Below are positions 1-64,000 of a stretch of 64,000 nucleotides of DNA, in pieces. Made by a program: the position numbers and the translations under genes. Source of the DNA: an uncultured Nitrososphaerales archaeon. GTDB taxonomy: Archaea > Thermoproteota > Nitrososphaeria > Nitrososphaerales > Gagatemarchaeaceae. Every line of letters begins with the position of its first letter. The stretch's first letter is position 1. Under the pieces are notes generated by a model that saw nothing but the letters and a program-made list of their open reading frames with translations, was not told where the DNA came from and made no database searches. The DNA is taken from the NCBI GenBank assembly GCA_963706445.1, contig OY970160.1, positions 352,001-416,000 of the forward strand, in the 5' to 3' direction.

Positions 1-290
1 ACTCGGAAGTCGTAGCATCAGCCATAGGGAAGTTCGACACGGTTGTGGTCGACGACGTCGCCCAGGGGAAGGTGGAGTACGGGGACCTGATCCTGGCGGC
101 AAAGGCAGGGACCTTCGTGTGGGACTCGGCAATCGGGCTGGGAGACGTTGTCTCGGGGAAGCAACCCGCGAGAGGAAGGACTTTGTTCAAATCAGGTGGA
201 GTCGCCCTGGAGGACGTCGCCGTCGCGAGCATGCTCTACGACAAAGCGATGAAATCGGGCAGGTCCTACCCTAGCGTCGAATTGGTCTGA
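1..290 (+). CDS. Ornithine cyclodeaminase/alanine dehydrogenase (mu-crystallin) family, C-terminal part (5' truncated by window edge)
   Basis: Family C-terminal motifs 'VVVDD..Q...EYGDL' and 'TLFKSGGVALEDVAVA'; frame is open back to the window edge. Confidence 0.85.
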   Translation, partial: SEVVASAIGKFDTVVVDDVAQGKVEYGDLILAAKAGTFVWDSAIGLGDVVSGKQPARGRTLFKSGGVALEDVAVASMLYDKAMKSGRSYPSVELV

Positions 291-294
291 AACC

Positions 295-1938
295 CTACAT
301 TCCGGGCATGCCGCCCATCCCGCCCATTCCTCCGCCTCCCGGAGGTCCGGCCGGCGCCTTCATCTTGCTGGCGGCTATCACGTCGTCGATTCTCAGTATC
401 ATCGATGCAGTCTCCGTCGCGGCCCGGAGTATCTGCAGCTTGACCGCAAGGGGCTCCCAAACTGACTTTGCGTACATGTCGGCGACCTTCCCGTTCAGCG
501 CGTCGACTCCATACCACTTCCCATCCTCCTTCCCATGTCTAGCCCTGAGGTCCACCTGGGTGTCGATGGGGTCCATCCCTGCATTCTCGGCCAGAGTCAG
601 GGGGATGCTCTCCATGGCGTCCGCGAACTTCAGCGCGGCCAGTTGCTCGCGTCCCGACAGCTTCTGAGCCCAGTTCCTCAGCTGCACTGATACCTCTTCC
701 TCGGGTGCGCCTCCGCCTGCGACGACCGCTGGCAGCTCGAAAACGTCCTTCGTCACCATGAGCGCGTCGTGTAGAGCCCTTTCCGCCTCGTCGACCACCC
801 TCTGGGTCCCGCCGCGGACCAGGATAGTGACCGCCTTCGGGTTCTTCGCCCCTTCGACGAACACCCACTTGTCCTCCTCGACTTTCCTCTCTTCGACGAG
901 CTTGGCGTAGCCGAGGTCCTTGGAGTTCAGGTCGTCGAGGTTGGTGACCATCCTTGCGCCGGTCGCCTTTCCTAGCTTCGTCATGTCGCTCTCCTTGACC
1001 CTCCTCACTGCGAGGATTCCCGCCTTCGCGAGGAAGTGCTGGGCGAGGTCGTCGATCCCCTTCTGGCAGATGAGGACGTTAGCCCCCGCCGCCTCGACCT
1101 TCTCTACCATCCCCTTCAGTATGCTAGTCTCTTCGTCCATGAACTGCTGCATCTGCTGGGGGTCGTTGATTCTGATCTCAGCGGAGAATTCAGTCTTCTC
1201 GATCTCCAGTGCTGAGTTGACCAGGGCTATCTTCGCCTCATCTATCTTCCTGGGCATTCCCGAATGGACTACCTCTTTGTCGAGGACTATCCCCTGGACG
1301 AGCTTGGTGTCTGTCAGGGCTCCTCCGGGCTTCTTCTCTACCTTCACGTTGTCGATGTCCACCTTGAAGACGCCGTTCTTCTTCTCAGCCACCTGCATTA
1401 TGGCGTCTACGACGATTCCCGAAAGGTGAGGGGAGTCTTCGTTCACAAGCTTCGTCACCATGCTGGTGTTCGCGATCTTCAACATCTCGGACCTGTTCTC
1501 GGGGTCGACCTTCTCGGCTATCTCCTCAAGGATCTTCTGCGCCTTCTCCGCAGCCCTCGAGTACCCGTCCACAACGACGACAGGGTGGACGTTCTTGTTG
1601 ATCAGTTCCTCAGCCTTCTCCAGGAGGGCTCCGGCCACCACTACGGCGGACGTGGTCCCGTCTCCCACCTCGTTGTCGGTGGCCTTGCTGATCTCCACCA
1701 TCATCTTGGCCGCCGGGTGCTGCACATCTAGCTCCTTCAGCATGGTAGCCCCGTCGTTCGTTATCGTGACGTCCCCCATCGAGTCCACGAGCATCTTGTC
1801 CATCCCGCGCGGACCTAGCGATGTGCGGACTACTTCGGCGATAAGCTTCGCAGCAGAGATGTTGTTCCTCTGAGCTTCCCTGCCTCTCGACTCCCCAGAA
1901 CCTTCCTTCAGAATTATTACTGGTTGACCTGCTGACAT
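295..1938 (-). CDS. ths: Thermosome (group II chaperonin) subunit
   Basis: LGPRGMDKM, TITNDGAT and GDGTTS motifs, GGM tail; ATG at 1938 (MSAGQPVIILKEG) preferred over 1998. Confidence 0.97.
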   Translation of the reverse strand: MSAGQPVIILKEGSGESRGREAQRNNISAAKLIAEVVRTSLGPRGMDKMLVDSMGDVTITNDGATMLKELDVQHPAAKMMVEISKATDNEVGDGTTSAVVVAGALLEKAEELINKNVHPVVVVDGYSRAAEKAQKILEEIAEKVDPENRSEMLKIANTSMVTKLVNEDSPHLSGIVVDAIMQVAEKKNGVFKVDIDNVKVEKKPGGALTDTKLVQGIVLDKEVVHSGMPRKIDEAKIALVNSALEIEKTEFSAEIRINDPQQMQQFMDEETSILKGMVEKVEAAGANVLICQKGIDDLAQHFLAKAGILAVRRVKESDMTKLGKATGARMVTNLDDLNSKDLGYAKLVEERKVEEDKWVFVEGAKNPKAVTILVRGGTQRVVDEAERALHDALMVTKDVFELPAVVAGGGAPEEEVSVQLRNWAQKLSGREQLAALKFADAMESIPLTLAENAGMDPIDTQVDLRARHGKEDGKWYGVDALNGKVADMYAKSVWEPLAVKLQILRAATETASMILRIDDVIAASKMKAPAGPPGGGGMGGMGGMPGM

Positions 1939-2044
1939 TTGAACCGATGGTATACAACCGATTGGGGTATATATGAATTCCTTCGACAGAGAGACCACGT
2001 CATCATTCGGAAATTCTTAAGTGGGATAGGAGGCGGGAAACGGG

Positions 2045-2749
2045 TTGAAGCGATTGTCCTCGGCACCCACTTTGTCCAGAAAGCTTGCTGCAGAGCTCTT
2101 CGGGACTTTCGTCTTCGTCCTGGTTGGGGCCGGTTCGGCCGTAGGGGCTGCCAGCCTGGGCGGTGCCAACTCAGGTACGCTGTTGCTCATCGCCGCGTTC
2201 GGCAACGGCCTCGGGCTAGCAATGGCGGTGTCTCTCACCCTGAACATCTCCGGTGGAGTCCTGAACCCCGCCGTCGCAGTGGGCCTATGGTTCGGGAAGA
2301 AGCTCGAAGCTCGGGAGGTCGTCTATTACATAATCGCCGAAATCATCGGAGCGACGGCTGCCGGGGCTGCGCTCGTGGTCTCCTTCCCGTCGGTTCTGGG
2401 GTCCAAGGTCCACTGGGGGGCCACAACCCTCGGCAGCGGGGTCAACTACTGGCAGGGGACAGCAATCGAGGCGCTGCTCACCTTCGTCCTCGTCATGGCG
2501 ATCTACGGCACTGCCGTCGACACCCGAGCCCCGAAGATCGGTGGGCTCGGCATCGGCCTCGCAGTATTGGCTGACGTCCTTGTTGGTGGGAACCTCACGG
2601 GCGCGTCCATGAACCCCGCCAGGTCCTTCGGACCCATGATTGCCGGGGGCTTCATCCCAGGCTACTGGTTCATCTATATCATCGGCCCGCTGATAGGGGC
2701 GGTAGCGGCGTCTCTGGTATACACCCGTCTCATCGAGAACCCCGCGTAG
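2045..2749 (+). CDS. MIP family aquaporin
   Basis: Two NPA boxes (ISGGVLNPA, GASMNPARSFGP) and hydrophobic helices. Confidence 0.95.
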   Translation: MKRLSSAPTLSRKLAAELFGTFVFVLVGAGSAVGAASLGGANSGTLLLIAAFGNGLGLAMAVSLTLNISGGVLNPAVAVGLWFGKKLEAREVVYYIIAEIIGATAAGAALVVSFPSVLGSKVHWGATTLGSGVNYWQGTAIEALLTFVLVMAIYGTAVDTRAPKIGGLGIGLAVLADVLVGGNLTGASMNPARSFGPMIAGGFIPGYWFIYIIGPLIGAVAASLVYTRLIENPA

Positions 2750-2793
2750 CCGGGGACGGGGATAAATATCTCGAATCGAGGGCGTGCGAGTCT

Positions 2794-3273
2794 TTGAAAG
2801 CTTCCGGGAGCCGGCTGACAAGGGAACAGGCAAAGGAACTACTGATTAACCTAGACTCTACCATCGGGGGCGCCAAAGGGAACGCGTCCCGGGAGGCGCT
2901 GGTCAAGCTCCTCAACACCTCGGTCCCCAGCTACTCTTGGGTCGGGATATACTTGGTGGAAGGTAAGGACCTGGTCCTCGACGCATGGTCTGGTCCTGCT
3001 GCGACGGAGCACACCCGGATCCCCATAGGCAAAGGGGTCTGCGGGTTCGCGGCCAAGGCAGGGAGGACCGAGATAATCTCCGACGTCAGCAAGGACCCGA
3101 GATACATTCAGTGCTTCCTCTCCACCAAATCCGAGATAGTAGTCCCGATAACAAGCGGAGGGTCGGTGGTAGGGGAAATCGACATCGACGGGGACCAGCT
3201 CGACGCGTTCACCTCGCTGGACAGGGAGTTCCTCGAGGCGATAGCACGAAAGGCCAGTACTGTCTGGTCCTGA
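2794..3273 (+). CDS. GAF-domain protein, free methionine-R-sulfoxide reductase (MsrC/YebR)-like
   Basis: WVGIY, RIPIGKGVCG, SEIVVP, GEIDID and D..FLE motifs. Confidence 0.85.
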   Translation: MKASGSRLTREQAKELLINLDSTIGGAKGNASREALVKLLNTSVPSYSWVGIYLVEGKDLVLDAWSGPAATEHTRIPIGKGVCGFAAKAGRTEIISDVSKDPRYIQCFLSTKSEIVVPITSGGSVVGEIDIDGDQLDAFTSLDREFLEAIARKASTVWS

Positions 3274-3283
3274 GACGACCTTC

Positions 3284-3307
3284 ATAACATAGGTTATAAT
3301 TTAAATA
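3284..3307 (+). promoter_or_regulatory. Palindromic operator ATAAC-N4-GTTAT followed by TATA box upstream of sufC
   Basis: ATAACATAGGTTATA (3284-3298), then TTTAAATA (3300-3307) about 28 nt before the ATG. Confidence 0.6.
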
Positions 3308-3334
3308 GAATCCGGATACGCACATGTTCTACCA

Positions 3335-4111
3335 ATGAAGCTAGAGATCAAGGGCCTTCACGGATCGGTCGAGGGAAAGGAGATACTCAAGGGAGTCGAC
3401 CTGACCATCGGCCAAGGGGAGACCCACGCGTTGATGGGGCCCAACGGATCGGGGAAGAGCACCCTCGCCTACACCCTGATGGGGCACCCGAAGTACCTGG
3501 TCACGTCGGGGCAGGTCCTCATCGACGGGGAGAGCATAGTGGGCCTCACACCTGACAAACGGGTCAAGAAGGGGCTGTTCCTCGCGTTCCAATACCCAGT
3601 CAGCGTCCAGGGGGTGAGCATGTTCTCTTTCCTCAGGGCGGCATACAACAACTCGAGGACCCCGGGGACCGAGCCCCCGACCATCTTCGAGTTCAAAGAA
3701 ACGGTGGCGGAAAAGCTGAAGATGCTCAGCATGGACGAATCATTTCTGAGCCGCTATCTGAACGAAGGCTTCTCCGGAGGGGAAAAGAAGAGGGCGGAGA
3801 TACTCCAGATGGCGCTGATGCAGCCGAAGTTCGCCGTCCTCGACGAGACCGACTCCGGGCTCGACATCGACGCCCTGAGGATCGTCGCCGAGGGGATCAA
3901 CAAAGTGTCCGGACCCGAGACTGGGACCCTGCTGATCACCCACTACCAGAGGATCCTGAAGTACGTGAAGCCCCAGTTCGTCCACGTCATGTTCCAGGGG
4001 CGCATAATCAAATCGGGCGGAGAGGACCTCTCGAGGCTCCTCGAAGAGAAAGGCTACACCTGGATAGAGGGCTACAAGGAAGAAGAGCCGGTGGCCCCGG
4101 CAGCCCCATAA
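3335..4111 (+). CDS. sufC: Fe-S cluster assembly ATPase SufC
   Basis: [36 protein letters not shown]. Confidence 0.97.
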
Positions 4112-4125
4112 TCCTTTTAACAAGG

Positions 4126-4141
4126 TATAACCTATGTTATA
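4126..4141. promoter_or_regulatory. Second copy of the palindromic operator (TATAAC-CTAT-GTTATA) upstream of sufB
   Basis: 4126-4140 is the exact reverse complement of 3284-3298; lies just downstream of TTTTAA (4115-4120). Confidence 0.6.
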
Positions 4142-4159
4142 TTCGAGCGTGAGACGATA

Positions 4160-5569
4160 TTGAGCTCGAAGACAGACCTCATAACTGACGATTACAAGGA
4201 GAAGTACGGTTTCAGCGACCCGATCGAAGCGTATGCTGTCCAGGGGACGCAGGGCCTCAGCGAAAGGGTCGTCCAGGAGATAGTCAGGCTGCACGACGAG
4301 CCGGCTTGGATGGAGCAGATCAGGATGAAGGCCCTTAAGCACTTCCTGGACATGAAGGTCCCCGCCTGGGCACCAGACCTCGGCGACATCGACTTCCAGA
4401 GCTTCACCTACTACGCGAGGCCGACAGCCAAGGCGGCCGACAACTGGGACCAGCTCCCGGAGTACATCAAGCGGACCTATGATAAACTGGGCATCACCGA
4501 CGCGGAGAAGAAGTTCCTCGCCGGGGTTGGGGCCGTTTACGAGTCCGAGGCCGTCTATCACAGCATCAAAGGAGAGCTCGAGAAGCAGGGGGTCGTGTTC
4601 ACAGATACTGTGACCGCCCTGAAGGAGTACCCCGACATTATGAGAAAGTACTTCGGCACGGTCGTCCCATATCAGGACAACTACATCGCAGCCCTTCAGA
4701 CAGCGGTATGGAGCGCCGGCTCCTTCGTCTACGTTCCGGAAGGAGTCAAGGTCCCCATGATCCTTCAGGCTTACTTCAGAATCAACGAGAGGAAGATGGG
4801 ACAGTTCGAGAGGACACTGATAGTCGCAGAGCCCTACAGCGAAGTATCCTACAACGAGGGTTGCAGCGCGCCTGTCTACTCTTCCCAGTCTCTCCATTCC
4901 GCAGTAGTCGAGATAATCGCCAAGAAGGGCTCGCTGGTCAAATACACGACCCTCCAGAACTGGTCGAGAGACGTGCTGAATCTGGTGACAAAGAGAGCCC
5001 ACGCCTACGAAGACGCGACCGTCTCCTGGGTGGACTTCAACGGAGGCTCGAGGCTGACTAGGAAGTACCCGTCGATCTACCTTCTGGGCCCACGTGCCAA
5101 GGCTGATATCATCTCAGTCGCCTATGCTGGCCCGGGACAGGTGCAGGACACCGGGGGCAAGGCAATCCACCTCGCCAAGGACACGACTTCGAAGATAATC
5201 TCCAGATCCGTTTCAAAGGGGGGCGGCCACACCGCCTACCGCGGCCTGTTACACATTGCGAAGGGCGCGACGAACGTGAAGAGCACAGTGCGCTGTGACG
5301 CCCTTCTGCTGGACCCTCAGAGCACTACAGCCACCTACCCGTATATGGAGATCCAGGAGGATGACGCGACCGTGACCCACGAAGCCAGCGTCGGCAAGGT
5401 GGGGGAGGAGCAGCTGTTCTACCTGATGGCCAGGGGCATCTCCGAAGGGGACGCCCTGAGCATGGTCGTCAACGGGTTCTTGGAGCCTTTCGCGAAGGAG
5501 CTCCCCATGACATACGCCGTCGAGTTCAACCGCCTGATGTCCCTAGAGATGACCAACGCCGTAGGGTAG
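4160..5569 (+). CDS. sufB: Fe-S cluster assembly protein SufB
   Basis: GQFERTLI, EGCSAP, SLHSAVVE, HEASVGK, FYLMARG; TTG start. Confidence 0.96.
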   Translation: MSSKTDLITDDYKEKYGFSDPIEAYAVQGTQGLSERVVQEIVRLHDEPAWMEQIRMKALKHFLDMKVPAWAPDLGDIDFQSFTYYARPTAKAADNWDQLPEYIKRTYDKLGITDAEKKFLAGVGAVYESEAVYHSIKGELEKQGVVFTDTVTALKEYPDIMRKYFGTVVPYQDNYIAALQTAVWSAGSFVYVPEGVKVPMILQAYFRINERKMGQFERTLIVAEPYSEVSYNEGCSAPVYSSQSLHSAVVEIIAKKGSLVKYTTLQNWSRDVLNLVTKRAHAYEDATVSWVDFNGGSRLTRKYPSIYLLGPRAKADIISVAYAGPGQVQDTGGKAIHLAKDTTSKIISRSVSKGGGHTAYRGLLHIAKGATNVKSTVRCDALLLDPQSTTATYPYMEIQEDDATVTHEASVGKVGEEQLFYLMARGISEGDALSMVVNGFLEPFAKELPMTYAVEFNRLMSLEMTNAVG

Positions 5570-5595
5570 ACCCGCGGCCAAGGCGTGAGCTGAGC

Positions 5596-7008
5596 ATGTC
5601 ACAGACAGCGGTATCATCCTTCGATGAGAGCCTCGTCAGAGCTCTTTCCTCATCCCTGGAAGAGCCGGACTGGCTGGCGGACGCCAGGCTCGAAGCCTGC
5701 AAGGAGTTCGTGGCCCTCCCTCCAGAGAAGAACACGCTCTACACGAAGTACGTGAGCACCTTCAACTTCCCACTGGACCAGTTCAAGATAATCCCGGGGA
5801 AATCAGAGATAGACTTCCGCAGCTTCTTCGGGGACTTCCTTACCGGGAAGGAGAGCAACATCATACTCCAGGGAAACGAGACCCAGGTCCACGCAGAGCT
5901 GAAGGAGGACCTCTCGTCCGTGGGGGTGAACCTCATGTCATTCCATGAGGCGCTGAAGGCCGAGGAAGCCATGGTTAGGAAACTGGTCGAGAACAGACTG
6001 GTAAAGTCGGGCAGCGACAAGTTCGCCGCCTTTGTAAACGCGTTCTTCAACTCAGGGATTTATGTAAGGGTCCCGAAGGGGGTGACCCTCGACAAGCCTC
6101 TTCGCAGGATGCTGCTTCTCGACTCGCCGCGGACATCGATCGTCGAGCAGAACTTCGTAGTCGCCGAGGAACAGTCAAAACTGATCTTCCTCGAGGAGCT
6201 CTATTCGAAGGGGCCCACGAACCCCACCCTTTTGGCGTCTAACACCGAGATTTTCGCCAGGCCCAGCTCGCACGTCGACTTCTCCTCCATCCAGCTCCTG
6301 GACTACCAGACGACCCACGTTAGCAACAGAGCGGCTGAGACAGCCAACGACTCGAGGGTGACGGTCAGCTCCCTCTCCCTGGGCGCTTCGGTGTCCCGCT
6401 CGAGGATGAACTTCCTCCTGAACGGAAGGGGGTCACTGGCCGAGGGCTTCGAGATCTTCTTCACCGATGGGAAGCAGAAGTACGATTTCGAGACGAACCT
6501 CATACACAACTCCCCCGACTCCACAGGGTCGACCCAGGCAAGGGGGGTCCTGAAGGGAGAGTCCCAGTCAATATTCAAGGGGATGATCAAGATCATCAAC
6601 GCGGCGAGGAACTCGAGGTCCTACCTCGCCCACCATGCGATGCTGCTTGAGCGGACGGCGAAGTCGGACGCGGTCCCGAGCCTCGAAATAGAGAACAACG
6701 AGGTGAGGGCCACCCACTCGGCCTCCGTCGCCCAGATCGACGAGGAACAGCTGTTTTACCTTCAGGCCAGGGGCCTTTCCCCCGATGAGTCAAAGAAGAT
6801 GGTAGTCCTTGGTTTCTTCGAGCCCGTCCTGTCGAGGGTGCCCATAGAGCAGACGAGGGAAGGCGCGAGGTTCATGATCGAGGGGAAGTGGTATGGGGAG
6901 AAGAGGCGGCTCATCGACAGAGAGGCGCTCCTGGCAGCGACCGGCGAGCTAACACCAGAAGTCAAGGAATCGGAAGACATCTTCGAGCGTCACTACAAAT
7001 ATCGGTGA
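5596..7008 (+). CDS. sufD: Fe-S cluster assembly protein SufD
   Basis: C-terminal 'PSLEIENNEVRATHSASVAQIDEEQLFYLQARG'; operon position. Confidence 0.93.
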   Translation: MSQTAVSSFDESLVRALSSSLEEPDWLADARLEACKEFVALPPEKNTLYTKYVSTFNFPLDQFKIIPGKSEIDFRSFFGDFLTGKESNIILQGNETQVHAELKEDLSSVGVNLMSFHEALKAEEAMVRKLVENRLVKSGSDKFAAFVNAFFNSGIYVRVPKGVTLDKPLRRMLLLDSPRTSIVEQNFVVAEEQSKLIFLEELYSKGPTNPTLLASNTEIFARPSSHVDFSSIQLLDYQTTHVSNRAAETANDSRVTVSSLSLGASVSRSRMNFLLNGRGSLAEGFEIFFTDGKQKYDFETNLIHNSPDSTGSTQARGVLKGESQSIFKGMIKIINAARNSRSYLAHHAMLLERTAKSDAVPSLEIENNEVRATHSASVAQIDEEQLFYLQARGLSPDESKKMVVLGFFEPVLSRVPIEQTREGARFMIEGKWYGEKRRLIDREALLAATGELTPEVKESEDIFERHYKYR

Positions 7009-7014
7009 TGGGAA

Positions 7015-7323
7015 TTGGGGGAGTTCTTCCCTGCGATGAAGGCGGCAGATCTGGCGGAAGGGACGATGTCCGCTGTCGACGTGAGCGGGACCCATGTGCT
7101 GGTCGCGAGGATCGGGGGCGAAGTGTCTGCTGTCAGCGGTACCTGCAGCCACGAAGAGGCCGACCTGGGGCTTGGGTTCTTGATCGAGGACAGAGTAGTC
7201 TGCCCTCTCCACCTGTCCCAGTTCGACCTCAGGACCGGCCAGGTGATGAACCCGCCCGCCGAAGTCCCCCTCAAGCGCTTCAATGTTAAAATAGAAGGCG
7301 ACACGATTTTTGTCGAAGTCTAG
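7015..7323 (+). CDS. Rieske-type ferredoxin (NirD/MocE-like)
   Basis: CSH...CPLH Rieske ligands, FDLRTG. Confidence 0.92.
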   Translation: MGEFFPAMKAADLAEGTMSAVDVSGTHVLVARIGGEVSAVSGTCSHEEADLGLGFLIEDRVVCPLHLSQFDLRTGQVMNPPAEVPLKRFNVKIEGDTIFVEV

Positions 7324-7341
7324 TGGAGGTTCTCACAAGAT

Positions 7342-8580
7342 TTGTTGAAGACTGAGGTACTAGACATCGAGAAGGTCAGGTCCGACTTCCCAATACTGAA
7401 GCGTAAGATCCACGGCAAGCGTCTGGTTTACTTGGACAACGCCGCCACCACCCAGAAGCCGCAGGCGGTCATCGACTCCCTGGTGGACTACTACTCGCGC
7501 TACAATTCGAACGTCCACCGCTCGGTGCACACCCTGGGCGAGGAAGCCACAGCAGCCTACGAGTCCGCCCGGGAACGCACCGCAAGATTCGTGGGCTCGT
7601 ATGCGAAGCAACTTGTCTTCGTCAGGGGGACGACCGAGGCGACAAACCTCGTCAGGTTCGCCTGGGGGGAGACCAACGTCCGGAAGGGGGACCTTATCGT
7701 GACCACCATGATGGAACACCACAGCAACATCGTACCCTGGCAGCTCCTTGCGAAGAGCAAGGGTGCGACCCTGAAGTTCGTCGGACTTCACCCCGACGGG
7801 ACCATCGACATGGGCCAGCTGGAGGACCTTCTCAGACAGTCCCCGAAGCTCGTCGCGGTCACTCACTGTTCGAACGTCCTTGGAACAATCAACGACGTCG
7901 CGGCCATCTGCGCCAAGGCGCGCAGCGCAGGAGCGATCACCCTGGTCGACGGCGCCCAGTCCGTCCCCCACATCCCAGTGGACGTCGGAGCCGTCGGTTC
8001 CGACTTCTACGCCTTCTCAGGCCACAAGATGCTCGGCCCTACGGGCATAGGCGCCCTCGTCGCGAAAAAGGAGATCCTCCAGGAGATGGAACCGTTCCAT
8101 GGAGGCGGGGAGATGATCAAGGAAGTCTTCCTCGACCACTCGACCTGGAACGACGTCCCCTACAAGTTCGAGGCCGGGACGGTGAACATAGCGGACGCCA
8201 TAGGGCTCGGGGCGGCCGTCGACTATCTTTCTGCCATCGGGATGGCCAAGGTCCGGGAGCACGAAGTGGCGCTGCTCGACTATGCGATGCAGACCCTCTC
8301 CCAAGTAAAAGGGTACCACGCCTACGGTCCGTCCGACTCGAGGATGAAAGGCGGGGTCATCTCGTTCAACCTGGCAGACGTCCACCCCCACGACCTCGCG
8401 ACCATACTCGACGAGGAAGGCATCGCCATCAGGTCAGGGCACCACTGCGCCCAGCCCCTGATGAACTGGCTGGAGGTGTCCGCCACTAGCAGGGCAAGCT
8501 TCCACGTCTACAACTCCTACGATGACATCGACGCCTTGAAGGCCGGGCTTCAGAAGGCGGGTGCGATATTCAAGATATGA
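7342..8580 (+). CDS. sufS: Cysteine desulfurase SufS
   Basis: YLDNAATTQKP, FSGHKM (PLP lysine), RSGHHCA. Confidence 0.97.
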   Translation: MLKTEVLDIEKVRSDFPILKRKIHGKRLVYLDNAATTQKPQAVIDSLVDYYSRYNSNVHRSVHTLGEEATAAYESARERTARFVGSYAKQLVFVRGTTEATNLVRFAWGETNVRKGDLIVTTMMEHHSNIVPWQLLAKSKGATLKFVGLHPDGTIDMGQLEDLLRQSPKLVAVTHCSNVLGTINDVAAICAKARSAGAITLVDGAQSVPHIPVDVGAVGSDFYAFSGHKMLGPTGIGALVAKKEILQEMEPFHGGGEMIKEVFLDHSTWNDVPYKFEAGTVNIADAIGLGAAVDYLSAIGMAKVREHEVALLDYAMQTLSQVKGYHAYGPSDSRMKGGVISFNLADVHPHDLATILDEEGIAIRSGHHCAQPLMNWLEVSATSRASFHVYNSYDDIDALKAGLQKAGAIFKI

Positions 8581-8999
8581 GCAGCGCAGACATCTACCGC
8601 GAGCTGATACTGGACTACTACAGGAACCCCCGCAACTATGGGAAGCTGGAGAAGTTCGACATCGACGCCCGTGACACCAACCCCCTCTGCGGAGACGAGA
8701 TCGAGTTACAGATCAGGGTGGGGGAGGGGCAGAAGATCGAGGAGATCATGTTCGCCGGGAAGGGGTGCGCCATCAGCCAAGCCTCGGTCTCCATGCTCAC
8801 TGAGCTCGCCAAGGGAAAGCCACTCGACTGGGTGAAGGAAGTGTCGAAGGAGGACGTCTTCAAGATGCTCGGGAACCCCGACCTGGGGCCCTCCAGGGTG
8901 AAGTGCGCCCTTCTTGGAATGAAGGTCCTGAAGACTGGGGTCTACGGGTATCTCGGGGCCCACTATGACGACCCTGACGGGTCGGACGCCATGGTCTAG
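8577..8999 (+). CDS. sufU: SUF NifU-like scaffold/sulfurtransferase SufU
   Basis: NPLCGD, GCAISQAS, RVKCA. Confidence 0.95.
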   Translation: MSSADIYRELILDYYRNPRNYGKLEKFDIDARDTNPLCGDEIELQIRVGEGQKIEEIMFAGKGCAISQASVSMLTELAKGKPLDWVKEVSKEDVFKMLGNPDLGPSRVKCALLGMKVLKTGVYGYLGAHYDDPDGSDAMV

Positions 9000-9193
9000 C
9001 CCGGCAGGTGTATCGGCGGGAGCAGCCCGAAGGACACCAGCAGATAGTAAGCAGGAACGATTATGACGGGTGCGAGCACCGCAGCCCAGAATACCAACTT
9101 CAGCGCTCCCTTCGCCTCCTCCTCAAGCTGCGCCTGATTTCTGGGGATCAGGGCCTTGACCCGTGCTACGGCGTTTATCCTCTTGCCTCCCAT
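8996..9193 (-). CDS. Small hypothetical membrane protein (about 65 aa, one C-terminal TM)
   Basis: ATG at 9193 with TTAAAT about 25 nt upstream; hydrophobic stretch LVFWAAVLAPVIIVPAYYLLV. Confidence 0.5.
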   Translation of the reverse strand: MGGKRINAVARVKALIPRNQAQLEEEAKGALKLVFWAAVLAPVIIVPAYYLLVSFGLLPPIHLPG

Positions 9194-9236
9194 GACCTTC
9201 ACAACGCCGCAACTGGATTTAACGATATCCTGACAT

Positions 9237-10019
9237 TCAGCTCGGAGGCTTTTGCTCAGGAGCCGCCGGCGAGACCAGCTTGGCCCCCTCTCCAGCATTG
9301 CGGGGCGCCTTCCCAGACAACACGTGACGCCTCAGCAGCTGTATCCCCAGCGCAGGATCGACCCCCTTAGGGCAGACGAATGAGCAGGACCCTGCGAAGT
9401 GGCACCTCCACACCCCGTGTGCGTCGTCGAGCATCTCGAGCCTCTTCTCCCCTCCCTCGTCCCTCTCGTCCATGGTGTACCTGTACGCCTGGGCGAGCGC
9501 CTGGGGTCCGGGGAACTTCGTGTCCATGGCGACGGTCGGGCAGGAAGATGTGCAAAGCCCGCACTTTATGCAGTAGGTGAACTGAAGGACCCTCTCCAGC
9601 TCGTCGGGCTTCATGAGGTATTCCCTCGTAGGATTCTCCACCTCCTGCACGTCCGAGCGGATGACGTAGGGCATCATCTGGCGGTGCTTGGCAAAGAACG
9701 AGTCCAGGTCTGTCACCAGGTCCTTGACTATCGCGAAGTTGTCCATGGGCTGTGTCAGCACCTTCTCCGACTTCAGCTCGTCCACCTGGGTGTAGCAGGC
9801 GAGCCTGGGCCTCCCGTTGATTTTCATCCCGCACGACCCGCAGGAAGCCTGCCTGCACGAGAACCGGACCGCTATCGAATGGTCGATGTAGTCCCTGGCG
9901 TAAAGAAGCGCATCTAGCACCGTCATCCCTTCCCTTTTCGGCACGCTGTATTCGGCCAACCTCGGCTTCGCATCCGTGAACGGGTCGAACCTCTGGACCA
10001 CCAGCTTCACTTCGCTCAT
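9237..10019 (-). CDS. sdhB: Succinate dehydrogenase/fumarate reductase Fe-S subunit
   Basis: SCRQASCGSC, CIKCGLCTSSCP, CHFAGSCSFVCP; start MSEVKLVV at 10019. Confidence 0.95.
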   Translation of the reverse strand: MSEVKLVVQRFDPFTDAKPRLAEYSVPKREGMTVLDALLYARDYIDHSIAVRFSCRQASCGSCGMKINGRPRLACYTQVDELKSEKVLTQPMDNFAIVKDLVTDLDSFFAKHRQMMPYVIRSDVQEVENPTREYLMKPDELERVLQFTYCIKCGLCTSSCPTVAMDTKFPGPQALAQAYRYTMDERDEGGEKRLEMLDDAHGVWRCHFAGSCSFVCPKGVDPALGIQLLRRHVLSGKAPRNAGEGAKLVSPAAPEQKPPS

Positions 10020-10369
10020 CCGGCCACCCCTCCGAAGACCGCGAGTATCACCGTCCTGGTCCCGTAGGCCACAGTCGCGACTATCGCCACCACCGTCCCT
10101 ATGTCCACCCACATCGTCCACGGCTTCGTCTGCCTGATCTCGTGGAGGATTATCCTGAGCCCGTTGAACCCGTGGACGAGCACAACCACGAGGAGCGCCT
10201 CAAGGAATATCGCATAGAACCCGTTGCGATAGATCGACAGGATGTTGCTGAAAGAGATGGCAGTCGAGTACGGGTAGATGACCCCCTGCATTATCAGGTG
10301 TACCGATACCAGGGCCACGGCCACCACCGCGGTGGCGTACTGTATCAGCATCAGCCTGGACTCTTTCAT
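10016..10369 (-). CDS. sdhD: Succinate dehydrogenase membrane anchor subunit D
   Basis: C-terminal part of ORF 10016..10789; three TMs, HGFNGLR heme motif; ATG at 10369. Confidence 0.88.
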   Translation of the reverse strand: MKESRLMLIQYATAVVAVALVSVHLIMQGVIYPYSTAISFSNILSIYRNGFYAIFLEALLVVVLVHGFNGLRIILHEIRQTKPWTMWVDIGTVVAIVATVAYGTRTVILAVFGGVAG

Positions 10370-10839
10370 CCCAACCCCTCGAACAGCACCAGGAACGCCC
10401 AGATCGCGGCGACTGCCGCGATGGTTATTCCGATGAAGATCAATGACTTCTGCAGGGAGCTGAGCGACCTCGGCTTGTACGGATACTCGATGGCCGCCGG
10501 CTTCCTGAATATCAGCCCGAACTCGGTGAGGATCAGCCTCAGGCCGTTGACCCCGTGGAAGAAGAGGACGAGCACGACGAGTATCAGGATTAGGTGGCCG
10601 AACGAGTTCTCGAATATGTTCCCGATGAACGCCCAGCTTGACGAGCTGGGACCGGTCCCCGTCGGACCTCCGACGAAGAAGCTCGTGTCCCCCAGGTGCC
10701 CCAGGACGTAGAGCAGGATAGCGACCCCCGTGACCCGTTGGAACATGTAGGCCCACCGTTCGGCGTTGTAGTGGTAGGGGTTGAGCCACCCCATCAGCCC
10801 GCGTTTGTTCCTCGCCCTTTCCTCCCCTACCGTCCCCAT
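10366..10839 (-). CDS. sdhC: Succinate dehydrogenase cytochrome b subunit C
   Basis: QRVTG and HGVNGLR motifs; ATG at 10839 (MGTVGEE). Confidence 0.88.
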   Translation of the reverse strand: MGTVGEERARNKRGLMGWLNPYHYNAERWAYMFQRVTGVAILLYVLGHLGDTSFFVGGPTGTGPSSSSWAFIGNIFENSFGHLILILVVLVLFFHGVNGLRLILTEFGLIFRKPAAIEYPYKPRSLSSLQKSLIFIGITIAAVAAIWAFLVLFEGLG

Positions 10840-10874
10840 GTTGACTAGCCCACCTCGCTCCTCTTTACAGTTTC

Positions 10875-12590
10875 TCAGTAGTGCCTCTCGGCGGGCTGGT
10901 ACTTCGTTATCGTAACTGAGGAGTATTCGAGCCTCGGTCCGTCGGGGCCGGGGTACGCGAGGGTGTGCTTGAGCCAGTTGGCGTCGTCTCTGTTCGGGTA
11001 GTCCCTCCTGGAATGTGCTCCCCTCGACTCGGTCCTCGCGAGTGCCCCCGCCACGACCACCTCGGCCACAGCCAGCATGCTCTCGACTTCGAGGACGTCG
11101 CTGAGGTTCGTGTTGTAGACCCTGCTCTTGTCCTCTACGTGGAGGAAGTCCTTCGTTTTCAGCTCCCGGATCTTCCGTAGAGCCTCGGACAGGCCCTCCC
11201 CAGTCCTGTAGACAAATACGTCCTTGGCCATCAGACGCTGGAGCTCGTCCCTCACCTCGTAGGGGTTCGTCCCCCCCTTTCCATGGAATATCCCGTCGAA
11301 GACCCTCTTCTCCTCCAGTGCCGCCAGCTCCGCAGGGGCGGTGGGCGCGGGCTTCCCGGTCGCGTAACTTGCCGCCTCGGCCCCGGTGATCTTCCCCCAG
11401 ACCAGGCACTCCGCCGTCGAGTTCGCACCAAGCCTGTTCGCCCCGTTGATGCTGACGCAGGCCGCCTCTCCCGCCGCCCAGAGTCCCTTCATCCTCGTCG
11501 AGCCGTTGATGTCTGTGTCTATCCCTCCCATCACGTAGTGGCAGACTGGGCGGACTGGGAGGGGCTTCTCCACGGGGTCCACCCCCCTGAACTTTATCGC
11601 GATCTCCCTGATCTGAGAGAGTCTCATCTTGATCTTCTCGGCCCCTACGGGCGAAAGGTCGAGGTGCAAGTAGTCCAGCCCCGAAGCCGCATCTTTGAAC
11701 CCTCTCCCCTGCTCGATCTCTGTCATCATGGCCCTGGAGACCACGTCCCTGGAGGCGAGCTCGAGCTTGTTGGGGGCGTAGCTCTTCATGAAGCGCTCCC
11801 CATCCTTGTTGAGGAGGACCCCTCCCTCCCCTCTCGCAGCCTCAGTGATCAGTATCCCCGAAGGGATCAGCCCGGACGGGTGGAACTGGATGAACTCCAT
11901 GTCCTTGAGCGGGACCCCTGCCCTGAGCGCCGCCGCCAGACCGTCGGGGGTCGAACTGTAGGCGTAGGTTGCGAAGCTGTAGAGCCTCCCCGCACCCCCT
12001 GTGGCCATTATCCCCGCCTTGCCGAGGATCTGGACGAAGTTCCCGCTCTTCATCTCGATGGCCGTGACTCCCCGGAACTCCCCTCCCTCTGCTAGTATCG
12101 AGGTGACGAACCACTCCTGGTAGAACCTGATGTTGTCGTACTTCGTCGCCGTGTCGTAGAGTGTCTGCATCTCGAAGAAACCCACCTTGTCTTCAGCGTA
12201 GGTGGCCCTCGGGTAGCTGTACCCCCCGAACCAGCGCTGGGCTATCCTCCCGTCGTCCCTTCTGCTCCAGGGGAGCCCCCAGTGCTCGAGCTGGTAGATC
12301 TCTCCCGGCATCGCTTTGACGAACCTTTCGACGGCGTTCTGGTCCGCCAGGTAGTCGGACCCCTTCACAGTGTCAAAGGCATGCGACTCCAGGGAGTCCC
12401 CGAGCTCGGGGTATAGGACGGCCGCCGTCCCCCCCTCGGCACTAACAGAGTGGGCTCTCATCGCCTGGACCTTCGTGATTACAGCGATGTCCAGCTTCCC
12501 GTTGCTGACCCTCGCAGCTTCGATGGCTGCCCTCAGGCCTGCAATCCCAGAGCCAACGATTATGAGGTCGTGCCTGGATGTCTCGACCAT
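10875..12590 (-). CDS. sdhA: Succinate dehydrogenase/fumarate reductase flavoprotein
   Basis: GSGIAG, AHSVSAEGG (FAD-His), QFHP, HYVMGG, GANRLGANS, ESRGAH. Confidence 0.97.
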   Translation of the reverse strand: MVETSRHDLIIVGSGIAGLRAAIEAARVSNGKLDIAVITKVQAMRAHSVSAEGGTAAVLYPELGDSLESHAFDTVKGSDYLADQNAVERFVKAMPGEIYQLEHWGLPWSRRDDGRIAQRWFGGYSYPRATYAEDKVGFFEMQTLYDTATKYDNIRFYQEWFVTSILAEGGEFRGVTAIEMKSGNFVQILGKAGIMATGGAGRLYSFATYAYSSTPDGLAAALRAGVPLKDMEFIQFHPSGLIPSGILITEAARGEGGVLLNKDGERFMKSYAPNKLELASRDVVSRAMMTEIEQGRGFKDAASGLDYLHLDLSPVGAEKIKMRLSQIREIAIKFRGVDPVEKPLPVRPVCHYVMGGIDTDINGSTRMKGLWAAGEAACVSINGANRLGANSTAECLVWGKITGAEAASYATGKPAPTAPAELAALEEKRVFDGIFHGKGGTNPYEVRDELQRLMAKDVFVYRTGEGLSEALRKIRELKTKDFLHVEDKSRVYNTNLSDVLEVESMLAVAEVVVAGALARTESRGAHSRRDYPNRDDANWLKHTLAYPGPDGPRLEYSSVTITKYQPAERHY

Positions 12591-12767
12591 CGCTTCCGAA
12601 TTGAGGGCTCCTTGTTTTCTTAGTTAGCCCTTTCCCTAATTTCGGAGCCCAAGACTGAAAACATGACGTCAAATCCGAAAACAGAAGTTTTCAATCCAAA
12701 CACCCGTTTCATGATGGACATCTTTATAACCGCATTCACAATCGGCCGGGCTTACGAGAGGGATAAA

Positions 12768-13229
12768 GTGCCTCATTACGGCTACAGTTTCGAGGGTTTC
12801 GACCCCGCGGTTCACGTCCGGGCTAGCGCGAGGGAAGTCAACGTATCCCCCAAAGCCGCCCGTGAAATAGCAGTTACGATCAAAGGGATGACTCTTTCAA
12901 AGGCCATCGACCTAATGCAGCAGGTCGAGACCAAGAAGATGCCCATCGCTTTCCGCAGGCACAAGCTCAAGGTTGGGCACCGGAGCGAGCTTCAGGGCTT
13001 CCCTACGGGTTCTTACCCGGTGAGAGCCGCGAAGGCGTACCTCAGCGTCCTCCACAATCTCGAAGGCAACTCGGAGTTCAAGGGGCTGGACCCCGAAAGA
13101 GTCAAGATAATCCACGCCGCCGGTTACGCTGGAAGGACGACGAAGGACTACGTGCAGAGGGCCTTCGGGCGGAGTTCCCCCAACTTCCACCAGCTGGTCC
13201 ACATCGAAGTCGTAGGCAAGGAACTTTAG
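12768..13229 (+). CDS. rpl22: 50S ribosomal protein L22 (uL22)
   Basis: SPKAAREI..IKGM, AFGRSSP...HIEV; GTG at 12768 downstream of TTTATAA at 12723. Confidence 0.95.
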   Translation: MPHYGYSFEGFDPAVHVRASAREVNVSPKAAREIAVTIKGMTLSKAIDLMQQVETKKMPIAFRRHKLKVGHRSELQGFPTGSYPVRAAKAYLSVLHNLEGNSEFKGLDPERVKIIHAAGYAGRTTKDYVQRAFGRSSPNFHQLVHIEVVGKEL

Positions 13230-13231
13230 TC

Positions 13232-13903
13232 ATGTCCGTCCAGCAGCGTACCACCGTGAAGTCGATTCTGATGACAAACCGGTCCTACGCGGACCTGGAC
13301 GAGTTCTTCGAGAAGGAGCTCAAGGACGCCGGCTACGGGGGCCTCGAAGTTCAAAAGTCTCCGGTGGGGATAACTCTCAAGGTGTACGTAGCCAGGCCCG
13401 GCCTAGCCATCGGACGGAGGGGCACGGGGATCAAGGATCTGACCGACAAGGTCGGGGCGAAGTTCGGCCTCTCCAATCCGCAGATTGCGGTGACGGAGGT
13501 CGAGAACCCCGAGCTGAACGCGCGGATCATGGCTTCCCGCATCGCCCAGATAGTCTCGAGGGGGACCGCATTCAGGCGCGCCGCCCAGTGGTCGGTCAAC
13601 AACATAATGAACGCAGGAGCAGCCGGGGTCGAGATATCTGTCGCAGGGAAGCTCAGGAGCGACAGGTCGCACGGCGAGAAGTACAGGGCGGGGATCGTGC
13701 CGAAGAGCGGTGACACCGCCGAGAGGTCGGTCGGCCGGGCCACCACCGACGTTCTCATGAAGTTGGGCCTCTACGGGATACAGGTGAAAATAGCGCTCAA
13801 AGACGCACTGCCGCCGGACTTCCGCCTGAAGGAAGACGTCAAAGAAGAGGAGAAACAAGATGCCACAGCTCAAGCCGAAGGAACTGAGGAAGCAGGACGC
13901 TGA
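13232..13903 (+). CDS. rps3: 30S ribosomal protein S3
   Basis: KH motif RPGLAIGRRG; AGKL, GIQVKI. Confidence 0.96.
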   Translation: MSVQQRTTVKSILMTNRSYADLDEFFEKELKDAGYGGLEVQKSPVGITLKVYVARPGLAIGRRGTGIKDLTDKVGAKFGLSNPQIAVTEVENPELNARIMASRIAQIVSRGTAFRRAAQWSVNNIMNAGAAGVEISVAGKLRSDRSHGEKYRAGIVPKSGDTAERSVGRATTDVLMKLGLYGIQVKIALKDALPPDFRLKEDVKEEEKQDATAQAEGTEEAGR

Positions 13904-14066
13904 CAAGCTTAGGCAGACGCTCTTCGACCTCAGGTCGGAGCTCTCCAAGCTCGCCGGTGGCGCCCAGAGGGGGGTCGTCAAGAAGGACGTGGGGAACATC
14001 AGGAGGCTCCGGAGAGACATCGCACGGGTCTCCACCGTCATGCACGAGAAGGGGGTAGTGGAATGA
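13860..14066 (+). CDS. rpl29: 50S ribosomal protein L29
   Basis: IRRLRRDIARVST; operon position. Confidence 0.95.
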   Translation: MPQLKPKELRKQDADKLRQTLFDLRSELSKLAGGAQRGVVKKDVGNIRRLRRDIARVSTVMHEKGVVE

Positions 14067-14299
14067 ACGTCATAGGCCAGACAATCACAATACTCACATC
14101 CCCGGACCCGACCAAGACCGGGAGGAGCGGCCGCGTCGTCATGGAGACCGCTAACACCCTGGTCCTCGACTCGGAAGGCCGCACCATCAGGGTGGAGAAA
14201 TCCGGGAACGCGTTCATGCTGCATGGTTCCCGCAAGGTCCTGACAGGCCCGGACCTGGCAGGGAGGCTTGAGGACAGGCTTGGGAGACGCAGGGCATGA
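14063..14299 (+). CDS. rnp1: RNase P protein subunit Rpp29/POP4
   Basis: IG...G.SGRVVMETANTL, GRLEDRL; canonical position before rps17. Confidence 0.88.
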   Translation: MNVIGQTITILTSPDPTKTGRSGRVVMETANTLVLDSEGRTIRVEKSGNAFMLHGSRKVLTGPDLAGRLEDRLGRRRA

Positions 14300-14622
14300 C
14301 AGCCGCAGGCCTCGAAGTCGCCGCTCCTCGCAAGAAGTGCGAGGACGACCGGTGCCCGTTCCACGGAAACATCAAGGTCAGAGGCAGGCTCCTTACCGGG
14401 AAGGCCGTCTCCACCGCCGGGAAGAGCTTCGTAGTGGTCGAGATGGGGTACCTGCACATGGTCCCTAAGTTCAACAGGGGAGAGAGGCGGAGGAGCAGGG
14501 TCAGCGCCCACGTCCCGCCGTGCATCGAGGTCCTCGAAGGGGACTCGGTGACCCTGGGGGAGTGCCGGCCGCTGTCGAAGACTATTTCCTTCGTCGTGGT
14601 CGAATCTAGGAGGCCGAGCTAG
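14296..14622 (+). CDS. rps17: 30S ribosomal protein S17
   Basis: CPFHG, AHVPPC, ECRPLSKT. Confidence 0.96.
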   Translation: MTAAGLEVAAPRKKCEDDRCPFHGNIKVRGRLLTGKAVSTAGKSFVVVEMGYLHMVPKFNRGERRRSRVSAHVPPCIEVLEGDSVTLGECRPLSKTISFVVVESRRPS

Positions 14623-15056
14623 TGTCAACGAAGTCTCGCGCTGTTTCGGCCAAAGGGGTCGAGGAGTTCAAGAACTACGTTACTGCGGTGATCCCCATCT
14701 ATGCGGTCATCACCTGCGCCGACAACACCGGCGCAAAGACGTTGAGGGTCATCCAGGTCACCAAGTGGAAGGGGAGGCACAGCCGCATGCCAGCCGGGTC
14801 GGTTGGGGACTCCATAGTCTGCGTCGTCAAGAAGGGCCCGCCGGAGATGAAGAAGGCGGTTTTCGGGGCGGTCATAGTCAGGCAGAAGTACCCGGTCCGG
14901 AGGGTGAGCGGGCAGAGGATAGTCTTCGAGGACAACGCCGCAGTCATCATCACCCCAGAGGGCGACCTCAAGGGGACCGACATCAAGGGCCCGGTGGCCA
15001 GCGAGGCCGCAGAAAAGTGGCCAAGGATAGCCAACCTGGCGTCCATCATAGTTTAG
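14622..15056 (+). CDS. rpl14: 50S ribosomal protein L14
   Basis: CADNTGAK, FEDNAAVI, IKGPVA. Confidence 0.97.
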   Translation: MSTKSRAVSAKGVEEFKNYVTAVIPIYAVITCADNTGAKTLRVIQVTKWKGRHSRMPAGSVGDSIVCVVKKGPPEMKKAVFGAVIVRQKYPVRRVSGQRIVFEDNAAVIITPEGDLKGTDIKGPVASEAAEKWPRIANLASIIV

Positions 15057-15065
15057 GTGGCATAG

Positions 15066-15356
15066 ATGAAATTCGGAGCCCAGCTTTCAAAGGAACTCAG
15101 GGAGAGGCACGGCAAGCGGAGCGTCCGCCCCCGCGTAGGGGACACAGTGAGGATCGTCAGAGGGGAGTTCAAGGCCATCGAAGGGAAGATTACAAGGGTA
15201 GACTCGAAGAAAGGGCTCGTGTGCGTCGAAGGGGTAAGCAGGGAGAAGCTCAAGGGAGGCACTTCCCCGGTCCCCATCTACTCGTCCCACGTAGTAATCA
15301 CTACGCTGGCTCTTGAAGACAAGATCAGGAAGGGCAAACTGGAGGGTGGGGCGTAA
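15066..15356 (+). CDS. rpl24: 50S ribosomal protein L24 (uL24), short N-terminus
   Basis: LSKELR, KOW motif GDTVRIVRG. Confidence 0.93.
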   Translation: MKFGAQLSKELRERHGKRSVRPRVGDTVRIVRGEFKAIEGKITRVDSKKGLVCVEGVSREKLKGGTSPVPIYSSHVVITTLALEDKIRKGKLEGGA

Positions 15357-16085
15357 GTGGGGATCAAGGGCGGAAGGAACAAGCTAAAGCGCCTGGCTGC
15401 TCCGCGCAGCTGGGACATCTCCCGGAAATCAAACAGGTTCGTCTTCAAGCCGACTCCTGGCCCGCACTCCATCGCCGCGTCCTACCCGCTCGGCGTCGTG
15501 ATCAGGGACATGGCGTCCATGGCCAATTTGTCAAAGGAGCTCAAGCTAATTATGAAATCCGGAAAGGTCATGGTCGACGGCACTCTCCGGTGGACGCCCC
15601 GTTTCCCCGTCGGGCTTTTCAACGTCGTCAGCGTCCCTCTCGAAGAGGTCGACTACCGCCTCGTGCCGACCCCCAAGGGGCTCGCCCTCGCGAAGGTGAG
15701 CTCCGACGAAGCCAAGACGAAGCTCTGCAGCGTCAACACCAAGACCAAGGTGAAGGGGGGCCACATCCAATACGGGCTCCACGACGGCAGGTCCGTAGTC
15801 GACGACGCCCTGGACCTTTCCCCGGGGGACGCGGTCTTCATCGAGGTCCCCTCACAGAAGGTCCTAGGCAAGGTGAAGCTGGCAAAAGGGTCCCTCGGGC
15901 TGGTGCTGACTGGCGACAGGGCGGGTCAGCTCGGCAAGATAGCCGATGTTAAGAAGGGGACGATTTCGCGCGAGAAGATGGTCAGGATATCACTCCCGAG
16001 CGGAGAGGCGGAGATCCCCTCGAGGCTCGTCTTCCCCGTGGGAATGGACTCGCCGATGATAACAGTAGGAGCGGCCGTGCAATGA
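15357..16085 (+). CDS. rps4e: 30S ribosomal protein S4e
   Basis: LKRLAAP.SW, PGPH, HDGR. Confidence 0.96.
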
Positions 16086-16609
16086 GACAGTCAGCAGTCC
16101 AGCAGGACACCATGCGAAGGATCAGAGTGGGAAAGGTAGTGCTCAACATCGGCCTGGGCAAGTCAGGGGAGGCCATCGAGAGAGGGAAGAAGGTACTCGA
16201 ACAGGTTTCAGGCCAGACCCCGACCCAGACAAAGGCCAAGCGCTCGGTGAGGGATTTCGGCACCCACAAGGGAGAGCCCATCGGCGTAGTCGTCACCGTG
16301 AGAGGCCCGGAGACGACAGTCCTGATCCAGAAGCTCATGGAGGCCAGAGAAAAGAAACTGAACGAGTCCTGCTTCGACCCGAGGGGGTCTGTCTCCTTCG
16401 GCATCAAGGAGCACATCGAGATCCCCGGGATAAGATACGACCCGGCCATCGGGATACTAGGCATGAACGTGTCCGTCCTCCTGGAGAGGCCTGGGTTCGG
16501 AGTCTCGCGCAGGGGAAGGAAGACCTCCCGGGTCGGCAAAGCCCACCTTATTTCAAAGGAGGAGGCGATGCAGTACTTCAGGGACAACTTCGGAGCGATA
16601 ATCCAATGA
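16082..16609 (+). CDS. rpl5: 50S ribosomal protein L5
   Basis: [24 protein letters not shown]. Confidence 0.96.
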
Positions 16610-16767
16610 AAGAGCGCCATACAAAGGTGAGAAAGTACGGGAAGTCAACGCACTACTGCAAGAGGTGCGGCCAGTACGGGGCGGTCATCAGGTCCTACGA
16701 CCTGGTCCTCTGCAGGCAGTGCTTCAGAGAGGTCGCTGAGAAGCTCGGCTTCAGGAAGTACGACTAG
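16606..16767 (+). CDS. rps14: 30S ribosomal protein S14 (Zn-binding, 53 aa; absent from the ORF track)
   Basis: Translated by hand: [53 protein letters not shown]. Confidence 0.96.
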
Positions 16768-16776
16768 GTGATCGGT

Positions 16777-17169
16777 GTGGCGGCAACAAACATCCTGGCC
16801 AACCTTTTCGCGAGCCTTCAGAACGCAGAGCTGAGGAATAAGAAGGAATGCATGGTGATCCCGGCTTCCAGCCTGGCGAGCGAAGTCCTCAAGGTCCTCC
16901 AGAAGAAGAAGTACATCGGGGAGTTCGAGTTCATCGACGACGGTGTCGGAGGCAAGCTCCGGGTCCAGCTCCTCGGAAGGATAAACAAGTGCGGGGTGAT
17001 CTCCCCGAGGTTCCCGGTAAAATCGCTAAAGCTCGTCGACTGGGAGCACAGGTATCTTCCGGCAGTCGGGGTGGGGACTCTGATAGTGACGACGCCGCAG
17101 GGAGTGATGTCGCACGTCGAAGCACAGGAGAAGAAGATAGGAGGGAGGCTGGTGGGCTTTGTCTACTGA
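16777..17169 (+). CDS. rps8: 30S ribosomal protein S8
   Basis: GRINKCGVISPRF, TTPQGVMSH; GTG at 16777 after a GGTGA SD (16768 is an alternative start). Confidence 0.96.
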   Translation: MAATNILANLFASLQNAELRNKKECMVIPASSLASEVLKVLQKKKYIGEFEFIDDGVGGKLRVQLLGRINKCGVISPRFPVKSLKLVDWEHRYLPAVGVGTLIVTTPQGVMSHVEAQEKKIGGRLVGFVY

Positions 17170-17704
17170 GTCTATACAGCAGACGGCGGTAGAGCTCCCC
17201 GACGGGGTCTCGGCGGCACTCCAGGGGCGCACACTATCCATGAAGGGGAAGCTCGGCGAGTCGAAGAAGCGCTTCGACAAGGTAAACGTGAACATCGCCG
17301 TGGAGGGGAACAAGGTCGTCATATCCCCGTTCTCCAGGAAGAAGAAGGACAACGTGATAATCAACACGGTCAGGAGCATCCTCAACAACATGGTCACCGG
17401 GGTTACCAAGGGGTACACCTACAAGGTGAAGATAGTCTACGCCCACTTCCCGATAACTGTCAAGACGAAGGGGCACCAGGTCCTCGTGGAGAATTTCATC
17501 GGGGAGAGGTCCCCCCGGGTCTCAGAGATCATCGGGGACACCAAGGTGACCGTGGAAGGGGACGACGTGATAGTCAAAGGGGTGTCGGTGGAGGACGTAG
17601 GTCAGACGGCCGCCAACATCGAGCTCGCCACGAAGATCAAGAAGAAGGACCAGAGGATATTCCTCGACGGGCTATACATATACCACAAGGAGCACGGGTC
17701 ATAA
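17159..17704 (+). CDS. rpl6: 50S ribosomal protein L6
   Basis: YAHFPI, NFIGE, DQRIFLDGLY. Confidence 0.96.
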   Translation: MSTESIQQTAVELPDGVSAALQGRTLSMKGKLGESKKRFDKVNVNIAVEGNKVVISPFSRKKKDNVIINTVRSILNNMVTGVTKGYTYKVKIVYAHFPITVKTKGHQVLVENFIGERSPRVSEIIGDTKVTVEGDDVIVKGVSVEDVGQTAANIELATKIKKKDQRIFLDGLYIYHKEHGS

Positions 17705-17708
17705 AACC

Positions 17709-18131
17709 ATGCCGAAGCAGTCCGAAGAGAACAGGCTCAAGGCCCTTGTGGCCAAGAGGAAGGAGGTCTCGGTCAACAGGCCCGCGTTCGTGAGACAGGA
17801 AAGCTGGCGCTACGTCAGGATCCACCCCGAATGGCGGAAGCCGAAGGGGATCGACAACAAGATGAGGCGCCAGGACAAGGGATGGCCGGCCCTTGTAAGG
17901 GTAGGCTACAGAGGCCCTGTCGCAGCCAGGGGACTGCACCCCAGCGGGCACTTCGAAGTCCTGGTCCACAGGACCCAGGACCTGGACGCACTTGTCCCCG
18001 GGAGAGATGTGGCCAGGATCGGGAGGACCGTGGGGGCGAAGAAGAGAGAGACAATTCTCGAGAGGGCGACGGAGCTCGGGATCAGGGTCTTGAATCCGAC
18101 GAGGTTGAGGATAATTGAATCTGAAAAGTAA
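17709..18131 (+). CDS. rpl32e: 50S ribosomal protein L32e
   Basis: WRKPKGIDNKMR, RGLHPSG. Confidence 0.96.
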   Translation: MPKQSEENRLKALVAKRKEVSVNRPAFVRQESWRYVRIHPEWRKPKGIDNKMRRQDKGWPALVRVGYRGPVAARGLHPSGHFEVLVHRTQDLDALVPGRDVARIGRTVGAKKRETILERATELGIRVLNPTRLRIIESEK

Positions 18132-18549
18132 GCGGAGGCTCGCCGCCTCCGTGCTTGGCGTAGGCCTAGACAGGGTCAGATTCAACGACGAGTATTCCGA
18201 TCTCATCCAAGACGCCATCACACGGAGCACCATCCGAGGTCTCGTAGGATTCGGGGCGATCACCGTGGCCCCGAAGAAAGGGATCTCGCGTGGGAGGTAC
18301 AGGGTCAGGTCGAAGAAGCTCAAGCGCGGCCGGGGCTCCGGCTCCACCGAGGGGACTGCCGGCTCGAGGAACCCGAGGAAAGACCAGTGGATCTCCAAGG
18401 TCAGGGCCCTCAGGTGGCGGCTGAAGGTCGCCAAGGAAAGGAAGGACTTGACCCCAGAAGCTTACAAGAAGCTCTACAAGCAGGTGAAGGGAGGCCAGGT
18501 CAGGGGAGTCAAGCACCTCCTCGACCTGATGAAGGAGGCCAAGAAGTAA
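18115..18549 (+). CDS. rpl19e: 50S ribosomal protein L19e
   Basis: KRRLAASVL, GISRGR, LYKQVKGG. Confidence 0.96.
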   Translation: MNLKSKRRLAASVLGVGLDRVRFNDEYSDLIQDAITRSTIRGLVGFGAITVAPKKGISRGRYRVRSKKLKRGRGSGSTEGTAGSRNPRKDQWISKVRALRWRLKVAKERKDLTPEAYKKLYKQVKGGQVRGVKHLLDLMKEAKK

Positions 18550-19130
18550 TGTCCCCCTACGTGCAGCTCCTCCGGCGAAGGCGCGAAGGGGTCACCGACT
18601 ACCGCGCGAGGAAGCGGGCCATCACCTCCGAGAAGCCTCTGCTCGTGGTCAGGATTTCAAACAAGAACGTCTCGTCGCAGTTCGTGAAGCCCATGGTGAA
18701 GGGGGACATCGTCCTCTCCTCCGCCCACTCGAAGGAGCTTGGCAAGATGGGGTGGCACGGCTCGGCGAAATCGACTCCAGCATGCTACCTCCTGGGCTTG
18801 CTCGCAGGGAAGAAGGCCCTGGCCGCCGGGGTGAAGGAAGCGGTCGCCTACAACGGGGTGGTCCCCTTCATCAGGGGGTCCCGGATCGCCGCCCTTCTGA
18901 AGGGGGTCGTGGACGCAGGTGTGCGCGTGCCGATGGGAGAGGAGGCCCTTCCAGCTGCCGAGCGGCTCAGCGGCAAGACCATAGCAGATTATGCTACAAA
19001 GCTCGCGGCCGAAGACAAGGCAGCGTACTCCAAGAGGTTCTCCGCCCTCCTGAAGGGAGGGTTCAAGCCCGAGGACTACCCGGCCGAGTTCGAGAAGGTC
19101 AAGGCCGCCATCTCCGGAGGAAGTAAGTAA
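18549..19130 (+). CDS. rpl18: 50S ribosomal protein L18 (uL18)
   Basis: RRRREGVTDYRAR, SAHSKEL; ATG at 18549. Confidence 0.95.
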   Translation: MSPYVQLLRRRREGVTDYRARKRAITSEKPLLVVRISNKNVSSQFVKPMVKGDIVLSSAHSKELGKMGWHGSAKSTPACYLLGLLAGKKALAAGVKEAVAYNGVVPFIRGSRIAALLKGVVDAGVRVPMGEEALPAAERLSGKTIADYATKLAAEDKAAYSKRFSALLKGGFKPEDYPAEFEKVKAAISGGSK

Positions 19131-19756
19131 TGTCCTACGGTCGCCGCGACAGGCAGGAAGAGGAGCAGGTCTGGGTGCCGAGGACGAAGCTTGGGACCCT
19201 GGTGAACGAAGGGAAGATCACGAGCCTGGACGAAATATTCAGGAGCGGCCAGAGAATCCGCGAGGCAGAGATAGTGAAGAAGCTCCTCCCCGACCTGAGG
19301 AACGAGATAGTCGGGGTCAGCGTGGTCCAGAAGCAGACTGATGCGGGCGAGCTGACGCGCTTCCTCGCCGTGGTCGCCGTGGGGAACGGCGCCGGATGGT
19401 TCGGGGTCGGCAAGGGGAAGGCCATGCAGACGAGGGAGGCCATCGAGAAGGCAACCACCGCGGCCCTCCTCAACATCATCCCCGTCAAGCTCGGGTGCGG
19501 CTCCTGGGAGTGCAGGGACGGAAGGCCTCACTCTGTCCCCTACAAGATCCGCGGAAAGGCCGGGAGCGTCACCGTCGAGATAATACCCGCGCCCCGCGCC
19601 CTGGGGCTTGTGGCTGGGCCCGCCCTGAAGAACCTCCTGCAGCTCGCCGGGGTGAAGGACGCCTGGGTCAGGACCTTCGGCTCTACCAACACGATGTCGT
19701 CCCTCGCCAACGCCGTCTACGACGCCTTCAGGATGTCGCACGGGCTCAATGTATAG
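19130..19756 (+). CDS. rps5: 30S ribosomal protein S5
   Basis: WVPRTKLG, GCGSWE, PAPRALGL. Confidence 0.96.
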   Translation: MSYGRRDRQEEEQVWVPRTKLGTLVNEGKITSLDEIFRSGQRIREAEIVKKLLPDLRNEIVGVSVVQKQTDAGELTRFLAVVAVGNGAGWFGVGKGKAMQTREAIEKATTAALLNIIPVKLGCGSWECRDGRPHSVPYKIRGKAGSVTVEIIPAPRALGLVAGPALKNLLQLAGVKDAWVRTFGSTNTMSSLANAVYDAFRMSHGLNV

Positions 19757-19767
19757 GTGAATCGAAG

Positions 19768-20232
19768 ATGGGTCTACTCCTCGTCGTGAACATCCACGGG
19801 CAGATCAACAGCTCGGCCCCCGTAAGAAAGTCGCTGAACGAGCTCTGGGTTGCGAGGAAATTCTCAGCTACTGTGGTCACCGACGACGTCCCGACCGTGG
19901 GGATGCTCAGGCTCTGCAAGGACTACGTGTCCTGGTGCCCCATAGACGAAGGGCTCCTGTCGGACCTCCTCGAGAAGCGCGGAATGGTCAGCTCCTCAAA
20001 GTCCCTGGACCAGGGCTCCCTGAAGACTCTCGGGTACAAGAAGACCGAGGACCTCGCGGCGAAGATGGTCAAGGACCAGGTGAGGCTTTCTCTCGTGCCG
20101 GGGGTGCTCCCGTACTTCAGACTCGCACCGCCGAGGGGAGGGTTCAAGGTCTCCATGCGCAGGCAGGCGACGGAGCGCGGCATGCTCGGCAAAAACCCGA
20201 ACCTCGTGGGGATAGTCAGGAGGATGTTCTGA
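19768..20232 (+). CDS. rpl30: 50S ribosomal protein L30 (uL30)
   Basis: C-terminal part of ORF 19396..20232; FRLAPPRGG; ATG at 19768. Confidence 0.92.
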   Translation: MGLLLVVNIHGQINSSAPVRKSLNELWVARKFSATVVTDDVPTVGMLRLCKDYVSWCPIDEGLLSDLLEKRGMVSSSKSLDQGSLKTLGYKKTEDLAAKMVKDQVRLSLVPGVLPYFRLAPPRGGFKVSMRRQATERGMLGKNPNLVGIVRRMF

Positions 20233-20233
20233 A

Positions 20234-20638
20234 TTGCCGACCAGGGCTCGCAAGGCAAGGCGATACCGAGGAATGAGGACCCACGGCTACGGCCAGATAG
20301 GACAGCACCGCCACTCCGGGAAGCAGGGAGGGCACGGCAACGCCGGCCTGCACAAGCACAAATGGAGCTGGCTCATACAGAACGACCCGGACCACTTCGG
20401 AAGAGACCCGTTCAGGCCTCCGAGCTATTACGTCCGCCCTGACAAGTGGGTGAACGTCGGCAAGCTCGACGGGCTCGCCAAGGGAGCGAAATCCCTCGAC
20501 CTGAAATCGATGGGCATAGGCAAGCTCCTCGGGTCAGGAGAGGTGGGCCAGGCCTACGAAATCAGGGTCGACTCCTACACCAAGAAAGCTCAGGCTAAAA
20601 TAGAGGCCGCGGGCGGAAAAATAGTGGTAGAGGAGTAG
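20234..20638 (+). CDS. rpl15: 50S ribosomal protein L15
   Basis: RGMRTHGYG, GGHGNAG, KLLGSG, KIEAAGG. Confidence 0.96.
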   Translation: MPTRARKARRYRGMRTHGYGQIGQHRHSGKQGGHGNAGLHKHKWSWLIQNDPDHFGRDPFRPPSYYVRPDKWVNVGKLDGLAKGAKSLDLKSMGIGKLLGSGEVGQAYEIRVDSYTKKAQAKIEAAGGKIVVEE

Positions 20639-20648
20639 GCCTCAGCCA

Positions 20649-22088
20649 TTGGCTTCAGTCCGCGAATTCATCAAGAGCGTAGGCACCGTTCTTCCTGAAA
20701 TCCCGAAGCCCGAGCGGAAGCCTTCGCTGAATGAGAGGTTCATCTGGACAGGCATGGCCCTCATCGCCTACCTTGTGATGGCGACGACCCCGCTCTACGG
20801 ATTCACCGGAGTCGGCCAGAACGACCAGCTCGCCTTCCTCAGGGTAGTCTTCGCCTCCACTCAGGGGACACTCATGGAGCTGGGAATCGGCCCCATCGTC
20901 ACGTCGGGGCTCATCCTGCAGCTCCTCGTAGGCAGCGACATCATCAAGCTGGACATGAGCGACCCCGCCGACAGGGCGGTCTTCGGATCCGCGACGAAGA
21001 TGCTCACCCTTATCGTCATAGTGGGAGAGTCCTTCGCCTACATCTACGGGGGTGCCCTCGGCTCCCTCTCCTCCAACCAGGAGATCGTCATATTCATCCA
21101 ATTGTTCATAGCGAGCCTGTTTGTCCTCCTGCTCGACGAGCTCATCCAGAAGGGGTGGGGCATTGGGAGCGGGGTCAGCCTGTTCATCCTGGCAGGCGTC
21201 TGCCAGACCGTCCTCTGGTACACCTTCTCCCCGATCAAGTTCGCACTTACATCCACGACACAGGCTTACTTCGGCTTCATCCCGGCCACCATCGACGCTT
21301 TCTTCAACAACAACGTGGGGAGCGTGATTATCAGGGAGTTCAAGTATCCGAGTCTCCTTACATTCACCCTCACCATTGTGATGCTCCTCGTACTGATCTA
21401 CATCGAGGGGATAAGGGTCGAGCTCCCGATCACGTCGATAAAGTACAGAGGCTTCCAGGGGGTCTACCCAATCAAGCTCCTCTACGTGTCGAACATCCCT
21501 GTCATCCTCGTCTCGGCCCTTGGCGCCAACGTGACGTTCTTCTCTAGGATACTAAACAACTACTTCGGGGCCAACCCTCCTTGGTGGTTGGGATACATCG
21601 CCGTGTTCCCGCCCGCGACCGCCAACTCGACATCGACCAGCTCCTTCCCGATAGCCGGCATAACCTACTACATGACCGCCCCTCAGTCGGTGAGCCAGAC
21701 AGTAGGGGACCCGATCCACTCAGTGATCTACCTCCTCTACCTCGTGGGAATGGCCGTGCTGTTCGCCCGTCTCTGGGTAGAGATAGGCGGGCTGAACCCC
21801 AAGGCAGTCGCGAAGAACCTCATGGACGCCGACGTCCAGGTCCCCGGGTTCAGGCGGACGGGGCTGTCCATCGAGCAGATGCTCAACAGATACATCCCCA
21901 CGCTGACAATCATAGGAGGCATCTTAATCGGCTTGGTAGCCGGGGTCTCTGACCTCTTCGGAGTCTTCGGCACGGGCATAGGCATACTGCTGATGGTCGA
22001 CATCATCCTCCAGTACTATCAGATGCTGCTCAAGGAGCAAGTGGAGGAGGTATCTCCCGCCTTGGCAGGACTGATAGGAGCTGGCTAG
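20649..22088 (+). CDS. secY: Preprotein translocase SecY
   Basis: LMELGIGPIVT, PIKLLYVSNIP, PGFRR, GTGIGILL. Confidence 0.97.
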   Translation: MASVREFIKSVGTVLPEIPKPERKPSLNERFIWTGMALIAYLVMATTPLYGFTGVGQNDQLAFLRVVFASTQGTLMELGIGPIVTSGLILQLLVGSDIIKLDMSDPADRAVFGSATKMLTLIVIVGESFAYIYGGALGSLSSNQEIVIFIQLFIASLFVLLLDELIQKGWGIGSGVSLFILAGVCQTVLWYTFSPIKFALTSTTQAYFGFIPATIDAFFNNNVGSVIIREFKYPSLLTFTLTIVMLLVLIYIEGIRVELPITSIKYRGFQGVYPIKLLYVSNIPVILVSALGANVTFFSRILNNYFGANPPWWLGYIAVFPPATANSTSTSSFPIAGITYYMTAPQSVSQTVGDPIHSVIYLLYLVGMAVLFARLWVEIGGLNPKAVAKNLMDADVQVPGFRRTGLSIEQMLNRYIPTLTIIGGILIGLVAGVSDLFGVFGTGIGILLMVDIILQYYQMLLKEQVEEVSPALAGLIGAG

Positions 22089-22091
22089 CAA

Positions 22092-22664
22092 GTGGCGCTA
22101 AGGGCAATCGTGGTCGGAATCCCGGGCGTCGGGAAGACGACGGTCGTCCAGGGGGTCGTGTCGGGGTTCCAAGGAGCCAGGCTTGTCAACTTCGGCACTG
22201 TGATGCTCGAAGCAGCCCACTCGCTGAAGTGGGTCAAGAACAGAGACGAGATGAGGAAGATGACCGTCGAGAAGCAGAAGCGCATCCAGAAGCTGGCGGC
22301 GGCGAAGATCGCCAAGATGGGGGGCAAAGCCATACTCGTGGACACCCATCTCTTCATCCGGACCGAGGAAGGGTTCTGGCCGGGGCTCCCCTTCGAGGTC
22401 GTCAGGGCCATGAAGCCTACCCACCTGATCCTGGTTGAGGCGACTCCGGAGGAGATCGTAAAGCGGAGGGAGGCCGACGCCTCGAGGTACCGGGACGCCA
22501 TCACAAAAGAGGACCTCGCCGAGGAGCTCGAGCTCGCGAGAAGCTTCATGACAGTCGCTTCGACCCTCACGGGGGCCCCGATGTTCATCGTAAGGAACGA
22601 GCAGGGCAAGAACGAGCAGGTCGCTCGTCGCCTCGTCAGGATGCTGGAGGGGGCGAAGAAGTGA
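22092..22664 (+). CDS. adkA: Archaeal adenylate kinase
   Basis: GIPGVGKTT, VNFG, DTH, PGLP; follows secY. Confidence 0.95.
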   Translation: MALRAIVVGIPGVGKTTVVQGVVSGFQGARLVNFGTVMLEAAHSLKWVKNRDEMRKMTVEKQKRIQKLAAAKIAKMGGKAILVDTHLFIRTEEGFWPGLPFEVVRAMKPTHLILVEATPEEIVKRREADASRYRDAITKEDLAEELELARSFMTVASTLTGAPMFIVRNEQGKNEQVARRLVRMLEGAKK

Positions 22665-23566
22665 AATCCAACAAGAACAAGGCCGCCCCCTCGAAGTCGA
22701 ACTTCAGAATCCTGAACTACATCCTGATTGCTGTCCTCGCGGGCATCGTAGTCTATGTCCTCGTCCTCCCCTCGTTCACTCCCCACAACGCCACGACCAC
22801 TACCACCACGACCAACGCCAACGCGGCCACGATCTCGCTAACTCCGGGTACCGACATCGCAGGGACCATGGTGACAATATCCGGCCAGATGCTTGCCCCG
22901 AACCAGAACATCTCTGTCACGTTCAACACAACGACGATTCCGTTCAGCGCCCTGAATGGAACCTGCACCACGTCGTCTTCGGGCGTGCTGGCCAGCTGCA
23001 ACTTCTGGGTCCCGAACGACCCGCCGGCTGGCTACTCCCTCACGGTCAGAGCCGGATCTACCTTGGGCCAGGCGAAGTTCACGATACCTCAGTACTCTCC
23101 TCCTGTCTCTACCGTGATCGTCACCCTGACTTCAGTTTCCCTCGGGTTCGTCACCCAGCTCGTCACAAGGCGCGTCGTCGACCTTGGCAAGGAGAGGAGG
23201 ATGAGGGCCGAGGTCTCCGCGTTCCAGAAGGAAAAGCAGGAAGCGACGAAGGCGGGAGATAAGGTCAAGCTGGAGAAGCTGAAGAAGCGCGAGCTGGCCG
23301 TCCGCTCGGAGCAGGCTAAGGTGTCGACCGCTAGGCTAAAGGTGACTGGGATCACTTTCGTCCCACTGCTCGTGGTCTACTACCTGATGGCGACCTTCCT
23401 CGGCGGCTACGGGGTCATCGTCGCCTACACCCCCATACCGATACCAATCATCGCAGCCCCGACCCTGATCGCAGGGAGGTTCGAAGTGAGCCTCTTCTGG
23501 TGGTACTTCCTCAGCTCCTTCACCTTCTCGACCATGCTGAGCAGGCTGTTGCACACCACCCCATAG
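22661..23566 (+). CDS. DUF106/EMC3/TMCO1 (Oxa1 superfamily) membrane protein with N-terminal TM and Ig-like extension
   Basis: Canonical adk-DUF106-cmk position; TM, coiled coil, TM, then 'FWWYFLSSF' C-terminal motif. Confidence 0.85.
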   Translation: MKSNKNKAAPSKSNFRILNYILIAVLAGIVVYVLVLPSFTPHNATTTTTTTNANAATISLTPGTDIAGTMVTISGQMLAPNQNISVTFNTTTIPFSALNGTCTTSSSGVLASCNFWVPNDPPAGYSLTVRAGSTLGQAKFTIPQYSPPVSTVIVTLTSVSLGFVTQLVTRRVVDLGKERRMRAEVSAFQKEKQEATKAGDKVKLEKLKKRELAVRSEQAKVSTARLKVTGITFVPLLVVYYLMATFLGGYGVIVAYTPIPIPIIAAPTLIAGRFEVSLFWWYFLSSFTFSTMLSRLLHTTP

Positions 23567-23576
23567 AGTGGACGGC

Positions 23577-24137
23577 ATGGATGCGATCATCATCTCAGGG
23601 ATGCCGGCGGTCGGCAAGACTACCGTCTCAAGGAAGGTCGCCGACGCCCTGAAGATCCCCCTGGTCGGAGGAGGGGACGTCCTCAAGGAGATGGCCGTGG
23701 AGGAGGGGTACACCCCCGGAGGAGAGGACTGGTGGGACAAGGGAGAAGGGATGAAGTTCCTGCAGGAGAGGAAGAGGTCCTCGGACTTCGACAAGGAAGT
23801 CGACGCCAGGCTGCTTGAGAAGGCGAAGAAGGGGGACGTGGTCATCACAAGCTACCCTGTCCCCTGGTTGACGGAGGTCGGGGTGAAGGTGTGGCTGTCA
23901 GGGAGCGTCAAGAGCCGGGCCGCAAGGATGTCAAGACGGGACGGGCTCTCCATCGCGAAATGCAAGGAAGTCCTGTCTGTAAGGGACACCGAGAACTACA
24001 AGCTCTACAAGAAGATCTACGGAATCGAGTTCGGCAAAGACCTCGCCCCCTTCGACCTCGTGGTGGAGACCGATTCCATCGACGAGGGCAAGGTCGCGCA
24101 GATAGTGATCCGCTACATGAAGAAAAGGAGGGACTGA
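23577..24137 (+). CDS. cmk: Cytidylate kinase, archaeal type
   Basis: IIISGMPAVGKTT, DKEVD, YKKIYGI. Confidence 0.9.
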   Translation: MDAIIISGMPAVGKTTVSRKVADALKIPLVGGGDVLKEMAVEEGYTPGGEDWWDKGEGMKFLQERKRSSDFDKEVDARLLEKAKKGDVVITSYPVPWLTEVGVKVWLSGSVKSRAARMSRRDGLSIAKCKEVLSVRDTENYKLYKKIYGIEFGKDLAPFDLVVETDSIDEGKVAQIVIRYMKKRRD

Positions 24138-24138
24138 G

Positions 24139-25185
24139 ATGTCGCCCCGCAGCATGGTGATTCTCGACGAAGAGCCCACAGACAAGGAACACGGATGGTC
24201 CCCGTCGACCCGCCCGCTGGCTCAGATGCTCGAATACGGCCTGGTGGCCCTCGACAAGCCTCGGGGCCCCACCTCTCATGAGGTGGTCGCCTGGACCAAG
24301 AAGCTCCTTGGCGTTGAGAAGGCAGGGCACAGCGGGACCCTAGACCCTCCGGTCTCCGGGCTCCTTCCGATTGGGTTCGGCCAGTCCACCAGGGCCCTGA
24401 GCCTGCTCCTCCTCTTCCCGAAGGAGTACAGGGGGGTAATGCGCCTCCATTCTTCTGTCCCACGGAAGCAGCTTGACGGGGTGGTCTCCGAGTTCACCGG
24501 CGAGATCTTCCAGAGGCCTCCTCAGCGCTCCTCGGTCAGCAGGCAGACGAGGAGTAGGACAATCTACGAGTTCGAGCTGACAGAATCAGCGGGGAACCTT
24601 TTCCTCTTCCGGGTCCTGTGCCAGTCGGGGACGTACATCAGGAAGCTCGTCTACGACATCGGCGAGGTGCTCAGCGTCGGCGCCACGATGGTAGAGCTGA
24701 GGAGGACCAAGGTGGGTCCGCTCACCGAGGAGAAAGGATTCGTGACCCTGCACCAGCTGAACGACGCCATGTTCAGGCTCAAGGGCGGGGACGAGGCACC
24801 ACTCCGGAGGCTGGTCATGCCCGTCGAGGACTCCCTGGGGGACATCGGCAAGATCGTCGTCAGGGACTCCGCCGTCGACGCCATCTGCCACGGAGCGAGA
24901 CTGGGAATGCCCGGGGTACTCTCTTTCACCGAGGGGGTGAAGAAGGACGACACAGTTGCGATCCTGAGCTCTAAGCGGGAGCTCGTGGCAATCGGGAAAG
25001 CGCTCATGGCCACGGAGGAGATGAGAGGTCTTCAGAGAGGGCTGGCAGCGTCAACCGATAGGGTCGTCATGAAGGCAGGGACCTACCCGCGCCTCTGGAA
25101 GAGCCATTCCAAAGGGAAGAAGAGCCGTAGCAGTGACGCTAAGCCTGGCGTGACCGCCGCGGGCCAGAAGAAGACCTTGCCCTGA
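24139..25185 (+). CDS. cbf5: H/ACA RNA-guided pseudouridine synthase Cbf5 (TruB + PUA)
   Basis: DKPRGPTSHEV, GHSGTLDP, SGTYIR, PUA 'SAVDAICHGA'. Confidence 0.96.
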   Translation: MSPRSMVILDEEPTDKEHGWSPSTRPLAQMLEYGLVALDKPRGPTSHEVVAWTKKLLGVEKAGHSGTLDPPVSGLLPIGFGQSTRALSLLLLFPKEYRGVMRLHSSVPRKQLDGVVSEFTGEIFQRPPQRSSVSRQTRSRTIYEFELTESAGNLFLFRVLCQSGTYIRKLVYDIGEVLSVGATMVELRRTKVGPLTEEKGFVTLHQLNDAMFRLKGGDEAPLRRLVMPVEDSLGDIGKIVVRDSAVDAICHGARLGMPGVLSFTEGVKKDDTVAILSSKRELVAIGKALMATEEMRGLQRGLAASTDRVVMKAGTYPRLWKSHSKGKKSRSSDAKPGVTAAGQKKTLP

Positions 25186-25234
25186 CCCAGCGAAGCTGTT
25201 GAGGTTTTAAACCGCGGTCGGAGGCCCAGCGAAC

Positions 25235-25350
25235 GCCGGGATCGCCTAATCTGGTAGGGCGCAGATTCCTATAGCGCAAGCCTGGAAAAACCCAAGCCAG
25301 TTAGCCTGTCTCGAGAAATCGGGATCTGGGTTCAAATCCCAGTCCCGGCG
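25235..25350 (+). tRNA. tRNA-Ser(GGA) with two introns (29/30: 25265-25279; 37/38: 25288-25302)
   Basis: Acceptor GCCGGGA/TCCCGGC plus discriminator G; T arm CTGGG-TTCAAAT-CCCAG; long variable arm CTCGA-GAAA-TCGGG; removing two 15-nt inserts restores CAGGC-CTGGAAA-GCCTG. Confidence 0.92.
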
Positions 25351-25524
25351 CTCAAGCTCATCGCCTCTGATTCCATTCATCGCCGATGAAACCTACCTGT
25401 CACTCCCTTGCGAAGTCGGGTCCGCGGTCGAGCTTGTCAAAGGCGCCTCGGGCGAGGTCAGGAGGTTGCTGGGGTCCAGCCTCACTAGCCGAAAGAGCGG
25501 CTCGACGAACGGAACGAATCACCG

Positions 25525-26544
25525 CTAGTTCTTGAAGACCCAGGATAGGTCCGGCGGGTCCGCCCGCCCTCCCGCCTTCTCGTTGAGCGCATGGGCCACG
25601 AGCGGCAGCGCCAGCGTGATGTCCGCGTAGAGCGTGGCTCTCTTCGAGTCAGTCGCTATCTTCCCCCAGCTTATGGCCTCCTCGAGTGTGCACCCCGAGA
25701 GCCCACCCCACTGCGGGCTGTCCGCCGTTATCTGGATTGCAAATTCGTGGGGGGTCTCCTCTTCCCCTCCCTTCGAGAGTGATTTGATTATGGTAGCCAG
25801 CTGGATCGTGTCCTTGGGGACCCCGCCTCCCAGGTAGACAACCCCAGTGCGCTTCGTCCTCTCTGCTATCTGAGCCAGTTCTTCCATGTCCTTCGTCTGG
25901 TCCAGCCGGATCATCTTCCCCTTCTCGCGCCTTAAGAGGCTCAGGGCCACTCCATAGCCGCTGTCTATCAGCCCCGGAGAGTAGACCGGGACCTTGGCCT
26001 TGTAGGCCGCTGCGGTTATGCTGCTGATGCCATGCTTGGACTGGAACTCCCCAAACCCATAGAGGAACTCCCTCGTCGAGTAGATTTTCTTCTCATCCAG
26101 GGTGTTGGCGTATCTGTAGATAGTCCTCTCCAGTTTTCTGTACTGCATCTCGTCCGCATAGACGTCATAGAACCTGTCCACCTTCATCCTAAGCAGCTTT
26201 TCGTCGTTTGCCAGCCAGGTCCCCTGGTAATAGTGGTACCCGATGGCCTCAAGGATGTCCTCCGAGATGTTCGCCCCGGTGCTCACCAGGACGTCGACGT
26301 ACCTGTTCTCTATGAGCCATCTGATCAGCTTCCACTGGCCGGTGGTGCTCAGTGACCCTGTTATCCCCATGAAAATGGTCAGTCCCTTCGCCTTTGCCAT
26401 CTGAGTCCAGATCTTCGCCACCTCCCCGAGCTTCTTCCCCTGGAATCCGGTCTGAGACATCTCGTCCAACAAACCGGAGATGCTCTTCTTCCCGACTTCT
26501 ATGGTCGCAACTGGTTTCGAAAGGATTTCCTTCTTTGATACCAC
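25525..26544 (-). CDS. dhs: Deoxyhypusine synthase (DHS family)
   Basis: TGFQG, STGAN, GGGVPK, GGLSGCTLEEAISWGK, DITLALPL. Confidence 0.92.
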   Translation of the reverse strand: MVSKKEILSKPVATIEVGKKSISGLLDEMSQTGFQGKKLGEVAKIWTQMAKAKGLTIFMGITGSLSTTGQWKLIRWLIENRYVDVLVSTGANISEDILEAIGYHYYQGTWLANDEKLLRMKVDRFYDVYADEMQYRKLERTIYRYANTLDEKKIYSTREFLYGFGEFQSKHGISSITAAAYKAKVPVYSPGLIDSGYGVALSLLRREKGKMIRLDQTKDMEELAQIAERTKRTGVVYLGGGVPKDTIQLATIIKSLSKGGEEETPHEFAIQITADSPQWGGLSGCTLEEAISWGKIATDSKRATLYADITLALPLVAHALNEKAGGRADPPDLSWVFKN

Positions 26545-26598
26545 GTCAGGGTGTCTACTGACTTTGCTTAATTGTCTTGTGAGTCGGCCTCGCCTATC

Positions 26599-28365
26599 TT
26601 ACTTGACTGTCACGGATTTTGCCAAGTTCCTGGGGTAATCTGGATCGTTTCTCCGAGCAACCGACATATGATAGGCAAGCAGCTGGAGTGGAATCGCCTC
26701 CACGATGGGGGTGAACTTCGGCTGGGTCTTGGGCACGCGGACGAAGTGCCTGTAGACCTCGTCCTTCTTGTCCGATATCCCGATCACGTCGGCTCCCCTC
26801 GCCCTTAGCTCCTCCGCGTTGGACAGAGTATCAGCATGAAGCTCACCCGTCGGGTTCAGGACCACCACCGGGGTTCCTTTCTCGATGAGCGCCAGGGTCC
26901 CGTGCTTGAGCTCGCTCGCCGGCATCCCCTCGGCGTGTATGTACGACAGCTCCTTGAGCTTGAGCGCCCCTTCCATGGCCACCGGGCTCTCGTACCCCCT
27001 CGCGACGAAGTAAAAGTCGGGCCTGGTCCTGTACTCGTAGACCAGGTCCTGTATCTGCCCGTCGCACTTCAGCGCCTCGGCGACCGCATCCGACAGCTCC
27101 TTGAAGCCGTTCGACTTCTTCTTCCCAAGGACTGCGTCCACCACCATGTTAGCGACCACGACCTGGGCCGTGAAACTCTTCGTCGCGGCCACCCCAACCT
27201 CGGGCCCACAGTTCAACAGCAGCACCCCGTCGCTCTCCCTGGCCAGTGTCGAACCGGCCGCGTTCACGATCGAGAAGACCTCCGCTCCGTGCCTCTTCGC
27301 CTCCTTGACCGCCTCCATGACGTCGGCCGTCTCCCCGCTCTGGGAGAACGCAATGACGACCGAGCCTTTCGAAAGGAACCCAGCGTGCTCCTTCAACTCC
27401 CCGGCGACCACCGTGTCGACCCTGATGTTCGCCTCTTTGTTCAGCCTGAACTTCATCAGCAGCCCGGCATGATACGAAGTCCCCGAGGCAGTTATGTAGA
27501 GCGACTTTGCCTTCCTGATTGCCCTAGCGAAGGCCTCGACCTTCCCCTGGTCCTGGACGGACGCCGTCAGGACTGTCCTCGGCTGCTCGTTGATCTCCTT
27601 GAGCGTGTAGTGCGCGAAGTCCCTCTTCGACATGTCAGAAATCTCCCAGGCGACCTGGGTCGGCTTCCTCCTGACCTCCTTCCCGTTGGGGCCGACTATC
27701 CTGACTCTGTCCTTCGTTATCTCGACGACCTCGTAATTGTCGAGGAATATCGTCCGGTCTGTGTGGCCGATGAACGCGAGCACGTCGCTCGCCAGGAACA
27801 TCTTCTTGTCTCCGAGCCCCACGATGAGGGGCGCATCCTTGCGGGCCCCTACAATCATGTCGGGCCTGTCCTGGAACATCACGACTAGGGCATACTGTCC
27901 CTTCAACTTCTTTGTCGTCGCCAGGGTCGCCTTGAGCGGGTCTTTCGTCCGCTTGTATTCTTCTTCGACGATGTGCGCGATCACCTCTGTGTCTGTCTGG
28001 CTCCTGAACTTGTGGCCCCTGGCCGAGAGTGCCTTCTTCAGCGGGAGATAGTTCTCGATGATCCCATTGTGGATGACCGCCACCGACTCCCTGCAGGACG
28101 CGTGAGGGTGCGCGTTGAAGTTTGTCACGCCTCCGTGGGTCGCCCACCGAGTGTGCGCCATCCCTATGTTCCCTTTCATGGCTGACATGTGCTGGGCCTC
28201 TTCGATCTCATTCACCCTTCCCACCCCTTTGCGCACCGTCAGCGTCCCTTCGCTTATCGTGGCCATCCCGGCGGAGTCGTAGCCTCGGTACTCCACCCGC
28301 TTGAGCCCCTCAAGCAGAATGGCAGAAACCGGTTCTTCGGCTACGCAGCCTACGATGCCGCACAT
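26599..28365 (-). CDS. glmS: Glutamine-fructose-6-phosphate transaminase
   Basis: N-terminal MCGIVG (ATG at 28365), YRGYDSAG, HTRWATHG, SQSGETAD, PRNLAKSVT. Confidence 0.97.
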   Translation of the reverse strand: MCGIVGCVAEEPVSAILLEGLKRVEYRGYDSAGMATISEGTLTVRKGVGRVNEIEEAQHMSAMKGNIGMAHTRWATHGGVTNFNAHPHASCRESVAVIHNGIIENYLPLKKALSARGHKFRSQTDTEVIAHIVEEEYKRTKDPLKATLATTKKLKGQYALVVMFQDRPDMIVGARKDAPLIVGLGDKKMFLASDVLAFIGHTDRTIFLDNYEVVEITKDRVRIVGPNGKEVRRKPTQVAWEISDMSKRDFAHYTLKEINEQPRTVLTASVQDQGKVEAFARAIRKAKSLYITASGTSYHAGLLMKFRLNKEANIRVDTVVAGELKEHAGFLSKGSVVIAFSQSGETADVMEAVKEAKRHGAEVFSIVNAAGSTLARESDGVLLLNCGPEVGVAATKSFTAQVVVANMVVDAVLGKKKSNGFKELSDAVAEALKCDGQIQDLVYEYRTRPDFYFVARGYESPVAMEGALKLKELSYIHAEGMPASELKHGTLALIEKGTPVVVLNPTGELHADTLSNAEELRARGADVIGISDKKDEVYRHFVRVPKTQPKFTPIVEAIPLQLLAYHMSVARRNDPDYPRNLAKSVTVK

Positions 28366-28502
28366 TTGTCTGGCGAAACCATTGCACGCTCTATAAACCC
28401 CGGTAAACATCCTACTATACCCTGCAAACGCAGCTTTGCATGGAGCCGCTTCAACCGGTCCGCGGGTCAGCCTACCATGCAAAACTAATTATGTAGGGTG
28501 CC

Positions 28503-29468
28503 GTGAACCTCTTCCGCATGCCAAAGGAGAAGATCCTCTTCGACCCAAAGTCCGAGGCTGGGCTGGTCAAGCGGGTCCTTGTCTCTGACAAGCCGGATGG
28601 CTTCAGGCCTGCATCAGGTAAGGTCGGGCAGAAGATTCTCTCTCTTCTCTCCTCGGGACCGAAGTACCCTGCCGAGATGGCGAGGGCCCTGGGCGCCCAC
28701 CACCAGACCGTCTACTATCACATAGGCAGACTGGAGAAAGCAGGGCTTATCACGCGGGTCAGGAGCGAACAGATCCGCGGCGGGGAGGCGAACCTCTTCG
28801 CTCTGGCTTCGGACGGCTACGCGGTGGAGTTCCCGGTAAAGGGGGAGCAGATGCCCACGCTGAAATCCTCGGCCAGGTCGAAGGCCCTGGGCCGTTTCTT
28901 CAAGGAGTTCTTCAACAACGGTGAGTTCGACGGGTGGATAGTCGTCGGTTCTCCCCTGCAGCACGGGGAGGCGGGGACGCAGGCGAGGGACGGACATTAT
29001 GCGGTACAGTTGGGGTTCGCCCTCGGGCAGTTCGTCACCCTCCCATCGAATTTCCCGGTCAAGCTGGACGTGGACCTCCGCGCTGAGAAGCTCCTCGGCT
29101 CGAACCTGATCATCGTCGGGGGGCCTAGGACAAACGGGGTAGCGGAGGAGTTGAACCCCCATCTCAGTGTGCGGTTCAGCCAAGCCGGATTCTGGAGCAC
29201 CGTAGTCGACGAGAAGGGGAAGTCCTACGGCTCGGAGCTGGACTGCATCGTCGAGAAGGTGAGGAACCCCTGGGACCCGACGAAGACATGCATCATCGCC
29301 GCGGGGCTGACCGGGGCCGGGACCAAAGCTTCGATAATCGGGATCTGCAACTTCGCGGAGAGTGTCTTCCAAAAGTACCGGTCGGGGGACTACGCGGCCC
29401 TCCTCAGGGGAGTGGATAGAGACGGCGACGGAAAGGTCGACTCGGTCGAAGTCCTGAGACAGCTCTGA
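28503..29468 (+). CDS. ArsR-like winged-HTH protein with an uncharacterised C-terminal domain
   Basis: ILSLLS.GPKYPAEMARALG..HQTVYYHI.RLEKAGLI; C-domain NLIIVGGPRTN. Confidence 0.8.
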   Translation: MNLFRMPKEKILFDPKSEAGLVKRVLVSDKPDGFRPASGKVGQKILSLLSSGPKYPAEMARALGAHHQTVYYHIGRLEKAGLITRVRSEQIRGGEANLFALASDGYAVEFPVKGEQMPTLKSSARSKALGRFFKEFFNNGEFDGWIVVGSPLQHGEAGTQARDGHYAVQLGFALGQFVTLPSNFPVKLDVDLRAEKLLGSNLIIVGGPRTNGVAEELNPHLSVRFSQAGFWSTVVDEKGKSYGSELDCIVEKVRNPWDPTKTCIIAAGLTGAGTKASIIGICNFAESVFQKYRSGDYAALLRGVDRDGDGKVDSVEVLRQL

Positions 29469-29472
29469 GTGT

Positions 29473-29880
29473 CTACGCCCTTCTGCCCCGGCGTCCGCCC
29501 TTCTTTCGAGTGGTGTCGTGGGGGATCGGGGTAGCGTCCTCAATCCTGCCAATCTTGAACCCGGCCCTCGCGATAGCTCGGATTGCAGCCTGGGCTCCGG
29601 GTCCCGGGGTCCTCGGTCCAGTCCCTCCCACCGCCCTTACCTTGATGTGGACGGCAGTGATCCCCTTCCCCTTCGCCACATCCGACGCAGCCGAAGCGCT
29701 CCTCATGGCCGCGTAGGGCGAAGATTCGAACCTGTCCGCCTTGACATGCCTCCCTCCTGAGGAGAAGGCAATCGTCTCGGCCCCCGTCAGGTCGGTAATG
29801 TGCACTATCGTGTTGTTATAGCTCGAATAGATATGACAGACGGCCCAGCGATTTTTCAGGACCTCTTCCTCTAAGCTCAT
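29473..29880 (-). CDS. rps11: 30S ribosomal protein S11
   Basis: [27 protein letters not shown]. Confidence 0.97.
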
Positions 29881-30434
29881 TACTTCGCCTCCGCCGGCTG
29901 CTCGACAGGCGCCGCCGCAGCTTCAGCAGGTTCAGGCGCGGGCGGAGTCTCTTTCGCGGACTCGCTTGCGATGAGCCTGACGTTGGGCTCTTCGGCCCCT
30001 CCTACATCGTACCCAGGCACCGTGATTATCCTCTCGCCCACTGCGATGTGCCCGTGGACTATAAGCTGTCTCGAATGGAGGGGAGAAAGCGCCATCCCCT
30101 TCTTGAACACCATTGACTGCAGCCGCCTAGCGAGCATGTCCTCGACAGTAAGGCTGAGGATGTCGTCGAGGGTCGCTTCCTCGCGGATGAGCCCCTTCTT
30201 CTTTAGACTGTCCAGGAGCTTCTTCTCTTCCCTTTCCCTGACGACCTGAGTCGCCGCGAGAAGGGTCCTAGCCTGCTTCCTGATCGAACTGAGCTGGGTC
30301 TGCGCCTTCCAAAGCTCCCTCTTGTTCCTGAGCCCGAAGGTACCGAGGAGGTAGAGTTCCTGCGCAAGCTGGTCAGCCCGCCACGGGCTGCGCGGCCTGC
30401 TGTACTGCTTCCTCGCCTTCTTCGGGTCTCCCAA
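29880..30434 (-). CDS. rps4: 30S ribosomal protein S4
   Basis: [29 protein letters not shown]. Confidence 0.97.
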
Positions 30435-30437
30435 ATC

Positions 30438-30932
30438 TTACTTCTCTTCCTTCTTCGCCGCTTCCTTGGCCGCCGCCACGAGGGTCGCCTTCCTGACACC
30501 TACCGTCCTTCCCTTCCTCCCAGTAGTCCTTGTCCGCTGGCCTCTAACCTTCAACCCCAGGCCGTGCCTTATGCCCTTCCAGCTCTGGATGTCCCTCTCG
30601 TCCTGGATGTCGTTCTTCTGGATGAAATCAAGGTCAGAGCCTAGGAGTTGCTTCGCTTCTCCCGTCTCCGGGTCGTATCTCCTGTTGTAGAACCACTTCG
30701 GCAGAGCCATCGTCGACGTGCTTTGAATCGCCGCTTCGATCTCCTTGACCTGCCCCTCCGTGAGCGTCCCCACTCTGACTCGCGGGTCGAGCTTCAGCCT
30801 CGTGGTGACGACGTTGGCAAAATTGTACCCCACCCCTTTCAGGTCCGAAAGGGCGACGATCAGCTTCTTCCCGCCGTCCAGGTCCCTCCCTGAAATCCTG
30901 ACGAGATGCCTGAACTCTGAGGCTTCCGACAT
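30438..30932 (-). CDS. rps13: 30S ribosomal protein S13
   Basis: GIRHGLGLKVRGQRTRTTGR. Confidence 0.97.
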   Translation of the reverse strand: MSEASEFRHLVRISGRDLDGGKKLIVALSDLKGVGYNFANVVTTRLKLDPRVRVGTLTEGQVKEIEAAIQSTSTMALPKWFYNRRYDPETGEAKQLLGSDLDFIQKNDIQDERDIQSWKGIRHGLGLKVRGQRTRTTGRKGRTVGVRKATLVAAAKEAAKKEEK

Positions 30933-31060
30933 GTTTCGAAAATGCCCTTCGCCCTTCGGTTATAAGTTTACATCGGTTGAGGCGGCCGGAAGTCAAAACT
31001 CACTCGCTGTGAGACGCGCAAATCGCGTATAAGACGGCACCCCGCCGGTGCGTCCTCAGG

Positions 31061-31513
31061 ATGAGACTGTCAAGGGTTTTCGGCATCCTCTCGCTCCTCT
31101 TGTTCATCTTCGCGATACTTTCATTTGTTCTCCCGGCCTATTCTGTCGTGTCCGGGGTTCACATCAACACGAACGGGGCCAGCAGCAATAGCATCCCGAC
31201 CGCCGTCATCTTATCGAACAACGGCTTCCTGCCGGTGAACGACATCTCCCTGATAATCACAATCTCAGCTCCCAACGGGACGACGATCAGCACCATATCC
31301 CTCGGCCCCGTCAACGTTCCTGCCGGAACCACTTTTCCATTGAGCATCGCGCAGTCAGGGATCAATACCGGCTTCAACGATACATCCGGCCTCTCTTACG
31401 TTACCCTCCAGGCTGACGCGTCGGTCAACCTTGGGGGGATAATTCCGGTCTCCGTCACCGCCGACTTCCGGATCGAACCTGGCAACGGCACGAGCACAGG
31501 AGGATCGAGCTGA
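31061..31513 (+). CDS. Hypothetical membrane-anchored/secreted beta-rich protein
   Basis: N-terminal hydrophobic helix, S/T/N-rich beta-like body; TATAAG about 28 nt upstream. Confidence 0.7.
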   Translation: MRLSRVFGILSLLLFIFAILSFVLPAYSVVSGVHINTNGASSNSIPTAVILSNNGFLPVNDISLIITISAPNGTTISTISLGPVNVPAGTTFPLSIAQSGINTGFNDTSGLSYVTLQADASVNLGGIIPVSVTADFRIEPGNGTSTGGSS

Positions 31514-31515
31514 AT

Positions 31516-32193
31516 ATGACAGCCGACTTGCTCCCGAAGCGCGGCTTCCAGGTAATCGCGGGAGGGATGGTCATTGGGGTCCTCCTCGGAGCCTTCTACG
31601 TCCTGGTGGCTTTCGGTCTACGCTACGCCGTCGGCACGCTCCAGAACTCCGTTCAGGGCTTCGGGTCGGGCGCATCGGTCAGCTTCAACGTCTTCTCGTT
31701 CATCTCGGGACCTTTCTTCATCCCCCTGGTCGTCGTCATCGTGGCCGTCAAAGTCGCCCACCGTGCGGTGAAGGAGCCGCACACGGTAAAGGGGCCTCTC
31801 AAAGTCGTCCTGGGGGCACTGAGCGGGGGTTTCTATTACCTGATCTTGGGTGGGGGGACGCTGTTCCTGACCATCGCCATCAGGGGCTCGACAAGCGGTA
31901 GTGCGGTGGCAAGCGTCTCCCTTGTCATCACTCTCGCCCTCCTTGAGCTCTCGGCTGGAACAAAGATCGTCCAGGGCCTGCTCGAGTACAGGGAGGCGAA
32001 GACGAGCCAGGCCGCGTCCACGCCCACTCCGACAGCTGCGGCCCTTGCCCAAGTGAGACAACGAGGACATGCTCCAACTGCGGGGCTCCCCTGGGAGGGA
32101 ACGACCAATTCTGCACGAAGTGCGGCTCTCAGCAGCCCCTGTCCGTGTGAATCTTCTCTCGGAGGCCCTGTTTTCCTCTTGTATCGCTGGTAA
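31516..32193 (+). CDS. Hypothetical multi-TM membrane protein; C-terminal zinc ribbon lies in the -1 frame (ends 32150)
   Basis: Hydrophobic helices; CSNC..CTKC encoded out of frame after about 32048. Confidence 0.7.
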   Translation: MTADLLPKRGFQVIAGGMVIGVLLGAFYVLVAFGLRYAVGTLQNSVQGFGSGASVSFNVFSFISGPFFIPLVVVIVAVKVAHRAVKEPHTVKGPLKVVLGALSGGFYYLILGGGTLFLTIAIRGSTSGSAVASVSLVITLALLELSAGTKIVQGLLEYREAKTSQAASTPTPTAAALAQVRQRGHAPTAGLPWEGTTNSARSAALSSPCPCESSLGGPVFLLYRW

Positions 32194-32272
32194 GCTTTTT
32201 AACCCGAACTCATTCCGGCCCGCTAAATCTGACGTCTCATGTGTGCAAATTGCGACCTAGAAGGTGTAATCA

Positions 32273-32908
32273 ATGGTTGAAGTGAAAGTCCTAGAGGACA
32301 CTGGGAATTCGGTCTCCCTGCAGCTCGAAGGAATCGACAGGTCCTACGCCAACGCTGTCAGGAGGTTCTGCATCTCCGAGGTCCCGGCCATGGCTATAGA
32401 CGACGTGGTGATACTGGAGAACTCCTCAGTCCTCTACGACGAGATACTCGCACACAGGCTGGGGATGATCCCCATCAAGACCGACCTCTCGAGGTACAAC
32501 CTCCCCGAGGAGTGCGACTGCGGCAACCCACTCGGGTGCCACAAGTGCCGCGTCTTGTTCGTCCTTGACGCCAAGGGCAAGGACAAGGTCACCACGGTGA
32601 TGTCCGGGGACCTCGTCTCAGAAGACAGGGAGATTAGACCAATCAGCGAGACGATCCCGCTCGTCAAGCTGGCCACTGGCCAGTCGGTCAAGCTCGAGGC
32701 GTACGCGCGGCTGGGCCGCGGGAAGGAGCACGCAAAGTGGCAGCCCTGCAGCATCGCCGCCCTCACCGACGGCAAAAAGGAAGGGACGTTCAACCTGACC
32801 GTCGAGTCCGCAGGGGGACTCCCGGCAAGAGAGATAGTCATGAAGGCCATCGAGCTTCTCGAGAAGAAGCTGAAGGAGATCCAGGTCGCCGTAGGTGGCG
32901 CCCAATGA
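32273..32908 (+). CDS. rpoD: DNA-directed RNA polymerase subunit D (Rpo3)
   Basis: NAVRR, NSSVLYDEILAHRLG, GKEHAKW. Confidence 0.96.
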   Translation: MVEVKVLEDTGNSVSLQLEGIDRSYANAVRRFCISEVPAMAIDDVVILENSSVLYDEILAHRLGMIPIKTDLSRYNLPEECDCGNPLGCHKCRVLFVLDAKGKDKVTTVMSGDLVSEDREIRPISETIPLVKLATGQSVKLEAYARLGRGKEHAKWQPCSIAALTDGKKEGTFNLTVESAGGLPAREIVMKAIELLEKKLKEIQVAVGGAQ

Positions 32909-33258
32909 CCTCGTCCAACCCGGTCAAGAGGCACACCACCGTGATGCTCGAGCGCGCAGGCAAGAAGCAGGAGGCGCCCATCTGGAGAGAAGCGTCCGCA
33001 ATGCTGTCGAACCCCGCCGTCAACCGCATAGAGGTCAACCTGTGCCGCATCTCGCGAATGGCCGAGAACGGGCAGGCCATCTTCGTCCCAGGCAAGGTCC
33101 TCGGGACGGGGGTCATGGAAAGAAAGCTCACCGTGGGGGCGTTTGCCTTCTCCGCCAGTGCGAAGGCGAAGATCGAGGCTTCGGGCGGGTCAGCCGTTTC
33201 AATCGAGGAGTTCCTGAAGAAGTACCCGAAAGGGAGTGGGGTAAGACTTGTCAAGTAA
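32905..33258 (+). CDS. rpl18e: 50S ribosomal protein L18e
   Basis: VPGKVLG.G, FSASAKAKI; ATG at 32905. Confidence 0.94.
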   Translation: MTSSNPVKRHTTVMLERAGKKQEAPIWREASAMLSNPAVNRIEVNLCRISRMAENGQAIFVPGKVLGTGVMERKLTVGAFAFSASAKAKIEASGGSAVSIEEFLKKYPKGSGVRLVK

Positions 33259-33688
33259 CGAGACCATCTACATCGACGCCACCAACCAGATAGCGGGGAG
33301 GCTCTCCTCGAAGGCGGCCAAGCTCATCCTCTCGGGCAAGAGAGTTATCATCGTCAACGCAGAGAAGGCACTGATTTCGGGTGACCGCACCTCGGTCATC
33401 AACCAATGGAAGGAGAAGCTTGAGTTGTCCAGCCACGTCAACCCGATCTACGGCCCCATCCACCCGCGGAGGCCCGACAACATCCTCCGAAGGATGATCA
33501 GGGGGATGGTCCCGAGGAAGAAGTCAAAGGGTCCCATCGCGATGAAGAGGCTCAGGGTGTTCATAGGGGTCCCGTCGTCGGTCGACGCCACGAAGCTCAG
33601 CAAGTTCGAGGAGACAACGGCGACCCGGCCGATCCCAGTCTACGTCACCATGGGCGACCTTTCAAAGAGCCTGGGATGGAACGAATAA
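33248..33688 (+). CDS. rpl13: 50S ribosomal protein L13
   Basis: IDA..IAGRL, NAEK, IRGMVP. Confidence 0.96.
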   Translation: MSSNETIYIDATNQIAGRLSSKAAKLILSGKRVIIVNAEKALISGDRTSVINQWKEKLELSSHVNPIYGPIHPRRPDNILRRMIRGMVPRKKSKGPIAMKRLRVFIGVPSSVDATKLSKFEETTATRPIPVYVTMGDLSKSLGWNE

Positions 33689-33690
33689 CC

Positions 33691-34122
33691 ATGCCAACCT
33701 CTACTCCGAAGGCCCAGGTCAAGAAGCCGCCGAAGCTATACTCAGGCGCGAGGAAGACAGCACGTGCCACGGCTGCCATAGTCCTAGGTGGTGGGAAGAT
33801 CAGGATCAACGGGACCCCGGTCGAGATCTGGGAGCCGGAGCCGGCGAGGCTGCACCTGCTGGGCCCCGTTCTGGTCGTGGGGGAGCTGAGAGAGAAGTAC
33901 GACATCGATGTGAGCGTCGCCGGAGGAGGGTTCATGGGCCAGGCTGACGCCGCCGCCATGGCAATCGCCAGGGCCTATGTCGACCAGGTCAGAGGGAGCG
34001 AAGTTCGGGAGAAATTGAATGCATACAATAAATACCTGCTATCGGGCGACCCGCGACAAGCTGAGCCCAAGAAATTCGGCGGTCCAGGCGCCCGCAGAAA
34101 GCGCCAGAAGAGCTACCGCTGA
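33691..34122 (+). CDS. rps9: 30S ribosomal protein S9
   Basis: GARKTARA, GGGFMGQA, EPKKFGGPGAR..QKSYR. Confidence 0.97.
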   Translation: MPTSTPKAQVKKPPKLYSGARKTARATAAIVLGGGKIRINGTPVEIWEPEPARLHLLGPVLVVGELREKYDIDVSVAGGGFMGQADAAAMAIARAYVDQVRGSEVREKLNAYNKYLLSGDPRQAEPKKFGGPGARRKRQKSYR

Positions 34123-34158
34123 CCTGGGTCGTTAAATAGAAAATCGTACTCCTCAAAT

Positions 34159-34767
34159 GTGCGCAGCCGGTTTCCTCCTCGGTTAATCAGAATCACCCGA
34201 GCCGAATTCTTGAGAGTAATGAGCACATCGGCGACGACCAAGGAAGCATCAAAGAAGCTTGGAATACCTTGCGAAGCCTTCCGTAGAATGCGAAGAAAGT
34301 TCCGAAACCCTCCGCAGAATTCGGAAGGCATTGACTTTGTAGCACTTTATCGAGCAAGACCTCCTATACCTAGAGTCATCATCCGAACCAAAGATGGGCG
34401 TCGATATGTAGGAACTCTGGTCGGCACTGAGGGTTGCGTTACATGCGCATACGCCAAACCCGCAGACACCACAGAACTCGTGATAGTAGTTGAAATGACC
34501 GATAGGGATTGGATTGTGAAGTTCTCGGAAGAGGTTGGGCTGACCCCTCCGCCAGAGATGGGCAGGGATGTCAGTCCGAAGCGAAAGGCCAAGTTCCGTC
34601 GAGCTCCCTCTGGCCTGCGCGCTTTGAGAATCCTCAAGGAGATACTCCCGTATTTGTATGGCCAGCGTCTCAGGGAAGCTCAAAGGGCGATTGAATACTT
34701 CTCTCCTTCTGGCCATGTGAAAGGAATGGTGAGGGCAGCCGAAATCTGGGGAGACTTGCGCCTATAG
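34159..34767 (+). CDS. Free-standing LAGLIDADG-like homing endonuclease (single motif) with N-terminal HTH-like region
   Basis: YVGTLVGTEGCV motif helix, 'VEMTDRDWIVKF', 'ALRILKEILPYL..R.REA'; lower GC; own TTAAATA box at 34132. Confidence 0.7.
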   Translation: MRSRFPPRLIRITRAEFLRVMSTSATTKEASKKLGIPCEAFRRMRRKFRNPPQNSEGIDFVALYRARPPIPRVIIRTKDGRRYVGTLVGTEGCVTCAYAKPADTTELVIVVEMTDRDWIVKFSEEVGLTPPPEMGRDVSPKRKAKFRRAPSGLRALRILKEILPYLYGQRLREAQRAIEYFSPSGHVKGMVRAAEIWGDLRL

Positions 34768-34821
34768 GCGATATCCATATATTCAGACTCCAAAAGCGCA
34801 GGTTTGAGTTACAGATAGCCT

Positions 34822-35031
34822 ATGATGATACCAATCCGTTGTTTCACCTGCGGGAACCTCATCGGGGACAAATTCGCTCCATTCCAGACAAGGGCGAAGT
34901 CCGGCGAAGACCCGGGCAAGGTGCTGGACGACCTCGGCCTGAAGAGGTACTGCTGCCGCAGCATGCTCATCTCATCCATCGACGTGATCGACCAGGTCCT
35001 CCCGTTCTACAGCCGGAAGGCCGAAATCTAA
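34822..35031 (+). CDS. rpoN: DNA-directed RNA polymerase subunit N (Rpo10)
   Basis: [14 protein letters not shown]. Confidence 0.97.
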
Positions 35032-35049
35032 GGGACTGACGGATTGGGT

Positions 35050-35742
35050 ATGTCAGAGTTCGATGACGACGAAGCCGGTTCGGCCGACACCATGGTCGTC
35101 CACGGGCTCTCCGAGAAGGCCCTGTTGGCGACGGGAATCCGCATCGGCACTCCGGTGAGGACCAAGACGATGGAGCAGTTCACAGCTAGGCCCCGACCAG
35201 ACGGACTCCACATGATAGACTACGCCAAGACCCTCCAGCGCATTGACATCGCGGGCAAGTTCATCGCCTCCACGGGGGCCAAGAACACCGTGGTCTACAC
35301 CAGCCGCGAGCACGGCGCCATGGCCGTCGAGAAGTTCTGCGAGCTCACGGGCGCCATGAAGCGCATCGGAAGGTTCATGCCAGGGACCTTCACCAACCCC
35401 CTCTACCCCGGACACCTCGACGCCGAACTTGTGGTTGTGGCAGACCCGATGTCTGACGCCCAGGCCATAATTGAAGCCGGGAAGCTCGGGGTCCCGGTCA
35501 TATCGATCTGCGACACGGACAACGTCACCGACGACATCGACCTGGTCATCCCCGGCAATAATCGCGGTCGCAAGGCGATAGCGGCCATTTTCTGGCTGCT
35601 GGCGAGGGCGACCCTCACACACTCTGGCCTCCTAGCGGAGGACCAACCCATGAAGTACACCATAGAGGACTTCGAGACCAAGATGGAGGAGCAGCCGCAG
35701 TCCGACATGCTGGACGAACGCTCGTCCGACAGACCAGAATAG
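35050..35742 (+). CDS. rps2: 30S ribosomal protein S2
   Basis: GRFMPGTFTNP, CDTDN, PGNNRG. Confidence 0.96.
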   Translation: MSEFDDDEAGSADTMVVHGLSEKALLATGIRIGTPVRTKTMEQFTARPRPDGLHMIDYAKTLQRIDIAGKFIASTGAKNTVVYTSREHGAMAVEKFCELTGAMKRIGRFMPGTFTNPLYPGHLDAELVVVADPMSDAQAIIEAGKLGVPVISICDTDNVTDDIDLVIPGNNRGRKAIAAIFWLLARATLTHSGLLAEDQPMKYTIEDFETKMEEQPQSDMLDERSSDRPE

Positions 35743-35752
35743 ACAGTCGAGC

Positions 35753-36595
35753 TTGTTGATCCGAAAGCCGGCTTTCGCGGGGCAGTTCTATCCTGCAGAC
35801 TCAAGGGAGCTTTCACAGCTCATCGACAAGTGTTACGCCCACCCTCTCGGCCCCGGCAGGTCCCCGCCCGCACCGAAGACCAAGGCCAGAGCAGTCGCTG
35901 TGGCGTCTCCCCACGCTGGCTACGTCTACTCGGGCCCCGTCGCCGCCCACTCGTATCTACACGTCTCCTCGCTCGAAGACCCGGAACTTATCGTGGTGGT
36001 CGCCCCGAACCACTATGGGATTGGGAGCGGGGTGTCCATCTTCGAATCAGGGGAGTGGGAGACCCCCCTAGGAAGGATGCGTGTGGACTCGGAGGCAGCG
36101 AAGGAGCTGGAGGGTCTCACCGAACTCGTGACCGTCGACCCGGAGGCCCAGAGGCTGGAGCACTCGCTCGAAGTCCAGCTTCCGTTCCTCCAGAGGATCT
36201 ACGGGGACAAAGTCCCCTTTCTCCCGATCTCGCTTCTTTTCCAGGATATAGAAACAGCCAAGGCGATGTCGGAAGCCCTCGCCAAACTGCTGAAAGGAAA
36301 GAGGGTGGTTCTCATCGCCTCCTCGGACCTGACCCACTACGAGCCCGCCGAGGATGCGAAGGCCAAGGACACGGCCCTGCTCCAGAACGTGTTGGACTCC
36401 GACCTCGAGGGGTTCTACTCGACCCTCGAGCTGCTGAACGTCACTTCGTGCGGCTTCGGGGCCATCGCCACAGTGATGGAGACCGCCAGGTCACTGGGCC
36501 TCTCCCACCCTGAGCTTCTCAAGTACGCCACCAGCGGCGACACGAGCGGAGACAACCTTCAAGTCGTGGGGTACGGCGCCCTGAGATTCGTCTAG
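35753..36595 (+). CDS. MEMO1 family (AmmeMemoRadiSam protein B)
   Basis: AGQFYP, PHAGYVYSG, EHSLEVQLPFLQ, SSDLTHY, VVGYG. Confidence 0.94.
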   Translation: MLIRKPAFAGQFYPADSRELSQLIDKCYAHPLGPGRSPPAPKTKARAVAVASPHAGYVYSGPVAAHSYLHVSSLEDPELIVVVAPNHYGIGSGVSIFESGEWETPLGRMRVDSEAAKELEGLTELVTVDPEAQRLEHSLEVQLPFLQRIYGDKVPFLPISLLFQDIETAKAMSEALAKLLKGKRVVLIASSDLTHYEPAEDAKAKDTALLQNVLDSDLEGFYSTLELLNVTSCGFGAIATVMETARSLGLSHPELLKYATSGDTSGDNLQVVGYGALRFV

Positions 36596-36597
36596 TC

Positions 36598-37527
36598 TTG
36601 AAAGCTATCGCCGAGGCTCCGTCCAAGGCAATAATCACGGGAGAGCATTTCGTCGTCCACGGGGCTTGGGCCCTCGCGGCGGCTCTCCCCCGGAATGTCC
36701 ATGTGGAGATCAGCCCGTCTTCGAAGTTCGGGGTCTCGTCGGACAAGTTCGGTCGTGATACCACTACGGAACTCGCTCCAGTCTCGAAAGTGGTCGAGGG
36801 GATGGCCAGGGAGTTCTCGACCAAGCCAACGGTTAGGGTGCGGATCAAGAGCGATGTCCCGGGGGGCGCAGGCCTCGGATCTTCAGCCTCCACAATGGTC
36901 GCCGTCGCGTCCGCCTTCTCCCGACTGAACTCCCTTGGCCTCGGGGTGGACGAGGTCATCCGATGCGCCATGGTGGGGGAGCACGAAATCCACGGAAAGC
37001 CATCTGGGATTGACCCGACCATCTGTGCCCACGGGGGGGTGCTTCTGTTCAGGCCCGGGTCTCCTCCCAGGAGGCTCCGACTCGAGGGAACCCGCTCACT
37101 GATCATCTCCCACTCGGGCAACGTCAGGAGCACCAAGGGTCAGATCAGCCACGTCTCGGAGACTAGGTCAAGGTCCCCACACCTGTTCTCGATGCTCGCT
37201 GAAGGGGTGAGCGGACTCAGCCTTTCCGCATCCGATATGCTCCTGTCGGGGGACATGAAGGGGCTGGGAGGCCTCCTCGCGTTGAACCAGGCAGTCCTCG
37301 GTTCGGTCGGCGTCTCCACCGAGGTCCTCGACAGGATGGTCGAACTCTGCGGGTCTCTCGGGTGCTACGGCGCGAAGCTCACCGGAGCCGGCGGGGGAGG
37401 AAGTGTCCTTGCGGTCGCGCCTCAGGCAAAGGAAAAAAGGGTTGTTTCAGGGCTTCAAGCGCGAGGATTTGAGACCTTCAGAGTGAGAATCCCTGTCGAG
37501 GGAGTGAAAAGCTGGCTAGAACGGTAA
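36598..37527 (+). CDS. mvk: Mevalonate kinase
   Basis: GEHFVVHG, PGGAGLGSSA, HGKPSGID, KLTGAGGGG. Confidence 0.94.
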   Translation: MKAIAEAPSKAIITGEHFVVHGAWALAAALPRNVHVEISPSSKFGVSSDKFGRDTTTELAPVSKVVEGMAREFSTKPTVRVRIKSDVPGGAGLGSSASTMVAVASAFSRLNSLGLGVDEVIRCAMVGEHEIHGKPSGIDPTICAHGGVLLFRPGSPPRRLRLEGTRSLIISHSGNVRSTKGQISHVSETRSRSPHLFSMLAEGVSGLSLSASDMLLSGDMKGLGGLLALNQAVLGSVGVSTEVLDRMVELCGSLGCYGAKLTGAGGGGSVLAVAPQAKEKRVVSGLQARGFETFRVRIPVEGVKSWLER

Positions 37528-38258
37528 TCGCCAAGCTCGGAGGGTCAGTCATCACTGACAAGTCCAAGCCGTTCTCCTACCGTCCTGACGTGGTCTCCGC
37601 GCTGTCTGAGGAGATCGCTTCATCCGACCAGAAGGTCGTAGTCGTCCACGGGGGCGGTTCATACGGGCACGTGGTCGCCAAGCAGCACGGAATCTCGGCG
37701 GTGGTCTCTGAGGCTCCGGCGGTCGGCGTGGCCCAGACCAGAGGGGCGATGTACGAGCTCAACAGGATAGTCTGCAAGACGATGATGGAGTACAAGCTGA
37801 ACCCCTACCCGTTCTCACCCTTCGACGCTGTGAGCAGGGCGGGCAAGCTCCCGGTCGCATCCTGGCTCAAGGGGCTCCTCAAGGAGGGCCTAACCCCTAT
37901 CACCTTCGGGGACGTGACCCTCTCGCCCAACGGGTTCAGGGTCCTCTCCGGGGACGTGATCATGCAGGAGCTGGCGAAGATACTCTCCCCCGACCTTGCG
38001 GTCTTCGCCCTTGACGTCGATGGTGTGTACGAGGAGAACACCAGGGTCATCGTCCAGGAGCTGTCCCCTTCCAAGATCAGGAGGATGTCCGTCCCAGATG
38101 GAGACGACGCCACGGGGGGAATGAAGCTCAAGCTCGACGTGGCGGCACGCATCGCCGCAGGAGGGACGAAGGTCTGCTTCGTATCCGGATATCGTAGGAA
38201 CGAGTTCTCCAAGGCCCTCCGCGGACTCGACTTTTACGGGACCGTAATCAGGTCCTGA
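37512..38258 (+). CDS. ipk: Isopentenyl phosphate kinase (probable CTG start)
   Basis: KLGGSVITDK (upstream of the track start), VHGGGSYGH, SGD, DATGGMKLK. Confidence 0.9.
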   Translation: MARTVIAKLGGSVITDKSKPFSYRPDVVSALSEEIASSDQKVVVVHGGGSYGHVVAKQHGISAVVSEAPAVGVAQTRGAMYELNRIVCKTMMEYKLNPYPFSPFDAVSRAGKLPVASWLKGLLKEGLTPITFGDVTLSPNGFRVLSGDVIMQELAKILSPDLAVFALDVDGVYEENTRVIVQELSPSKIRRMSVPDGDDATGGMKLKLDVAARIAAGGTKVCFVSGYRRNEFSKALRGLDFYGTVIRS

Positions 38259-38272
38259 CGGTACCAGGAGGT

Positions 38273-39316
38273 GTGGCCCAGCAATTGCCCGACATGCAGG
38301 ATGAAATGAAGGGAGTCAAATCCAGGGTCGACGAGCTCATCCTCACCCAGCTCCTGCCGAAGTCCAGCCCAATCAAGGAGGTCGACCTGCTGTACAATAT
38401 GATGAGAGACTACCCCTCCAGGAAGGCGAAGGGGATGCGCCCGTTCCTTTGCGTGACCGCCTGCAGAGCCGCAGGGGGGACGGAATCGGACGCGATTCTT
38501 ACGGCTGCGTGCATCGAGCTCTTCCAGAACTGGATTCTGATTCACGACGACATCGAGGACGGCTCCGAGCTCAGGCGGGGGGAGCCTTCCCTCCACAGGA
38601 AATACACGGAGGGACTCGCCCTGAACGCCGGGGACGCGCTCCACGCCAAGACCTGGGAGTCCCTCCTCAGGAACAGGGAGACGCTTGGACTGGAGCGGAC
38701 CTTCTCGGTCATGGGGGAATTCTCACACATGGTGGACCAGACCACCGAGGGCCAGCACATGGAGCTCGGATGGGTGGCGGGGAAGAGGTGGGACCTCAAG
38801 GAAAAGGACTACCTTGAGATGTGCACGCGAAAGACGTCGTGGTACACCGTAGCCAGCCCGTGCAGGCTCGGTGCCATAGTCGCGGGCGCAGGGAGCGGAG
38901 TGCTCCAGGAGTTGAGGGAGTTCGGGCTCAGCCTGGGGGTGGCATTCCAGATCCAGGACGACGCCCTGAACCTCGTGGGGGACCAGAAGAAATACGGCAA
39001 GGCGAAGTCTGACGACATCTTAGAGGGGAAGCGGACTCTGATACTCCTCCACCTCCTAGCGGTAGCGGGCCAGAGCGAAAGAGACAAAGTGATTTCCATA
39101 ATGAACAAGAGCAGAGATAAGAAGACCTCCGCAGACGTGGAGTTCGTGCTCTCCATGATAGACAAATACGACGCCATCGGATTCGCCAGGAAGAGGGCGA
39201 ACGAGCTGATGAAAGAGGCGTTGGCCACTTTGAGGGGGATCAAATGGAAAGGGGACAGGGAGGCAGTTGACATGCTGGCGTCCTTCGCCCGTTTCGCAGT
39301 AGAGAGAGAATGGTGA
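38273..39316 (+). CDS. Geranylgeranyl diphosphate synthase (polyprenyl synthetase)
   Basis: LIHDDIED..RRG, GQHME, KT, FQIQDD, EGKRT. Confidence 0.93.
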   Translation: MAQQLPDMQDEMKGVKSRVDELILTQLLPKSSPIKEVDLLYNMMRDYPSRKAKGMRPFLCVTACRAAGGTESDAILTAACIELFQNWILIHDDIEDGSELRRGEPSLHRKYTEGLALNAGDALHAKTWESLLRNRETLGLERTFSVMGEFSHMVDQTTEGQHMELGWVAGKRWDLKEKDYLEMCTRKTSWYTVASPCRLGAIVAGAGSGVLQELREFGLSLGVAFQIQDDALNLVGDQKKYGKAKSDDILEGKRTLILLHLLAVAGQSERDKVISIMNKSRDKKTSADVEFVLSMIDKYDAIGFARKRANELMKEALATLRGIKWKGDREAVDMLASFARFAVEREW

Positions 39317-41019
39317 CCAAACTCGACGACGCGGCCCGGGCCGCCATCGAAAGGGCTGCACTCCTAAACGCATCAAAGCACGATAGGAAGGCCGAGCTGG
39401 GCGCGGTCATAGGCCGTGTCCTGGCCGAGAACTCTGAACTGAGGTCGAGTGCAGGCGCTGTCTCTAAGGAAGCCACTGCCGTCGTCAAGCGCATAAACGC
39501 CCTTTCGGTTGCGGAGCAACAGGCGCTCCTCAAGAAATACCCCGAAGCCGAAGCCGCTCCGAAGCCTGAGGGCCGCGTAGGACTCCCACCCCTCCCCAAC
39601 GCGGTCAAGGGGAAGACCGCCTTCCGCCTCCCACCGGAGCCGTCGGGGTACATGACCGTGGGGCACGCCATGGCCTTCACCATCAACTACCTGTACAAGC
39701 AGGAGTATGACGGAGAACTCTGGCTCCGCTTCGAAGACACCAACCCGCGGAAAGTCCAGCCACAATACTACGAGAACTTCCGCAAGGGCATCGCCTGGCT
39801 CGGCATCGAAGTGGACCACGAGAAGAACGTCTCCGACGACATGGAGCTCTTCTACGAGAACGGGAGGAAGCTCCTCGAGCTCGGTGACGCCTACGCCTGC
39901 TCCTGCGACGAGGCGAAGGTCAAGCGTCTGCGGTTCGATGGGGTCGCCTGCGAGCACAGGTCCAACCAGGTCGAGGAGAACCTCCGCAACTTCGACGACC
40001 TCCTGTCGAAGAAGCACAAGGAGGGCTCCTACGTCATCAGGTTCAAGGGGGACATGCAGAGCCCCAACTACTCTCTACGGGACACGAACATATTCAGGGT
40101 CGTCGACTACGCTCATCCACTTACTGGAACGAAGTACTCTCTCTGGCCCACCTACGACCTGGCGGTGGCTGTGGAGGACCAGATGTGCGGAATCACCCAC
40201 GTCCTCAGGAGTTCCGAGTTCAGGAACGAGCTTCAGCAGCTGATCCGCGACGCCCTGAAGTTCAGGCACCTGGAGGTCATCCAGTTCTCGAGGTTCAACT
40301 TCAAAGGGGCCCCGGTCGCGAAGAGGCTCCTCAGGCCACTGGTAGAGAAGAAGCTTGTCTCCGGGTGGGACGACCCGAGGATGCCAACTGTGGACGGCCT
40401 CAGGAGGCGCGGGATCATCCCCCAGACCATCAGGGAGTTCACCTTGCTGGTTGGGTACACCAAGACCGAGCACGAGTACGACTGGAGCATGCTCATGTCA
40501 TTGAACCGAAAGCTCCTCGACCCAGTCTCTAAGCGCATCTTCTTCGTCCCCGACCCAGTCAAGCTCACGGTCGAAGACGCGCCGAAGCGCAAGGCGACGA
40601 TCCCGTTACACCCCCAGCAGGACCTGGGCACGAGGACCATCGATACTGCCGGGGAGTTCTACCTCGCCGCTGGGGACCTGAAGAGCGTGAGCAGGGGGGC
40701 CATCTTCAGGTTGATGGACCTCTTCAACGTCGAGCTCGTATCTGCCGGGCCGAACCCGACTGCAAAGTATGCGGGGGACGAATTGATTCAGAACACGCGC
40801 AAGTTCCAGTGGGTGACCCCCGACCATTCCGAGGTTGCTGTGACCGTCCCCGACGTGCTGTTCCTTGAGGATGACAAGTTCAACCCAGACAGCCTGAAGG
40901 AAGTATCAGGCTACGCGGAGGAATCGGCCGCCAAGCTGAAGGTCGGGGACATCGTACAATTCCCGCGTTTCGGGTTCGCCCGGCTCGATTCGCCCGGGAA
41001 GTTCATCCTCAGCGGCTGA
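39310..41019 (+). CDS. gltX: Glutamate-tRNA ligase
   Basis: LRFEDTNP, WPTYD, GWDDPRMPT, QFPRFGF; HIGH motif reads TVGH. Confidence 0.95.
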   Translation: MVTKLDDAARAAIERAALLNASKHDRKAELGAVIGRVLAENSELRSSAGAVSKEATAVVKRINALSVAEQQALLKKYPEAEAAPKPEGRVGLPPLPNAVKGKTAFRLPPEPSGYMTVGHAMAFTINYLYKQEYDGELWLRFEDTNPRKVQPQYYENFRKGIAWLGIEVDHEKNVSDDMELFYENGRKLLELGDAYACSCDEAKVKRLRFDGVACEHRSNQVEENLRNFDDLLSKKHKEGSYVIRFKGDMQSPNYSLRDTNIFRVVDYAHPLTGTKYSLWPTYDLAVAVEDQMCGITHVLRSSEFRNELQQLIRDALKFRHLEVIQFSRFNFKGAPVAKRLLRPLVEKKLVSGWDDPRMPTVDGLRRRGIIPQTIREFTLLVGYTKTEHEYDWSMLMSLNRKLLDPVSKRIFFVPDPVKLTVEDAPKRKATIPLHPQQDLGTRTIDTAGEFYLAAGDLKSVSRGAIFRLMDLFNVELVSAGPNPTAKYAGDELIQNTRKFQWVTPDHSEVAVTVPDVLFLEDDKFNPDSLKEVSGYAEESAAKLKVGDIVQFPRFGFARLDSPGKFILSG

Positions 41020-41175
41020 GCCCTCTCTTTCGCGAGAGCCCGAGAACAAGCAGCTCATCATTTCTGAGTCTACCTAGGCCGGCGACAGCCGCACACGGGG
41101 TTCTACCGGCTCCAACATCATTTTCCATCGCAACGATTTAGGTTCTGGGAACCTGTCGGTCGCTGGCCGCCAAGC

Positions 41176-42375
41176 CTACCTTCCCCCATCCGCTCTGAGG
41201 ATTGGAGCCGTCGTCGTCTCGTTCCCTTCATCGCTTCCCTTGAGGGGCCGCACCTGCGGAACCGCGCAGGCCATTATGTTCTTGCTTGCTAGGTCATCCC
41301 TATCCCATGTTTTATCGCACACTGGGCAGTACAGCTTCCTGTCCCCCAGCGGTACGACGCGGGAGCCGCAAAGGCAGTGTGAGGACGAACCTCTCGGATT
41401 AACGTACCAATCGGGAATGCCTACCCATCTTGCTTTGTAATCTATCTGCCTCTGGGTCTCTCCGAAGACCCAGGAGTTCATCCTCCCCCTGAATGCTGGT
41501 CCCTGTCCGTTTCCTTTCCGATACAGCTTCCTTATCCCTTCAGATTCTCCATCTTGATGCCGAGACGGTTCACTCTAGTTCACCTTGTAATTTACAATCG
41601 CCTGGGTGACTCCGTTTACCCGCTGCATGGTCCGATCCCTCTCGCGCCTTCCGTACTTGGCGAGGAGCTCCTTGCCTATCCTCCTGTCTCCCCGGGTCTT
41701 CTTTGCTATCCTAGCCCTGATTTCCCTGTACCTCTTCTTGATCTCGACCACCTCACCCAGCTCGTCGAACTTGTGCTCGGAGCCATCAGTGGCAGATGCG
41801 GTGACATTGCTTTCGTTGATGTCTACGCCGATGTATCCTACGGGTTCGACCATGTGGACCTCTTTGGAGAACGCTACGGTTACCGCGCGCTCCGTTACGG
41901 TGACCGAGCCGCTCTTCAAGCTGGGGTCGTCAATGAACGACGAGTGGTAGTCCGAGCCCTCAAGAGTAAGGAATACGAAGTGTCTTGGTGTTGTGGGGAT
42001 CCTCAGAAGGAGGTGGTTGAGCTGGTTGAGCTGGTAGAGCTGGTACGACTGGTTGTCGAGCTTGAGGGATGCCTTTCTGATGTAGGGGATTCTCTTCCTG
42101 TTCTTGTTCCTATAGACAGAATATGCCACCTCACAAGCAGAGAGAATGGAGTGTGTATGGAGGCCATATGCCTTTAGATGTGGGCAGGCGAGTTGGATCA
42201 GGCCGAACCTGTTCATGGGCTTTTCCTGGACTGCGATTCTAATGGTCCTATTACACATCAGACGGAAGTCCTCGAGGAGTGAGGAAAGCTCTTGCGAGGC
42301 TGTGTATCTGACGGAAACAAATTTCACTGCCCAAATTTTGTTCCGTGAGGCGGATTCGGCTTGCTTCGCAAGCAT
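41176..42375 (-). pseudogene. tnpB: TnpB (IS200/IS605-IS607 family RNA-guided nuclease) pseudogene; no transposase next to it
   Basis: RuvC-I GVDINE, RuvC-II MENL, Zn finger CLC..CPVC, RuvC-III DRDDLASKNI; stop and frameshifts near 41535-41585. Confidence 0.88.
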
Positions 42376-42524
42376 CCTCCGAAAGAACAGTTTCCCGGGC
42401 TAAAAGCCCAGGCATAGTCGGGACCAAAGGCGGAGGGGAGATCTCTGAAAGTGTCAGGCGCATCTGAAGACAGAGAAAAAGTCAACGACCGAACAACGAC
42501 TTATAACGGGGTCGGAAAGGGCGA

Positions 42525-42553
42525 GTCTGGGAGATTTACAGATGACCCCAGAC
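42525..42553 (+). promoter_or_regulatory. Kink-turn/K-loop overlapping the rpl7ae start codon
   Basis: GUCUGGG-A-GA / GAU-GA-C-CCCAGAC: tandem G.A pairs plus a 7-bp stem; TTATAA at 42501. Confidence 0.7.
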
Positions 42554-42928
42554 AAGAAGCCCTACTACATCAAGTTCGAGACCCCCAAGGAGGTCTCAGA
42601 AGCCGCCTACGAGGTACTCAGGCAGGCCTCGCGGACTGGCAAGGTCCGCAAGGGGACCAACGAAACGACGAAGGCCATCGAAAGGGGACTTGCGAAGCTC
42701 GTGGTGATAGCCGAGGACGTCGTGCCCCCGGAGGTTGTCGCCCATCTGCCCATCCTCTGTGACGAGAGGAAGATACCATATGTCTTCGTGCCTTCGAAGG
42801 ACCAGATAGGGCCCGCCATCGGCATCGACGTCTCGACAGCTGCGGCTGCGGTGCTTGAAGCCGGCGAGGGCTCCCAGATCCTCGACCAGGTCACCCAAGA
42901 GCTTTCGAGGCTGAAGAAGCCAGCATGA
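42542..42928 (+). CDS. rpl7ae: 50S ribosomal protein L7Ae
   Basis: [26 protein letters not shown]. Confidence 0.97.
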
Positions 42929-43143
42929 GCAGCAAGAGAGAAGCTGAGACACTAACCCCGTCGGAAGTGGTGCAGATTGTGGGGAGGACAGGAGTAGCCG
43001 GCGAAATAACCCAAGTCAGGGTCAAAATCCTAGAAGGGAAGGAAAAAGGGCGTATTTTGACCAGAAACGTCAAAGGACCGATTAGATTGGCAGACGTGCT
43101 CGTTTTAAGAGAAACTGAGCGAGAAGCGAGAAAGCTCAAATAG
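42925..43143 (+). CDS. rps28e: 30S ribosomal protein S28e
   Basis: [29 protein letters not shown]. Confidence 0.97.
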
Positions 43144-43200
43144 AGCTTATTTTCCCATTCAAAGTTCTAATCAGCCTTATATCCTTTAAATGAGGCGCAG

Positions 43201-43938
43201 TCAATCCCTTAGTTCAATGACTAGTTCGAAACTGGCGAGTCTTCGGGTTGAGAAGAGTAGGTCGAAAGCAAAACCCTCGCTCTCTCTCTTGTCGGGGTGC
43301 CATAAGAGTCGTCCAACTTGGTCCAGCCATTTCCTATTCGCACCAGAAAGGATTTCGATCAAGTAGCTATTCTTTCTAGTCACTATTTCTATGCCCCTCA
43401 GAGAATGTCTTCACCCTCGCCTGCTTGCCAGCCGGGTCCGAACAGAGGTTGGCTCCAAGCGGATCTTGTTGACGAGCGATAATCTGGCGATTCCAAGTAG
43501 GCGTCTGTCACTATTGATTACTGCGAAAATGCGACCATGGGGAGATTCGATGGGCTCTGGCAGGACTAAACTACTTTCCGCGTCACTTAATCCGCCTTGA
43601 AAATCGGCCGCGATACGACCTTCCATCGCAATCGAGTGGATTGAATCATATTTTGGCTGCATGGAGTCATCGAACAACGCTCTACGCACCAAAGTCGAGT
43701 TCAGGACAATGTTGTGCTGTAGGTTGTCAGACAAGTTTCAGGGTCGGACGTATTCACGAGACGTTCCACCACATTCCTTTGCAATCTGCTGAACTATGCC
43801 CACGAGCTTGTCGGCGAAAACCGGATTGGCTGTAACGACCCTTACCTCACCCCATGCGGGGTACCCATCGCCGTATGCGAGGCCCGCGAAATGTGCAAGT
43901 TCGGAGTCGACGACTACGGTATGTGCGGTTCCCCACAA
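43201..43938 (-). pseudogene. Two-motif LAGLIDADG (DOD) endonuclease interrupted by two in-frame TGA codons
   Basis: Three track ORFs share one frame; motifs LAHFAGLAYGDG and ADFQGGLSDAES; TGA at 43738-43740 and 43411-43413. Confidence 0.75.
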
Positions 43939-44105
43939 GGACGATTGTAACTCACGAACCGCGAAACATTAGGCGGGCCTTCGCACTCTAGCACCCACTA
44001 TCCACTTACTATCTTTTCGCAGGAGCCTAGAGATGCTATTCCCAACGAGCCCTTTATATCCCAAGTTCCAAAAGCCCACGAATGAAAGGGGTGCGGTAGT
44101 CTGAG

Positions 44106-44288
44106 ATGTATGTTCCAAAGAAATGCGCGTTCTGTGGGAAGGAAGTCAGACTCGGCTCCGGCATCCTGTTCGTGAAGAACGACGGGTCTACGCGTTCCTA
44201 CTGCTCCTCAAAGTGCAAGACCAACGAGCTGAAGCTGGGTCGCGATCCGAGGAAGCTGAAATGGGCGCGGGGGACTAACAGGAAATGA
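44106..44288 (+). CDS. rpl24e: 50S ribosomal protein L24e
   Basis: CAFCG..G.G...VKNDG...YCSSKC, PRKLKW. Confidence 0.96.
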   Translation: MYVPKKCAFCGKEVRLGSGILFVKNDGSTRSYCSSKCKTNELKLGRDPRKLKWARGTNRK

Positions 44289-44707
44289 GTTCGACCTCCG
44301 AAGAGACGCTGATCGTCGTAAAGCCGGACGGTGTCAAGAGGGGGCTCGTCGGAGAGATAGTCGGCAGGTTCGAGCGGAAGGGGTTCGTGATCAAGCGGCT
44401 CCAGATGCAGACGATGTCGAGGTCAATGGCAGAGGAGTTCTATTCTGTCCATAAGGACAAGCCGTTCTTCGGCGAACTGGTGTCGTTCATCACCTCGGGC
44501 CCGGTCGTGGGCGTTACACTTTCGGGGAGAGACGCGGTCGCCACAGTAAGGAGAATGGTCGGCGTGACAAAGAGCTGGGAGGCGGCCCCGGGGACCATAA
44601 GGGGGGACTTTGGCCTTGGTTACACAGACAATATGATCCACGCGTCCGATTCGGCCGAGAGCTTTACAAAGGAGAGCGGGGTCTTCTTCGCCAAGACGAG
44701 AGGGTGA
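44285..44707 (+). CDS. ndk: Nucleoside diphosphate kinase
   Basis: KPDGVKRGL, PGTIRGDF, N.IHASDS. Confidence 0.97.
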   Translation: MSSTSEETLIVVKPDGVKRGLVGEIVGRFERKGFVIKRLQMQTMSRSMAEEFYSVHKDKPFFGELVSFITSGPVVGVTLSGRDAVATVRRMVGVTKSWEAAPGTIRGDFGLGYTDNMIHASDSAESFTKESGVFFAKTRG

Positions 44708-44733
44708 GGGCGTCATAAGGAGCTGGGAGCAAC

Positions 44734-46524
44734 TTGTCAGAACCAAGCGGACGGATGAGACAGCCGGTAGTAGTTATTCTCGGACACGTCGATAGTGGAA
44801 AGACCTCCCTCGCAGACGCATTAAGGGGCACCGGGGTACAGGCACGCGAAGTAGGCGGCATCACACAGGAGATCGGCGCAAGCTTCTTCCCGATGGAGAC
44901 CCTGAAGGAAATCTGCGGCCCGCTCCTCGACAGGGCAGGAGGGGAGCTTCAGATACCCGGGCTTCTGATGATAGACACCCCGGGGCACGCGGTCTTCTCC
45001 AACCTCAGGCTCAGAGGGGGCTCGGCTGCTGACATCGCGATACTCGTGGTGGACGTGCTCAAGGGGCTTGAGAATCAGACCCTGGAGAGCATCGACATAC
45101 TCAAGCAGCGCCACGTCCCGTTCCTGGTGGCGCTCAACAAGATCGATATGATCAACGGGTGGCGCAAGGGGAGCAAAGGACCCCTCCCGCAGGTGATGAA
45201 GGAGCAGCTCCCCCAGTGGAACGACGAACTCGAGGAGAGGCTCTACAACGTGGTGGGAGGGCTTACGCGCCTCGGCTTCCAGTCGGACGCGTACTACCGG
45301 GTCAAGGACTTCCGCCAGCAGGTGTCCATCGTCCCAGTGTCAGCCCGAGCTCCCGTCGGGATGCCGGAGATGCTCGCGATGCTGATAGGCCTTGCCCAGC
45401 AGTTCCTCAAGGGCAAGCTCGTGATGGATGGTGCGAAGGGAGGGAGGGGGATAATCCTGGAGATGCAGGAAGAAGTAGGCATCGGGGAGACCGCCAACGT
45501 CATCCTCACCGAGGGGTCCATCAACGTCGGGGATTCCATAAGCCTAGTAAGAAAGGACGGTGCATTCAAGTCGAAGGTGAAGGCCCTTTTCATGCCGAAG
45601 GCCCTCGACGAAATGCGGGACCCCAGGGACAAGTTCACCCCCGTCGACTCCGTCTATGCCGCGGCAGGAGTCAAGTTGGTGTCTCCCGACCTGGTTGGGG
45701 TCGTCCCGGGGACCTCGGTGGCCACCTTCAAAACAGACAAGCAGTTCCAGCAGCTCAAGGACGAGATGGAGAAGGAACTCTCCAACATCGTCGTCAAGAC
45801 GGACAACATGGGGGTCATAGTGAAGGCCGGGAGCATCGGGGGGCTCGAGGCCCTGCTCAGGATGCTCGAGGAGCGCGGCATCCCCGTGCGCCAGGCGGAC
45901 ATCGGGGACATATCGAAGAACGACATCATAGACGCCCAGGTGGTTGGGGACCACGACCCATTCCTCGGGGCGATCCTCGGGTTCGATTCGAAGGTCCTCC
46001 CGGAGGCGAAGGAATACGTCGGGGTCGGGCCGATCTTCGTCTCGGCGATCATATACGAGGTCCTCGACAACTACGTGAACTGGGCGGAGGCCAAGAGAGA
46101 GTCAGACGAGAAGGCGGCTCTTTCGAGTCTTACCCGCCCGTGCAAGCTCAAGGTGATACCGGGGGCGTTCTTCAGGAACAGGGACCCCGCGGTCTTCGGG
46201 GTGGACGTGGTCGTCGGGAGGCTGAAGCCAAAGATCAAGCTGATGTCCGTCGAGGGGGTCGAGTTGGGGACCGTCGAGCAGGTCCAGGACCAGGGGAAGG
46301 CCCTGACAGAAGCGCGCGAGGGGGACAAGGTTGCCATCTCTGTTGACGGCCCGACACTGGGGCGCCAGGTGAGGGAGAACGACACCATCTACACCATGCC
46401 CAGAAGTCACGAGGCAAAACTGCTGCGGACGAAGCTCGCTGGCTCCCTGACCGAGAAGGAGCGGGAGGTCCTTGATGAGATAGTCAGGATAAAGTCGGCG
46501 TCCGACCCACTGTTTGGTTTCTAG
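44734..46524 (+). CDS. infB: Translation initiation factor aIF5B (IF-2)
   Basis: GHVDSGKT, GGITQEIGA, DTPGH, NKID; no intein. Confidence 0.96.
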   Translation: MSEPSGRMRQPVVVILGHVDSGKTSLADALRGTGVQAREVGGITQEIGASFFPMETLKEICGPLLDRAGGELQIPGLLMIDTPGHAVFSNLRLRGGSAADIAILVVDVLKGLENQTLESIDILKQRHVPFLVALNKIDMINGWRKGSKGPLPQVMKEQLPQWNDELEERLYNVVGGLTRLGFQSDAYYRVKDFRQQVSIVPVSARAPVGMPEMLAMLIGLAQQFLKGKLVMDGAKGGRGIILEMQEEVGIGETANVILTEGSINVGDSISLVRKDGAFKSKVKALFMPKALDEMRDPRDKFTPVDSVYAAAGVKLVSPDLVGVVPGTSVATFKTDKQFQQLKDEMEKELSNIVVKTDNMGVIVKAGSIGGLEALLRMLEERGIPVRQADIGDISKNDIIDAQVVGDHDPFLGAILGFDSKVLPEAKEYVGVGPIFVSAIIYEVLDNYVNWAEAKRESDEKAALSSLTRPCKLKVIPGAFFRNRDPAVFGVDVVVGRLKPKIKLMSVEGVELGTVEQVQDQGKALTEAREGDKVAISVDGPTLGRQVRENDTIYTMPRSHEAKLLRTKLAGSLTEKEREVLDEIVRIKSASDPLFGF

Positions 46525-46557
46525 GTTTATTTACCCGCTGGATTCGGAGCCGCCTGA

Positions 46558-46917
46558 ATGGTCAGCTTCAAGCTCGTCCTATCAGACCCCGCGACCGGTA
46601 AGTCCGAGGCGTCTGAGGTCAAGGACGCGAACGCCCAGCAGCTCATGGGGCGGAAGATCGGCGAAGTCCTCGACGGGACAGCCATCGGCCTGACGGGTAA
46701 GATCATGATAACAGGTGGAAGCGACAAGGCGGGCTTCCCCATGCGCCACGACACCCAGGGCGGGGGGAAGAACTACGTCCTCCTCACAAAGGGGGTCGGG
46801 TACAAGACGCACGAAGAGGGGAGGAAGAAGCGGAGACTCGTCCGCGGCAATACGATCACAGAAGAAACGTATCAGATCAACGGCAAGCGCGTCGTCGAAC
46901 CGGCCAAGACCAGCTAG
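46558..46917 (+). CDS. rps6e: 30S ribosomal protein S6e
   Basis: ITGGSDKAGFPM, VRGN.I...QIN. Confidence 0.96.
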   Translation: MVSFKLVLSDPATGKSEASEVKDANAQQLMGRKIGEVLDGTAIGLTGKIMITGGSDKAGFPMRHDTQGGGKNYVLLTKGVGYKTHEEGRKKRRLVRGNTITEETYQINGKRVVEPAKTS

Positions 46918-46951
46918 ATTTTTCTGAAACCCCAAAGCTTTCCCAAATTCA

Positions 46952-46968
46952 TCAGGGAGATTCCCTGA
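46952..46968. promoter_or_regulatory. Perfect inverted repeat TCAGGGA-GAT-TCCCTGA, candidate operator
   Basis: 7-3-7 palindrome 45 nt upstream of the Lrp gene. Confidence 0.35.
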
Positions 46969-47013
46969 AAAGTAGAAATATCTCGCGGAGGCTCTAGATG
47001 ATAGGAACCTGAT

Positions 47014-47472
47014 TTGGCCAGACTGGACGACCTTGACATGAAGATTCTCTCTTCCCTTTATGCCGACGCTTCTGTCTCGGTCCCTAAGCTGAGCAAGGAG
47101 ATGGGGGTGAACCTCTCCGTCATGTACAGCCGGATAAAGCGGCTCCAGAAGAGGGGGGTCATCGAGAAGTTCACGGTCCTCGTGAACGAAGACAACCTTG
47201 GCATGAGAGCCGGGGCCTTGGCGGGGCTCACCATCGACCCCAAGCAGAGGGAGACGGTACTGAAGGAGGTGGAAAAGGTCGAGGGGGTCCGCCTGATCCG
47301 CGAGGTGACCGGGCGCTTCGACATCATTGTCAACTTGAAGGGCCAGTCCCTGGACGAACTGCACAGGGCAGTCTACGACATCATCGGCAAGATATCCGGC
47401 GTGATGCAGACCGAGATTTTCATGGAGGTCTCACGGAGGAACCCGCCTGTGAACTTCAAACTCGTCGAGTAG
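47014..47472 (+). CDS. Lrp/AsnC family transcriptional regulator
   Basis: LDDLDMKIL..L..DA, RIKRL...GVI, VTGRFD. Confidence 0.93.
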   Translation: MARLDDLDMKILSSLYADASVSVPKLSKEMGVNLSVMYSRIKRLQKRGVIEKFTVLVNEDNLGMRAGALAGLTIDPKQRETVLKEVEKVEGVRLIREVTGRFDIIVNLKGQSLDELHRAVYDIIGKISGVMQTEIFMEVSRRNPPVNFKLVE

Positions 47473-47513
47473 CCGCTAACACTCAATAAGACCCTAGGAC
47501 GGTCGCCAAATCC

Positions 47514-48197
47514 GTGGACCCGCTCATTCTACTAGACCAGGCCGTAGCCCAGGAGAAGATCCCGAGGGCGATCGCAAAGAAGGTCCGGATGAGGCTCCAC
47601 TACGTCCAGGGCGCGGTCAACCGGGTCGAGAAAGCAAGCGGGATCAAGTATCCCCCATACTACGTCGAGCCTGTCCTTCCCGTGTCGAGGGGAGGGGGGA
47701 GTTACGGTCAGATGGGAGTACTCTTCGCCAGGGTCATCCCCACGACGGCAACGGGGGGCGTCGTGATCCTCGTGCAGTTCACTGCTGCCCTGGTGCTCTA
47801 CGGGACCAAGGCCACCATCGAGGCCGTCGCCGCCCACGAGTTCACCCACTACATCGATCTGGTCAGGAAGCTCAGTACCACCGACATTGTCAGCGACGAG
47901 GCTGCCACTACTCTCTACGAGGCTTCGTTCGCCGACGCCGAGCGGACGGTGCCCCCCAAGCTGATTTTCGCGGATAAGGCCCTCGTAGCCCTGGTCAGCC
48001 GGAAGTTCAAGAACGACCTCACGGACCCCGCGTTGAACAAGAAAGTGGGGAACTTGTGGATAGCGAAGAACCTCCCCATCCGGGAGGTGGGGTTGGAGGA
48101 GAACCGCGTGCGCTTGCAGATGAAAATCGTGGCGGGGACGAGGTTCGACCCCGCGGTCCTCTCCAAAGTGGCTGAGCTCCAGAAGGCCGCCAGTTGA
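47514..48197 (+). CDS. Hypothetical protein with a HExxH zincin-like motif
   Basis: AVAAHEFTHY; host-like codon usage. Confidence 0.75.
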   Translation: MDPLILLDQAVAQEKIPRAIAKKVRMRLHYVQGAVNRVEKASGIKYPPYYVEPVLPVSRGGGSYGQMGVLFARVIPTTATGGVVILVQFTAALVLYGTKATIEAVAAHEFTHYIDLVRKLSTTDIVSDEAATTLYEASFADAERTVPPKLIFADKALVALVSRKFKNDLTDPALNKKVGNLWIAKNLPIREVGLEENRVRLQMKIVAGTRFDPAVLSKVAELQKAAS

Positions 48198-49819
48198 GAC
48201 TATCCGAGGACGAGCGGACGACCATCAGCAGCATCGCGTCTACTCTCGTTGAACCGCAGAAGATCTCTGCCATCGCCGGGTACGGGTCCAAGGTCGCGGG
48301 GTATGCTCGTTCAGATTCAGACTACGACATCATCGTGGTGGCCAAGCGGTTCCGCGAGGGGGTCCGGTACAAGTACATCGATGCTCCCGTGGCTGCTTCC
48401 GCCCTCGTCGTGGACGAAGGTATGCTCATGCAGGACGCCCGGTCTTCCTACCTGGGGGAGTTCGTAGTGGGCCGGCTCCTCAACGTCTACGAGCCGATCC
48501 TGAACGGGGACCTGTTCAAATCGGCAGAGCTGGAGTATAAAAAGCGGGTGATAATCGAAACACTCCTGGAGCTGTCATCGGACTACGGCGAATTCGGAAG
48601 CCACCTCCTGGTCCCCTACGAGTATTTCCTTTTCGACAAGCTCCACAAGAGGGCTGCCATCTATCCCCCTGCCACCTATAGCTACGTGAACACCTACACC
48701 TGCCCGAAGGGGGACGAGAACAGGGCGATCTCCGTAGAGGGCTTCGCCGCTGCGGCGGCCTCACTCCAGCCCAAGGGATTCCTCGAAGCCCGCCCCGAAG
48801 GAGTGAAGATGGCGCCAAGGAAGCTGAAGGCTGACGCCTTCACCCAGGTCCAGTCGCTGTTCGACCTCACGACGCGGGGTGTGACCCAGTATGCGGTCCA
48901 CGGCTACGCCGGCAGGGTGGGGCCCGGGGTGTTCAGCAGGGAAGCGCTTTCAAAGCTCAGAAGGATGAGAGAAGCCCCTCTGGCATTCCTCCCGCTGGAA
49001 AGGCCGAGGTCCCTCCTCAGGTTGGAGAAAGGTGCCTTCGTCCCTGACGCGTCCCTGATTACTGAAGAGCTTGCCAGACTGCTGGGGTTCGAGAGATACT
49101 CCACCCAGGAGAAGGACATCGGTGAGCCCTACTCTACAACGAGGGTCCTGACATTCACTGACTCGTTGAAGTCAAGTTCGGTGGTGGTGAAGAACTATAC
49201 TGACGTGAGGTCCCTGAAGTGGGCCCTCCTCGGGATCTGGGCATCGACGGCCAACAAGTTCAGCACCGCCCCGGTCTCTCGGATGGAAAGGGAGTACGGG
49301 ATGACCCTTGCGCTGGGGGACATGGGGATGCAAGTCCCGTCCGTGATCGCTGTCGCCCCGGCCGAAAGGATACTTGTGAAGGAGTTCATCGGCGGGCCGA
49401 CGCTTTCGAGTATGATCAACGGCATGCTGAAGGGGTCCACCGAGGGGTCAGAGCAGGTCTCGGCCTACGGCGGCATCATGGCCAAGGTCCACGCCAAGGA
49501 CATCGCCCTCGGAGACACCAAGCCCAGCAATGTCATCGTCTCGGGCCAGGGGCTGTACCTGACTGACCTCGAGCAGGCCTTCCGGGGCGGGGACCAGGCC
49601 TGGGACATCGCCGAGTTCCTGTTCTATACGGCTAAGCTCTCCAACAGGGAGGATGCCATGAAGAGGGTGGCCATCCTGTTCCTCGAAGAATACGTCAAGA
49701 CGGGAGACCGGGCGAGGGTGGAAAGAGCAAGAGGTCAGAAGTACTTCGGGCCGTTCCGGCCCTTTCTTACGCCAGGGATGGCGAAGATGCTCAGGGACCT
49801 GCTCTCGTCCTACGCCTGA
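48194..49819 (+). CDS. Fusion of a pol-beta-type minimal nucleotidyltransferase and a RIO/Bud32/Kdo-like kinase domain
   Basis: [16 protein letters not shown]; VVVK, KEFIGG, GDTKPSN, TDLEQ, WD. Confidence 0.8.
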
Positions 49820-50094
49820 GTCTTCTGGATGTACGTCGTGTACCCGCAGTGCCCGCAGGTCAGCCTGTTCCCGTGCTGGGCCATGAAGTACCCCTTCCCG
49901 CACCTCGGGCACTCCTTCCTCAACCTCGTCAGGGACTCCCCGTCGACCTTGTAGAGCTTGTAGACCTGTATCCTTCTCTTGGGGGCCTTCGGCTTCACCT
50001 TCTTCTCTGGCTTCTTTTCCTCGACCGGGGCCGCCGGTTCAGGGGTTGGCGCTGGCGCAGGAGCTGGTGCCGCAGGCGCGGGCTTCTTCGACAT
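49810..50094 (-). CDS. rps27ae: 30S ribosomal protein S27ae with Pro/Ala-rich N-terminal extension
   Basis: CPRCG.GYFMA.H..R..CGHCGYT. Confidence 0.95.
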
Positions 50095-50096
50095 GC

Positions 50097-50444
50097 CTAC
50101 TTCTTCTTCGCCTCAGGCGCTGGCGCCGGTGCAGCTGCCTTCTTTCTTTCCTGCTTGAGCTTATCCCTCTCCTCCTTGGTAAGCAACCTCTCCGCAAGGT
50201 ATCTCGGCTCGACCTTCTTCTTTGATTCAGCAGAGCCGTAGACGTAGAACTTCCCGACCGCCTTTGTCGTCCCTGACTGCCCGTCCATCCGGATCAGCGC
50301 AACGTTCTCCGCCGGGACCCCCATTACCTGGGCCACCGAGGCGATTACCTCCTTCCTGGTCAGCTTCCCCGCCTTTCCGTCGACCGTCATCTCTACGTAG
50401 GACCTGTCGAGGACCTTCGACTCGGACTTCTTCTCCACCTGCAA
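50097..50444 (-). CDS. rps24e: 30S ribosomal protein S24e
   Basis: G...VY.S.E...VEPRYL; position between the DUF359 gene and rps27ae. Confidence 0.88.
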
Positions 50445-50483
50445 GTTGGGCGACCCGATTTCTTCGAGGATATTAAGTTGAAG

Positions 50484-51005
50484 TCAGCTTATGCCCTTGA
50501 TCCCCATCTCGGCGAGGATTGCCCTGTCCCTTGCTTTCGCGATCGCCGTCGCTTTCACTACCACCACCCCCACCCCCGGCTGCCCGTAGAGAACCGTGGC
50601 GAATACAGGGGCCATGGCTATGGCAAGCATCGCCATTAGGTCCTCCTCCCCCTCAACAAGGACCCTGACAGGCTTCTTCCCGACGAATGCCTGTCTCATC
50701 CCAGAAATTGCCCCTGCCGTAAGCATCCCGGCAGGGTTCTTCACCTTCACGAGCTTCGCATAGGGGACCTCAGGAGGGGTCCTCTTCATCCTCCTCTCGA
50801 CCCCGTCCACGACCTGCATGTCAGGGGTCCTCCCCATGGCGCCGACGGTGTCGGTCACCCTGTCTCCGACGGTGACGATCATGGGGGCAGTCTCGACCAG
50901 ACCAGCGAACTCCCGGCCCTTCGTCTCCTCGCCGGTGAACACACGCCCCAGGGGGGCTGCGAGTTTGGAGCGCATTTTTTCCGGGAGCCTGTACAGCCGG
51001 CGCAA
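50484..51005 (-). CDS. GTP-dependent dephospho-CoA kinase (DUF359)
   Basis: VGDRVT, VVDG, NPAG, GEEDL, YGQPG.G. Confidence 0.92.
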   Translation of the reverse strand: MRRLYRLPEKMRSKLAAPLGRVFTGEETKGREFAGLVETAPMIVTVGDRVTDTVGAMGRTPDMQVVDGVERRMKRTPPEVPYAKLVKVKNPAGMLTAGAISGMRQAFVGKKPVRVLVEGEEDLMAMLAIAMAPVFATVLYGQPGVGVVVVKATAIAKARDRAILAEMGIKGIS

Positions 51006-51009
51006 GGGG

Positions 51010-51195
51010 CTAACTTACCTTCAGAGCGTATCTTCCCGGCTTTGTGATGCTCAGGGTCTTTGCGACCTGAGATTTGTCCGGATTGATTATGATGACAAGC
51101 CCCGACCACTCGTTCGAGAGCTCAGTCGAACCGTCGTTGGGGCAGGCCTTCTCGGTTGTCAGCGTCCTGCACTTCCTGCAAGCCAGCTCCTTCAT
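51010..51195 (-). CDS. spt4: Transcription elongation factor Spt4 (RpoE'')
   Basis: ACRKC, W.GLVII..P..S.VA, PGRYA. Confidence 0.95.
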   Translation of the reverse strand: MKELACRKCRTLTTEKACPNDGSTELSNEWSGLVIIINPDKSQVAKTLSITKPGRYALKVS

Positions 51196-51199
51196 TGTC

Positions 51200-51784
51200 T
51201 TACTTCTCCGCTCTTTCTTCTGTCTTGCGCGCCTTCGCCGCCTTTCCTATCTCTTCGTCGATCCATTCGAGTGCCCCGAGGAACGGCTGCCTGCAGGTCA
51301 CGCCTATCTTCCCCATCGAGATGCCGTGGCCAAGGCTCACCGCCGTGATCCTGACCCTCACCTTGCTCCCGACCCTGAGTGTCCTCTTGCTCTGGGAGGC
51401 TGTGATTATCCCTGACTTCACATCGCTTGTTAGGTAGTCGTCCATTATCTGGCTCAGGTGCAGCAGCGCGTCGGCCGGGCCTATCCTTACGAAGGCCCCG
51501 AAATCCGTGACCTCCACTATCTCCCCTTCGACGATTTCCTGCTTCAGGGGGAAGAAAGAAAGGACCTGGAAGTTGACCCGATGGTAGGTGGCCCCGTCCC
51601 CTGCGATTATCTTGCCGACCTTGTCGACATCGACCTTCGTCACCAGGACTAGGTACCCGTGGTCCGGGTTGATGGTGCTCTCATACTTCAGCTTCAGCAG
51701 GTCCATGGCCACCCTCTCGAGGGGAGTGTTAAACCTGTCAGGTGGGACCCTGACAACGTCCGCGAGTTCGACTAGTTGAAACAT
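51200..51784 (-). CDS. rpoE1: DNA-directed RNA polymerase subunit E' (Rpo7)
   Basis: GDGATY, S1 domain FGAFVRIGP.D.LLH.SQ, RQPFLG. Confidence 0.96.
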   Translation of the reverse strand: MFQLVELADVVRVPPDRFNTPLERVAMDLLKLKYESTINPDHGYLVLVTKVDVDKVGKIIAGDGATYHRVNFQVLSFFPLKQEIVEGEIVEVTDFGAFVRIGPADALLHLSQIMDDYLTSDVKSGIITASQSKRTLRVGSKVRVRITAVSLGHGISMGKIGVTCRQPFLGALEWIDEEIGKAAKARKTEERAEK

Positions 51785-51862
51785 GAATTCATCAGAATTG
51801 AGAGACCCCTTCGACTCAGCGATTTTAATCTTTGGTGTGGATGAGACGAAAAATCTCAGGGT

Positions 51863-52642
51863 CTAGGCCAATGACGGTGGGAGTCTCCGCTTGTGCTCGG
51901 TCATCCGGTGCATTTGGAGGACCTTTTCGACCACCCCTATTGGAACGCCTGCCTTCGCTGCGGCAGCTGCCGGCTTCGCCTTTAGGTCAAACAGATGGTG
52001 GAGGACGACATCCAGTTTGTCGTAATCGGCAGGGAGCTCATCGGAAGCCTTGTGCCCTGGCCAGAGTTGTGGAGAGGCGGGTTTCTCAACGACTTCTCTC
52101 GGAAGGCCGAGGTAAGCTCCGAGCTCCCGCACCTGGGACTTGAAGAGGTGCGCGATGGGCAGGAAATCTACCGCCCCATCTCCTGACTTCGTAAAAAAGC
52201 CGATCAGTTCCTCGCTCCTGTCCCCTGTCCCCGCGACGAGGTAGCCGAGCGAGTTTGCGTAATAGTACAAGATGGACATCCGCACCCGGGCCTCCACGTT
52301 CGCGCGGGCGACCTTCGTCCCCTCGATCTTCGCAGAGCCGGTCAGTGCCTTTGCGATGCCAGAGATCCCAATCTCCTCCGCTCTAATCCCCCAGGAGTCT
52401 ACCAAAACTCGCGCGTCTCTCAGGTCCTCCTCCGGGGTGTGGTCCGAGGGCATGAGCAGAGCCATGACCTTCCCTTTCCCGAGTGCCCTCACGCAGAGTG
52501 CTCCCACCACGGCGCTGTCGATGCCGCCGCTGATGCCGACCACGACCCCCTTGGCACCGGCTTCATCGACCACACCTCTTACGAAAGTTGAGATCCTTGT
52601 TGCTTCCTTCGAGGTTTCAATTCTGATTCGGGGAGGGGCCAA
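51863..52642 (-). CDS. nadE: NH3-dependent NAD+ synthetase
   Basis: SGGIDS, NVEARVRM, TK.GDG, EHKR. Confidence 0.95.
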   Translation of the reverse strand: MAPPRIRIETSKEATRISTFVRGVVDEAGAKGVVVGISGGIDSAVVGALCVRALGKGKVMALLMPSDHTPEEDLRDARVLVDSWGIRAEEIGISGIAKALTGSAKIEGTKVARANVEARVRMSILYYYANSLGYLVAGTGDRSEELIGFFTKSGDGAVDFLPIAHLFKSQVRELGAYLGLPREVVEKPASPQLWPGHKASDELPADYDKLDVVLHHLFDLKAKPAAAAAKAGVPIGVVEKVLQMHRMTEHKRRLPPSLA

Positions 52643-52694
52643 CTCAGAGGCGATCCGGCGGGACGCGTTTTAACTCCTTTCTGACGCATCGCGG

Positions 52695-52889
52695 CTATCG
52701 GATTCTCTTGACCGAAGAAGAAATGAGCTGGCTTACGGACTTCCCTCTTCTCCTGGAGTACCAGACCACGAGCGCGACCGCCAGGACCGCGGCGACGACG
52801 ACGCCACCGACGATGGTGATTGCGATGAGGATGAGTGTTGCGATCAGTGTAGAGATAGCTTTTCTTCGTGACGTCCTTCCGAATTTCAC
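52695..52889 (-). CDS. Archaeal class III signal peptide (pilin N-terminus) mini-protein or remnant
   Basis: RRKA|ISTLIATLILIAITIVGGVVV; only 64 aa. Confidence 0.6.
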   Translation of the reverse strand: MKFGRTSRRKAISTLIATLILIAITIVGGVVVAAVLAVALVVWYSRRRGKSVSQLISSSVKRIR

Positions 52890-52955
52890 GAAGCTTTTCG
52901 ACCCGCCGAGTTATTTATTCAGGGTGAAGTCTGAATTCTGATTTCGGCTCGCAAG

Positions 52956-53330
52956 TCAACCTAACGCGACCCTTCCTTTTCTCAGTGTGATGACCCGCTG
53001 ATGGGCACGCTTCGCCGCCCGTGTCAGCTCTGAATCGACTGTCGCCACCATCGCCCCGCAGGTGACCGCCGCCGATACGATTTCGTCATCGACCCGCGCA
53101 GACCCGCATGGGTCCACTTCGAACTCCGAAGCCATCTCGAGGGACAGCCGCGCGACCCGGGATTTCTTCCCCTGGCCGAGAGCAATCTTCTCCAGCTCTT
53201 CCTTCACGCACTCGAGCATGACGGGCTGAAACTTCCCGACCCCGTCTACAATGTCCTCGTACCAGGTTGTCGGGTGTTCCACGACTGCCATAAGGAAACT
53301 GCTGTCGAAGAGGACCTTCTGCAACGTCAC
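52956..53330 (-). CDS. PIN-domain protein (Fcf1/Utp24-like)
   Basis: VLFDSSFL, V.EEL, VDD, VATVD.EL; canonical position after aIF2gamma. Confidence 0.88.
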   Translation of the reverse strand: MTLQKVLFDSSFLMAVVEHPTTWYEDIVDGVGKFQPVMLECVKEELEKIALGQGKKSRVARLSLEMASEFEVDPCGSARVDDEIVSAAVTCGAMVATVDSELTRAAKRAHQRVITLRKGRVALG

Positions 53331-54589
53331 TTCAGCACGCCGGAGCCGATGAGGCGCCACCTCTCGGCTATCCTCCTGCTGATGGCCGCTCTCATCCCCG
53401 CTTCTATGGCTACGGGCTTCTTCAGGTCGGCCTCTACGATGTCCCCCCTCACCGACGTGGCGACAGCCAAGGTCGAAGCGGTTCCCAGGTTCAGTCTAAT
53501 CGTCTCTGACAGCTTCACCTTCTCGACCTTCACCAACTCCGCGGATCCCACCGCTGTCTCCAGGAGCGTCACGTCGAGGGTGACGTGCTCGAGGGTCTCT
53601 GGGAGTGTCCCCGGCTTGCCCAGCACGCTCCCGACCATCTGGTCCCCCTTGATGTATGTCGGGTCCAGGTGCGTCCCGACCGCCACCAGGCCCCCGGGAC
53701 CGACCTTCTGGGCATCCCCCGCTCCCGTCTGCAGACTAGAAACGCGAGTAATGATCGGCTGGTACTTGCCGCTCCTTTCGTCCACCATGCCGGGTCTCAC
53801 CTCCACCTCGTCCCCCACCCTGAGCTCCCCATGGGTGAGACTCCCGCCGAGGACTCCGCCGGAAAGGCTGACGATTTCAGCCCCCGGCCTGTTGACGTCG
53901 AAACTCCTTACCACGTACATCAATGGGCTGGCTCCTGCGTCCCTCTTTGGGGTGGGGATGACATCCTCCAGGGCCTCGATGAGGGCGTCTATGTTGAGCC
54001 GCTGCTGGGCTGATATGGGGACGATGGGGGCGTCGGCGGCCACGGTCCCCTCCACGAACTTCGATATGAAGGCCTGGTTCTTCTTCGCCTCGGCGTCTGT
54101 CACCAGGTCGATTTTGTTCTGCGCAATGACTATCCTCTTCATCCCGAGCATCTGCAGGGCCTGCAGGTGCTCCCGGGTCTGCGGCTTCGGGACGGGCTCG
54201 TTGGCCGCAATCACGAGCAGCGCCCCGTCCATCAGGAATGCGCCCGCCAGCATGTTGGTCATGAGACTCTCGTGGCCGGGGCAGTCCACGAAGCTGACGG
54301 CGCGCAAGAAGGCAGTCTTCCTCCCGCAGATTGGGCACTTCGGGCTGGTGGAGTAGGACCCAAAACCGTGGTCCTGGGAGCACTTGTAGAACGCCGCATC
54401 GGCGTACCCCACCTTGATTGTGATGCCACGCTTCAGCTCTTCGCTGTGGGCGCTCGCCCAGACCCCGGTGATGGCCTGGGTCAGGCTCGTCTTCCCATGG
54501 TCAACGTGGCCTGCGGTACCTATGTTCACTTCCGGCTGCTTCGGAAGCAGCGGCTGGGGCACGGGCTCGGCTAGCTTCTGCTCGGACAT
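53327..54589 (-). CDS. eif2g: Translation initiation factor 2 gamma subunit
   Basis: GHVDHGKT, RGITIK.GY, DCPGHE, QTREH, NKID, WRLIG.G. Confidence 0.97.
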   Translation of the reverse strand: MSEQKLAEPVPQPLLPKQPEVNIGTAGHVDHGKTSLTQAITGVWASAHSEELKRGITIKVGYADAAFYKCSQDHGFGSYSTSPKCPICGRKTAFLRAVSFVDCPGHESLMTNMLAGAFLMDGALLVIAANEPVPKPQTREHLQALQMLGMKRIVIAQNKIDLVTDAEAKKNQAFISKFVEGTVAADAPIVPISAQQRLNIDALIEALEDVIPTPKRDAGASPLMYVVRSFDVNRPGAEIVSLSGGVLGGSLTHGELRVGDEVEVRPGMVDERSGKYQPIITRVSSLQTGAGDAQKVGPGGLVAVGTHLDPTYIKGDQMVGSVLGKPGTLPETLEHVTLDVTLLETAVGSAELVKVEKVKLSETIRLNLGTASTLAVATSVRGDIVEADLKKPVAIEAGMRAAISRRIAERWRLIGSGVLK

Positions 54590-54659
54590 TCTCGGGCTGC
54601 CACGGCTCCAGCCCTTTTTAAATCAGCGAAGGCCAGAACGCCAACCGGAAAGAAGCGGT

Positions 54660-56627
54660 TCATTTTAGCTCCCCCTGCCTTCTCAGCAGATTGACGATGC
54701 GCGGATCGTGCCTGGCCTGCTCGAACATCGGTGAGTACATCAGCTCCATCAGGGGCAGAGAATGCAGCTTGAAGGCTTGCTCCATGCACTCGAAGAAGGC
54801 GTCCACCTCGCCCAGGGCGAAGTAAACGAAACCTGCATGAAACATGGTGAGCTCTCCTCCGCTGCCGCGCTTCTCGAGCCGGTCGATGGCCATCCGTGCG
54901 CCTTCATTGTCTCCCCGGCGTGCCGCCAGGAATCCCCGGTACATCTCCGTCCAGACGCTCTCCGGCCTCAGTCGTTCCAGCTCGTGGACGGTCTCCTCCG
55001 CCCTAGCGTAATCCCTCTTTCCAAGGTAGTACTCTGTGAGGTAGGCGTTCGTCCTGAAGGGGATCAACGGCTTGGTCCGCTCCCAATGGGCGACCGCAGC
55101 TGCCTCCCTCCCGGCATAGAGGTAGGCGCGCCCAAGAAATGCGATCACATTGACGTCCAGGGGGTCGACCTGCTGGGCAGTTTCGAGGAGCCTGACCGCT
55201 TCGCCGATCCTCCCGTCCCCCGCCTCTATCTGGGCGAGCCATCGATAGGGGTCTGACAGGCTAGGATTGAGCTCAACGGCCCGTTTGGCTTCCTTCCCTG
55301 CGTCGCTAATCTTGTCGTCCCCGAGGAGGAGCCCGGCGAGTACTGAATGTGCCTCGGCGAGGTTGCTGTTCAATGAGTGCGCCTTCGCCAGCTCTTCGCG
55401 GCCCCGGCGTACGGAATCGATGTAGGGGAGTGCTCCTTCAGCGCCGAGCCACAGGGTGCAGTCTGATATTCCCACACGGGCCCTCGCGAAGTTTGGGTCT
55501 CGTCGGACGGCTGATTCGAAGAAGGCAAGCGCCTGGCGGATGGTCGCTTCCGAACCCTTCTCACCGAGGAGCTTCCGCCCGTGGAGAAAGCTGGTGTAGG
55601 CCTCCATGTCCTGGGTGTCTGGGGGCTTGGAGAGCGTAGGCGAAACCCCGGTGATTGGCGGGAGAAGGTGCGTCTGGTCGGGGGCGGTGATCTTCCCCTC
55701 GAGGGAGGCAGCTATCTTCGACGCAATCTCGGTCTGGACCGCGAAGACGTCGTCCAACTCCCTGTCATAGCGGTCCGCCCAGATGTGCTCTTCCGTGGCC
55801 GTTTCGATGAGCTGGACAGTTATCTTGATTCTGTTCCCTGCCTTGCGGACGCTCCCCTCGACGAGGGTACCAACTCTGAGCTCTTTGGCGATCTCCGAGG
55901 CCTTCTTCTCAGTCTTCTTGTAGCCCATGACTGACGTCCGGGCTATGACCTTGAGGTCCCGTACCTGTGAGATTCTGTCTATCAATTCCTCTGTCATGCC
56001 GTCTGCGAAGTATTCGTCGGCGGGGTCCGGGCTGAAGTTGTCAAAGGGAAGGACCGCTATCCTATCCCTCGGGAGCTCGCTCTTCTGGGTGGGCCTGGTC
56101 GCCGGCCCCCCTACCCCTGAGACCCGGTAGACCTCGATGGGGACGACCACGTTCTTGAGTTCTGGGACTCCAAGCGACTCGAACTCATATTCGACCTTGT
56201 TGACGACGGTCTGGTAGACCTGGGCGCTCACGCAGACCCCGCCCGGGGGTGAGAGAGGCTCGATTCTTGACGCGACGTTGACAGCGTCCCCGGCCACGTC
56301 CTCCCCTTCATGGACGACGTCACCGAGATGAATCCCGATGCGGACGGTTATTCTTCTGTCTTCAGGCTTGGAAGCATTCTTGTCCTTCAGTACTGACTGG
56401 ATTTCGACGGCACAGTTGACCGCTTCGAGGGCGCTCGCAAACTCCACAAGGAAGGCGTCGCCGATGGTCTTCACCTCTCGGCCGTTGTGCCTTGAGAGGA
56501 TGGGTCTGATCAGTCTCCTCTGTTCATCGACCAACGCGAGGGAGAGAGTTTCGTTCTTCTGCCCCAGCGAAGTGTATCCGACCATATCGGTGAACATGAT
56601 CGCCGCCAGCCGCCGTGTTCCTTCCAT
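54660..56627 (-). CDS. Class III adenylate/guanylate cyclase + TolB-N-like domain + TPR repeats
   Basis: MFTDMVGYT, KTIGDA, RIGIHLGD, GDAVNVASR; IAVLPF.N.S...EYFADG.TEE; TPR-like helices. Confidence 0.9.
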   Translation of the reverse strand: MEGTRRLAAIMFTDMVGYTSLGQKNETLSLALVDEQRRLIRPILSRHNGREVKTIGDAFLVEFASALEAVNCAVEIQSVLKDKNASKPEDRRITVRIGIHLGDVVHEGEDVAGDAVNVASRIEPLSPPGGVCVSAQVYQTVVNKVEYEFESLGVPELKNVVVPIEVYRVSGVGGPATRPTQKSELPRDRIAVLPFDNFSPDPADEYFADGMTEELIDRISQVRDLKVIARTSVMGYKKTEKKASEIAKELRVGTLVEGSVRKAGNRIKITVQLIETATEEHIWADRYDRELDDVFAVQTEIASKIAASLEGKITAPDQTHLLPPITGVSPTLSKPPDTQDMEAYTSFLHGRKLLGEKGSEATIRQALAFFESAVRRDPNFARARVGISDCTLWLGAEGALPYIDSVRRGREELAKAHSLNSNLAEAHSVLAGLLLGDDKISDAGKEAKRAVELNPSLSDPYRWLAQIEAGDGRIGEAVRLLETAQQVDPLDVNVIAFLGRAYLYAGREAAAVAHWERTKPLIPFRTNAYLTEYYLGKRDYARAEETVHELERLRPESVWTEMYRGFLAARRGDNEGARMAIDRLEKRGSGGELTMFHAGFVYFALGEVDAFFECMEQAFKLHSLPLMELMYSPMFEQARHDPRIVNLLRRQGELK

Positions 56628-56761
56628 CGTCTGACCTATCGACCGAGGATACCGTTCGATATAAGCAGGCAAGACGACTAAGAGAGTCGCTCCAAGAAGA
56701 GGGAAGCAACGCTACTCGGAAACGTCTTTCAAGTCCTCCCGCGCATCTTGGCCCAGTCGAT

Positions 56762-57739
56762 TTGTCCAGTCCTTCTCAGGCTTCCCACTCATTGGATGAT
56801 TCGCCCGCTGATTCCGGGCAGATAATCACCGTTCAGCACCTCATCAAGAGGTACGGTGAATTCATCGCTGTCAACGACGTCTCCTTCTCAATCAGAGAGA
56901 AAGAGATCTTTGGAATCATCGGGCCCAATGGCGCAGGCAAGACCACCATGGTCGAATGCATCTCGGGGCTCCGCACGGCCGATTCGGGCTCGATCAGCAT
57001 CTGCGGACTCTCTCCCAACAAGGACAGGAACAAGATAAGGGAGTTTCTCGGCGTTCAGCTCCAGGAGAGTTCCATGCCTCCGCGCCTCAAGGTGGGGGAA
57101 GCAGTGGATCTCTTTGCCTCCTTCTATCCAAAACCAGTGGACCCTGATGGCCTGCTGGAGACCCTTGGGATCAGAGACGTCAAGAATTCCATGTACAAGA
57201 AACTGTCTGGTGGTCAGAAGCAGAGGCTGTCGATAGCGCTCGCCTTGGTCGGGAACCCAAAGATTGCCGTTCTAGATGAGCTGACCACGGGGCTCGACCC
57301 GGAGGCTAGGCGCGAGACTTGGGCGCTCATAGAGAGCATCAGAGGCCGCGGCGTTACCGTGATACTCGTGACCCACTTCATGGACGAAGCCGAGAGATTG
57401 TGCGACCGCCTCGCCTTAATCAATCATGGCAAACTTGCAGTGTTGGATACACCTGAAGCGATTGCCGCGCTGGCAGGAGGGAACAGAATGAGGTTTGTCC
57501 CTTCGCAACTGGTCGACGACAAGACTCTGTATGCCATATCCGGTGTGGTTGGGGTGGAGAGAAAAGAAAGATACGTCACCGTCACCGGCACCGGTGATCT
57601 AGCGGCGTCTGTCATCGACTCACTTGCGAGAATTGGCGTGCACGTCTCAGACATCGAGGCTAGAGGAGGGAACCTTGACGATGCGTTCGTTAAGCTGACC
57701 AGGGACGCGTCCGGCGCTTCAGGAGGGGTCCAACCATGA
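56762..57739 (+). CDS. ABC-2 type exporter ATP-binding subunit (start uncertain)
   Basis: GPNGAGKTT, LSGGQKQR, LDELTTGLDP, VTHFMDEA. Confidence 0.92.
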   Translation: MSSPSQASHSLDDSPADSGQIITVQHLIKRYGEFIAVNDVSFSIREKEIFGIIGPNGAGKTTMVECISGLRTADSGSISICGLSPNKDRNKIREFLGVQLQESSMPPRLKVGEAVDLFASFYPKPVDPDGLLETLGIRDVKNSMYKKLSGGQKQRLSIALALVGNPKIAVLDELTTGLDPEARRETWALIESIRGRGVTVILVTHFMDEAERLCDRLALINHGKLAVLDTPEAIAALAGGNRMRFVPSQLVDDKTLYAISGVVGVERKERYVTVTGTGDLAASVIDSLARIGVHVSDIEARGGNLDDAFVKLTRDASGASGGVQP

Positions 57740-58515
57740 CCTCTGTCCCGAGCGAATCGAAAGGTAAGGAATCACGAGGCCACTTCTCCGAACTCCTCAA
57801 GGTCGAGGGAAAGCTCGCCCTGCGGGAACCGACAGGATTGGTGATGGGAATCGGTGTTCCGACCATCTTGCTTGTGGTATTCGGCCTCATTGGAATAGCC
57901 AACCCAGGAAACGTCGCCAACACAGGCTATACAGTCTTGGACCTATACGTTCCTGTAATCATGGTCATTGGTTTCATTTTCCTTGGAATCGCTCTCTTGC
58001 CTAACACAATGGTAAGGTATCGGGAGATCGGGTGGCTGCGAAGGGTTTCAGTGACTCCAGCGCCTCCTTCTAGACTACTCGCAGCTCAATTGATCGTCAA
58101 CCTTGTCCTTGCCTTGGCCACAATCTTGATCGCCATCTTTGGAAGCGAAATAATCTTCGGGACGCCACTTGACGTAGCCATCCCGTATTTTGTTCTGTCA
58201 GTCGTCCTTTCGATTGCGGTGATATTTTCTCTTGGCTTGGTTGTCGCGGCCCTGGTTCCATCCCAGTCGGTCGTAAGCGGGCTGGGAGGAGGGTTGACCT
58301 TTCTGTTGCTTTTCCTGGCGGGCCTCTGGGTTCAGCCTGCCCAAGTGGGCGGGCCATTGGCGACGATCATGTATTACTCTCCGTCTGGAGCAGCTGCGAG
58401 GGCCTTACTCAGTTCGGTCTTCAATGCCACCCCTCCCCTTGAGACCCTGGTGACAATGGTCGCCTACACAATCTTCTTCACAGTCGTGGCTATCCGTTAT
58501 TTCCGCTGGGAGTAA
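57736..58515 (+). CDS. ABC-2 type transporter permease
   Basis: Multiple TM helices, YRE.G.LRR...TP, FRWE terminus. Confidence 0.9.
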   Translation: MTSVPSESKGKESRGHFSELLKVEGKLALREPTGLVMGIGVPTILLVVFGLIGIANPGNVANTGYTVLDLYVPVIMVIGFIFLGIALLPNTMVRYREIGWLRRVSVTPAPPSRLLAAQLIVNLVLALATILIAIFGSEIIFGTPLDVAIPYFVLSVVLSIAVIFSLGLVVAALVPSQSVVSGLGGGLTFLLLFLAGLWVQPAQVGGPLATIMYYSPSGAAARALLSSVFNATPPLETLVTMVAYTIFFTVVAIRYFRWE

Positions 58516-58546
58516 GACCTAAAGCCGGTCTTGGGGTCTCGATTCC

Positions 58547-59329
58547 GTGGAGAAGCATCCGAAGAAAGTGATGACCTCCGTCTACCAGCCGGGTAAGACG
58601 ATGATACTTGGGGTTGTTGAGATAAGCGACGAAGCCGGATCCCTCTCTGAGGTATCTGGCATCCTGTCAAAGAGAGGGGTCGACCTGAGGCAGAGCGAGT
58701 CGTACTCCTCGGCTGGGAACAAGGCTATCTGGAGCTTCATCGGGGAGGTGCAGCAGGGCTTCGACGTCAAGACCATGGAGAAGGCCTTCCGTGCATCACC
58801 CAAGGTGATGGATTGTGAGTTCGTGGAAAGTGACAGGGGGTTCTTGAGCAATACGCTACAATTCCCGGTCGAGACGACTGATGGTGGGAGATTGGTGCTA
58901 TTGAGCCCAAAGTTCCTGACCGCAGCCTTCGCTGAGATGAAAAGGATCTTCGGCACTGGAGGCAACAGCCTCCTCTACGACGAGGGTCTGGCTTTTGGGC
59001 GGGAGTACGCAGCTAGGATTCCCCCCGCACTCATGGCGCTAGGGATGGAAAGGACGATGAAGAAGCAGAAGGACCCCATCGGCATCTTCGTCTCTCTGGG
59101 ATGGGGGATGCTCAAAATGGTTGAGGCAGCGCCTGACAGGTCAAAGCTGGTGATCGCGATCGAGGACAATTTCGAAGCTGTCGAGGCGAAAGCCGCCTCT
59201 CCCAACTGTCAGTTCATCAGGGGATTCCTCGCCGGAAGTTTCTCGATCGCCGTGGGGAGGAAGCTGCAATACACTGAAACCGAATGCATCGCTGCAGGCG
59301 CCCCTGCCTGCAAGTTTGTACTGACGTAG
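58547..59329 (+). CDS. ACT + V4R domain protein
   Basis: ACT-like D.AGSL.EVS..L...GVDL; V4R-like GWG, C.F.RGFLAG, ETECIA.G...C.F. Confidence 0.8.
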   Translation: MEKHPKKVMTSVYQPGKTMILGVVEISDEAGSLSEVSGILSKRGVDLRQSESYSSAGNKAIWSFIGEVQQGFDVKTMEKAFRASPKVMDCEFVESDRGFLSNTLQFPVETTDGGRLVLLSPKFLTAAFAEMKRIFGTGGNSLLYDEGLAFGREYAARIPPALMALGMERTMKKQKDPIGIFVSLGWGMLKMVEAAPDRSKLVIAIEDNFEAVEAKAASPNCQFIRGFLAGSFSIAVGRKLQYTETECIAAGAPACKFVLT

Positions 59330-59355
59330 AACCCTCCGTCATCGGACCCGTTTCG

Positions 59356-59829
59356 CTAGTAACTCGGAGAGGACATTCTTCCCCTCGCCCCGGCGAGCTG
59401 GAAGATCTGGACCACCGTGATACCGATCCAGGCGACGACCAAGACAAGGATCACCAACCACAGGGCGGTGCTCCTTCCGGTGAACCAGTTGACCACTATC
59501 AGGCCCAGTATGAAGATCCCCAGTATCATCCTAGTGATCCGTAGGGCGATGCGATTGTGCCTCTGGCCGGCCATTCCTCCGGATGAGCCTCCCGCTCGCC
59601 GCCGTTCCTCCAGCTCCCTGAGGCGCCCCTCGTTCAGGTAGTACCTCCCCCCGACGTCGACGAATATCCCAGTCTGCCCGAGGCGCCTTTTCATTGCCTC
59701 CTCAAACCTCGGGGGGAGTCCAAGCTCCTGCGCTGTCATGGCCTTCTCAGCGCCGGTGGCTCCCTTCTCCCTGAACCTCCTAGCCATCTCCTCGACCCTT
59801 TGCATCCACTGTCCGGGCTGCCTGAACAC
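59356..59829 (-). CDS. Hypothetical protein: soluble N-domain plus two C-terminal TMs
   Basis: FREKGAT..EKAMT..ELGL, YYLNE; two hydrophobic helices. Confidence 0.7.
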   Translation of the reverse strand: MFRQPGQWMQRVEEMARRFREKGATGAEKAMTAQELGLPPRFEEAMKRRLGQTGIFVDVGGRYYLNEGRLRELEERRRAGGSSGGMAGQRHNRIALRITRMILGIFILGLIVVNWFTGRSTALWLVILVLVVAWIGITVVQIFQLAGARGRMSSPSY

Positions 59830-59853
59830 GATGCTGAGTTCCTCTGAACTGCG

Positions 59854-60114
59854 CTACTTCTTTTCTTGACCGGCCTTCGACTCTGGGGCCGTCTCGGGCA
59901 TGTCCGTCATGGGTTCCGGGGGCGGTGTCGTGGCCATGGTGTACCCGATCCATGCGAGGATCAACAATATCGCAAGAACGGCGACGAAGGCAGTGACCTC
60001 CAGGACCCTAAGGGGCCAGTAACAGAGTAGAAGGCCGTAGATGATTATCCCCAGGATACTGCCAAGTAGGATGCCTCCGCCAACCGCTCTGTCGTTGGCC
60101 ATCTTGTAATCCAT
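59854..60114 (-). CDS. Small two-TM membrane protein
   Basis: Two hydrophobic helices, then WIGYTMATTPPP; TTATAT about 20-25 nt upstream. Confidence 0.75.
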   Translation of the reverse strand: MDYKMANDRAVGGGILLGSILGIIIYGLLLCYWPLRVLEVTAFVAVLAILLILAWIGYTMATTPPPEPMTDMPETAPESKAGQEKK

Positions 60115-60481
60115 GTCGATTCTATCTGCCCATATAACGATTGTCGGGTCTTTCTCACTGACTGGGCGCGGGCCGCCTGGCTCAGGAAAGTCGGGGAGAT
60201 GAGCAGCGCAGCGATCAGCAGGAGGGCGGCTTTGCGGCCGTTCAGATGCCCGCTTGGCGATGCGACATCATACCTTTTACGTGTGTATAGATTAGACGCA
60301 CTTTTCCAAACACCCCCCAAATCGGGCTTCAGCTTATTAAAAGAAATGAAGGCCCGACGGGAATCGGAACCGTTCACCGGCTACCTTTCGCTGTCAGACG
60401 ATACGTTGATACTCTTTCAGGCGCGTTCAGTTAACGATGCCCGTGCGAGATTTGAGGATGGGAAACGAGGCCAAGGTTCGA

Positions 60482-60916
60482 TTAAGGTCGCAGAAACCTT
60501 AGTCTTTCAAACCCATGAAGCCTCTCCTCGAACTCAGAATCCGACAACTCGCTGAAAGGTTTGTTCTTGAGATAGTTGTAGCGCTCCTTTGCTAGTTTCT
60601 CAAATTGAGCTTTCTGTATTTCTCCCTTTGCGAGCCTAGTCTTGATTGTAGTTATCGGCTCTGTATGAGTCTCCTGTTGCGGCGAAGACAGTTGCTTTGG
60701 ATTTGTATCTTGTTGCGATTTATGCTGAACGGCGTTGTCGTCAGTTGAAGCGGGTCGACTGGGGGTGCCGGCCTTTGCTCTGCCTCGTGACAACTCAAGT
60801 ATTTTGAGATATGCATCGTTAAGTTCCCTAAACCGTGATTTTACCTGATCGAAAGTGGCATCTGGAGACAGGCCCAGAGTCGCGTAGTTTGTCTCTTCAT
60901 CATCGGAATCGCTCAC
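60482..60916 (-). CDS. Degenerate J-domain-like protein lacking HPD
   Basis: NYATLGLSPDATFDQVKSRFRELNDAY; low GC. Confidence 0.55.
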   Translation of the reverse strand: MSDSDDEETNYATLGLSPDATFDQVKSRFRELNDAYLKILELSRGRAKAGTPSRPASTDDNAVQHKSQQDTNPKQLSSPQQETHTEPITTIKTRLAKGEIQKAQFEKLAKERYNYLKNKPFSELSDSEFEERLHGFERLRFLRP

Positions 60917-61032
60917 CCAAAATCACCCTGCCATTTGCCTCAAGGTAGACCTTGATGGCGGCGTAGGCTGTCACAGTTCATCTTCACCAGGCATGGAAAG
61001 CGATAATTCTCTCCGTCTTTGAGCAATCTTGA

Positions 61033-61703
61033 TTGAGTAATGATGGGCAGCAGGGCTCCCCCACTGTTAGGGGAATGTATCACCTTTTCCTCGGGAACGC
61101 CACCTTCATCCTGCTTTTTGCCGTCACAGCCATCGTAGTAGGACGGACCCCAGGGCCCGACGGGTACGGCCTTTACACCGTCGCCGTGGTCATCCCACCC
61201 TTTCTCTTCAATTCGATCAGGCTGGGGCTGGACACCGCCGCCACGAGATATGCGGCGAGGCTGAAATCTGAGGCGAAGGAGAGAGAGGCGACCCTGTTCG
61301 TCTATGCCATGGTGATATTCGAAGTGGGGTTGTCGGTGGTTTTCACCGCCGTTTTCTACCTGCTCTCGGGGATACTGGCGTCTAACGTCCTCGACAGGCC
61401 CCAGATAGCTGGGCTGATTCTCCCCGTGGCGATGCTCTCCGTGGTCGGGCAGGCGGCGTACACGGTGACGACCTCCGGGTTGATCGGCTGGGGAGGTACG
61501 ACCGGGCGGCTGTCTTCCAAGCCCTGCAAGCCCTCACCAAACTCGTTGTCTCGGTCGGGCTGATCCTGCTCGGCGTCGGTGTCCTGGGTGCCGTGGCGGG
61601 GTACACGGCGTCGTTCCTGGTCTCGGGGGTCCTCGAGATCCTACTCGTGGTGACGCGCTTGTCTAGTTCGCCAGCGCCGAGGGTTGTCTCGGCAAACAAA
61701 TGA
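61033..61703 (+). pseudogene. Oligosaccharide flippase (Wzx/MOP family) pseudogene, frameshifted and 3' truncated
   Basis: GP.GYGLY, LG...A.TRY.A; frameshift near 61488, continuing as LGRYDRAAVFQALQ..GAVAGY. Confidence 0.8.
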
Positions 61704-62178
61704 AGCCGAGATCAGAGCCTCCTCCAGGTCGGCTATTTTCTCCACCTTCGCCAGCCTGACTATCTCGTTCCCGGGCGGGATGACGAGCAACCGCGTACTC
61801 CGCCGTGCTCGATGATGAACCGCCGGAGGGCCTTCTGAAGCTCGGCCACAGCCGGGAGCGCTGTCTCTCCGCCTGCCAGAAGGGGATGAAAGCCCTCATC
61901 TCGCCGTCCTTCATCTGTATGAAGCAGGCCCTGTTCCTGAGCTCTGACTCTTCGAGGATTATCTCTACGTTTCGGACGGCGTCCTTGAGGAGTGCCTTGA
62001 GGGCGTCCTGGGGACGGGCTCGGGGACGATCAGCAGCACCAGCACCCAGATGACAGCGAGAGCGAAACCGAAGGACGCTATCGGGACGCTGTCGGCGAGG
62101 AAGAAGCCGAGGGCCGAGATCACTGCCCCGATAATCAGGAAGTCGATGCCGACGAGGGTGTTACGCTCCCACCTTCAC
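61690..62178 (-). pseudogene. Membrane protein pseudogene with several frameshifts
   Basis: Pieces NTLVGIDFLIIGAVISALG..., QDALKALLKDAVRNVEIILEE..., LLVIPPGNEIVRL in shifting frames. Confidence 0.6.
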
Positions 62179-62299
62179 AATCTCGGAGACCTGAGGCTTA
62201 AGCCCTTCACACGCGGCCCCAGTCTTTGGGTTCCTTCCCGCAGGTCCCATGGAGGGAGTTGGGCACAACATTATATCAGCCACCATATCCCGCTTCCCT

Positions 62300-62704
62300 G
62301 TGTTCGTGAGAATAAAGAGGACCCGCGCCAGGAGGTATGCGTACCTGGTCGAAGGCAGGAGAGAGGGAGCCAGGGTGAGGCAGAAGGTCGTGTGTTACCT
62401 CGGGCCGCTTTCCAAGGTTGCCAATGGGGTGCCTGAACAGGCGAAGACAGCCGCGGCGCTTCGTGGAGTGGACTGGACCATGGTGAACGAAACCATCCGT
62501 CGGATCCCCCTCAATTTCGAGGAGCTGTCTGAAGCTAGACGAATGAGATACCCTGAGGCGGTCGAAGGGAGGCGTCAGGGATTCCTGACGAGCGGAATCC
62601 GTGAGAGGGTGGGCGGAGAAGGTGAAGCTCTTGCCAGGATCTCGGAGGTCAGGTTCCGTCAGATGTTCACGGATGTGGGAGCGGGCAGGTACAGGATGAA
62701 ATGA
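62300..62704 (+). CDS. Hypothetical protein with N-terminal beta-sheet DNA-binding-like motif (resembles IS1634/integrase-associated N-termini); putative antitoxin/regulator
   Basis: FVRIK....RYAYLVE..REG..VRQKVV.YLG; GTG at 62300, TTATAT at 62271. Confidence 0.6.
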   Translation: MFVRIKRTRARRYAYLVEGRREGARVRQKVVCYLGPLSKVANGVPEQAKTAAALRGVDWTMVNETIRRIPLNFEELSEARRMRYPEAVEGRRQGFLTSGIRERVGGEGEALARISEVRFRQMFTDVGAGRYRMK

Positions 62705-63285
62705 AGAAGCGACCTATCCCAGCCCCGCGGGACTTTGTATCCCGATTGGGTAGAGAGCCGAACGAATTGAAAAAGAAACTACTCCTGTTGGGCTATCTGT
62801 CGGAGCGGGTGTCGAAGAAGGGAGGGTGCATCTTCCTTGTGGGAGGCGAAGCCGTTGAGACCTACACCGGTGGGGTCTTCACCACAGGCGACATCGACAT
62901 CACGACGACCGAACAGCAGCCCACCGAGGAGCTGCTGGCCAAGATGGGCTTCAACAAGGAGGGCATGATCTGGGTCAGTCCCCGTATTGGCATGGCGGTC
63001 CACATCGTCGCGTCCTACCCAAGGAGGAGCCTCAGAGCTCGGACGATCGAGGTCGATGGATACTCTGTCAAGGTCGTGGGCGTGGAAGACCTGATAGTCG
63101 ACAGGCTAGCCGCTGCAAAGTTCTGGAAGAGCGAGCGCGACTTGGAGCAGGCGAGGGCCATCCTTGGCTCCTTTCGAGATTCGATTGACTACGGCTATCT
63201 GAAGGGGATCGCTGCGGAGGAGAATGTCCAGGATTACTTGGGGCGAGCCAAAAGGAAGAGCAGTCCTCTCAGGAAGACGGACTAA
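62701..63285 (+). CDS. Nucleotidyltransferase-fold protein (AbiEii/DUF6036-like)
   Basis: LVGGEAV..Y.....T.DIDI, EDLI.DRL, D..QA. Confidence 0.78.
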   Translation: MKKRPIPAPRDFVSRLGREPNELKKKLLLLGYLSERVSKKGGCIFLVGGEAVETYTGGVFTTGDIDITTTEQQPTEELLAKMGFNKEGMIWVSPRIGMAVHIVASYPRRSLRARTIEVDGYSVKVVGVEDLIVDRLAAAKFWKSERDLEQARAILGSFRDSIDYGYLKGIAAEENVQDYLGRAKRKSSPLRKTD

Positions 63286-63511
63286 TCTCCGTCTCAGACG
63301 GCCCCCTTTCGCCAGCCTGTAGTACTGGTGCTTTCTATAGAGGGACAGCCCAAACCCTTACAAATTCAGAAGCGACGATTGAGGAGAAAAAGGGTGCTCA
63401 TCAACACTTGGCCTACGTGGGGTTCGTGTGCCAAATCCCGCCAGAACTTGAGCGTTCGCGTTAATCCTCAGGTGGCAACGCAGTCAGATGCGGGGGTCTC
63501 GTCTCAAGTTG

Positions 63512-63736
63512 CTACATGTCTGCATTGGCTCTCATGACGACGGTCCTGAAGTCATGGCTGCCTCCCATTATTCTTCTGGGACAGCGGGTCCCCACCCCCC
63601 CGGGGGGGCTTTCACAATAGGTGCAGGCCATCTCTTTGTCCAATATGACGTAGGAGTGGAGCCCCCTCGAGAAGAAGGCAGGGCAGCCAGTGCTTGGTAA
63701 TCCCTCAGTAGCTCCGCAACTCTCGCAAAAATGCAT
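63512..63736 (-). CDS. Small protein with two tandem C-x2-C-x10-C-x8-H zinc-finger-like repeats
   Basis: CESCGATEGLPSTGCPAFFSRGLH and CTYCESPPGGVGTRCPRRIMGGSH; ATG at 63736. Confidence 0.6.
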   Translation of the reverse strand: MHFCESCGATEGLPSTGCPAFFSRGLHSYVILDKEMACTYCESPPGGVGTRCPRRIMGGSHDFRTVVMRANADM

Positions 63737-64000
63737 TATACCTGGATTGATGTTCGAAGGAGTAGTTAGGTGTTCCCTAACGAAAGCCGTCGCAGTTTCA
63801 ATCCCGGAAGACCGGGTCAAGCTGCGTCGCCAGCGCTTATTAGTTGCGACTCGAACGAGGCTACTGGTCGCAGGTTGGCATCTTACCATAAGCGAGCGGA
63901 GAAGAAGGAAGAAGTGAAGGGGCACAACCACCCATTCAGCGAGAAGTGCGGCCGCAATTGCCCCCGTAACGAGCACTACAAGCCTGTGAGGAAGCCGGAC

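Follow-up and report, generated by a model that had tools for sequence, protein, structure and literature searches.

LAGLIDADG homing endonucleases carry out metal-dependent cleavage of a site of ~18-22 bp, leaving 4-nt 3' overhangs, and the members with a single motif act as homodimers that are packed via their motif helices. Three such single-motif enzymes, I-CreI, I-MsoI and I-CvuI, are encoded by group I introns of algal chloroplast 23S rRNA genes. Archaeal LAGLIDADG homing endonucleases have been described from rRNA introns and inteins, as exemplified by I-Vdi141I, I-DmoI and PI-PfuI. Homing that does not involve an intron is established for the seg and mob genes of T-even phages, which spread with co-conversion of adjacent markers. 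A further free-standing arrangement is found in mitochondria of the fungus Endoconidiophora resinifera, where a gene (cob, atp6) is followed by a LAGLIDADG or GIY-YIG ORF and, beyond it, by a second copy of the gene's 3' end (PMC6279837).

We analyzed a window of 64,000 nucleotides from the chromosome of an uncultured Nitrososphaerales archaeon (all positions below are those of this window, and all features are on the + strand unless noted) that contains a gene comparable to these systems. Overall, we consider it probable, at roughly 0.7, that this is a free-standing homing endonuclease gene in a thaumarchaeal chromosome that is wedged into the junction of rps9 (ribosomal protein S9) and rpoN (RNA polymerase subunit N), that is outside of any intron or intein, and that codes for a member of a divergent LAGLIDADG subfamily with an N-terminal helix-turn-helix (HTH). 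The host setting is a ribosomal-protein operon of the Nitrososphaerota (Thaumarchaeota). Specifically, the upstream rps9 (uS9) gene spans 33676-34122 and codes for a protein 80-90% identical to those of congeners, the downstream rpoN (Rpb10) gene spans 34822-35031, and between them is an ORF at 34159-34767 (stop codon included) that starts with GTG and codes for 202 aa. A sequence-only reading of this DNA had described such an ORF, with an HTH and a single LAGLIDADG-like motif, between these two genes and of lower GC than its surroundings. Both points are borne out; GC is 0.50-0.54 over the ORF and 0.59-0.65 in the flanks. The public gene call of the same ORF begins at an ATG at 34219 and yields 182 aa; we favor the 202-aa GTG form since residues 8-20 align with the relatives P0002 and P0003 and since a GTG is found at equal spacing in the copy of the congener G119.

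The insert as a whole is ~690 bp in length, is lower in GC, and consists solely of this one gene and short flanks. An intron was considered and dropped given that no Rfam family was found at threshold in 33600-35300, and Pfam revealed no intein domain in the protein. An insertion sequence or MITE was likewise dropped as there are no terminal inverted repeats at the insert and no transposase; an integrase or tRNA gene is also absent. In contrast to I-CreI, I-MsoI and I-CvuI, which are intron-encoded, the archaeal gene stands alone between two protein genes. It also differs from I-Vdi141I, I-DmoI and PI-PfuI, which reside inside spliced introns or inteins, in that the ORF is separate from both neighbors with nothing spliced. 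As in the case of the T-even seg and mob genes, there is a single gene wedged among conserved genes with patchy occurrence in relatives, but the phage genes code for GIY-YIG or HNH enzymes in virus genomes while here a LAGLIDADG protein is encoded by a cellular chromosome.

The fold of the protein was addressed with an AlphaFold model (pLDDT 83.4) that contains an alpha-beta-beta-alpha-beta-beta-alpha-alpha core composed of helices 78-90, 116-126, 152-165 and 168-180 and strands 92-99, 104-113 and 146-148. Foldseek's top matches to this model are all LAGLIDADG enzymes (probability 1.0), and the best 50 VIA matches are exclusively LAGLIDADG proteins. At the top of the VIA list stand I-CvuI, I-CreI and I-MsoI, which have a single motif and act as homodimers (Z 10.0-10.8, rmsd 3.0-3.3 Å; the matches at Z 10.8 and 3.0 Å cover 114-116 residues), and to which sequence identity is 14-15%; residues 71-200 of the model (34369-34758) superpose on residues 2-135 of I-CreI with Z 10.5-10.8. 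The structural likeness to LAGLIDADG proteins on which the earlier reading depended is therefore present, with Z reaching 10.8. Similarity to the archaeal enzymes I-Vdi141I, I-DmoI and PI-PfuI also extends to the fold (VIA Z 8.0-8.2), to the archaeal host and, as far as it can be surmised for this gene, to a selfish homing lifestyle. With I-CreI, I-MsoI and I-CvuI the protein shares a similar core size and one LAGLIDADG helix that ends in an acidic residue followed by Gly, and it differs from them by an extra N-terminal HTH of ~50 residues.

Profile comparisons place the motif in the same register. A profile built from 11 relatives retrieved 6560 proteins at E<=1e-3, and among 77 distant profile matches Pfam LAGLIDADG_3 is found in 56 and LAGLIDADG_1 in 28. 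When the relatives' profile was aligned by hhalign with Pfam-positive LAGLIDADG proteins (probability 99.85%, E 1e-30), YVGTLVGTEG (residues 83-92) fell on WLAGLLEGEG. The acidic residue that had been noted at the catalytic position of this motif is E91 (putative catalytic codon GAG, 34429-34431), which is invariant in the 11 relatives and is one of 15 positions with a conservation of 90% or more among 41 close relatives. The protein has the consensus residue at all 15 of these positions, including R154. The C-terminal ILPYL segment, predicted earlier to be helical, is in the modeled helix 152-165, and its P164 as well as L166 are conserved. Also in agreement with the earlier reading, its N-terminal HTH-like segment (residues 26-47) coincides with modeled helices 27-34 and 38-49, which together with helix 14-23 form a three-helix HTH (pLDDT 80-87; residues ~14-49, 34198-34305). 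This region gave weak profile matches to HTH proteins and aligns with the HTH of proteins that contain both an HTH and LAGLIDADG_3. Some relatives are fused two-domain proteins in which the catalytic-position Glu is conserved in both domains. One of these was modeled as a canonical pseudo-dimer that superposes on the engineered single-chain forms of I-MsoI (VIA Z 19.0 over 250 residues) and I-CreI (Z 18.2), which speaks indirectly for a homodimer of the single-domain protein. Taken together, the protein has a LAGLIDADG fold with a conserved acidic motif residue.

Direct domain models do not recognize this subfamily, which is seen by profile and fold alone. The check by HMM that had been proposed with LAGLIDADG_1 and LAGLIDADG_3 came back negative, as Pfam LAGLIDADG_1, _2 and _3 gave no match to the 202-aa protein even at E<=10, and an NCBIfam scan was likewise without a LAGLIDADG match. 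Only one of the 41 close relatives matches LAGLIDADG_3, and weakly so, and we attribute the Pfam failure to the sensitivity of the models and not to the fold. Sequence searches of the PDB with two profiles returned just weak HTH matches and I-HjeMI at E 0.88, and the PHROGs collection gave one weak match (E 9e-5) to a family labeled HNH endonuclease. Counterparts of the I-CreI secondary active site residues Q47, R51 and K98 could not be mapped on the protein. ESM Atlas matches are all in LAGLIDADG clusters with scores <0.9, which we take as leads only. Elsewhere in the window a second LAGLIDADG-like frame (43201-43938, - strand) has no Pfam match and an hhalign probability of just 10%.

We compared the same junction across the archaeal family. 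The rps9-rpoN spacer is 703 nt in this genome versus 7-13 nt in 21 congeners, and in ~81 genomes of the family the junction is empty with a gap of 7-21 nt. Full elements are present at the exact site in five of ~90 family genomes that represent four genera (this genome, G064, G065, G097 and G098), and the congener G119 has an internally deleted copy, so that the gene family is found at an identical nucleotide position in six genomes and four genera. There is also a clear 85-nt scar in G062 that retains the element's left end, and two genomes (G100 and G101) have inserts of 185-188 nt at the junction that may be remnants of the element. A related-locus search with a four-row alignment returned one locus, that of G098. 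The five full orthologues keep open frames of ~200 codons with a mutual identity of 41-62%, which argues for continuing selection. The coexistence of empty, full, decayed and scarred alleles of one junction shows that the gene is an inserted cassette, and the distribution among relatives thus agrees with the insertion that had been proposed from a single genome. In L034, which belongs to a different family within the order, unrelated genes occupy this junction.

Relationships among the elements contradict those among their hosts. For example, G064 and G097 share 62% identity in their elements and 73% in their host markers (two marker genes), whereas G064 and its congener G065 share just 42% in their elements but 88% in the same host markers. 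Similarly, the G119 element is 69% identical to P0003 versus 40% to the element of its congener analyzed here. Sister clades are located at other fixed sites, namely upstream of rpl10e, beside an acyl-CoA dehydrogenase gene, and after an rps26e-like gene. Each of these related protein clades keeps to one chromosomal site, and the site-specific clades have SH-aLRT values of 96-98. In one genus the clade found upstream of rpl10e is frequent (18 of 23 genomes have members of the family), and this might be a sign of domestication in that genus. Given the identity of 41-62% among elements at the rps9-rpoN site, old lineages sorted by loss, as opposed to recent transfer, could explain part of the patchy pattern.

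Both ends of the insert contain promoter-like boxes. The left end (34123-34158) is comprised of a 9-nt spacer after the rps9 stop, the heptamer TTAAATA (34132-34138), which occurs twice in the window, and 20 nt that lead to the GTG. This is the box that had been noted earlier as placed for a leaderless transcript, and its position fits a putative leaderless-mRNA promoter. A TTAAA box with a 20-21-nt spacing to the start codon is also present in the G098 and G119 elements, and TTAAG variants occur at the same place in the G064, G065 and G097 elements and in the G062 scar. A GTG start is usually inefficient in leaderless translation. The TATA-like sequence reported between the ORF and rpoN is likewise present as CCATATAT at 34775-34782, which occurs nowhere else in the window and lies 39 nt ahead of the ATG of rpoN. 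It is a candidate promoter, brought along by the element, for rpoN and later genes. Three of the five other occupied alleles keep this downstream box, with counterparts at similar distances (CCATATATC in G098, CCATAAATCC in G119 and GGTATATCC in G065), and it is degenerate or absent in G064 and G097, where the ORF reaches rpoN.

The end of rps9 also bears on the history of the insert. The last Arg codon of rps9 is CGC here (34117-34119, followed by the TGA stop at 34120-34122), which is the type linked to the element. Specifically, a CGY codon is found in 8/9 occupied or remnant alleles versus 0/24 empty ones, a contrast that is present inside two genera, although the genomes are not independent samples so the association overstates its significance. 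This element-linked codon is a candidate analogue of the co-converted markers of the phage seg and mob genes. A longer co-conversion tract in rps9 was rejected because the dip in GC3 near the 3' end is common to empty congeners and because the final 60 nt of the gene match the nearest empty allele, which is that of a congener, at 55 positions. On the far side of the insert, at 34806-34821 and abutting the rpoN ATG, there is a fossil of the native rps9 3' end that consists of GAGTTACAGATAG and a 3-nt spacer. The same 13-mer makes up the rps9 end in four empty congeners (L011, L019, L021 and L026), at an equal offset from the ATG, and the score of this match was reached in 0 of 2000 shuffles. 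A longer 26-nt direct repeat of the rps9 end around the insert was dropped, the robust part being GAGTTACAGATAG alone, as the extra 7-mer AAAGCGC also pairs with sequence inside the ORF and may be due to chance. The displaced host 3' end beyond the ORF resembles the cob and atp6 arrangement of E. resinifera, but the fossil is 13 nt (at most 26) versus hundreds, and it is in an archaeal chromosome as opposed to an organelle. Simple homing does not predict such a fossil; to account for it, either an illegitimate insertion must have taken place earlier or the fossil must move along with the element. Inspection of the empty junction by eye for two-fold symmetry, as in a palindromic target, revealed none that was convincing.

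That the protein cuts DNA, where it cuts, that it dimerizes and that both boxes serve as promoters are inferences, and a homing cycle would run as follows. Two copies of the protein would dimerize through the motif helix in the fashion of I-CreI, the HTH would contribute additional DNA binding, and this dimer would cut the uninterrupted rps9-rpoN junction of element-free chromosomes. Repair of the break from an occupied allele would then copy the gene, together with the adjoining last codon of rps9, into the cut site. Occupied alleles would be immune because the insertion splits the target. Transcription of the cassette would be driven by its own TATA box and yield a leaderless mRNA, and in this sub-lineage the second TATA-like box may supply rpoN, which would limit harm to the host operon.

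Several other explanations could account for parts of these data. The gene may be an intact-looking but catalytically dead relic of a past invasion, with a frame that is open by chance or through a secondary role and with decay still to come as in G119 and G062. The decayed copies and scars at this very site show that decay is common, and the unmapped secondary active-site residues, the failure of the Pfam models and the weak GTG start of a leaderless mRNA all point in this direction. We nevertheless regard a relic as unlikely, given that the consensus residue is kept at every one of the 15 conserved positions, E91 and R154 included, and that all five diverged orthologues have retained their open frames. 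It is quite improbable that the element is merely cargo of another mobile element, be it an insertion sequence, an integrative element or a virus remnant, that landed here by chance, and we would put this last reading at very long odds. Its lower GC and the unrelated genes held by the same junction in L034 are what such a chance landing would leave, but the insert lacks a transposase, integrase, tRNA gene and terminal inverted repeats, it is limited to one gene with short flanks, and the same gene family recurs at the same nucleotide position in different genera.

A host function must also be weighed, in which a domesticated LAGLIDADG-HTH protein, after the manner of WhiA or intron maturases, binds DNA to regulate the ribosomal-protein/RNA-polymerase operon and is not a nuclease. 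The combination of HTH and LAGLIDADG fold indeed recalls the bacterial transcription factor WhiA, which is a fold match to the model (8dy9_I, Z 7.9). The gene is moreover inside an operon with promoter-like boxes, and the frequency of the rpl10e-upstream sister clade in one genus is of the kind that domestication would produce. However, WhiA is stably inherited, carries its HTH at the C-terminus and has two LAGLIDADG domains, both of them degenerate, whereas the protein described here has one domain that keeps E91, an N-terminal HTH and a sporadic distribution. To our knowledge WhiA and intron maturases are without catalytic acidic residues, while here the Glu at the catalytic position is conserved, as it is in the two domains of the fused relatives. 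A host regulator would be expected to show stable inheritance, and this is at odds with the occupancy of only five full elements in ~90 genomes, the decayed copies, the 85-nt scar and the incongruence of host and element. Domestication at this junction therefore appears to have a small chance of being correct.

Beyond a free-standing homing endonuclease gene at this one junction, we consider the odds about even that the HTH-LAGLIDADG genes constitute an active family of free-standing archaeal cassettes. In such a family each clade would be tied to one essential-gene junction (rps9-rpoN, upstream of rpl10e, after the rps26e-like gene, or beside the acyl-CoA dehydrogenase gene), the elements' own promoters would keep the split operon working, the HTH would extend target recognition, and the full cycle of invasion, decay and loss would take place. 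A full-text search of one literature library found no paper on free-standing LAGLIDADG copies in archaeal chromosomes. As the subfamily is invisible to present domain models, its members are annotated as hypothetical. These compact predicted enzymes of ~200 aa, with their added HTH and their natural fused two-domain relatives, are candidates for new cleavage specificities, and if the family is indeed active it would provide a new natural scaffold for meganucleases, available as single-chain and as homodimeric proteins within the same family. For the Nitrososphaerota themselves, gene flow among uncultured members could be tracked by whether the insert is present and by the rps9 codon linked to it. 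Finally, as all stages of the homing cycle can be seen within a single archaeal family at fixed essential-gene junctions, these loci amount to a natural experiment on selfish genes that could reveal how such a gene enters a core operon without killing its host.

The window holds a ribosomal-protein/RNA-polymerase operon of the archaeal type, with rpoD (32273-32908), an L18e-like gene, rpl13 (33248-33688), rps9 (33676-34122), rpoN (34822-35031) and rps2 (from 35044). Between rps9 and rpoN lies, as the sequence-only reading had stated, an ORF of lower GC content (34159-34767, forward strand; GC 0.50-0.54 as against 0.59-0.65 in both flanks) that begins with GTG and codes for 202 aa. The public gene call starts at the ATG at 34219 and gives 182 aa. 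We favor the 202-aa form because residues 8-20 (LIRITRAEFLRVM) align to the N-termini of the related database proteins P0002 and P0003, because the element of G119, a genome of the same genus, has a GTG at equal distance from its TATA-like box, and because the extended N-terminal stretch is folded in the structural model (pLDDT 83-87).

Direct scans of the 202-aa sequence gave sub-threshold noise in Pfam, no match in NCBIfam and a single weak match in PHROGs, while PDB sequence searches returned weak HTH matches only; the HMM check for LAGLIDADG_1 and LAGLIDADG_3 that had been proposed earlier was negative. Five relatives came from a word-indexed search of 5.8 billion proteins and further ones from genome searches, and an AlphaFold2 model built on an 11-row alignment reached a mean pLDDT of 83.4. 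In this model the suspected HTH-like N-terminal segment is a three-helix HTH (helices 14-23, 27-34 and 38-49), followed by a low-confidence linker and an alpha-beta-beta-alpha-beta-beta-alpha-alpha domain (residues 78-180). The best Foldseek matches in the PDB were all LAGLIDADG enzymes, specifically I-CreI and its variants, I-CvuI and I-MsoI (probability 1.0, E 3.5e-4). The best VIA-align score was Z 10.8 (rmsd 3.0 Å, 114-116 aligned residues), model residues 71-200 matched residues 2-135 of I-CreI, and all 50 listed entries were LAGLIDADG proteins, with bI3 maturase and WhiA lower in the list. The LAGLIDADG likeness claimed from the sequence is therefore borne out by structural similarity.

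Evidence for homology at the sequence level came from searches that did not use the fold. The family profile, in an exhaustive HMM search, retrieved 6560 proteins at E<=1e-3, 46 of them with E<=1e-30. Pfam detected next to no domain in the 41 closest relatives, but among the 77 distant matches whose best stretch spans the core it detected LAGLIDADG_3 in 56 and LAGLIDADG_1 in 28, many of the 77 additionally having an HTH. Profile-profile alignment joined the close relatives to this distant set with a probability of 99.85% (E 1e-30), placing YVGTLVGTEGCV on WLAGLLEGEGSF. In the motif YVGTLVGTEG, the acidic residue noted earlier at the catalytic position, E91, never varies among 11 relatives and is at least 90% conserved across the 41, and T105, M113, D115, P131, G152, R154, A155, L159, E161, P164, L166, G168, A174 and G189 are conserved in like manner. 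All 11 aligned relatives have Lys or Arg at position 170, which, judged by pattern only, may match the active-site Lys of I-CreI.

In the window, 703 nt separate the last codon of rps9 from the rpoN ATG, versus 7-13 nt in 21 genomes of the same genus. We compared rps9 and rpoN coordinates in 97 genomes of the family, which apart from the window's own genome (G000) are mostly incomplete metagenome bins; in about 90 of them the two genes share a contig. The distribution among relatives shows that the cassette is an insertion, as had been claimed: about 81 junctions are empty (spacer 7-21 nt) and five carry the full element (696-703 nt), namely those of G000 (genus g1), G064 and G065 (g25), G097 (g28) and G098 (g29), the last being a groundwater metagenome-assembled genome whose element is locus L039 by coordinates. 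A copy in G119 (g1; spacer 494 nt) is internally deleted and lacks roughly residues 104-174, and G062 (g24) has a scar of 85 nt (locus L081, G062:C38:126800-127700). This scar starts with the left end of the element, AGT TAT CGT TAA agtggtgg TTAAGAATATC, which is near-identical to that in G064, and the ORF was not found in the 85 nt, where the stop codon is followed by 8 nt and then TTAAGAATATC; the spacer is the footprint of a lost element. Two g31 genomes (G100 and G101) have short inserts of unclear origin (spacer 185-188 nt) that may, from a short and weak similarity, keep a trace of the ORF C-terminus. The junction also accepts other cargo, as in G051 from another family of the same order (locus L034, 218-1500), where a 1284-nt insert has no LAGLIDADG gene and consists of two opposite-strand genes coding for a membrane-anchored winged-HTH-like protein and a secreted-looking protein.

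Whether this element moves or is simply inherited with its neighbors was addressed by comparing element and host identity, the latter measured on concatenated rps9 and rpoN, that is, on two short proteins. The elements of G064 and G065, from the same genus, share 42% identity against 88% for the host markers, whereas those of G064 and G097, from different genera, share 62% against 73%. Likewise, the G119 copy is 40% identical to that of its congener G000 (48% for the N-terminal part in tblastn; host markers 90%) and 69% identical to the metagenome protein P0003, for which no host marker applies. Element similarity is thus at odds with host similarity. In a maximum-likelihood tree of 49 domains, with site groups defined by clustering flanking ORFs, the rps9|rpoN proteins and P0002-P0004 form one clade (SH-aLRT 96), as do the proteins beside a 3-hydroxyacyl-CoA dehydrogenase gene (97) and those after an rps26e-like gene (98), while those upstream of rpl10e are spread over a few clades. 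One protein lineage per chromosomal site is expected under site-specific homing and under syntenic inheritance alike; it is the patchiness, the decay and the element-host incongruence that favor homing over simple inheritance. A WhiA-like domestication is unlikely, given the conserved acidic residue, a different domain order and sporadic occupancy. Other identities were also rejected: a group I or other intron (no Rfam family at threshold within 33600-35300), an intein (no intein domain in the Pfam scan) and an insertion-type mobile element (no terminal inverted repeats, transposase or integrase).

Relatives at the other sites were also cataloged. Directly upstream of rpl10e and on the same strand, about 19 genomes of the family (L003, L041, L044-L059, L063) have mostly an HTH with two LAGLIDADG domains, fused (383-585 aa) or as two adjacent genes, and some copies have internal stop codons. 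Loci L002, L060, L062 and L065 form the clade between thioesterase-like and 3-hydroxyacyl-CoA dehydrogenase genes, the L065 copy being broken by four stop codons, and L008, L064, L066 and L068 form that just downstream of the rps26e-like gene.

In all occupied and remnant alleles rps9 ends in TAY CGN plus stop, with a TTAA(A/G) box 8-9 nt later. The last Arg codon in the nine occupied or remnant alleles is CGC (5), CGT (3) or CGG (1) and never CGA or AGG/AGA, whereas in 24 empty alleles it is AGG/AGA (21), CGG (2) or CGA (1) and never CGC or CGT; these counts come from related genomes and have no formal probability attached. Since the contrast persists inside g1 and inside g25, at least the last rps9 codon appears to travel with the element, as expected if the flank adjoining the break is co-converted. 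A longer co-conversion tract was rejected: over its final 60 nt, rps9 matches that of the nearest empty congener at 55/60 positions, and the GC3 dip near the rps9 3' end is present in empty alleles too. At the other side, the 16 nt preceding the rpoN ATG are GAGTTACAGATAG followed by cct, and this 13-mer equals the native end of rps9 in four congeners with an empty junction, at equal offset from the ATG (0 of 2000 shuffles reached the score); the counterpart in G119, AAGATAAgcc, is weaker. We infer that GAGTTACAGATAG is a fossil rps9 3' end, displaced at the first insertion of this element sub-lineage and now serving as the rpoN 5' leader; simple homing does not predict such a fossil.

Among known systems, the closest enzymes are I-CreI, I-MsoI and I-CvuI, which differ in being intron-encoded and in lacking an HTH. 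In lifestyle the cassette comes closest to the seg and mob genes of T-even phages, which are likewise free-standing, and to fungal mitochondrial free-standing ORFs beside duplicated gene 3' ends (PMC6279837). Archaeal LAGLIDADG genes have been reported in group I introns (PMC6125680), and our literature searches turned up no account of free-standing chromosomal ones in archaea. Further possible LAGLIDADG traces occur in this genome. Between rps28e (42925-43143) and rpl24e (44106-44288), a 245-codon reverse-strand frame (43201-43938) has two in-frame TGA codons and, as LAGLIDADG-like motifs, AGLAYGDGY and GGLSDAESS; translated through its TGAs it had no Pfam match, and hhalign against the LAGLIDADG set gave a probability of only 10%. 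This frame probably represents a decayed element from a different family. Elsewhere on G000:C1, beyond the window, four matches to Pfam LAGLIDADG_3 (283788-283937, 1386765-1386968, 302855-303133 and 1709558-1709731) sit in long open frames of 1086, 541, 372 and 600 aa, respectively, and may be intein-borne endonuclease domains.

The cassette may also carry its own expression signals. The TTAAATA box noted earlier (34132-34138) is one of two occurrences in the window and precedes the GTG by 20 nt, a spacing that is the same in G119 and 21 nt in G098. In archaea, transcription begins some 22-27 nt beyond the TATA centre, and with this spacing the ORF mRNA would be leaderless. The second TATA-like box, CCATATAT (34775-34782), is unique in the window and lies, as described earlier, between the ORF and rpoN, 39 nt before the rpoN ATG. 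At a similar distance are CCATATATC in G098, CCATAAATCC in G119 and GGTATATCC in G065, whereas the box is missing from G064 and G097, whose ORF reaches or overlaps the rpoN start; the cassette would thus bring a putative rpoN promoter in only some members of the clade. One arm of a 15-nt imperfect inverted repeat (34614-34628 and 34788-34802, 80% complementary) lies inside the ORF and the other just downstream of it.

Many relatives in the family have an HTH and two LAGLIDADG domains in a single chain of 383-585 aa, and in others a domain-only gene comes after an HTH-domain gene. In the model of the fused 383-aa member L047 (pLDDT 83.1, pTM 0.73), the two domains together can be superposed on those of single-chain I-MsoI (Z 19.0, 250 residues, rmsd 4.0 Å), of single-chain I-CreI (Z 18.2) and of the natural monomers I-AniI and I-OnuI (Z 15-16.6), and both of its motifs retain the GEG ending. 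The fit to the single-chain enzymes and the kept GEG endings give indirect support to the one-domain window protein acting as a homodimer. Inspection by eye showed no convincing two-fold symmetry in the rps9-rpoN junction. Aided by its HTH, the homodimer would recognize the uninterrupted junction of the rps9 end and rpoN start, which is strongly conserved and coding on both sides, and would cut there. Repair from an occupied allele would then copy the cassette into the cut site, and as insertion would split the target, occupied alleles would be protected.

Follow-up and report, generated by a model that had tools for sequence, protein, structure and literature searches.

A mosaic rps28e allele beside a putative homing hot spot in the ribosomal operon of an uncultured Nitrososphaerales archaeon

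Introduction

Archaeal homing endonucleases are known from rRNA introns and from inteins. The LAGLIDADG core fold has the order alpha-beta-beta-alpha-beta-beta-alpha and is duplicated in monomeric enzymes. Classical exon co-conversion tracts are continuous from the cut site and derive from a single event. In the literature that we searched, free-standing LAGLIDADG genes were found only for organelles. In phage T4, homing by free-standing endonucleases and co-conversion of their flanks are both established, and phage intron-less homing involves cut sites that lie away from the endonuclease gene (PMC2988022).

We describe a locus from an uncultured Nitrososphaerales archaeon in which a gene family designated HEG1 lies between the ribosomal protein genes rps28e and rpl24e. 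The stretch of DNA analyzed, hereafter the window, comprises 64,000 nucleotides (GCA_963706445.1 OY970160.1, positions 352001-416000) of a source genome that consists of a single contig of 1.82 Mb with a GC content of 0.58 and falls within a GC-rich Nitrososphaerales genus. The locus resembles the free-standing endonucleases of phage T4 in that the gene sits between conserved genes and outside any intron or intein, it is patchily distributed among relatives, and sequence of a neighboring conserved gene travels with the element or is exchanged around it (PMC2988022). It differs in that the T4 enzymes are of the GIY-YIG or HNH class, with mapped cut sites and a setting of phage co-infections, whereas HEG1 is of the LAGLIDADG type and resides in a cellular archaeal chromosome; moreover, the shared tract in rps28e is not contiguous with the insert.

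The best structural match to HEG1 is to the archaeal monomeric, rRNA-intron-encoded enzymes I-DmoI, I-Tsp061I and I-PorI (TM 0.69-0.74 on target). Like these, HEG1 is a single chain with two predicted LAGLIDADG helices and an acidic residue in each. Unlike them, it is free-standing, antisense to a ribosomal-protein operon and outside any intron or intein; its sequence identity to the group is only 16-18%, and at about 238 residues, against about 190 for the I-DmoI group, it has extra N- and C-terminal elements. As in exon co-conversion by group I introns and inteins, flanking host sequence would be replaced during repair. Unlike classical co-conversion, rps28e is composed of mosaic segments with different nearest relatives, and the pattern extends across two resident ORF families.

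Results

Codon usage of rps28e

The operon around rps28e contains the following genes, with positions counted from the first letter of the window.

42542..42928, plus strand: rpl7ae, the upstream operon gene (Pfam Ribosomal_L7Ae, E 1.4e-28), normal codon usage, GC3 0.79
42925..43143, plus strand: rps28e, 72 codons (Pfam Ribosomal_S28e, E 7e-30), codon-usage outlier
44106..44288, plus strand: rpl24e (Pfam Ribosomal_L24e, E 1.2e-15), normal codon usage, GC3 0.75
44285-44707: ndk, after rpl24e
44734-46524: infB, after ndk

The initial annotation, from a hand count, had described rps28e as a gene of foreign-looking codon usage that encodes a canonical protein. The count, 35 of 72 codons ending in A or T (GC3 0.51), proves exact. 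The codons that it named are present (TTA, CTA twice, CGT, CGA, ATT three times and AAA four times) and are scarce genome-wide, with relative usage of 0.01 for TTA, 0.07 for CTA, 0.05 for CGT, 0.07 for CGA, 0.15 for ATT and 0.17 for AAA. The product is canonical both by its Ribosomal_S28e match and by 99% identity to the S28e of several genus members, so the changes in rps28e are synonymous.

The codon outlier test suggested at that time was run against fifteen Pfam-confirmed translation or neighboring genes of the window (S17, S4e, L5, S14, S8, L6, L18, L15, L22, S6e, L13, L7Ae, L24e, RpoN and Ndk). Their GC3 averages 0.80 (sd 0.05, range 0.71-0.87), which places rps28e at z = -5.8; the log-likelihood of its synonymous codons, given its amino-acid sequence, gives z = -4.7. 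When the S28e protein was redrawn 100,000 times with synonymous codons at genome usage, 18.6 +/- 3.7 codons ended in A or T, and the probability of reaching at least 35 was 3e-5. Long ORFs genome-wide have a GC3 of 0.75 ± 0.07 with a first percentile of 0.555, and 1.4% of 72-codon windows, taken from ORFs of at least 300 amino acids, contain at least 35 A/T-ending codons. Together with the entire insert described below, rps28e forms a low-GC island at about 42950-44100. An equally A/T-rich rps28e was found in no insert-free relative; GC3 values there are 0.59-0.86, and the relatives with the lowest values have flanking genes that are themselves near 0.70. The odd A/T-ending codon usage of rps28e is confirmed as real.

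A second junction in the window, rps9|rpoN, was considered as an independent replicate and rejected. Between these genes (window 34159-34767, 33676-34122) the source genome alone has a 202-aa ORF, with a remnant in G069 and zero matches in Pfam or NCBIfam; in the 51 other genus genomes read, the gap is 3-9 nt. In nearly all of those 51, the final 43 rps9 codons are shifted towards A/T. The shift is genus-wide without the insert and therefore unlinked to it; it is a property of the gene and not of the insert. Because conserved local dips in GC3 occur without mobile DNA, composition by itself is not enough, and the case for rps28e is built on allele sharing.

Just upstream of rpl7ae, on the minus strand (window 41176-42375), lies an IS200/IS605-type TnpB remnant in two ORFs, one with a Cas12f1-like TNB match (E 3e-14) and the other with a weak OrfB_IS605 match; G041 has a similar TnpB remnant near rpl24e. 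Farther downstream, infB (aIF5B/IF2) carries an insertion of about 1.5 kb in G024 and G012 (L034:5341-6955, L035:5418-7032), G051 (L093) and G069 (L096), after about residue 30-39, near the N-terminus of the GTPase. This insertion, which the window infB lacks, is probably an intein.

A decayed LAGLIDADG gene in the insert

Three further features separate rps28e from rpl24e.

43147..44042 (approximate): insert of about 0.9 kb between rps28e and the putative rpl24e promoter, GC 0.44-0.54
43201..43938, minus strand: HEG1 pseudogene, one two-motif LAGLIDADG frame with in-frame TGA at 43738-43740 and 43411-43413
44043..44105, plus strand: conserved rpl24e upstream region that bounds the insert on the right and has a TATA-like motif, TTTATAT, at 44053-44059

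The gap between rps28e and rpl24e is 0.96 kb here, compared with 10-23 nt in other families of the order, apart from a single case of 217 nt. Homology to insert-free relatives ends at 43127-43165 and returns at 44043-44052. The region at 44043..44105 aligns at 77-93% with sequence directly upstream of rpl24e in HEG1-bearing loci and matches the rpl24e upstream region of insert-free relatives as well; its TATA-like motif suggests that it may serve as a promoter. In G017 (L037, G017:C2:1-3000) this upstream region and an ATG come straight after rps28e and are followed by sequence unrelated to rpl24e, which was not found in the remaining 2.1 kb of that contig; this may reflect another insertion at the rpl24e start, or a misassembly.

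Three antisense ORFs at 43201-43938 make up a single reading frame with two TGA codons and zero frameshifts, and with 64% identity to an intact homologue that occupies the same place in G011. Because rpl7ae ends in TGA, this codon is a genuine stop in the source genome. The frame of the window copy is thus interrupted twice, at one Gly and one Arg conserved in the family consensus, while both LAGLIDADG motifs, LAxFAGLAYGDGY and FQxGLSDAEGS, are retained. The window HEG1 has been inactivated recently by these two nonsense codons. That rps28e abuts a LAGLIDADG pseudogene had been stated from the start, and is approximately right: 57 nt separate the rps28e stop from the end of the antisense frame at 43201, so that the two genes stand tail to tail, and by its fold, both motifs and two in-frame TGA codons the neighbor is a true, decayed LAGLIDADG gene.

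Across 25 HEG1 homologues, the D/E and G positions of the motifs are invariant or at least 90% conserved, and the acidic residues are invariant. An AlphaFold2 model of the intact G011 protein, built with 25 sequences, has a pLDDT of 90.7 and a pTM of 0.87. Foldseek matches the model best to I-DmoI (E 4e-7, probability 1.0), with further matches at probability 1.0 to I-Tsp061I, E-DreI, PI-PfuI and PI-SceI. The modeled family has the core LAGLIDADG fold and two helices with acidic residues. Judged by its sequence and modeled fold, HEG1 is a LAGLIDADG homing-endonuclease family, for which site-specific cleavage and homing are predicted. Among curated models, its sole match is Pfam LAGLIDADG_3 (E 0.0075), with a score of 16.9 bits that falls short of the 22.5-bit cut-off; fragments of the window copy have zero matches in Pfam, HEG1 has zero in NCBIfam, and all 30 of 30 database homologues are labelled hypothetical and carry no Pfam domain. 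The family is too diverged for existing models, and membership is therefore based on fold and motifs.

No direct or inverted repeats were found flanking the insert, and an Rfam search of the insert returned zero families at E <= 1 and no intron RNA; HEG1 is, on these grounds, a free-standing gene. A transposon or IS was rejected, given the lack of terminal repeats, the single unvarying HEG1 site per genome, and a fold that is that of an endonuclease rather than a transposase. A group I or archaeal intron, or an intein, was likewise rejected, the insert being intergenic, antisense and without an Rfam family. HEG1 genes have a GC3 of 0.52-0.63 (0.54 in the window copy) in hosts whose flanking genes have 0.63-0.87. 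A search for a close donor of the window copy found none, the best matches having 64-72% DNA identity and at most 75% protein identity.

The rps28e|rpl24e junction in related genomes

Wherever both flanks are readable, HEG1 lies antisense between rps28e and rpl24e: in 6 of 55 genus genomes, in L092 and in 11 metagenome contigs. Most copies are intact. A survey of the spacer in the 54 genus genomes with rps28e gave the following contents.

16-193 nt: 21 genus genomes
about 1 kb, with HEG1: G000 (the source genome), G011, G051 and G069, and also G022 and G042 at contig ends
HEG2, in the position and orientation of HEG1: seven genus genomes, full-length or as remnants
3.7-kb cassette: 15 genus genomes, and four jointly with HEG2
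other content: a few genus genomes

In a maximum likelihood tree of eight genes (4.8 kb) with well-supported clades, HEG1 is spread over at least four clades and HEG2 over at least five. The constant insertion site and the patchy phylogenetic spread give indirect support to the predicted cleavage and homing by HEG1. Some relatives have an intact gene at the site and others a nonsense-bearing or truncated one or an empty site, a range that matches the homing-endonuclease life cycle, in which invasion is followed by decay and loss. The junction carries the sequence signature expected of a hot spot for a site-specific homing element that undergoes gain, decay and loss.

HEG2 encodes a protein of about 420 amino acids (L057:4571-5842 in G047, L033:914-2185, L032:952-2205 and L055:5689-6963), whose N-terminal part is HTH-like and which contains two strings similar to LAGLIDADG motifs, FGFLxGMIIGD and LVQGIAESDGSVS. 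These two motif-like strings, and they only, make HEG2 a candidate LAGLIDADG protein. It has zero matches in Pfam, NCBIfam or PDB sequences, a profile comparison with HEG1 gave no match (hhalign probability 0.5%), and its AlphaFold model, from four sequences only, is poor (pLDDT 42).

The 3.7-kb cassette consists of four genes, as exemplified by L054:3344-6870 (G056). One encodes a vWA-domain protein (Pfam VWA, E 1e-7) and another a 454-aa GTPase of the tubulin/FtsZ family (Pfam Tubulin, E 5e-10, with a GGGTGG motif); the remaining ORFs, of 185 aa and 311 aa, are without clear domains.

In about 14 of the 54 genus genomes, the usual rps28e stop is missing and the frame continues for about 22 more codons (L039:612-896, L040:635-916; also G041, G047, G061, G002, G007, G052, G048/G020, G006, G013 and G058). 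The extension encodes a conserved hydrophobic tail, e.g. A(I/L)WL(I/L)ALSLGLALA(V/I)QL, which is membrane-like and odd for S28e. The tail is present in seven of seven HEG2-bearing genomes and in some insert-free ones.

A mosaic rps28e allele

Two segments of rps28e require separate description.

43012..43098, plus strand: central A/T-rich tract of rps28e (gene nt 88-174, codons 30-58, 87 nt)
43102..43116, plus strand: rare 3' variant, rps28e codons 60-64, GTT TTA AGA GAA ACT

Each of the 35 A/T-ending codons also occurs in at least one other genome (0/35 unique), and in-place recoding peculiar to the source genome was rejected for this reason. The 5' third of the gene has mostly the majority codons of the genus. 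For the rare codons of the window gene in codons 30-64, 43 of 78 sharings (55%) are with endonuclease-bearing genomes, a class that counts HEG2 genomes (e.g. G041 and G005) along with HEG1 genomes, against a baseline of 23%. The corresponding value is 25% for codons 1-29, and 25-30% for the flanking genes rpl7ae, rpl24e and ndk, with no excess in rpl7ae (30% against a baseline of 24%) or in rpl24e (20-25%). The excess decays with distance from the insert: codons 30-64 show it, and codons 1-29 and rpl7ae do not. It is also one-sided: rps28e is affected, rpl24e is not.

Over the 87 nt of the tract, the window sequence differs from G041 at 5 positions, from G005 at 6, from G069 at 7, and from the metagenome contig L156 at 6. 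It differs from G052 at 10, from G051 at 15, and from all other genus members at 16-27 (mostly about 22). The residents beside the four most similar tracts are HEG2 in G041, a HEG2 remnant in G005, a broken HEG1 in G069, and HEG1 in L156. Flank divergence to G041, G005 and G069 is about 20%, from which about 17-22 differences would be expected in the tract; at an identity of 92-94% (6-8% divergence), the tract diverges three to four times less than the flanks.

The source genome and G041 belong to a well-supported five-genome clade with G018, G059 and G060, which lack the tract, and G005 and G069 belong to another clade with G051, which also lacks it. Placing the source genome, G041, G005 and G069 in one clade costs 84.7 lnL units and is rejected (AU p = 0.004, nominal like all p-values here, because the tract limits and the four-genome group were picked after inspection of the data and the genomes are related). 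Ancestry is shared with element-bearing genomes against the tree, by nominal statistics. The rare variant at codons 60-64 is common to the HEG1-bearing G011, G022, L152 and L157 and is nearly matched in G042 and L150. The sharers are from distant clades; because the stretch is short, this association is weak and only nominally significant. Third-position identity in 28-codon windows is 0.79-0.86 for the tract, equal to the background maximum of 0.79-0.86, and is thus extreme without lying far beyond background; the sharing of rare states is the stronger signal.

At 6 of 20 endonuclease-bearing loci the GC3 of rps28e is at least 0.15 below that of its flanks; among 36 endonuclease-free loci this holds for 1 (Fisher p = 0.006 and Mann-Whitney p = 0.03, for loci that are not phylogenetically independent). 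Beside HEG1 or HEG2, rps28e has a GC3 of 0.51 in the window, 0.54 in L150, 0.60 in G069 and G041, and 0.61 in G005 and L156, where rpl7ae has 0.85. In such loci rps28e is often near the composition of the element and well below that of the host.

According to the initial annotation, the whole gene had been replaced or recoded during homing, which would make it the likely cleavage target; in our analysis rps28e is a candidate target at most. The part of this that survives is that variants in the insert-proximal two-thirds are shared preferentially with endonuclease-bearing genomes across clades. Replacement or recoding of the whole gene does not hold, since the 5' third is genus-like, S28e is typical of the genus, and different segments of the mosaic gene have different nearest relatives.

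Discussion

We see about an even chance that the mosaic rps28e allele was made by gene conversion or recombination at a homing hot spot. The spacer would be a site occupied in different species by HEG1, HEG2 and/or the 3.7-kb cassette, where homing-linked double-strand-break repair and recombination would repeatedly convert the adjacent part of rps28e. The result would be a mosaic with a genus-like 5' third and, at codons ~30-64, rare A/T variants circulating among endonuclease-bearing genomes of several clades. The converted segment would behave as part of the mobile haplotype and would drift to the GC3 of the element (~0.55-0.6), away from that of the host (~0.8). Homing-associated gene conversion or hitch-hiking predicts the preferential sharing of variants near the insert. 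We infer endonuclease-induced gene conversion as the cause, and likewise the direction of transfer.

The evidence does not describe one recent co-conversion event. The tract is found beside two unrelated ORF families, HEG1 and HEG2, and the linked HEG1 copies have 64-72% DNA identity to the window copy versus 92-94% for the tract; the HEG1 genes being more diverged, and the tract occurring beside HEG2 too, the tract did not arrive with the window HEG1 in a single recent event. The last 42 nt of rps28e, between tract and insert, differ at 10-13 positions in the tract-sharing genomes and are not unusually similar, which a simple continuous co-conversion tract does not predict; the tract is neither continuous with the element nor equally old. 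Furthermore, rps28e is often ordinary beside an intact HEG1 (G051, L092 and L154, where it is GC-rich) or a full-length HEG2 (G002, G007 and G047). The two ORF families, the HEG1 divergence, the dissimilar 42 nt and the ordinary loci together argue against a single recent event.

It is possible, if rather doubtful, that an A/T-rich rps28e was inherited vertically with drift from an ancestor common to the source genome and the genomes closest to it, in which A/T-biased mutation and weak codon selection, acting on so short a gene, had brought it to fixation, and that the endonucleases are neighbors by coincidence. Across most of the genus rps28e is slightly below its flanks even at loci without an endonuclease (mean -0.05), the sister genome G041 is also low (0.60 versus 0.82 in its flanks), and the dip in rps9 is a conserved one unrelated to an insert. 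Three of the tract sharers, G069, G041 and G005, also rank within the closest four genomes when raw flank distance is used (0.19-0.20, versus at least 0.21), so part of the sharing may be vertical. Against such a history stand the absence of the tract from G018, G059 and G060, clade-mates of the source genome and G041, and from G051, the relative of G069 and G005; the rejection of the four-genome clade; a tract far less divergent than its flanks; the restriction of the excess sharing to the insert-proximal part of the gene; and the near confinement of deep GC3 dips to endonuclease-bearing loci. A foreign rps28e, brought in whole with the insert from a low-GC lineage outside the genus, would account for the single low-GC island and would suit the GC3 of 0.27-0.51 found for rps28e in other families of the order, but it is highly improbable: S28e is 99% identical to several genus members versus 65-85% to sampled members of the order outside the genus, DNA identity to family-level genomes outside the genus is at most 79%, and the gene is a mosaic of variants already within the genus. 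An origin in another family was specifically rejected, as the tract is unlike all other-family representatives in protein (e.g. EGKDKG and GPVRL versus EGKEKG and GPIRL) and in DNA (21-31 of 87 bases differ), and no DNA match above 79% was found outside the genus.

Selection on the nucleotide sequence itself, whether for a cleavage-resistant target in rps28e or through overlap with another nucleic-acid element, appears unlikely, even though the tract is conserved much better than neighboring synonymous sites and the endonuclease genes. The one-sided effect would be in keeping with cleavage on the side of rps28e, by analogy with phage intron-less homing, and T4 free-standing endonucleases do cut at some distance from their own genes (PMC2988022). 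In its specific form, this explanation would have the A/T-rich segment as a cleavage-resistant allele sweeping between species since the LAGLIDADG endonucleases next door cut the GC-rich allele; we regard that, too, as improbable. A fixed immunity substitution in rps28e was sought in the intact-HEG1 genomes and not found: no position is fixed for different states between intact-HEG1 and endonuclease-free genomes, the best being codon 61 (5/7 versus 1/36), and so no sign of an obligatory immune recoding was seen. The tract is absent from the loci named above, where an intact HEG1 or a full-length HEG2 stands beside an ordinary rps28e; in three of the four tract-bearing genus genomes (the source genome, G069 and G005) the endonuclease gene is broken or truncated; and the Rfam search found no family.

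Co-conversion and intron-less homing are precedents for the kind of mechanism that we favor, conversion at a homing hot spot. Its setting, an unannotated, free-standing LAGLIDADG family tied to one junction of an archaeal ribosomal operon, is new to the literature searched. If the proposed mechanism is correct, a neighboring universal gene, rps28e, bears the compositional and recombinational footprint of an endonuclease, and the junction would provide a natural allele series of empty, intact and decayed sites in which the homing cycle of uncultivated archaea could be followed. Intact copies of HEG1 would be candidate rare-cutting enzymes with a conserved natural target. Should the segment instead prove to be a cleavage-resistant allele, the locus would be a cellular archaeal counterpart, in a core ribosomal operon, of phage intron-less homing and marker exclusion. 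If conversion at the junction is the correct reading, selfish endonucleases would drive localized exchange of core markers between archaeal species, with consequences for marker-gene phylogenies and for the detection of gene transfer from codon usage.
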